NCBI GenBank assembly: GCA_052168235.1
Contig: JBQLZK010000104.1
Location: 1 to 16,207 of the forward strand
DNA length: 16,207 bases
Origin: Thainema sp.
GTDB lineage: Bacteria > Cyanobacteriota > Cyanobacteriia > Phormidesmidales > Phormidesmidaceae
Direction of reading: 5' to 3'
The translations under genes and the position numbers were made by a program. The notes under the pieces are model-generated. The model ran no database searches, was not told where the DNA came from, and saw only the letters and a list, made by a program, of their open reading frames with translations. Below, piece after piece: positions 1 to 16,207 of the stretch. How positions within the stretch are numbered: the first letter of the stretch is position 1; each line of letters opens with the position of its first letter.

Positions 1-20
1 CCTGAACAACCAGCTCAGCC

Positions 21-404
21 TTAATTCTCTCGCCAGCGGATGACGTGCTCCCGTTCTTCCTTTGCATTAAGCCAGCAAACACCACCAGAGTAAGTTTCAG
101 TAAAAGCCACCGCATACTGAATCGCTAACTCGGTTTTACCTACACCCCCCATTCCGGCAATGGCTGAAATCACAACCCGATCCTGCTGTTGCAAAGCCTG
201 ATGCAGAGTATTGATTTCTTCACCACGACCGACAAATTTAGTCGCACCCCGAAACGGAATATTCTGCGGAATGTCCGTTAGCGTTTCCGTATCCGACAAC
301 TGCCGAGACTGCGATCCAACATTGACGTTTTGGATCGAAATTGGACTGTTAAAACCAGCAATACCGATTTTCTCAAAATTGCCAAACTCTTCAGGCATCG
401 ACAC
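21..404 (-). CDS. N-terminal part of an NB-ARC/STAND (NLR-like) NTPase with an N-terminal amyloid-like motif; apparently truncated or frameshifted
   Basis: PQNIP..FVGR motif, Walker A GMGGVGKT (aa 84-91, nt 132-155) and YSGGVCWL, the usual opening of cyanobacterial NB-ARC-TPR proteins. The frame stops at aa 127, before any Walker B. The start may be the ATG at 398 rather than the GTG at 404. Confidence 0.85.
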   Translation of the reverse strand: MSMPEEFGNFEKIGIAGFNSPISIQNVNVGSQSRQLSDTETLTDIPQNIPFRGATKFVGRGEEINTLHQALQQQDRVVISAIAGMGGVGKTELAIQYAVAFTETYSGGVCWLNAKEEREHVIRWREN

Positions 405-409
405 TCACA

Positions 410-853
410 CTAATCCATATGAAAGTTCTGGATTGAAACAGGGCTGTTGATCGTCACCATTCCGACTTTTTGAATGGTGTCGGCTAGCTTGGCAATTTTT
501 TGCTCTGGTGTTTCTTGTGGATCAATATTCTGCGAAACTTCTTTAACTAACGCATCAAGTTCAGGATTTTGCTCAGCGGCAGCAGCAGCAGCTAGCTCTT
601 TGATCGTGGATTGAAGTTCGGCATCTGTTCGGGATAACACCTCAACATCAATCACGGCTTTGCCATAGTCCAACGGCTGTTGCGGTGCTTGCTCAATGGC
701 AGTCACCGTCTCTGGCGATTTTTTCTTGAGAGATTTCAAAAACTTGTCACTGGCAGAGAACAGCTTTTCGCTGAGTTGCTCACCAGTCTTCTCCCAGAAC
801 TTAGTCATAATTGTGGCTGCGATCGCAGTTGCCGCAAGTGTTAATGGCTCCAT
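410..853 (-). CDS. Small helical protein, Bell/HeLo-like putative effector with a C-terminal amyloid-like motif
   Basis: Hydrophobic N-terminal helix MEPLTLAATAIAATIM, amphipathic helices, and a C-terminal KVGMVTINSPVSIQNFHMD matching the N-terminus of the NB-ARC ORF 5 nt downstream. ATG at 853 preferred over GTG at 859. The ORF is solid; the function is inferred. Confidence 0.7.
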   Translation of the reverse strand: MEPLTLAATAIAATIMTKFWEKTGEQLSEKLFSASDKFLKSLKKKSPETVTAIEQAPQQPLDYGKAVIDVEVLSRTDAELQSTIKELAAAAAAEQNPELDALVKEVSQNIDPQETPEQKIAKLADTIQKVGMVTINSPVSIQNFHMD

Positions 854-1040
854 TGGCACATCCAGACGATTTTTCTTTAGTCAGTTCTAACCTAAAGATG
901 CCCAATCGATGCACGAAAAGCTTAAATCTCTTGATATGAACAGTGAGTTGTTGACTTAGTTCAAGATGCGAATGAATTACCATGATTTTGATAGTGCCGA
1001 GGCTTGAGCAATGCCAGCCAGCCAGAATACCCGCTTTCTA

Positions 1041-1067
1041 TCTATAATGGGAGCTTGTGTCTATAAT
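1041..1067 (+). promoter_or_regulatory. Candidate sigma70 -10 boxes for lysS
   Basis: Two perfect TATAAT hexamers (1043-1048 and 1062-1067), both in a TCTATAAT context, shortly before the ATG at 1090. No clear -35 box. Confidence 0.45.
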
Positions 1068-1089
1068 CTCTAGCCGTATCTACGTTCCT

Positions 1090-2622
1090 ATGTCTTCTAA
1101 CTTTGATGAGATCCGTGCTGCCCGTTTAGAAAAAGCTCAGGAGCTGCAAAAGCTGGGCTTGAACCCCTATGCCTACAAATGGGACATCACCCACAAGGCA
1201 GCCGATCTGCAAACCAAATTTGCAGACTTACCCAACGGCGAAGAAGAAGACTTTGAAGTTGCGATCGCAGGTCGCATCATGGCCCGACGTGTGTTTGGCA
1301 AGCTGGCCTTTTTCGGCATTCAAGACGAGACAGGCAGCATCCAGCTCTATCTGGATAAGAAGACGATTCAGGCGCAGATGGGTGAAAACCAGCCCAATGC
1401 CTTTAACAACTTGAAAAACCTGACCGATGTCGGCGACTTTATCGGCGTTAAGGGCACCATCAAGCGGACAGATAAAGGTGAACTGTCCATCAAAGTGAAT
1501 GAGTATGCCATCTTGACCAAGTCGCTGTTGCCGCTACCCGACAAATGGCACGGCCTAACCGATGTGGAAAAGCGCTATCGGCAGCGGTATGTGGACTTGA
1601 TTGTCAATCCTGAAGTGCGGGAAACGTTTCGGCGGCGGGCCAAGATTACGGCAGCGTTTCGGCGGCATCTGGAAGACTGCGGCTTCATTGAAATCGAAAC
1701 GCCTGTGCTGCAATCGGAAGCGGGCGGAGCCGATGCCCGTCCGTTTGTCACCTATCACAACACGCTGGAAATTGACCTCTATCTGCGAATCGCCACCGAA
1801 CTGCACCTGAAGCGGCTGATTGTCGGCGGCTTTGAGCGAGTGTTTGAGCTGGGTCGGATCTTCCGCAATGAGGGCATTTCCACCAAGCACAATCCCGAAT
1901 TTACCTCGATTGAGATCTATCAGGCCTATGCCGACTACAACGACATGATGGATCTGACTGAAGCGCTGATCACCAAAGCCGCGCAAGAGGTTTTGGGAAC
2001 GCTCAAAATACCCTACGGCGAAGAAATTATTGATCTCACTCCGCCTTGGCGACGGGTAACGATGCACGAGCTGGTGGAGGAAAAAACGGGGATTGACTTC
2101 AGCCAGTTTGATGATTTAGCGGCGGCTAAAGCGGTGGCCAAGAAAGCAGGCATTCGCGACATCGACGGCTGCGAGAGTATCGGTCATCTGCTGAATGAAG
2201 CCTTTGAGCAAAAAGCAGAAGAAACCTTAATTCAGCCTGTGTTTGTGATTGACTATCCGGTTGAAATATCGCCGTTGTCGAAGCCTCATCGTTCAAAGCC
2301 TGGTTTGGTAGAGCGATTTGAGCTATTCATGGTCGGTCGCGAAACGGCCAACAGCTTCTCTGAGTTGACCGATCCCATCGATCAGCGGCAGCGCCTAGAA
2401 CTCCAGGCCGCCCGTAAGGCCGCCGGAGATCTGGAAGCACAGGGCGTGGATGAGGACTTTCTGGCAGCACTAGAATATGGGATGCCGCCGACGGGAGGTT
2501 TAGGCATCGGCATTGACCGATTGGTGATGCTGCTAACGAATTCAGCCAGCATCCGCGATGTGATTGCCTTCCCGCTGTTGCGACCAGAAAAGGTGGAAGC
2601 AGCGATCGCGGAAGAAGGTTAA
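1090..2622 (+). CDS. lysS: Lysine--tRNA ligase (class II)
   Basis: OB-fold anticodon domain ([16 protein letters not shown]), [30 protein letters not shown], motif 2 FRNEGIS.KHNPEFT and motif 3 [18 protein letters not shown] at 1090 preferred over the GTG at 1057. Confidence 0.98.
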
Positions 2623-2646
2623 CGTAACCCTTATCTCCAAAACGCC

Positions 2647-2714
2647 TGTAGGGGCGGGTCTTGACGAAACATTTGGGTCAAATCTAGACGCGATTAGCTA
2701 GACCCGCCCCTACA
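2647..2714. repeat. GTAG-type REP-like inverted repeat between convergent lysS and the DUF2301 gene; possible bidirectional terminator
   Basis: Perfect 15-bp arms TGTAGGGGCGGGTCT (2647-2661) and AGACCCGCCCCTACA (2700-2714), with a 38-bp spacer. Confidence 0.8.
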
Positions 2715-2802
2715 ATTTGTACCGTCTCTTCTAGTCATCACTACTCAAAGGAGCAAGGGAGCAGAGGGGCAAAGTGTATAGCCAAGACCCAAAGTTTTGG
2801 TA

Positions 2803-3474
2803 CTACTGAGCTGCGAGTTCCTGTTCAGGAACTGCGATTTCACCCCGGAGATAAGCGAAAACGCTCTTATCGCCAATATCAGGTGGGATCTCCTGAATGA
2901 CTTTACGCGCTGCAAAAATGAGGAACAGCGTAGCCCATACGCCGAGCAGAATCGATTCCCATTGGATGGGCAAAAAGCTAAACATGTGCCCCAACAGTAC
3001 AAATGGAATCAGCGGCGTGAGAAAGCGTGTTTCCAGTCGGTTAAAGCAAAACGCTTCTTTGAAAGCGATTCCAGTCAGGGCAGCAAACGTAAAACCAATG
3101 CCCAAAATGGTCAGGGGATGTTGGTAAATGGTTAATGGTAACGGCGTGGGATAGGCCAGTGCGATCGCAACTGAAGCTATTCCACCTATTAGCCAAAACG
3201 CTTGCAGCGTCCGGTGCAGCGGTTTTAAATAAATATGAATGAATTTTAGACTTACGCCCATCGCGATCCAGAAAGTGGCGTAGAGGGCGGTGATAATGTT
3301 GAGCACAAAGGGCGTTAAGTCAGTACGCAAAGTCAGGAAAGTTGCGATCGCAAAACTGAGAGCGGCTACAGCTAACCCACCTCGATAAATACGCACTTCC
3401 TGTCGATCCTCAGCGGTGATAGTAAACTCACCAAACTGGCCTTGGTAAACCGGAGTATCTGGGGCAATATCCAT
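2803..3474 (-). CDS. DUF2301-family integral membrane protein
   Basis: VYQGQFGEFTIT..DR.EV..YR, IHIYLKPLH, GIAFKEAFCFNRLE and C-terminal PPDIGDKSVF, with about six hydrophobic segments. I recognise these as the cyanobacterial/plastid DUF2301 family. Confidence 0.88.
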   Translation of the reverse strand: MDIAPDTPVYQGQFGEFTITAEDRQEVRIYRGGLAVAALSFAIATFLTLRTDLTPFVLNIITALYATFWIAMGVSLKFIHIYLKPLHRTLQAFWLIGGIASVAIALAYPTPLPLTIYQHPLTILGIGFTFAALTGIAFKEAFCFNRLETRFLTPLIPFVLLGHMFSFLPIQWESILLGVWATLFLIFAARKVIQEIPPDIGDKSVFAYLRGEIAVPEQELAAQ

Positions 3475-3571
3475 GTCAATTCTTCTCTTTCTCTGATGCT
3501 GCTTTTTTATAATGCGGTTTTATGATGCAGTTACCATTTTGGGTGTTGTCCCTTCACAATAACCAAAATAA

Positions 3572-3615
3572 TAAGGGCAAACGCATTGGGCATCGCCACA
3601 ACACATTTACCCTTA
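3572..3615 (-). repeat. Strand-biased hairpin (REP-like) between hemL and the DUF2301 gene
   Basis: On the minus strand, TAAGGGTAAATGTGTTG pairs with CAATGCGTTTGCCCTTA using four G-U pairs. The plus strand would have A-C mismatches at those positions. Confidence 0.55.
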
Positions 3616-3646
3616 CACTAACGCTTCCACTCCGATTTCATACTCT

Positions 3647-3780
3647 GTAGGGTGTGCTATACGAAATCCGATCGTAAAAACCAGTTTTTATTTTGGTGAA
3701 AGTTGGACTGCGTCTGACTTTCACCAAAATGTTTAGATTTTTCTAGTTGGATTCGGTATTAGGCGAAGCCACAACGCACC
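3647..3780. repeat. Nested REP-like palindromic element downstream of hemL
   Basis: Outer degenerate arms GTAGGGTGTG...AACGCACC, an inner perfect 14-bp inverted repeat ATTTTGGTGAAAGT (3690-3703) / ACTTTCACCAAAAT (3717-3730), and a GGCGAAGCC mini-hairpin at 3762-3770. Confidence 0.7.
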
Positions 3781-3801
3781 GTTCTACCGAATTGCCAATC
3801 T

Positions 3802-5103
3802 TTACAGCGCCGACAGAACCTCACGTGCGGCCTCAATCGTGCGATCGATATCCTCATCCGTATGAGCTAGCGAGGTAAAGCCTGCCTCAAACTGGGACGG
3901 TGCCAGGTAGACTCCATGCTCCAGCATGCCGCGATGGAAGCGACCGAACTTTTGGAGATCAGACTTCTTGGCATCGTCGTAGTTGTGGACTGGCCCTTCG
4001 GTGAAAAACATGCCAAACATAGCGCTGATCGAGCCACCGCAAACCATATGGCCAGTTTCACGCGCAACGGCAAGTAGTCCATCGCTCAACTTTTTGGTAG
4101 TGGTTTCAAGTCGCTCATAGGTGCCTGGACGACGCAGAATTTCCAGGGTCTTGATACCAGCCGTCATCGCCAACGGATTGCCTGATAGCGTGCCTGCCTG
4201 GTACATGGGGCCAGCCGGAGCCACCATTTCCATGATGTCCTTGCGACCGCCGTATGCTCCAACGGGGAGACCACCACCGATGACTTTACCCAATGTGGTT
4301 AAGTCCGGCGTCACGTTAAATTTTTGCTGTGCGCCACCATAAGCAATCCGGAATCCGGTCATCACTTCATCGAAAACGAGCAGCGCGCCGTTTTCCTGAG
4401 TGATTTCGCGCAGACCTTCTAGGAAACCTGCATCCGGCACGATGAAACCTGAATTGCCCACAACGGGTTCGAGGATCAAACCAGCAATTTCGCCAGGATT
4501 GTCAGCAAAAAGCTTCTTGACCGCTTCTAAATCGTTGTAGGGTGCCGTCAAGGTGCTGCTGGTGACTGATTTCGGTACCCCCGGTGAGTCGGGCAGTCCC
4601 AGTGTGGCGACACCGGAGCCAGCCTTGACCAAGAACATATCCGCATGACCGTGATAGCAGCCTTCAAACTTGATGACTTTTTCCCGTCCTGTAAATGCCC
4701 GCATGAGACGCAGGACAGCCATGCAGGCTTCGGTGCCAGAGTTGACAAACCGTACCATTTCAACGCTAGGCACGGCATCAATCACCATTTCAGCTAGCAC
4801 GTTTTCGAGATAGCAGGGTGCGCCAAAGCTGGTGCCTTTTTCGAGGGCTTCATGTAGGGCTTGGATAACATCTTCATGGGCATGACCACAAATTGCTGGC
4901 CCCCACGTGCCAACGTAGTCGATGTATTGGTTGCCATCGACATCCCAAACATAGGAACCCTTCACCCGATCGAAGACAATGGGCTGACCGCCAACTGACT
5001 TGAATGCACGCACGGGCGAGCTGACCCCACCGGGCATCAGTTTTTGTGCGGCAGCAAAAATTTCTTCTGATTTTGTGGTTTTCAAAGGTGCTGTACTAAC
5101 CAA
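3802..5103 (-). CDS. hemL: Glutamate-1-semialdehyde 2,1-aminomutase
   Basis: [38 protein letters not shown] and the PLP lysine in [15 protein letters not shown] start with an AAGGAG RBS at 5110-5115. Confidence 0.98.
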
Positions 5104-5505
5104 CGTTTTCTCCTTAACAACCTCTGCCTGTGACTTTGCAAATCTTTGAGTCTGTGCAATCTCCTATTATCCTATCGATCAAAACTCTTTACACCTAGAA
5201 GCATCAAGTTTTCTAACAGCGATGATTGCGATAACTGCGATCGCAATATCTTTACCCATGTCTTTCTCATGTCTTTCCTCCGACGACGGATTTTGTTTCG
5301 GGAGAAAGATGTAGTACCTTGCAGTTCTCTGTACAGTTAAGACGGTAGGAAAAGCATTTGGTGCAAAGTCGATGCGTGAGCCGTCTATCTTCACATTAAT
5401 CAACGGCAGCCACACAAAATCGCCATGCCAGATCAGTTTTCATAGCCAAAACGAATAGCGTTCATAACAAGATGCATCGGTTATATCGGAGGGTAAAAAG
5501 CTTAA

Positions 5506-7089
5506 ATGGTTGAAGCAGCAGTTGGAACAGTTGATGAGTTCCAAGACGGGCACATGTATTCGGTGACAGTTGGAAAACGACCCGTGCTGTTATCGCGAAT
5601 TGACGGTCAGTTTTATGCCACTGGGGCACACTGCACACATTATGGTGCACCGCTGGCTAAAGGGGCAATTAAAGCTGATCGGATTGTTTGTCCTTGGCAT
5701 AATGCCTGCTTCAACGCCAAAACGGGGGTTCAACAAGAGCCACCCGGATGGGATCAGCTCGCTTCTTATAACGTCCAAATTGCGGATGGTCAGGTTGTTG
5801 TAATCGTGCCTGAAGATGATGACGGTTATCAACGCCCAGCGATGGTAGGTTACGATGCTGCCGCCGATAGTCGTACGTTTGTAGTACTCGGGGCTGGAGC
5901 TGCTGGTCGCACAGCGGTTGAAACGCTACGCCAAGAAGGATTTCAAGGCCGTATCATTCTGATCACACAGGAGAGCCGCCCACCCTACGATCGCACGTCT
6001 CTCAGCAAGAGCTATCTGCAAAGCGATGGATCGGACGAACCGCAACTCTTGCGATCGGAAGAATTCTATCAGCAGCACGATATTGAGGTGTGGTATGACA
6101 GCCCCGTGCAGCAGGTCAGCTCCGCTGCTCGCACGATCGTGTTTCAAGATGGTTCTACGCTGACCTATGATGCGCTGCTGTTGGCCACGGGCGGTCGTCC
6201 CAATCGGCTACCGATTGAAGGGGCTGACTTAAAAAACGTCTTTACTCTGCGGCAGGCCAAAGATGCGATCGCAATTTTAGAAGCCGCTCAAACGGCTCAG
6301 CGAGCGGTCGTAATTGGCTCTAGTTTTATCGGCATGGAAACGGCTGCCAGCTTAGCGCAACAGGGATTAGCCGTAACCGTCGTTTCTCCCGACAGCGTGC
6401 CGTTCGCCAAGATCTTAGGTGAGCAGGTGGGTTACGTCTTTCAGTCCCTCCATGAACAGCACGGCGTTGAATTTTGTCTGGGGCAGAAAGCAGCTCGCTT
6501 TGAAGGCGACCAACAGGTCAAGGCTGTGGTTTTGGAAAACGGCAGACGCATTCCGACTGAGCTGGTAATTGTCGGCATTGGGGTGCAGCCCGCAACCGAC
6601 ATGCTGCAAGATATCGATTTAGCCGATGACGGTAGTGTGGTCGTGAATGAGTATCTGCAAGCAGCTGATCAAGTTTATGCGGCGGGCGACATTACTCAGT
6701 ACCCCGATCCCTACAACAATCATCAACCCGTGCGGATTGAGCACTGGCGGTTAGCCATGCAGCACGGACGGATTGCTGCCCTCAATATGTTGGGACAGTC
6801 TGTGCCCTTTGCCGGATTGCCGTTTTTCTGGACAGGACAGTTTGATCTCAAATTGCGCTATGCCGGACATGCTGAAACTTGGGACGATTTGCTCATTCAG
6901 GGTGATTTAGATGAGCAGTCGTTTCTGGCCTTCTATGTCCAGCAGAATCAGATTAAAGCTGTAGCAGGCTGTGGTCGCGATCGCGATATTGCGGCCATTA
7001 CAGAATTGATGCGGCTTGGGCAAATGCCGAGTGCCGAAAAACTGCAGCCTGTTTTACCCGATTGGGCTGCGTATTTGGAGCGAGTTTAA
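5506..7089 (+). CDS. Rieske [2Fe-2S] ferredoxin fused to an FAD/NAD-dependent reductase (AIF3-like)
   Basis: Rieske ligands CTH and CPWH, FAD-binding GAGAAG, PPYDR..LSK, LLLATGG, NAD-binding GSSFIGME, YAAGD, RIEHW and PFFWT of the reductase C-terminal domain. Confidence 0.92.
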   Translation: MVEAAVGTVDEFQDGHMYSVTVGKRPVLLSRIDGQFYATGAHCTHYGAPLAKGAIKADRIVCPWHNACFNAKTGVQQEPPGWDQLASYNVQIADGQVVVIVPEDDDGYQRPAMVGYDAAADSRTFVVLGAGAAGRTAVETLRQEGFQGRIILITQESRPPYDRTSLSKSYLQSDGSDEPQLLRSEEFYQQHDIEVWYDSPVQQVSSAARTIVFQDGSTLTYDALLLATGGRPNRLPIEGADLKNVFTLRQAKDAIAILEAAQTAQRAVVIGSSFIGMETAASLAQQGLAVTVVSPDSVPFAKILGEQVGYVFQSLHEQHGVEFCLGQKAARFEGDQQVKAVVLENGRRIPTELVIVGIGVQPATDMLQDIDLADDGSVVVNEYLQAADQVYAAGDITQYPDPYNNHQPVRIEHWRLAMQHGRIAALNMLGQSVPFAGLPFFWTGQFDLKLRYAGHAETWDDLLIQGDLDEQSFLAFYVQQNQIKAVAGCGRDRDIAAITELMRLGQMPSAEKLQPVLPDWAAYLERV

Positions 7090-7207
7090 TCCAGATTCTT
7101 CCCTTCAGGTGACGACTTTTTGGCTTAGTCTCTCTACTGTCTTCAAATGGAGAGGCGAACCGATTTTCACCTCAGTTTTTTAGTGTTGTTAACAGGAGAC
7201 GCAAATT

Positions 7208-7402
7208 ATGATGACGTTTAAAGTGCCAACTATTACCTGTAAAGGTTGCGCAGAAACTATTACCGAGGCGTCGAAAGTGGTTGACTCTGACGCGAAAGTT
7301 GATGTTGATATCGAGAAGAAAGAAGTCAACATTGAGTCGAAAGCCAGCGAGGAATCGTTCCGCGAAGCCATTGTCGCTTCTGGTCACACAGTCGAGTCCT
7401 AG
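7208..7402 (+). CDS. Heavy-metal-associated domain protein (CopZ/Atx1-like copper chaperone)
   Basis: 64 aa with a TCKGC metal-binding motif, a ferredoxin-like pattern and C-terminal AI..SGHTV. AGGAG RBS at 7194-7198. Confidence 0.9.
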   Translation: MMTFKVPTITCKGCAETITEASKVVDSDAKVDVDIEKKEVNIESKASEESFREAIVASGHTVES

Positions 7403-7428
7403 GCATCACATACCTCGCATAACGATGC

Positions 7429-7508
7429 GGTATTGCTAGTTGCAGGGATGAATAGGGGTGTAGGAGGTGTGCCTCCACATCGCTTTCATGCCCGAATCAA
7501 GCAACCCC
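7429..7508. repeat. Degenerate MITE-like element with an internal REP-like hairpin
   Basis: Imperfect arms of about 24 bp, GGTATTGCTAGTTGCAGGGATGAA and TTCATGCCCGAATCAAGCAACCCC, enclosing GTAGGAGG-TGTG-CCTCCAC. Confidence 0.5.
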
Positions 7509-7521
7509 CACGATAGCTGGT

Positions 7522-7556
7522 AACAAGCGCGCTGCTTGGGCGGCGTGCTTGTTTGG
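7522..7556 (+). terminator. Possible terminator hairpin after the CopZ-like gene
   Basis: AACAAGCGCGCTGC-TTGG-GCGGCGTGCTTGTT forms a 14-bp stem with two G-U pairs on the plus strand. The U tract is short. Confidence 0.45.
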
Positions 7557-7596
7557 TGCTTGAACTTATACCCAATCTGTGTATAAGAGCCCAACG

Positions 7597-7641
7597 TATG
7601 TTTTGTAAAAAGCTGGCCTGGCCAGCTTTTTACAAAACATA
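7597..7641. repeat. Perfect 45-bp palindrome downstream of nfi
   Basis: TATGTTTTGTAAAAAGCTGGCC-T-GGCCAGCTTTTTACAAAACATA: 22-bp arms with a 1-nt spacer. The GC core is flanked by A5/T5, as in a bidirectional intrinsic terminator. Confidence 0.9.
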
Positions 7642-7669
7642 TGTCATTGGGTTTTAACCGGGCTTTGTA

Positions 7670-8446
7670 CTAAAACAGGTTCATCTGCTCATCATTCTTA
7701 TCTTTATCATTCTTATCTTTATCTTTTCCGTTCGCTGGTGACGAGGATAATGGATTAGTTGCTGACGGTGCCTTTTTCTTCATGCCACGCTGCGAGGCTA
7801 ACTTATCTGCCTGTCGCGTGGTTTCCGGTAGACGGTACTTGGGCGTGCAGGCCATGACATAATCCAGCGCTGTCGGTAAACTGATGCGATGACCAACCGA
7901 AATATAGAGCGGCTTGGTATTTGTGCGCGATCGCAACACCGCTCCAATCGTTTCTTCCTTATCTTTAAGCGGCACCCAATTGCCTTTTTCCAGTGGCACG
8001 TCTGGATGACGACCAATCAGCCTCGATTTTGCCACCCCAATCGTCGGTACATCCACTAATAACCCCAAATGGCTAGCAATCCCCAAGCGACGCGGATGGG
8101 CTATACCCTGACCATCGCACAAAATTAAATCTGGTTCTGTCTTTAACTGCGCCAGTGCCGCTACCACTGCTGGAACTTCTCGAAACGAAAGAAAGCCTGG
8201 AATGTAGGGAAACGTTGTCGGCACATGTGCGATCGCATGTTCAACCAGCTCTAAATCCGGATAGCTCAGTACGACGACTGCGGCACGGGTAATAGTCCCG
8301 TTCTCTTCAAATCCCGCGTCTACTCCCGCCACGTACTGTACAGAACCAAGCTGGTCGGTTGTGATCACCTGCGATCGCAAATCCTGCTGAATCTTGACGG
8401 CAACTTCAGCGGTTTCAGGCCAGTCTGTCAGTGCCGGAATTTTCAT
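7670..8446 (-). CDS. nfi: Endonuclease V (deoxyinosine 3' endonuclease) with a C-terminal low-complexity tail
   Basis: VAGVD, FPYIPGFLSFRE, LILCDGQGIAHPRRLGIASHLG, PTIGVAKS, KPLYISVGH and YRLPETTR.AD. Confidence 0.96.
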   Translation of the reverse strand: MKIPALTDWPETAEVAVKIQQDLRSQVITTDQLGSVQYVAGVDAGFEENGTITRAAVVVLSYPDLELVEHAIAHVPTTFPYIPGFLSFREVPAVVAALAQLKTEPDLILCDGQGIAHPRRLGIASHLGLLVDVPTIGVAKSRLIGRHPDVPLEKGNWVPLKDKEETIGAVLRSRTNTKPLYISVGHRISLPTALDYVMACTPKYRLPETTRQADKLASQRGMKKKAPSATNPLSSSPANGKDKDKNDKDKNDEQMNLF

Positions 8447-8489
8447 GAGCGGTATCCATTTTGCTTTTGATCAACTCAGCATGAAAGTG

Positions 8490-8520
8490 AGGCGAGAGGC
8501 GAGAGGAGTAAGGAGTAAGG
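8490..8520. repeat. Heptamer tandem repeats (STRR-like)
   Basis: AGGCGAG x2 followed by AGGAGTA x2 in the LOG-nfi spacer. Heptameric intergenic repeats are common in filamentous cyanobacteria. Confidence 0.6.
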
Positions 8521-8535
8521 AAAGAAAAACAGTCC

Positions 8536-9597
8536 TCACTTATGCTCTGGATGAGTCGTTTCGGGGCGAGAGTCACTAAACCGATTGAGTCCCATAATGA
8601 ACTGATGCAGGCGGCCATAGTCGCGCTGATTAAAGTACATCACCAAGCGCGGCATCTCTTCCGTTTCGTCGCCGACTTCCTGAGGAAGGGCTTTACTCTT
8701 TTCGATTTTGCCTTTGACCAAAATGTCGCTGTACTCTTCATTTAGCTGATGAATGGCCTCATCCGATAGCTCGCAGTTGAGCCGCATCACAAACCGCTCG
8801 CCCACATAGCGACTAGAGTGATAGACCCGATAAAAATCTGCGATCGCTTGGCAGGCTTCATCTAGCGAGTCGGTAATCACGTACAGGCTCGGATCATCAA
8901 CGCTGATTAATCCTTTGTCGAGTAGATGCTGTCGAATGTAAACATCCCAGCTCTTCCAGTAGTCTCCCCCCGGTTGATCAACCATCACTAGCGGCACGAG
9001 CCCCGATTTGCCTGTTTGAATCAGAGTTAGGCACTCGAATGCTTCGTCTTGTGTGCCAAAACCGCCGGGGAACAGAGCCAGCGCATCACTTTCTCGCAGG
9101 AAGAACAGCTTGCGCGTGAAAAAGTACTTGAAGAACAGCAGCTTTTGGTCGCCGTGGATAAACGGGTTGGCTCCCTGCTCAAACGGTAATTGAATATTGA
9201 GGCCAAAGGAATTGCCCGCACCTGCGCCCATGTTACCCGCCTGCATGATGCCGCCGCCCGCGCCCGTCATCACCATGAAGCCCTGCTTCGTCACCTGGCG
9301 GGCAAACTCCAGCGCCATCTGATATTCAGGATGATCTGCTGGAGTACGGGCTGAGCCAAAAATGGTAATCTTACGCACATGACGATAGGGATAGAACATC
9401 TCAAACGCCTGCGCCATGTCTTGTAGCGAGTAATTTAAGATTTTCCAATCCAGGCGATCCGCTTCACTCTCTGCCAGCCGAACTAAAGTGAGGAGTGCCT
9501 GCTGAATGAACTCTCGGTGTTTCATCGTCGGCAGGTCTCGTATCAGTTGACTGACTTCTGCCTCAAGTGCTGTGAGTGAATTGGGAGACGAAACCAT
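8536..9597 (-). CDS. LOG-family (nucleotide 5'-monophosphate phosphoribohydrolase-like) protein with N- and C-terminal extensions
   Basis: ITIFGSART, MTGAGGGIMQAGN, GLNIQLPFEQ..N, FKYFFTRK and the signature PGGFGTQDE. Confidence 0.92.
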   Translation of the reverse strand: MVSSPNSLTALEAEVSQLIRDLPTMKHREFIQQALLTLVRLAESEADRLDWKILNYSLQDMAQAFEMFYPYRHVRKITIFGSARTPADHPEYQMALEFARQVTKQGFMVMTGAGGGIMQAGNMGAGAGNSFGLNIQLPFEQGANPFIHGDQKLLFFKYFFTRKLFFLRESDALALFPGGFGTQDEAFECLTLIQTGKSGLVPLVMVDQPGGDYWKSWDVYIRQHLLDKGLISVDDPSLYVITDSLDEACQAIADFYRVYHSSRYVGERFVMRLNCELSDEAIHQLNEEYSDILVKGKIEKSKALPQEVGDETEEMPRLVMYFNQRDYGRLHQFIMGLNRFSDSRPETTHPEHK

Positions 9598-9670
9598 AGG
9601 ACCTCGTGAGTGCGGATCTTTATTCTATCGGGGTTTGCTACCTTCTTAGTTGGATTTCACCCATACAAAT

Positions 9671-9696
9671 GCCCTAGATGAAATTTCACCTAGGGC
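9671..9696. other. Palindrome between trxA and the LOG gene (hairpin or operator)
   Basis: GCCCTAG-A-TGAAATTTCA-C-CTAGGGC. The single mismatch becomes a G-U pair on the minus (mRNA) strand. Confidence 0.5.
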
Positions 9697-9826
9697 GCTG
9701 ATTTAAGTAAATGCTATTGAGTGAACAGGCAACCTCAATCTAGCCAAAGTTTAGCTAAACTGCGATCTCACCATCTCAATCGATGCTGCTTAATTTAGCT
9801 CTGAGTATAGCGATGTGGAATGTGCG

Positions 9827-10150
9827 TTAAAGATACTTCTCTAGCGTATTAGCCAAAGTGGTTTTGGGCACAGCTCCAACGACCATATCGACGCGCTGAC
9901 CACCCTTAAACACCATCAGCGTGGGAATGCTGCGGATGCCGTACTGGCTGGCTACGCTGGGGTTTTCGTCGGTGTTGACTTTGACGACTTTAACCTTGCC
10001 GTCGTACTGTTCTGAAATTTCATCAACGACGGGAGCTACCATTCGGCATGGGCCACACCAGGGTGCCCAGAAATCGACTAAAACGGGAAGCTCGCTTTCA
10101 AGTACTTCTTGTTTAAATGTGGAATCTGTAACTTGTGCGGCTGCTGACAT
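9827..10150 (-). CDS. trxA: Thioredoxin (m-type)
   Basis: [18 protein letters not shown] active site, YGIRSIPT and VVGAVPK; 107 aa. Confidence 0.98.
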
Positions 10151-10297
10151 GCCTAGTAATCCTTGCCTACGTAATCTTGTTCAGAATTCTATCATAGCCA
10201 GAGCTGGCTATTTCGCATCGCAAACTTTCTCTTCGTTTAAGAAAAAGCAGTTTGGATTTCAACTAATCTTGCCTGAAACGGGTCGAGTACTAAACCT

Positions 10298-11173
10298 TCA
10301 AAAGGCGTACTTTTCCAAAACCTGTGCGATCGCAGCATTAAATGCCTGTGGTTCCACTAAAAATGGCCAGTGATTGCCGGGGACAGTGACAAATTGCAAC
10401 TGGGTTAGATAATGACGAAACGAATTAATTTGAAAATTGGAGCGATTCAACCCCTGCTCCGGCTGGATAAAGGTGCAGGGCACATCTAGCGTCTCTGTTA
10501 ACCCATCCACTAGCAGCATATCCATAAATACTTCGTCGCGCGCGGGTTGGACAAATTTGCTGCCCCATTGGCCATTTGCTTTTTCTTCCATGCCTCGCTG
10601 AAACACTTCCGCCTGAAAATCACTCCAGCCTCGATACTGCTTTAACTGCTGCGCCACCTGCTTCGCTTGTTCATAGCTATCGAATGGCCCCATCACTTTC
10701 AAAAAGGGCAGAACCCGATACAGCAGTGGAAACGTTAGTTTGAAAGCCTTGGGTAACTGCTTGACGAAGAATGGATCAACCAGCGTTAGGCTTTGTACCC
10801 GCTCAGGCTGCTGCTTGGCCCAGATCAGCGCCACTTTGGCTGACCAAGAATGAGCAATTACATGGGCTGATCTGCAACCCATCTCACGCATCAGCGCATT
10901 CAAATCGGCCACAATGTCCTGACAGCGATATCCAGTCGTGGGCTTGCTGCTGTCGCCATGTCCGCGTAGATCAGGAGCAACACAGCGATAGCGATCGCAC
11001 AATTCTCCAGCTAACTCTCGCCACACGAAACCATGATCGGCCAAGCCATGCAGCAACAGTAGCGGTATTCCGTCGGGATTTCCCCAGTCCCAGTAGGATA
11101 GCTGCACGTCCGATGTACAGTGCATGACTTTGCGGCAATCCAATTCTGGCGTGAGGTGTGGCGTGTGTGTCAT
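10298..11173 (-). CDS. Alpha/beta fold hydrolase
   Basis: LLLLHGL oxyanion motif, APDLRGHGDS, nucleophile elbow AHSWSA, and catalytic His in GNHW..LVEP..FN. Confidence 0.92.
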   Translation of the reverse strand: MTHTPHLTPELDCRKVMHCTSDVQLSYWDWGNPDGIPLLLLHGLADHGFVWRELAGELCDRYRCVAPDLRGHGDSSKPTTGYRCQDIVADLNALMREMGCRSAHVIAHSWSAKVALIWAKQQPERVQSLTLVDPFFVKQLPKAFKLTFPLLYRVLPFLKVMGPFDSYEQAKQVAQQLKQYRGWSDFQAEVFQRGMEEKANGQWGSKFVQPARDEVFMDMLLVDGLTETLDVPCTFIQPEQGLNRSNFQINSFRHYLTQLQFVTVPGNHWPFLVEPQAFNAAIAQVLEKYAF

Positions 11174-11229
11174 GGTGTAATGTCGGTAATTTGAAGCTGA
11201 AGATGCTTAAAACGAATGTGCGAGTGCTG

Positions 11230-11255
11230 TGTCAAATTAGTTTGTCAAATTAGTT
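11230..11255. repeat. 13-bp direct tandem repeat upstream of the hydrolase
   Basis: TGTCAAATTAGTT x2, exact. Confidence 0.8.
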
Positions 11256-11396
11256 TTGATGGTTGATATGCCACGTTTTGCGCTCTAAATTTTGCCATAA
11301 AAGCTGGCAAAGGCGAGTGCCGTCGCATTACAACAGCTACTCGCCTCTTTCTGCTCTCGATTCGAAGGTGTAAATGTCTCAGTTAAATTGAAAGAC

Positions 11397-11462
11397 ACCA
11401 AAAATCACTAATTTGACCCCGATTTAGCTTTCTGATACGGCGACAGATTGGTGATTTTTGGT
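11397..11462. repeat. Inverted repeat just downstream of cp12 (possible terminator or stabiliser)
   Basis: Perfect 12-bp arms ACCAAAAATCAC and GTGATTTTTGGT, extendable inward by 7 bp with two G-U pairs on the plus strand. Confidence 0.65.
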
Positions 11463-11488
11463 TTGGCTATAAAATAATAAATTTAGAT

Positions 11489-11713
11489 TCAGTCTTCGTA
11501 AATGCGGCATTCGTCCGCATCAGGATTTTCGTCGCAGTATTGATCCAGCGAGGTTTTACCAGGCTTCTTCTCTTTACGGTGAGAGGCTTCTGCCTGCAAC
11601 TCTTCGACTGCATCCCAAGCTGCCGCACAGTTGCTAGAATCGCTGCCTTCAGTGTCACAAACTTCACGAGCTTGCTTTAGTTCCTGGTTAATCTGTTCTT
11701 GAATATCAGCCAT
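11489..11713 (-). CDS. cp12: Calvin cycle protein CP12 (canonical form, both Cys pairs)
   Basis: N-terminal Cys pair (AREVC...NC), core AWDAVEEL and C-terminal YCDENPDADECRIYED. Confidence 0.97.
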   Translation of the reverse strand: MADIQEQINQELKQAREVCDTEGSDSSNCAAAWDAVEELQAEASHRKEKKPGKTSLDQYCDENPDADECRIYED

Positions 11714-11845
11714 AACTTTTTATGTCGCTATGCAATGAGTCAATATACTTACCGCATTGTATCGTGTTGTTTGACACCCCTTAGTAAAAAGCAGCTCAAA
11801 ATATTTCAAACGGCAGATCTGCGATCGCAACTTTCCAGCCGTCGG

Positions 11846-12427
11846 TCAGCGTGACATCACAACCTGCTTCAGCCGCTCTGGATTCGTTTCGAGATAACCG
11901 ATAGCAACCTTTGGATCTCTCCATCCCATGACCTTCATTAACTCCTGCAGCGACGCGCCATTGTTGGCGATCGCATTGGCAAACGAGCGCCGGAATGAGT
12001 GGGTAGAGATGCCCACATGATTTAACCGAGCTTTATCGACGGCGCGGCGGAGGGCATCATCGGCAGCATCAAAACTTAGGTGTGAGCCATCTTCTAGACC
12101 TGGGAACAGATACCCGTAGAACGGCTGCTGATATTCACAGAGCAGAGAGCGCAAATTCGAATGGACGTAGACTTCTCGTGTCTCTCGCTCTCCATTGGGC
12201 CGTGCTTTACGGGTTGATGCCGGAAACGTGATGGACTCGCGTGGCCATTTATCCAGTGTGTAAACATGCTCGACTCGCAGCTGAACGATAGCCCCCAATC
12301 TCTCACCCGTCCAATAAGCGATATCGAAAATCATGCGGTGCGACGGTGATCGGAATGAGCGCCGTAAATGTTGCCACTGCCGATCGCTCAAAATTGCAGC
12401 TTTCCCCGACCGATTATTTTTTGCCAA
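11846..12427 (-). CDS. Tyrosine recombinase/integrase (catalytic domain only)
   Basis: Complete catalytic set: R43 (TGER), K74, H143-x-x-R146 (THSFRR), W169 (MGW) and Y178, plus YLFPG. At 193 aa it lacks N-terminal core- and arm-binding domains. TTG start. Confidence 0.93.
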   Translation of the reverse strand: MAKNNRSGKAAILSDRQWQHLRRSFRSPSHRMIFDIAYWTGERLGAIVQLRVEHVYTLDKWPRESITFPASTRKARPNGERETREVYVHSNLRSLLCEYQQPFYGYLFPGLEDGSHLSFDAADDALRRAVDKARLNHVGISTHSFRRSFANAIANNGASLQELMKVMGWRDPKVAIGYLETNPERLKQVVMSR

Positions 12428-12446
12428 TTCTCGCTCTAAAATCCTT

Positions 12447-12479
12447 CCAAATTATTCGTTGAATCCTCGAATAACTTGG
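12447..12479. promoter_or_regulatory. Inverted repeat 20 bp upstream of the recombinase; candidate recombinase binding or crossover site, or operator
   Basis: CCAAATTATTCG-ttgaatcct-CGAATAACTTGG: 12-bp arms with one mismatch and an asymmetric 9-bp spacer. Confidence 0.55.
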
Positions 12480-12646
12480 CGGTTTTCCTCCGCTAACTAC
12501 TGACAAATATAGCTCTAAGCCTTATCAGATAAGCATCGTGGAATTGCTGAAGATCTACAAATTCTACAGAGAAGTTGGTGATTGCCGCGCTTCAAATCAG
12601 TTTTTACAGTTGATTTATTCCTAACAGTAAACCGAGGAAAAAAGCA

Positions 12647-12964
12647 ATGCCACTATCAATTACTCAACGGTTCGGAGCAAGCGCCACATTAACTGCCGGG
12701 GTTTTGAGCGTCACTATCACCGAGCTGGCAAATCTCGATGACCCCCAAGCATCAGCCGATCAAATTCTGGCGGCCATGATTCTGCATAGCAAAGCTGTTC
12801 AGCCCACAAATGCTCTTGACGATGCAACAGTTGGCGTTACCATCGACGATCCATTCAAGAGTTTTGCTCGCACCGATACCCAAATTCAGCATAGCTACAG
12901 CGTCAATTTGTATGAAGTAGCCAGTGGAGCTGGAGCCCTTGACCCGGATGACGTGGTGAGCTAA
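12647..12964 (+). CDS. Hypothetical protein (105 aa), first gene of the element operon; candidate structural protein
   Basis: GAGG RBS at 12634-12637. Its stop overlaps the next start (TAATG). Ala/Thr/Asp/Ser-rich with a beta-helix-beta pattern; no family recognised. Confidence 0.8.
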   Translation: MPLSITQRFGASATLTAGVLSVTITELANLDDPQASADQILAAMILHSKAVQPTNALDDATVGVTIDDPFKSFARTDTQIQHSYSVNLYEVASGAGALDPDDVVS

Positions 12965-13596
12965 TGGCTGAGCAAGAGACGATCGTCTATTTTCGCTACC
13001 CAGGCGATACCACCTGGCAACAGGTCAAGGTGGCTGGTTCATCAGCCACCGCTGAAACCGAATCCGTCAGCATTCCCGCTCCATGTGCTCAGAGCTATGA
13101 ACTGACGTATGTGGTGAACTGGCGCAACATTGTCGGCGCTGGTTGCCTCAATCGACCGCGCGAATACAAAGTAACCAGGACTGGCCCCTTCATTGCACCG
13201 ATTGATCGCTTCGTTGGGAACCAGTGGCTCGTCCAGCTTGACCGCTATGACACAGAGGGGAATTTCATTCAGTCTGACACCCTAAACGGCGCGTGCTTCG
13301 GTGCATCCAGTCACGCGCCCGATAGCGAGCTAATTTCCTGCATTCCCCTCGGCACACCGTCAAACGACTGCGGCCCTACCGAGTGCAAATTCATCGTCCG
13401 GAATGCCGAGGGTGCGATCGTCTACTCAGAGCAAAACGAAGTTTGTCCTGAGTGGAAAATCTCGTCCGGCTGCCCCCCAGACACGATCGAGTGTGGCGAT
13501 TGCTGTCTGGACTGTGGCGATTATCTCGGTGATGTGCGATCGCTCATTTCTCAGGTTAAACAGCTCACAGGTTCACCCGTTGCTTATCAGGGTTAA
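12964..13596 (+). CDS. Cysteine-rich hypothetical protein (210 aa)
   Basis: 12 Cys, including a C-x8-C-x6-C-x2-CC-x2-C cluster (aa 161-184) followed by a heptad helix. Translationally coupled to the upstream ORF. Confidence 0.82.
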   Translation: MAEQETIVYFRYPGDTTWQQVKVAGSSATAETESVSIPAPCAQSYELTYVVNWRNIVGAGCLNRPREYKVTRTGPFIAPIDRFVGNQWLVQLDRYDTEGNFIQSDTLNGACFGASSHAPDSELISCIPLGTPSNDCGPTECKFIVRNAEGAIVYSEQNEVCPEWKISSGCPPDTIECGDCCLDCGDYLGDVRSLISQVKQLTGSPVAYQG

Positions 13597-13599
13597 ATC

Positions 13600-15762
13600 A
13601 TGTCGGAATGCGATGAATTGAAGCAAGAAATTGCGGCGCTGAGGGCTGAGATTGCCAAGCTACAACCGTTTACCGAGAACAAGTTTAAGGACTGGCTCGG
13701 TAAATTTGGTCTACCTGTTTTGGGTGGAACTTTTGTCATCAACAACTTCAAAGAGTTGGGAGATGCACAATCAATCTCAACCTATGTAACAACTCGTCAC
13801 CGAGCCGCGATGCAGCGAGCTGAGAAAGCTATTGAGGATGCTTTATCTGCGTCGAATAAGGCCAGCGCTGCCCAAAGTTTAGCCAATACAGCTAAAAGCA
13901 AAGCTGAAGATGTAGCAGAAGGTTTAACAAGGCTGGAGGGTTTTGTTAATAGGGTTATAGGAGAGATTAGAGGGCTGATTGATGATGCTGTAGAGAAAGC
14001 GGGTAAAGCCCTCTCGGAGGCATTAGGCGCGACTAAATTAGGTCGTCAGGCTTTGAATCTTGCTGAAGAAATCGCACCTATTGCTAAACGAGCGCTCAAT
14101 GTGACGCTGAAACTATTGGGGCAAATTCTCAACATCTTGGATCTCATTGCTGGGCTCGCAACCTTGGCAGAGGTGCAAGGACTCCGTAAACGGATGAAAG
14201 CTTTAGAGGATGGTCAACGAATCCAAGACCGCGACCTATCCCGCATTCTGAGCATCATCACCTCGATTAAATTCAGGGTTGATGAGCTGGAAGGTGGTTT
14301 GAAATATGCCTACAGACGAATCTCTGAAGCGAATAGGAAAGCGGTTGAGGCGATCAAGGATTCGGCTAGAGCGCTAACGGAGGCAGGACAAGCCTTTTCA
14401 ACCGCTCGCGATGCTCAAAGGGATGCTGAGAGTGCGCAGAATACAGCAACTCGCGCCGCGCGTGATGCTGCTGTGGCTGTGGCAACTGCTAACGCGGCTC
14501 AGGCGGCGATCGGTGCTGTTGCAGGCGTAGCGAATCGAGCATTAGGTCGTGCTGGAACGGCTGAAGGGAAAGCGGATAGAGCATTAAATCTGGCCCGTCG
14601 TGCTGGCAGAGGTGAGAGAGGGCCGCGCGGTCTACCCGGTCGTCCCGGTCGTGATGGGAAAGATGGCGCACCTGGTAGAACTGGCGCACCTGGCAGAACT
14701 GGCGCACCTGGCAGAACTGGCGCACCTGGCAGAGCTGGCGCACCTGGTAGAGCTGGCGCACCTGGCAGAGCTGGCGCAAAAGGTGACCGAGGGCCAGCAG
14801 GCGCACCGGGCAGAGATGGTAGACCTGGACGTGATGGGAAGGATGGAGAAATGGACGCAGCCGACAAAGCTCTACTCAGGAAGATCGATCGCACCACTAC
14901 CGACACCAATCGCCTGAGTAAGGTGATGTCCCCAGTGGTGCTGCTCACTCGCAAGGTGGCAGTCGAGACTCAGAAAAAACTGAACTTGCTCGATACATTT
15001 CTCCGGAAAGCGTGGCAGTTCACACGTATGGATAAAGTAGTGTCAGCCCTAACGCTAGTCGTCACGTTGCATAACGCCTCAATGCTCGCGCGTGACCTGG
15101 GAGAGACATTAGGTGAACTCACCTCTCAAGTTTTGAACGTCATCGGTATCCGTGATGAGAACGGGAACGCCCTCGACGTTAACGGTCTGATCGGCAGCTC
15201 GTTTGAAAACTTACTCATTTCCATCCTGGGTCAGGAAGTCTACAGCGGAGTCCGGCAGAACTGGCTCAAGGCTAATCGAGTGCTGCAAGCTGGCTCGCAG
15301 GTCATCTGGACTGTTCGCAGCATCATGGACAGCACAGCCGAAGTCGAGGAATGGATCGCTGAGAACTTGGGCAAAATCGGCAACGCCCTTAAAAAATACG
15401 GTGTAGTCGGTCGTGCTGCCTATCCCTACATGTCCGAACGGATGAGGGCACAGGAAAGATGGCGCAACAAACTTGGCCGCGTCACGGACGGTCTAGAGTC
15501 GCTGGAGGATACCGCCAGTTCACTCTATGCCGTCACCAGTACAGTTAGGGATGCTCAGGAAGAAATTGGTGAACTTGGCAACAACGCAGGGCAATTCTTG
15601 GGCATGGTCACAGGCGAGATTGATCCGGCCACAGGTCAGCCATACCTCCCACCAGAGCCACAACAACCCGTCGATAATGCTGAAGTCGCTGCCGCCGCTG
15701 CCGCTGCCGCCGCCGCAAGCCAGTCGCCAGAGATCAGCACAGCCGACATGAATCGGGGTTAA
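13600..15762 (+). CDS. Coiled-coil/collagen-like fibre protein (720 aa)
   Basis: Ala-rich coiled-coil tracts, 27 uninterrupted Gly-X-Y triplets (nt 14611-14853), a helical C-terminal domain of about 300 aa and a Pro/Ala-rich tail. It starts 3 nt after the previous stop. Confidence 0.9.
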   Translation: MSECDELKQEIAALRAEIAKLQPFTENKFKDWLGKFGLPVLGGTFVINNFKELGDAQSISTYVTTRHRAAMQRAEKAIEDALSASNKASAAQSLANTAKSKAEDVAEGLTRLEGFVNRVIGEIRGLIDDAVEKAGKALSEALGATKLGRQALNLAEEIAPIAKRALNVTLKLLGQILNILDLIAGLATLAEVQGLRKRMKALEDGQRIQDRDLSRILSIITSIKFRVDELEGGLKYAYRRISEANRKAVEAIKDSARALTEAGQAFSTARDAQRDAESAQNTATRAARDAAVAVATANAAQAAIGAVAGVANRALGRAGTAEGKADRALNLARRAGRGERGPRGLPGRPGRDGKDGAPGRTGAPGRTGAPGRTGAPGRAGAPGRAGAPGRAGAKGDRGPAGAPGRDGRPGRDGKDGEMDAADKALLRKIDRTTTDTNRLSKVMSPVVLLTRKVAVETQKKLNLLDTFLRKAWQFTRMDKVVSALTLVVTLHNASMLARDLGETLGELTSQVLNVIGIRDENGNALDVNGLIGSSFENLLISILGQEVYSGVRQNWLKANRVLQAGSQVIWTVRSIMDSTAEVEEWIAENLGKIGNALKKYGVVGRAAYPYMSERMRAQERWRNKLGRVTDGLESLEDTASSLYAVTSTVRDAQEEIGELGNNAGQFLGMVTGEIDPATGQPYLPPEPQQPVDNAEVAAAAAAAAAASQSPEISTADMNRG
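14665..14772 (+). repeat. Coding tandem repeat, 18 bp x 6 (GAPGRT/GAPGRA)
   Basis: GGCGCACCTGGYAGARCT repeated six times, plus a partial GGCGCA. Confidence 0.95.
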
Positions 15763-15776
15763 GGGAGGAAACGCCA

Positions 15777-16175
15777 GTGCTACCGGATAATTTCAGCCCT
15801 TCTGAACATCTACAGGACACCATCAAAAAGATTTATAACCGTGCTGTCCGTGACTATTTCAAAGATCTGGGTGGTGATGATTGGTCACCCAATATCGACA
15901 CATCACGCGATTCGTTGCGCACAGCGGTGCAGCATTTTGACGGCGATACTTTTTTCATGACCATTGCAAAAATGCTGGCCTTTGACCTTGCTCTTGGTCA
16001 GCGTATGCAGGGTGTACCGGGATTTGAGGAAGGCGGCAAGGGCATCTACCGCAAACAGAAGCCCCAAATCCTGCTCTATTTTCAAGAGGATAACGAGGAC
16101 ATTGAACCGGGATACGCGCCCGTTACAGCCCGAATTTCATTTCGGCTGATGAACTACTGGTTAGTCAAGAATTAA
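15777..16175 (+). pseudogene. Hypothetical protein of the element operon, interrupted by an IS630-family insertion
   Basis: GGGAGG RBS at 15763-15768 and a GTG start. After ...ISFRLMNY the last codons (WLVKN*) are read from the IS end that begins at 16157. Confidence 0.7.
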
Positions 16176-16207
16176 TTGACGGGTAAAGTCGTTTCAACTT
16201 AATGCGT
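16157..16207 (-). mobile_element. Right end of an IS630-family insertion sequence (transposase C-terminus plus terminal repeat)
   Basis: Minus strand 16206-16165 reads RIKLKRLYPSINS*, which I recognise as the C-terminus of a common IS630 transposase group (...FTT.DARIKLKRLYP). It is followed by CTAACCAG and then a TA dinucleotide (16155-16156), the IS630 target. Confidence 0.85.

What the first reader, a model, noticed from the sequence alone, without database searches (positions are those of the whole stretch)
318..472. Matched amyloid-like motif shared by an effector C-terminus and the adjacent NLR N-terminus
Seen: the end of ORF 410-853 (KVGMVTINSPVSIQNFHM, nt 416-469) aligns without gaps to aa 12-29 of the next ORF (KIGIAGFNSPISIQNVNV, nt 318-371). 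Nine of 18 residues are identical and most others are conservative. Synonymous codons differ, so the match looks conserved at protein level rather than a fresh DNA duplication. The motif has two hydrophobic beta-prone stretches around an NSP turn and is N/Q/S/G/I/V-rich. Known: fungal NWD2/HET-S and bacterial Bell/BASS systems pair an NLR carrying an N-terminal amyloid motif with an adjacent effector carrying the same motif at its C-terminus. Inference: this is a cyanobacterial prion-like signalling pair, probably for cell death or defence. The K[IV]G[IM]xx[IF]NSP[IV]SIQN motif may be an undescribed family; I cannot tell whether it falls within the published BASS families.
Basis: partly seen in the sequence, partly recalled or inferred. 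Interest (0 to 1): 0.88.

Follow-up and report, generated by a model that had tools for sequence, protein, structure and literature searches.

The report
Cyanobacterial cell-death effector and receptor motif pair
A small helical protein and the immune-type receptor gene next to it share a short tail motif, as in known bacterial and fungal amyloid-signalling cell-death pairs; this looks like an ordinary new example, and the receptor gene is cut short at the contig end.

Summary
On the minus strand, the last 18-19 residues of a 147-aa protein (nt 410-853) align without gaps to residues 10-27 of the next gene (ATG at 398). Nine of 18 residues are identical. No shuffle (0 of 20000) and no unrelated neighbouring ORF pair (all other pairs score 30 or less) reaches this score.

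The upstream protein has the published Bell-domain features but matches no Pfam, NCBIfam, PADLOC or PHROGs model. The downstream gene is an NB-ARC receptor. Its closest full-length relatives are NB-ARC/TPR proteins that carry the same N-terminal motif.

In 27 related genome loci, 21 of 24 downstream ORFs scanned are STAND NTPases. The motif class changes together on both sides. So the amyloid-signalling pair reading holds by architecture and comparison. Amyloid formation itself is untested.

Two corrections:
- Only 115 receptor codons are present. The last 53 nt of the contig are unrelated and bring a stop.
- The NSP motif is a local variant of a widespread cyanobacterial motif class, not clearly a new family. 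Assignment to BASS1-10 could not be tested.

By-product: six related loci have no separate receptor start. The effector's UGA is followed in frame by the receptor, which suggests recoding.

The parts
410..853 (-). Effector gene: 147 aa from the ATG at 853, stop TAG at 410-412. It has a Bell-like helical domain and a C-terminal motif.
   Evidence: Identical to P0002. Homologues start MEP/MDP. AF2 with 40-sequence alignment: pLDDT 82.2, seven helices, tail 137-147 below 50.
785..847 (-). N-terminal hydrophobic helix (residues 3-23, PLTLAATAIAATIMTKF...) after M-E. This is the 'MEP' start that is nearly invariant in the family.
   Evidence: Helix 3-23. The highest 17-residue hydropathy of the protein (1.34) is at residues 4-20. 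M1, P3, A7-A10, A12-T14 are nearly invariant.
413..472 (-). Effector-side motif: the last 20 residues, QKVGMVTINSPVSIQNFHMD.
   Evidence: The N/Q/S/G/I/V fraction is 0.60 here against 0.28 in the rest of the protein.
399..409 (-). 11-nt spacer between the effector stop and the receptor ATG. The two genes are co-directional and in different frames.
   Evidence: The same 11-nt gap is seen in L002 and L006.
54..398 (-). 5' part (115 codons) of an NB-ARC receptor gene.
   Evidence: tblastn: 83% identity to residues 1-115 of P0042 (899 aa, NB-ARC+TPR) and 72% to P0043 (Pfam). Weak NB-ARC/AAA_16 hits for the fragment itself.
315..374 (-). Receptor-side motif, EKIGIAGFNSPISIQNVNVG (residues 9-28 from the ATG).
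   Evidence: The same motif is at the N-terminus of P0042 and P0043.
132..155 (-). Walker A loop GMGGVGKT of the NB-ARC domain (residues 82-89).
   Evidence: G82, M83, G84, G85, G87, K88, T89 are invariant in alignment A4.
1..53 (-). Contig-end stretch unrelated to NLR homologues in any frame. An in-frame TAA lies at 21-23.
   Evidence: No repeat of it was found in the window or the loci (blastn-short hits of 13 nt or less at 100% identity, plus one 19-nt hit at 89%). The window is the whole contig (16207 nt).

Best explanation
A two-gene immune or cell-death module of the Bell/BASS-NLR type in a filamentous-type cyanobacterium.

Gene 1 encodes a 147-aa executioner. It has an N-terminal hydrophobic 'MEP' helix packed in a helical bundle, and a roughly 20-residue Q/N/S/G/I/V-rich tail that is unstructured in the monomer model. 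Gene 2 starts 11 nt downstream. It encodes an NB-ARC (by homology NB-ARC/TPR) receptor that begins with a matching copy of that tail.

Proposed mechanism, inferred from HET-S/NWD2 and Bab/Agp and not shown here:
1. Ligand-driven oligomerisation of the receptor brings its N-terminal motifs together.
2. The motifs form a cross-beta nucleus.
3. The nucleus templates the effector tail.
4. The refolded tail releases helix 1 for membrane attack, giving cell death or abortive infection.

Shown here: gene order, motif match, family linkage to STAND genes, and joint switching of motif class. Inferred: amyloid fold, templating, membrane targeting and biological role. In this contig the receptor is present only as its first 115 codons.
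For: Motif match:
- Far above chance (0 of 20000 shuffles; unrelated neighbouring ORF pairs score 30 or less).

Effector family:
- 40 relatives in the word-indexed search.
- 365 representatives at E<=1e-3 in the exhaustive search.
- Almost all are 110-200 aa, start with MEP/MDP, and end in varied Q/N/G-rich tails with a terminal aromatic or aliphatic residue.
- The model is helical with a disordered tail.

Linkage to receptors:
- 21 of 24 downstream ORFs in related loci carry NACHT, NB-ARC or nSTAND1.
- L012 also gives NB-ARC (23.2 bits) when read from just after the stop.

Co-variation over 19 pairs:
- Mean cognate score is 58.05 against 36.9 +/- 3.05 for permuted partners (0 of 20000 permutations reach it).
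- The window's own partner ranks 1 of 19 (55 against a next best of 42).
- At least three motif classes occur (KIGLLVQGGTVNIQN, KIGVVNQGT..NQTN, ENWKGINIKGG), each mirrored in its receptor.

Receptor side:
- The two closest full-length NLRs carry the same NSPISIQ N-terminus.

Published frame:
- Bell domain, adjacency, collinearity and short gaps are described in the Dyrka et al. preprint 10.1101/2020.01.06.895854 (Results parts 1-2 and Discussion part 1 read).
- The 'MEPIS' N-terminal region and an Abi function for a related pair are in Ibarlosa et al. 10.1101/2024.11.07.622273 (sections 4 and 8 read).
Against: - No experiment or structure prediction here shows a cross-beta fold or binding.
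- The effector matches no curated family.
- Its model matches no solved structure (best Foldseek E 0.68; MLKL N-domains only at E 2.2, TM 0.24). The profile search of PDB sequences gave only designed helical repeats. Bell membership therefore rests on listed features, not on a profile.
- Within a motif class the cognate partner is often not the best match: ranks are 8 (L003), 6 (L007), 7 (L014), 6 (L018). L001 (rank 11) and L009 (rank 15, a CHASE2 neighbour) show no convincing match. Specificity is by class, not by locus.
- The receptor ORF in the window stops after 126 aa counted from the ATG at 398, listed as 127 aa from the GTG at 404.
- The motif contains a proline and starts with lysine, residues that the preprint reports as depleted in BASS motifs.
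Confidence: 0.75

Rival explanations
1. Decayed relic. In this genome the receptor was truncated by a rearrangement or insertion after codon 115. The effector would then be an orphan and the module would no longer signal.
For: Homology to P0042 and P0043 ends at nt 54. The remaining 53 nt match no frame of the homologues, and a TAA follows at 21-23. Decay of such loci is seen elsewhere: the L008 receptor is fragmented, the L024 effector has an internal TAA, and L013 and L027 lack a receptor.
Against: The break lies 53 nt from a contig end, where assembly joins and repeat-induced breaks are common. NLR genes with near-identical TPR repeats (P0042) are hard to assemble. The effector and the 115 receptor codons are intact, and the receptor part is 83% identical to a full-length relative.
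Confidence: 0.3
2. The shared tail is a non-amyloid docking tag. It would be a short linear motif that lets effector and receptor bind one to one (for example by beta-strand addition), without prion-like templating.
For: Nothing here tests the fold. AF2 puts the first half of the effector motif (to residue 135) at the end of a helix. The motif holds a proline.
Against: Composition (0.60 N/Q/S/G/I/V), length, position at the two termini and gene layout are those of motifs that formed fibrils and prions when tested (BASS1, BASS3 and BASS11: papers read as stated above). Many unrelated motif classes are used by one effector family. That fits self-templating sequences better than a conserved docking groove.
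Confidence: 0.12
3. Chance similarity or a recent local DNA duplication with no function.
For: The match is short (18 residues).
Against: 0 of 20000 shuffles reach the score. Third codon positions match at only 7 of 18. The same paired arrangement recurs in 17 of the 19 two-gene loci compared, across many cyanobacterial families and one Bacteroidota MAG.
Confidence: 0.01

Closest known systems
Bell-domain effector / NLR pairs with BASS motifs (Dyrka et al., bioRxiv 10.1101/2020.01.06.895854)
   Same: - A short (120-150 aa) helical protein with a hydrophobic N-terminal helix and an acidic residue at position 2.
- A C-terminal motif of about 20 residues repeated at the N-terminus of a co-directional NB-ARC or NACHT gene a few bases downstream.
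- Found in a cyanobacterial host.
   Different: - The motif could not be assigned to BASS1-10. The NSP[VI]SIQN form is seen only in 8 of the 40 closest relatives (P0002-P0009) and in 2 of 120 related NLRs.
- The receptor is incomplete in this contig.
- The effector clade otherwise pairs with NACHT receptors, but here with NB-ARC.
HET-S / NWD2 of Podospora anserina (fungal HRAM amyloid signalling; recalled, and as summarised in the preprint)
   Same: An NLR with an N-terminal motif next to a pore-forming effector that has the same motif at its C-terminus. The proposed templating logic is the same.
   Different: The effector domain is Bell-like, not HeLo, and no sequence or fold match was found. 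There is one motif copy on the effector side, not two pseudo-repeats.
Bab / Agp (BASS11) antiphage system of E. coli (Ibarlosa et al., bioRxiv 10.1101/2024.11.07.622273)
   Same: A small helical effector with a conserved N-terminal 'MEPIS'-type helix and a C-terminal amyloid motif. The neighbouring gene starts with the same motif. Defence by abortive infection was shown there.
   Different: [quoted passage not shown] Babybell is about 80 aa, while this domain is about 125 aa with seven predicted helices. No detectable sequence similarity was tested or found here.
RHIM / PP / BASS3
   Same: A short amyloid signalling motif with a central Q.
   Different: The G-phi-Q-phi-G core given in the preprint's Discussion is absent. 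The window has S-I-Q-N-F (effector) and S-I-Q-N-V (receptor).

Membership tests
Bell-domain effector | An alpha-helical globular domain of about 100 aa in a short (about 120-140 aa) protein | tested here: met
   147 aa. The AF2 model has seven helices over residues 3-135, pLDDT 82.2.
Bell-domain effector | An N-terminal hydrophobic helix with a negative charge at position 2 or 3 (the 'MEPIS'-type region) | tested here: met
   Starts MEPLTLAATAIAATIMTKF. Helix at 3-23. The hydropathy maximum is at residues 4-20. The start is nearly invariant in 40 relatives. Distant relatives start MEPIS/MEPIT/MEPLS.
Bell-domain effector | A match to the authors' Bell HMM or homology to their seed proteins (ONI86675.1, RCJ33357.1 and others) | not testable with these tools
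   No Bell model exists in Pfam, NCBIfam, PADLOC or PHROGs. The seed sequences cannot be fetched by accession, and the supplements are closed.
Bell-domain effector | Fold like the solved Babybell, HeLo or MLKL executioner domains | tested here: inconclusive
   Foldseek against the PDB gave no match at E<=0.001. MLKL N-domains appear only at E 2.2, TM 0.24. The Bab paper itself reports large topological variation among Bell models.
BASS-type amyloid signalling pair | The same motif at the effector C-terminus and at the N-terminus of an adjacent co-directional gene | tested here: met
   9 of 18 residues identical, score 55, 0 of 20000 shuffles. Same strand, 11-nt spacer.
BASS-type amyloid signalling pair | The partner is an NLR: an NB-ARC or NACHT domain plus TPR or WD repeats | tested here: inconclusive
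   The Walker A loop is present, with weak NB-ARC hits for the fragment (19.7 bits, below the cut-off of 23.5). It is 83% identical to the start of an NB-ARC/TPR protein. The repeats and most of the NB-ARC domain are not in the contig.
BASS-type amyloid signalling pair | A motif of about 20-25 aa enriched in Q, N, G, V, I and depleted in K, P, L | tested here: met
   The N/Q/S/G/I/V fraction is 0.60 against 0.28 in the rest of the protein. It does contain one P and one K.
BASS-type amyloid signalling pair | The motif forms amyloid fibrils or prion-like foci, and the receptor side seeds the effector side | not testable with these tools
   This needs peptides or GFP fusions.
BASS1-BASS10 (a specific family) | A match to one of the ten published motif profiles | not testable with these tools
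   The logos are figure images and the profiles are in supplements. The text holds no motif strings (0 hits for KIG and IQN; the single 'NSP' hit is inside a word of the reference list).
BASS3 / RHIM / PP | A central G-phi-Q-phi-G signature | tested here: not met
   The window motifs read V-S-I-Q-N-F and I-S-I-Q-N-V.
HRAM (HET-s type) | Two pseudo-repeats of the motif on the effector side | tested here: not met
   There is a single copy at residues 128-147. No second copy is visible in the sequence or the alignment.

The most novel reading that the evidence does not exclude
This effector family may give its receptor the matching motif in two ways. The window shows the two-gene way.

Six related loci (L010, L011, L012, L019, L020, L024) suggest a second way:
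- The receptor has no motif and no usable start codon of its own.
- It lies in frame behind the effector's UGA.
- The UGA is followed by C in 4 of 6 loci, and 8 nt on by a conserved 5-bp hairpin with compensatory changes.

Effector and receptor would then be the terminated and the read-through (or otherwise recoded) products of one ORF, so both carry an identical motif. That would be programmed UGA recoding inside a bacterial NLR immune module. My two literature searches and a word search of the founding preprint turned up no description of it. The window's pair could be a resolved descendant or parallel form of such a gene.
Probability: 0.4. Interest if true: 0.8.

Novelty: new member of a known kind. 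Interest (0 to 1): 0.38.

Why it matters
On its own, the window adds one more cyanobacterial example to a class defined in silico in 2020, for which function has been shown only in an E. coli relative. Two things make it modestly useful:
- It has a clear, short motif variant (NSP[VI]SIQN) with a matched partner, which suits peptide cross-seeding tests.
- Its effector clade normally pairs with NACHT receptors but is coupled here to an NB-ARC receptor. That is a natural case of partner swapping with motif re-matching.

The comparison set also exposed a possible UGA-recoding form of the same module. If real, it would show how a cell can make a sensor and its executioner from one reading frame with a guaranteed identical templating motif.

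Tried and rejected
Family searches for the effector:
- Pfam, NCBIfam, PADLOC and PHROGs gave no family. The only hit is a sub-threshold EntA_Immun match (18.9 bits against 22.1), which I take as helical noise.
- The PDB profile search gave only designed helical repeats.
- Foldseek against the PDB gave nothing at E<=0.001.
- The ESM Atlas returned unnamed cyanobacterial clusters. One cluster has PF20701 HetE-N on 20% of its members. None of the 40 relatives matched that family in Pfam at E<=1, and my literature search for the name was uninformative.

BASS assignment:
- The preprint text, the PCFG paper, the ASMscan paper and the Prion review hold no motif strings (passages only).

Steps that could not be run:
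There is no result.
- The listing of cluster members, meant to see whether P0003 and P0042 are neighbours, was switched off.

Negative or uninformative scans:
- Promoter scan of nt 1-1100: 0 sites. One terminator-like site lies inside the effector gene, which is no more than in the shuffles.
- The contig-end 53 nt have no informative match in the window or the loci.
- Rfam gave no family in the window or in 6 loci.
- Post-UGA 45-mers fold no better than shuffles (z from -0.84 to +0.29). The hairpin rests on position and compensatory changes only.

Closed collections:
- The metagenome and viral contig collections stayed unchecked.

Full report
**Observation.** Both genes lie on the minus strand.
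- The upstream ORF runs from the ATG at 853 to the TAG at 410-412 and encodes 147 aa. The ORF list extends it to a GTG at 859.
- The downstream ORF is listed as 21-404 from a GTG. Its homologues begin MPE.F, which corresponds to the ATG at 398.
They share 9 of 18 residues without gaps.
- The local BLOSUM62 score is 55. None of 20000 shuffles of the two terminal segments reaches it (maximum 40), and 1 of 5000 whole-protein shuffles does.
- As a control with real genes, I scored all 119 adjacent same-strand ORF pairs (each 100 aa or more) in the window and the 27 related loci. The 12 pairs scoring 40 or more are 11 effector/STAND pairs and one pair of repeat-containing ORFs in L013. All the others score 30 or less.
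- At the DNA level, 34 of 54 bases match, only 7 of 18 third positions match, and 5 of the 9 identical residues use different codons.

**The effector.**
- It matches no curated family in Pfam, NCBIfam, PADLOC or PHROGs.
- The word-indexed search found 40 relatives. A profile of them found 365 cluster representatives at E<=1e-3 and 178 at E<=1e-10 among 1.84 billion proteins.
- I listed 164 relatives of 110-200 aa. Almost all begin MEP, MDP or a near variant, followed by a small-hydrophobic stretch. They end in very different Q/N/G/I/V-rich tails that finish in NF, NI, NL or similar.
- AlphaFold2 with the 40-sequence alignment gives a confident helical model: pLDDT 82.2, pTM 0.77, helices 3-23, 29-45, 47-55, 60-76, 78-93, 97-109 and 116-135. 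The last 11 residues are below pLDDT 50.
- The strongest hydropathy of the protein is at residues 4-20.
- These are the features by which the Bell domain was defined: a helical domain of about 100 aa, an N-terminal hydrophobic helix with an acidic residue at position 2 or 3, and short proteins next to NLR genes (preprint 10.1101/2020.01.06.895854, Results part 1, read). The 'MEPIS' region is described for Bab, Bell, Hell and some antiphage NLRs in 10.1101/2024.11.07.622273 (sections 4 and 8, read).
- I could not run the authors' Bell profile.
- The model has no significant match among solved structures. The best Foldseek E-value is 0.68, and MLKL N-domains appear only at E 2.2 and TM 0.24. The sequence profile against the PDB gave only designed helical repeats.
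- I therefore call the effector Bell-like on features, not on a profile.

**The receptor.**
- The 127-aa ORF holds the motif, a linker with the conserved IPQNIP.RG..KFVGR stretch, and the Walker A loop GMGGVGKT.
- The fragment gives only sub-threshold NB-ARC and AAA_16 hits.
- Its first 115 residues are 83% identical to the start of P0042 (899 aa) and 72% identical to P0043 (645 aa). Both are NB-ARC plus TPR proteins by Pfam.
- Both begin with the same motif...KIGIAGFNSPISIQTVNVG and ...KIGIAASHSPISIQNFNVG.
- Homology stops at window nt 54. The last 53 nt fit the homologues in no frame, and a TAA at 21-23 closes the frame.
- The window is the whole contig. I cannot tell a real truncation from an assembly end, and I give the relic reading 0.3.

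**Host.** The lysyl-tRNA synthetase next door (1057-2622) has only cyanobacterial named relatives among the 120 best hits, at 76-95% identity. They include Trichocoleus, Oculatellaceae, Leptolyngbya and Phormidesmis.

**Comparative test: linkage to STAND genes.**
- A scan of one genome per species found 27 loci encoding relatives of the effector. Twenty-six come from cyanobacteria and one from a Roseivirgaceae (Bacteroidota) MAG.
- Of the 24 downstream ORFs I scanned, 21 carry NACHT, NB-ARC or nSTAND1.
- The three exceptions are L001 (a 146-aa ORF followed by a TPR protein), L009 (CHASE2) and L012.
- L012 does give NB-ARC (23.2 bits, just under the 23.5 cut-off) when read from directly after the effector's stop.
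- L008 has only fragments of a receptor. L013 and L027 have none.

**Comparative test: motif co-variation.** I compared 19 loci with a separate downstream ORF, the window included.
- The mean score between an effector tail and its own partner's N-terminus is 58.05. With permuted partners it is 36.9 +/- 3.05, and 0 of 20000 permutations reach the observed value.
- The window's own partner ranks first of 19 (55 against a next best of 42).
- The co-variation is mainly between classes. KIGLLVQGGTVNIQNF tails pair with KLGVNAPNSQVNIENM starts. KIGVVNQGTIVNQTN pairs with KIGVVNQGTVYNQTN. ENWKGINIKGGN pairs with ENWNGINIKGGN.
- Results against a locus-by-locus code: within a class the cognate is often not the best match (ranks 8, 6, 7 and 6 for L003, L007, L014 and L018). 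L001 (rank 11) and L009 (rank 15) show no convincing pairing.

**A receptor swap.**
- I built a tree of the effector globular parts with the motif removed. It has 26 rows. L024 and L027 were left out because their effectors are broken.
- The window sits, with 98/93 support, in a clade of eight. The six other members with intact partners all pair with NACHT receptors, while the window pairs with an NB-ARC receptor.
- Only 2 of the 120 NB-ARC relatives listed carry the window's motif type.
- The lineage therefore seems to have changed receptor class and re-matched the motif.

**Is the motif a new family?**
- In alignment A1 the window tail (KLADTIQKVGMVTINSPVSIQNFHMD) lines up with the majority tail (KLADKIGLLVQGGTVNIQNFSVD). 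K, G, I-Q-N-F and the final D are shared.
- The NSP form is confined to 8 of the 40 sequences (P0002-P0009).
- P0025 and P0035 (...GGSVSIQTFHMD) are intermediates.
- I read the motif as a local variant of a widespread cyanobacterial class.
- It lacks the G-phi-Q-phi-G core of BASS3/RHIM.
- Whether the class is one of BASS4-10 cannot be decided here. The logos are images, the profiles are in supplements that are closed, and the texts I searched hold no motif strings.
- The preprint itself says that 44 conserved pairs fell outside BASS1-10 and that diversity 'almost certainly' exceeds ten families (Results part 2 and Discussion, read).

**Mechanism.** By analogy with HET-S/NWD2 (as summarised in the preprint) and with Bab/Agp, for which amyloid formation, phage-triggered assembly and abortive infection were shown (abstract and sections 4 and 8 read), I propose four steps:
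1. The receptor oligomerises on a signal.
2. Its clustered N-terminal motifs nucleate a cross-beta structure.
3. That structure templates the effector tail.
4. The refolded tail frees helix 1 for membrane attack.

None of these steps was tested here. The one complex-prediction job was never accepted.

**By-product: a possible UGA-recoding form.** In six related loci (L010, L011, L012, L019, L020, L024) the effector ORF ends in TGA, and the same frame runs on into the receptor.

Evidence for recoding:
- There is no stop in the next 110 codons, and no ATG, GTG or TTG for 25 to 78 codons.
- In L012 the first canonical start lies after the P-loop.
- The stretch without a start encodes the linker and the IPQN...FVGR (or LLTKVK) segment, which is translated in two-gene receptors.
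- These receptors have no motif of their own.
- All 7 loci of this type (L013 included) use TGA. Among the other 19 loci only 2 use TGA (9 TAG, 8 TAA), and the window uses TAG. By my arithmetic the hypergeometric chance is 36/657800, but the loci are related, so this is not a true probability.
- TGA is followed by C in 4 of the 6 loci.
- Eight nucleotides after the TGA lies a 5-bp hairpin. All 30 of 30 cells pair, two pairs show compensatory changes, and 0 of 500 shuffles reach its covariation score. Slid controls pair at 37% or less.
- A covariance model built from the six finds nothing comparable elsewhere in the 256 kb searched. The exceptions are weak hits at the homologous linker of L015 (E 0.007), at L023 nt 203-252, nearly 6 kb upstream of that locus's effector (E 0.05), and at L013 (E 0.22). 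It finds nothing in the window.

Evidence against, or limits:
- Rfam has no match.
- The hairpins are no more stable than shuffled sequence (z from -0.84 to +0.29).
- There are only six sequences.
- The L024 effector carries an internal TAA.
- Selenocysteine insertion or reinitiation at a non-canonical codon are not excluded.

Literature check:
- No listed paper combined 'stop codon readthrough' with amyloid signalling (all ten rows hold no occurrence of that phrase), and none listed treats readthrough in cyanobacterial NLR genes.
- The founding preprint has no occurrence of readthrough, stop codon or frameshift.
- This is a lead in related loci, not a feature of the window.

**Verdict.** The receptor is incomplete in this contig, the motif is a variant rather than a demonstrably new family, and amyloid signalling is inferred. 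I rate it a new member of a known kind, with modest interest. The UGA-linked form in relatives deserves its own follow-up.

Noticed in passing
L010:6391-6440, L011:6400-6449, L012:5137-5186, L019:6391-6440, L020:6424-6470, L024:6433-6482 (also L013:6433-6482): The effector ORF ends in TGA, and the receptor follows in the same frame with no start codon and no motif of its own. In most of these loci the context is TGA-C, followed by a conserved 5-bp hairpin with compensatory changes. This may be programmed UGA read-through or recoding that makes effector and receptor from one ORF.
   Followed up: partly
L008:6433-6850: The receptor's N-terminal motif coding region (KIADKL ... GIHAPESQVNVKNLYVG) is split by roughly 250 nt of unrelated sequence. 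No long receptor ORF follows, so this is a decayed copy of the module.
   Followed up: partly
L003:6459-8912: The motif-bearing NACHT receptor ends in a signal-peptidase (Peptidase_S26) domain (E 2.5e-27). This is an unusual C-terminal module where repeats are expected.
   Followed up: no
L025:1269-3841: An effector/nSTAND1 pair with a well-matched motif (score 71) sits in a Roseivirgaceae (Bacteroidota) MAG, outside the cyanobacteria. The gap between the genes is 377 nt.
   Followed up: no
proteins P0216, P0289, P0300: The Bell-like N-terminal domain also occurs fused to HEAT repeats, to a GUN4 domain and to a dynamin-family GTPase. It therefore behaves as a movable module.
   Followed up: no
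window 11846-12427 (-) and 12647-16175 (+): A 193-aa tyrosine-integrase fragment (PHROG integrase, E 1e-25) lies next to four ORFs. One of them is a 720-aa protein with collagen-like repeats that match phage tail-fibre families, and it contains an 18-nt tandem array at 14664-14778. This may be a prophage or tailocin remnant at the other contig end.
   Followed up: partly
window 8536-9597 (-) and 7670-8446 (-): A LOG/SLOG-type 'lysine decarboxylase-like' protein lies beside endonuclease V. These look like ordinary housekeeping genes, and I saw no link to the pair.
   Followed up: no

Follow-up and report, generated by a model that had tools for sequence, protein, structure and literature searches.

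A short tyrosine recombinase gene (int) standing opposite a tight operon without library matches raises the questions of what kind of element the two belong to, how that element has reached its present place, and whether the operon has a viral origin. We have addressed these questions for a locus of Thainema sp. that lies on contig JBQLZK010000104.1 of assembly GCA_052168235.1. The entire contig (16,207 nt) is referred to as the window and as contig C104, the genome that holds it as G000, and a genome of the same genus as G401. The sequence-only reading of this stretch had described int opposite four co-oriented genes, and these are present in the sequence as described (Table 1), with spacings of -1, 3 and 14 nt between the genes orfA-D that face int. 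It had further proposed that they form the virion module of a small, possibly non-tailed temperate virus, with packaging and replication genes beyond the window.

On this stretch lies the left part of a mobile element of ~11 kb, in damaged form; the element is common in filamentous cyanobacteria and has been undescribed so far. Tentatively, and with slightly less than even confidence, we read it as a decayed member of a virus-like mobile element family, inserted here by an IS110-type transposase, whose operon would serve as a module for particle or fibre morphogenesis and lysis.

Insertion Site and Proposed Vehicle of the Element

In G401, sequence comparison places cp12 directly next to the FIST-domain gene, and this empty site unites C104:11774 with C7:159096. 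Homology of the window to the empty site ends at 11774, and homology to the element copy that G401 carries at a different locus begins at 11814. Judged from these alignments, window positions 11775-16156 are the left 4.4 kb of an element inserted between cp12 and the FIST-domain gene. The G401 copy is intact (10,734 bp), and its own empty site is found as contig C128 of G000. With empty sites for both copies, precise insertion has been seen at two different loci in two genomes of the same genus, which bears out the claim of an integrated mobile element; the inserted DNA begins at 11775 and not, as had been read, at 11846. The att repeat that had been suggested as a check has failed to appear, since the junctions in G000 and G401 have no shared core and no duplication, and no common repeat beyond 1-2 nt.

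Table 1. Features of the inserted DNA in the window (positions of the full 16,207 nt)
Feature	Position	Strand	Basis or remark
Left end of inserted element	11775..11845	.	Host DNA (cp12 side) ends at 11774
Short tyrosine recombinase (int), 193 aa, catalytic domain only	11846..12427	-	PF00589, phrog_216
Site I, palindrome of two 13-nt arms (11/13 complementary) with 9-nt spacer	12446..12480	.	19 nt upstream of int start
Site II, imperfect palindrome with similar half-sites and 4-nt spacer	12553..12582	.	Ahead of orfA; putative
orfA, 105 aa, first operon gene	12647..12964	+	ORF call; 14 family members
orfB, 210 aa, 12 Cys	12964..13596	+	ORF call; C-terminal motif
orfC, 720 aa, coiled coil, collagen repeats and conserved helical C-terminal domain	13600..15762	+	PF01391, PF11839
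orfD, native N-terminal 126 codons (frame to 16175, 132 aa)	15777..16154	+	Family length ~273 aa
TA target (16155-16156) and first 51 nt of IS630-family insertion sequence	16155..16207	.	Contig ends there

Another 2.7 kb of the element lie outside the window on contig C7 and terminate, at the far element end, in an IS110-family transposase (NF051857 at 1.3e-96 and 324 bits, cut-off 180; PF01548 at 3e-11), which falls into the DEDD family. At 54-72 nt past the stop codon, the four closest transposase copies carry a perfect 10+10 hairpin with arms that differ from copy to copy (shuffles 0-2/33). No Rfam family matches the element end, and no run that contains the stretch has been found. In G000 and G401, the 3' arm of the hairpin coincides with host sequence already contained in the empty site, and the non-coding arm of 10-11 nt is complementary to this host flank; two more copies show the same design. 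Of 15 loci picked by the IS110 transposase alone, 12 carry other element genes.

This far-end design matches that of IS110 seekRNA/bridge-RNA elements, with the guide RNA and the circular form as predicted parts. For seekRNA elements, PMC11187229 describes a downstream non-coding region, a target-matching seekRNA and the transfer of cargo, and large natural IS110 loci gather plasmid and phage DNA as cargo according to the searched text of a preprint (10.64898/2026.08.14.744561), in which cyanobacteria are not mentioned. Like these cargo-carrying IS110/IS1111 systems, the present element has the transposase at one end, a downstream non-coding segment that is complementary to the target flank and varies with the target between copies, precise insertion without duplication, and a comparable plasmid- or phage-like cargo. 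It differs from them by a conserved cargo of 9 kb with a tyrosine recombinase of its own, which is also found on other vehicles, and by a single recognised target-matching arm (10-11 nt, right flank). As an IS110 transposase lies within 10 kb in only one of 70 loci anchored on protein D, this vehicle is lineage-specific. In this lineage the IS110-type transposase would have inserted the whole unit, guided by pairing between the target flank and the non-coding RNA 3' of the transposase gene.

The Short Recombinase and the Adjacent Palindromes

A core common to both junctions is missing, and an IS110-type guide hairpin is found at the far end, so that the short recombinase probably did not integrate this copy. 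It matches PF00589 (7e-14, 52.3 bits, cut-off 27.1) over residues 29-184, so that only 28 residues precede the domain, and phrog_216 at 1e-25, and is 97% identical to its G401 counterpart. R43, K74, H143 and R146 are invariant in nine homologues, all of 190-200 aa; Y178 is found in eight of them, and W or H occupies position 169. We take these to be the R-K-H-R-(H/W)-Y residues of the catalytic site. The NCBIfam models for XerC, XerD, XerA and integron integrases have given no assignment (best 46 bits, cut-off 220). A lambda Int-like integrase has been rejected, as the protein has no arm- and core-binding region at its N-terminus and the element no attL/attR pair with an identical core.

A palindrome of the site I kind, with at least 11 of 13 positions complementary, is present in 29 of 36 recombinase-upstream regions of the family (shuffles 0-5/36), and in 25 of those 29 it starts 10-31 nt from the recombinase start codon. 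The site I arms vary between loci, yet they remain complementary. In 12 aligned loci a conserved block resembling site II takes the same position, with a spacer of 2-4 nt; the gap between recombinase and orfA is constant at ~200-230 bp, and a TATAAT-like box has been seen between the palindromes in several loci. A recombinase gene beside an upstream inverted-repeat site with a central spacer is likewise found in Cre/loxP, XerS/difSL, TnpI/IRS and FimB/FimE, the last also sharing the size of the protein. The present module deviates from all of these by its missing core-binding domain, a 9-nt spacer and the second site with a 2-4-nt spacer, and no recombination product has been observed. The palindrome next to it may be the site at which the recombinase resolves multimers of a circular form, or else switches or regulates the operon.

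Regarding the latter function, one may consider a phase-variable chromosomal surface operon, in which the recombinase inverts a promoter between sites I and II and thereby switches A-D, without any mobility of its own. The reduction of the recombinase to its catalytic domain and the constant gap, with its two palindromes of common half-sites and the TATAAT-like box, would suit such a switch. The intergenic regions of the 12 aligned loci, however, are without exception colinear, with one orientation and no inverted state; the site II spacer is too short for strand exchange by known tyrosine recombinases; the proteins have no signal peptides; and the insertion polymorphism between sister genomes, the plasmid copies and the patchy, multi-copy distribution all speak against an immobile operon. 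We regard this explanation as very improbable.

The Operon orfA-D

The operon has remained as unrecognised as it had first appeared, with orfA, orfB and orfD giving no match in Pfam, PHROG, NCBIfam or PADLOC. A PADLOC scan for anti-phage defence across 13 proteins has yielded only two weak coiled-coil matches, both on orfC. No hydrophobic N-termini have been seen in the window proteins, in agreement with the signal peptides reported as lacking. For orfA, iterated HMM searches have found the 14 members in the fetched loci; it is 68% identical to the G401 copy. The 12-Cys protein and the coiled-coil/collagen protein that had been noticed are both confirmed, by the cysteine count in the one case and by the G-x-y repeats in the other. 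OrfB combines a hypervariable N-terminal part with an invariant C-terminal motif, CPP-x4-C-G-x-CC-x2-C (C170, P171, P172, C177, G178, C180, C181 and C184 in the alignment), followed by a helix. In orfC the repeats extend over residues 338-418 (nt 14611-14853; PF01391, 2e-14), in addition to the PF11839 and alanine-zipper matches, and the C-terminal third, still 30-38% identical in distant loci, adjoins D in 63 of 70 loci.

OrfB and the front of orfC have diverged far more between the sister copies than int or orfD: orfB is only 41% identical to its G401 counterpart, against the 97% of int, and blastn between the two copies finds no match across 12988-14681. Such divergence is typical of host-recognition proteins.

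A further explanation is a fragment of an ordinary tailed prophage that has lost its head genes and kept a tail module, in which orfC would be the tape measure or a fibre. OrfC does match PHROG tail-fibre families (best 1.7e-17), one relative, L017, encodes a phage tail repeat (PTR) protein, and an Atlas feature search has returned tail-terminator families for D at 0.86-0.87, which are of lead level only. The PHROG matches are nevertheless confined to the collagen and coil segments, and the D model resembles no solved neck or terminator protein. The intact G401 copy, both ends of which are set by empty sites, has no head or tail hallmark gene; the compact L017 core is bordered by cellular genes; and in the relative L014 all ORFs except C are too short for a portal or large terminase. 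A tailed-prophage remnant thus appears highly unlikely, and the absence of standard tailed-phage head and tail genes downstream holds in the intact relatives.

Interruption of the Window Copy

The fourth gene had been described as a frame of 15777-16175, which is present, but only its 126 codons of Table 1 are native. An IS630-family element has entered the TA of 16155-16156 and interrupts orfD at codon 126, so that the final 6 codons of the frame with the stop are IS630-family DNA. The fragment aligns to residues 1-126 of the family of ~273 aa and shares 93% identity with the intact gene of G401 over residues 1-127 of the latter; tblastn with full-length homologues stops at nt 16154. At six contig ends, that of C104 and five others, a TA is followed by one and the same terminal sequence. 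An IS630-family interior resides on contig C117 (DDE_3, 9.7e-22; HTH_32, 5e-14), and the family assignment agrees with the DDE_3 transposase, the terminal inverted repeats and the TA target, a TA preceding the IS630 end at 6/6 left junctions and following the right end at 7 junctions. We infer the join C104-IS630-C7 from synteny and contig ends, not from read-through.

Beyond the part held in the window, the intact G401 copy continues with the full orfD, E, F, G, H, I, p151 and p120; H has an N-terminal membrane helix and a coil, and I a lipobox characteristic of a lipoprotein. About 3.9 kb of this content, the remainder of orfD and the seven genes E-I, p151 and p120, are absent from the G000 assembly, and tblastn of the C-terminal half of G401 D, of E-I, p120 and p151 finds no match anywhere in G000. 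The window copy is therefore decayed and no longer able to make the putative particle or fibre. Packaging and replication genes, predicted to lie beyond the window, have not materialised. An IS630 follows instead, and then a remnant ending in the IS110-family transposase, and no packaging ATPase, Rep or capsid gene has been recognised in the intact G401 copy.

Family Distribution and Gene Company

The core of the family, consisting of the short tyrosine recombinase, the palindromic site and the operon A-H, occurs across filamentous cyanobacteria on both chromosomes and plasmids. The same gene order, which had been proposed as a check, recurs in 8/8 loci fetched from other genomes by their orfB match and in the 70 loci located through protein D, so that the arrangement is more than chance. 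OrfB matches 10 of 401 genomes in a phylum sample, with a patchy, multi-copy distribution, and its profile search gives 384 representatives at 50% identity (E<=1e-3); the homologues of D (128) and E (119) are all annotated 'hypothetical'.

The company of the core changes from locus to locus. L014 encodes an HTH_3 repressor, a PrimPol-DUF3987 protein, a 365-aa integrase and, at the module end, an HNH endonuclease; a DnaB-like helicase is found in L015, VapE in L016 and a CI-like HTH protein in L077. An Amidase_3 lysin lies beside int in L017, L093, L106, L119, L133, L134 and L147. The circular plasmid pHT582-2 (15.6 kb) combines ParAB with the module, and plasmid pHT582-1 (37 kb) holds the full core; 11 whole contigs have shown no terminal overlap.

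An integrase, a repressor and a PrimPol- or VapE-type replication gene form the typical set of PICI/P4-like satellites. The element could thus be a phage satellite, which makes fibre, adaptor and host-range parts together with lysis proteins and borrows capsids and packaging from a helper cyanophage. The size of 9-16 kb, the presence of this set in some copies, the HNH endonuclease of L014 and the missing capsid and terminase are shared with such satellites or favour them. Yet the int-repressor-primase backbone, present in L014 and L016, is absent from G401 and L017, minimal copies in which no replication gene is recognisable. It is the unknown operon that is conserved and the backbone that is interchangeable or absent, and an eight-gene operon with a collagen fibre and lysis genes is lacking in known satellites. 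Neither a small terminase, a capsid-size redirecting gene, a cos/pac feature nor a helper has been recognised, and we consider a satellite improbable.

More weight, while still rather unlikely, may be given to non-viral cargo, in which recombinase and A-H constitute an operon for an extracellular fibre, an adhesive structure or a bacteriocin-like killing particle, carried by plasmids, IS110 or integrative elements, and the recombinase with its palindromes is a resolvase or expression switch. The vehicles of the core are many and unrelated, and at times none can be recognised, capsid and packaging genes have not been found, and the recombinase of FimB-type invertase size is separated from the operon by two palindromic sites. 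Lysis genes, moreover, also accompany bacteriocins released by lysis (tailocins). The collection of plasmid and phage DNA by large IS110 loci, cited above from the preprint text, fits as well. Against this stand the absence of any tail tube, sheath or baseplate match and of any defence or toxin family match, the lack of an inverted state, and the layout of some copies, as in L014, which resembles a complete temperate phage in its repressor, replication gene and integrase and offers no alternative late module.

Possible Virus-Like Character of the Module

No capsid, portal, terminase, tail tube or packaging ATPase has been matched in any copy examined. As had been claimed for the window part, Pfam and PHROG find no terminase, portal or HK97 capsid there, and none in the intact G401 copy, L014, L015, L016 or L017; a Caudoviricetes prophage, with large terminase, portal and HK97-fold capsid protein all missing and ORFs other than orfC below 340 aa, has been rejected. 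No AAA/FtsK match occurs among the module genes, and frames above 50 aa of four elements and of the pHT582-1 module have no canonical Walker A motif, by a strict pattern that also misses ParA-type motifs. An Inoviridae-like filamentous phage has likewise been discarded, as neither a Zot/pI-type ATPase or HUH Rep (Pfam, PHROG) nor a Walker A is found.

Modelling has covered D and E. The confident D and E models are alpha/beta proteins, neither HK97-like nor jelly rolls, the double or single capsid fold of non-tailed phages such as Tectiviridae and Corticoviridae, and match no solved or viral fold and no capsid protein. Profile searches against PDB sequences have given 0 matches, and protein D has none among 50,697 phage records. 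The element family has not been found in INPHARED or IMG/VR, the two IMG/VR scans ending without a confirmed relative. The Atlas feature search places E closest to three clusters with only or mainly viral members (0.95, 0.93, 0.93). Of the sequence-only reading, the integrated element, the unrecognised operon and phage-like company, the last in relatives, have held, whereas int as the integrase, the packaging genes and the identification as a virion module have not.

Small temperate non-tailed viruses have jelly-roll capsid proteins and a packaging ATPase of the FtsK/HerA type. Proviruses related to corticovirus PM2 and the Thermus IN93 type measure 10-17 kb, are integrated or plasmid-like, and encode an integrase, lysis genes and many unmatched small structural genes. 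The element is like them in size, in its integrated and plasmid forms, and in its integrase, lysis and unmatched small genes, but differs in that no jelly roll (as modelled for D and E) and no packaging ATPase have been found.

In our preferred reading as a virus-like mobile element, A-H would be the part of a small, temperate element of virus-like kind that serves morphogenesis and lysis. Its proteins, among them the Cys-rich, hypervariable B, the collagen/coiled-coil C and the abundant-looking E, would assemble in the absence of signal peptides into a particle or fibre, which would be freed by lysis through the amidase, the membrane protein H and the lipoprotein. The conserved operon may build a virus-like particle, although a capsid gene has not been found. 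A bolder version, possible but doubtful, postulates a new virus family of filamentous cyanobacteria, small, temperate and non-tailed, in which the core provides morphogenesis and lysis, with novel particle folds, no packaging ATPase and interchangeable vehicles. If this is true, the vehicles of these viruses would be ParAB plasmids, PrimPol/DnaB replicons and, in the present lineage, an IS110 transposase guided by a bridge/seekRNA in the role of viral integrase, and the folds of their particle proteins would have no counterpart in any solved or predicted viral structure.

Element Ends and the Intact Sister Copy

The window is the entire contig C104 (16,207 bp) of a Thainema assembly of 7.5 Mb in 205 contigs (G000). 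In the same-genus genome G401, cp12 lies directly beside a FIST-domain gene, and homology to this empty site has been found to end at window position 11774 and at position 159096 of G000 contig C7. An intact copy of the element occupies a different locus in G401, for which G000 contig C128 represents the matching empty site. These empty sites, together with the lack of any match for orfA, orfB and orfD in Pfam, PHROGs, NCBIfam and PADLOC, bear out the sequence-only reading of a compact integrated element whose operon is unrecognised, and its genes, coordinates and spacings have been recovered in the sequence. It had also proposed a search for an att repeat; neither an att-like direct repeat nor a convincing inverted repeat has been seen around the window element. 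Integration linked to a tRNA has been rejected as well, as the window holds no tRNA and, among the fetched loci, L016 alone has a tRNA-Lys beside the module. Repeat pairs of 14-23 nt in G401 that contain the GCGATCGC palindrome have been judged background, and an Rfam search covering the far end in either copy has returned nothing relevant.

The recombinase gene int and orfA-D are each single-copy in G000, weaker recombinase paralogues being the exception. OrfB contains 12 cysteines, and residues 338-418 of orfC form G-x-y repeats. Identity between the G000 and G401 copies is 97% for int and 93% for D (residues 1-127), as compared with 68% for A, 66% for C and 41% for B, and as this divergence lies far above that of int and D, B and the front of C are considered hypervariable. 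At the other end of the contig, some ten further contig ends overlap window positions 1-55 (over 52-55 nt, at 98-100% identity), so that the left end of the window abuts another repeat.

Features of the element, its sister copy and related loci (G000, window assembly; G401, same-genus genome; C, contig; L, fetched locus)
Feature	Location	Description
Ordinary genes	C104:1-11713	Class II aminoacyl-tRNA synthetase, DUF2301, aminotransferase, Rieske/FAD reductase, endonuclease V, LOG-like protein, thioredoxin, hydrolase, CP12
int	C104:11846-12427 (-)	Short tyrosine recombinase, 193 aa; PF00589 match restricted to the catalytic domain
Site I	C104:12446-12480	Palindrome between int and orfA
Perfect 13-nt palindrome	C104:12509-12525	CTTATC-A-GATAAG; between sites I and II; not conserved in the G401 copy
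Site II	C104:~12553-12582	Before orfA; half-sites resemble site I, short spacer
IS630 insertion point	C104:16155-16156	TA
Element, probable left part	C104:11775-16156	4,382 bp
Element, probable right part	C7:161780-159097	2,684 bp
90-aa ORF	C7:161492-161764 (L030 11493-11765)	In the 285 bp between the IS630 right end and the G401-shared region
Region after IS630 copy on C117	L001 1345-10229	Four unknown co-oriented ORFs first
Tn7-like tniQ/tniB/tnsB	L001 4339-7171 (-)	On C117
Split Tn3-family transposase	L001 7279-10229	On C117
Intact copy	G401:C38:19282-30015	10,734 bp
Intact copy, gene 1		int, 193 aa
Intact copy, A to G		A, B, C (718 aa), D (273 aa), E (183 aa), F, G
Intact copy, H		N-terminal membrane helix and coiled coil
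Intact copy, I		Lipoprotein signal
Intact copy, p151 and p120		Two reversed genes
Intact copy, end		Five small ORFs, then a 401-aa IS110-family transposase
Glutamine riboswitch	L031 9125-9221 (G401:C38)	Host flank of the intact copy; 54.6 bits (gathering score 35)
Plasmid pHT582-2		15.6 kb; ParAB, integrase and module
Plasmid pHT582-1		37 kb; full recombinase and A-H core
Further genes of the 15.6-kb module-bearing plasmid (CP019638.1)	L033 7349-14821	1664-aa ORF with weak MACPF match (2e-6); PIN/DUF2281 pair

Disruption by an IS630-Family Insertion

The final 51 nt of the contig are common to five other contig ends, always preceded by TA, and continue on contig C117 into an insertion sequence of ~1.2 kb, which is assigned to the IS630 family because it encodes DDE_3 and HTH_32. 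Given the position of the insertion point, the last six codons of "orfD" are therefore IS sequence; full-length relatives of orfD measure 269-275 aa, of which the window protein covers residues 1-126 alone. Since homology to the G401 empty site ends on C104 and on C7, and C7 breaks off in the right end of this IS630, the simplest layout would run from the C104 part of the element through IS630 into the C7 part, a join that we infer from contig ends and synteny. As a continuation of orfD, contig C117 has been rejected: the IS stands at its start and is followed by a stop and unrelated genes, and synteny favours C7. The C-terminal half of D, E-I, p151 and p120 of G401 have no match anywhere in G000, so that ~3.9 kb have been lost, and the 90-aa ORF beside IS630 shows no similarity to the G401 gene at the same position. 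The copy in the window is dead. Packaging genes had been expected just beyond the window, which has turned out to be wrong, as IS630 lies there and the intact G401 copy gives no match to an ATPase family. In the assembly as a whole, this IS (TA target) accounts for at least six left-end and at least seven right-end junction contigs and causes assembly breaks, including those at both ends of the gap in the element.

A Probable IS110-Type Insertion Vehicle

The transposase at the end of the element scores 324 bits against NF051857 (IS110 family, cut-off 180), which makes it a curated-level member, and it is single-copy in G000. The junction pairs of the G000 and G401 copies have no common direct repeat beyond one or two bases. 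Between the stop codon and the element end follow a terminator, a GC-rich box and a hairpin, whose 5' arm lies inside the element and whose 3' arm consists, in G000 and G401, of the first 10-11 nt of host DNA, which the empty site contains as well. Arm sequence is not the same in the two copies and tracks the target, and in two more copies, from a further genome (G710), a hairpin of this design is built from other sequences. Of 33 distinct downstream regions, 6 contain a perfect 10+10 hairpin, as against 0-2 of 33 in 20 shuffles; it is found at the same place in all four of the closest transposases (4/4). When loci were chosen solely by transposase similarity, 12 of 15 also contained other element genes. 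The downstream hairpin with its target-matching arm resembles, as judged here from sequence, the IS1111/IS110 seekRNA elements, for which a downstream non-coding region with short target-matching segments, natural reprogramming and cargo mobility have been described (PMC11187229). Irrespective of what the operon does, the copy pair represents a clean natural case, an ~11-kb unit probably placed at two different sites by an IS110-type transposase, the guide arm of which has changed with the target, and therefore makes reprogramming in nature directly testable. According to a 2026 preprint, natural IS110 loci of up to ~100 kb contain plasmid- and phage-like DNA (10.64898/2026.08.14.744561). That the operon is non-viral cargo is a less probable reading, for which we would give about one chance in four; the variety of vehicles with which the core occurs speaks for it, and the phage-like layout around the core in loci such as L014 against it.

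In several relatives (L072, L077, L078) the recombinase and operon block is inverted relative to the repressor, small-ORF and IS110 block, as compared with the arrangement in G000 and G401.

Palindromic Sites Beside the Recombinase

The gap between int and orfA has a constant length of ~200-230 bp across loci, and a palindrome with 13-nt arms (at least 11/13 complementary) and a 9-11-nt centre has been detected in 29 of 36 loci, compared with 0-5 of 36 in shuffles. In 25 loci it begins 10-31 nt away from the start codon of int, and its arms differ among loci with complementarity kept. The catalytic residues of int are conserved. Int may be pictured as a recombinase that acts on site I and would either break down multimers of a circular form or control the operon; in this copy it probably does not serve as the integrase. 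No product of int recombination at site I has been seen. A lox-like palindrome next to a recombinase reduced to its catalytic domain makes for a compact recombination module that merits testing.

The Conserved Core and Its Company

OrfB matches 10 of 401 phylum-sampled genomes, eight of which fall into one family of 45, and its profile collects 384 representatives (50% identity level). Homologues in a 90% cluster database number 128 for D and 119 for E; they are unnamed throughout and stem from Nostocales and a few other filamentous groups. Conserved gene order in cyanobacterial genomes, proposed earlier as a check, has been observed: the core recurs in 70 D-anchored loci among species representatives. 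The C-terminal domain of C adjoins D in 63 of these; G has been detected in 45, A in 27 and E in 24, counts from a handful of tblastn queries that are underestimates for fast-evolving genes. The short recombinase lies upstream on the opposite strand in 24 of the 70 loci, and an IS110 transposase is present in one.

Several loci place the core among phage-like genes. L014 is a complete-looking ~16-kb unit, in which an HTH repressor faces a PrimPol-DUF3987 helicase, accompanied by a 365-aa integrase and an Arc-like gene; its module has four extra genes and an HNH endonuclease at the end. L015 carries a DnaB-like helicase, L016 a VapE-like gene, and in L077 a CI-like HTH gene faces the operon of small ORFs whose last gene is the IS110 transposase. 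L017, 9.3 kb bounded by cellular genes, contributes a lysin of the Amidase_3/glucosaminidase type together with a phage-tail-repeat protein, and this lysin stands beside the recombinase again in L093, L106, L119, L133, L134 and L147. Two circular plasmids of one strain also bear the module. A phage satellite, to which the replication genes and integrases of such units could belong, is nevertheless an improbable reading of the element.

The 11 whole contigs that carry D show no terminal overlap indicative of circularity. INPHARED contains no D match; IMG/VR has given no match with one protein and none that was confirmed with a 14-sequence alignment. The CRISPR check suggested earlier has drawn a blank: the 183 spacers of nine readable G000 arrays match no fetched locus, nor anything elsewhere in G000 except spacers repeated within one array. 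The assembly holds at least nine arrays (on C9, C24, C33, C55 and C150) of several repeat types, one C9 array region being N. Among the listed sequencing runs, none contains more than 0.10 of the window's words, and no RNA run is listed. Searches of the literature on cyanobacterial prophages and collagen-like proteins and on IS110 cargo have turned up no description of the element.

What the Operon May Make

No module gene in any copy examined matches capsid, portal, terminase, tube, sheath or ATPase families, and no canonical Walker A motif occurs in the sizeable frames of four elements or of the pHT582-1 module. The proposed fold search has been carried as far as D and E, for which the AlphaFold models (pLDDT 84.0 and pTM 0.63 for D; 87.9 and 0.71 for E) predict confident alpha/beta proteins, neither jelly roll nor HK97-like by secondary structure. 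Foldseek has returned no PDB match (best E 0.33 for D, 0.19 for E), comparison of D with BFVD nothing convincing (an unnamed protein at best, E 0.015, TM 0.34/0.23), and searches of PDB sequences with the D and E profiles no matches at E<=10; a profile comparison has found D and E to be unrelated. In a language-model atlas, E is nearest to three viral "hypothetical" clusters (0.95, 0.93, 0.93), and D, at the level of a lead, is near tail-terminator families. The candidate identity of D as a tail terminator like E217_gp29 (atlas 0.86-0.87) has been dropped, as the fold search gave no support. Descent of the element from a tailed prophage as a tail fragment, the reading to which the atlas position of D and the phage-tail-repeat protein would speak and the absent tube and sheath matches would not, is very improbable.

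A structure assembled in the cytoplasm and set free by lysis would fit several features: signal peptides are missing, B is Cys-rich and hypervariable, C has collagen and coiled-coil parts, and a lysin, a membrane protein and a lipoprotein are present. For this reason we rank a virus-like particle module first, tentatively and at somewhat less than even odds, a reading drawn from context, with no recognised virion protein. A phase-variable surface operon, for which the catalytic-domain-only recombinase and the palindromes next to it might be cited and the missing signal peptides set against it, is very improbable. The earlier designation as a provirus is accordingly plausible from the phage-like company of the core and, with no virion protein recognised, unproven.

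Filamentous cyanobacteria such as Nostoc, Anabaena, Dolichospermum, Nodularia and Calothrix are of relevance for ecology and toxic blooms, and the temperate viruses known from them are few. The interest of the present system lies in the family, the lox-like site and the IS110 vehicle: the family is frequent in filamentous cyanobacterial genomes, is annotated as "hypothetical" only, and the virus collections searched have yielded no relative. Should the operon build particles, it would represent a new virus lineage, whose structural folds would be new as well, and also a route of gene flow among bloom-formers.
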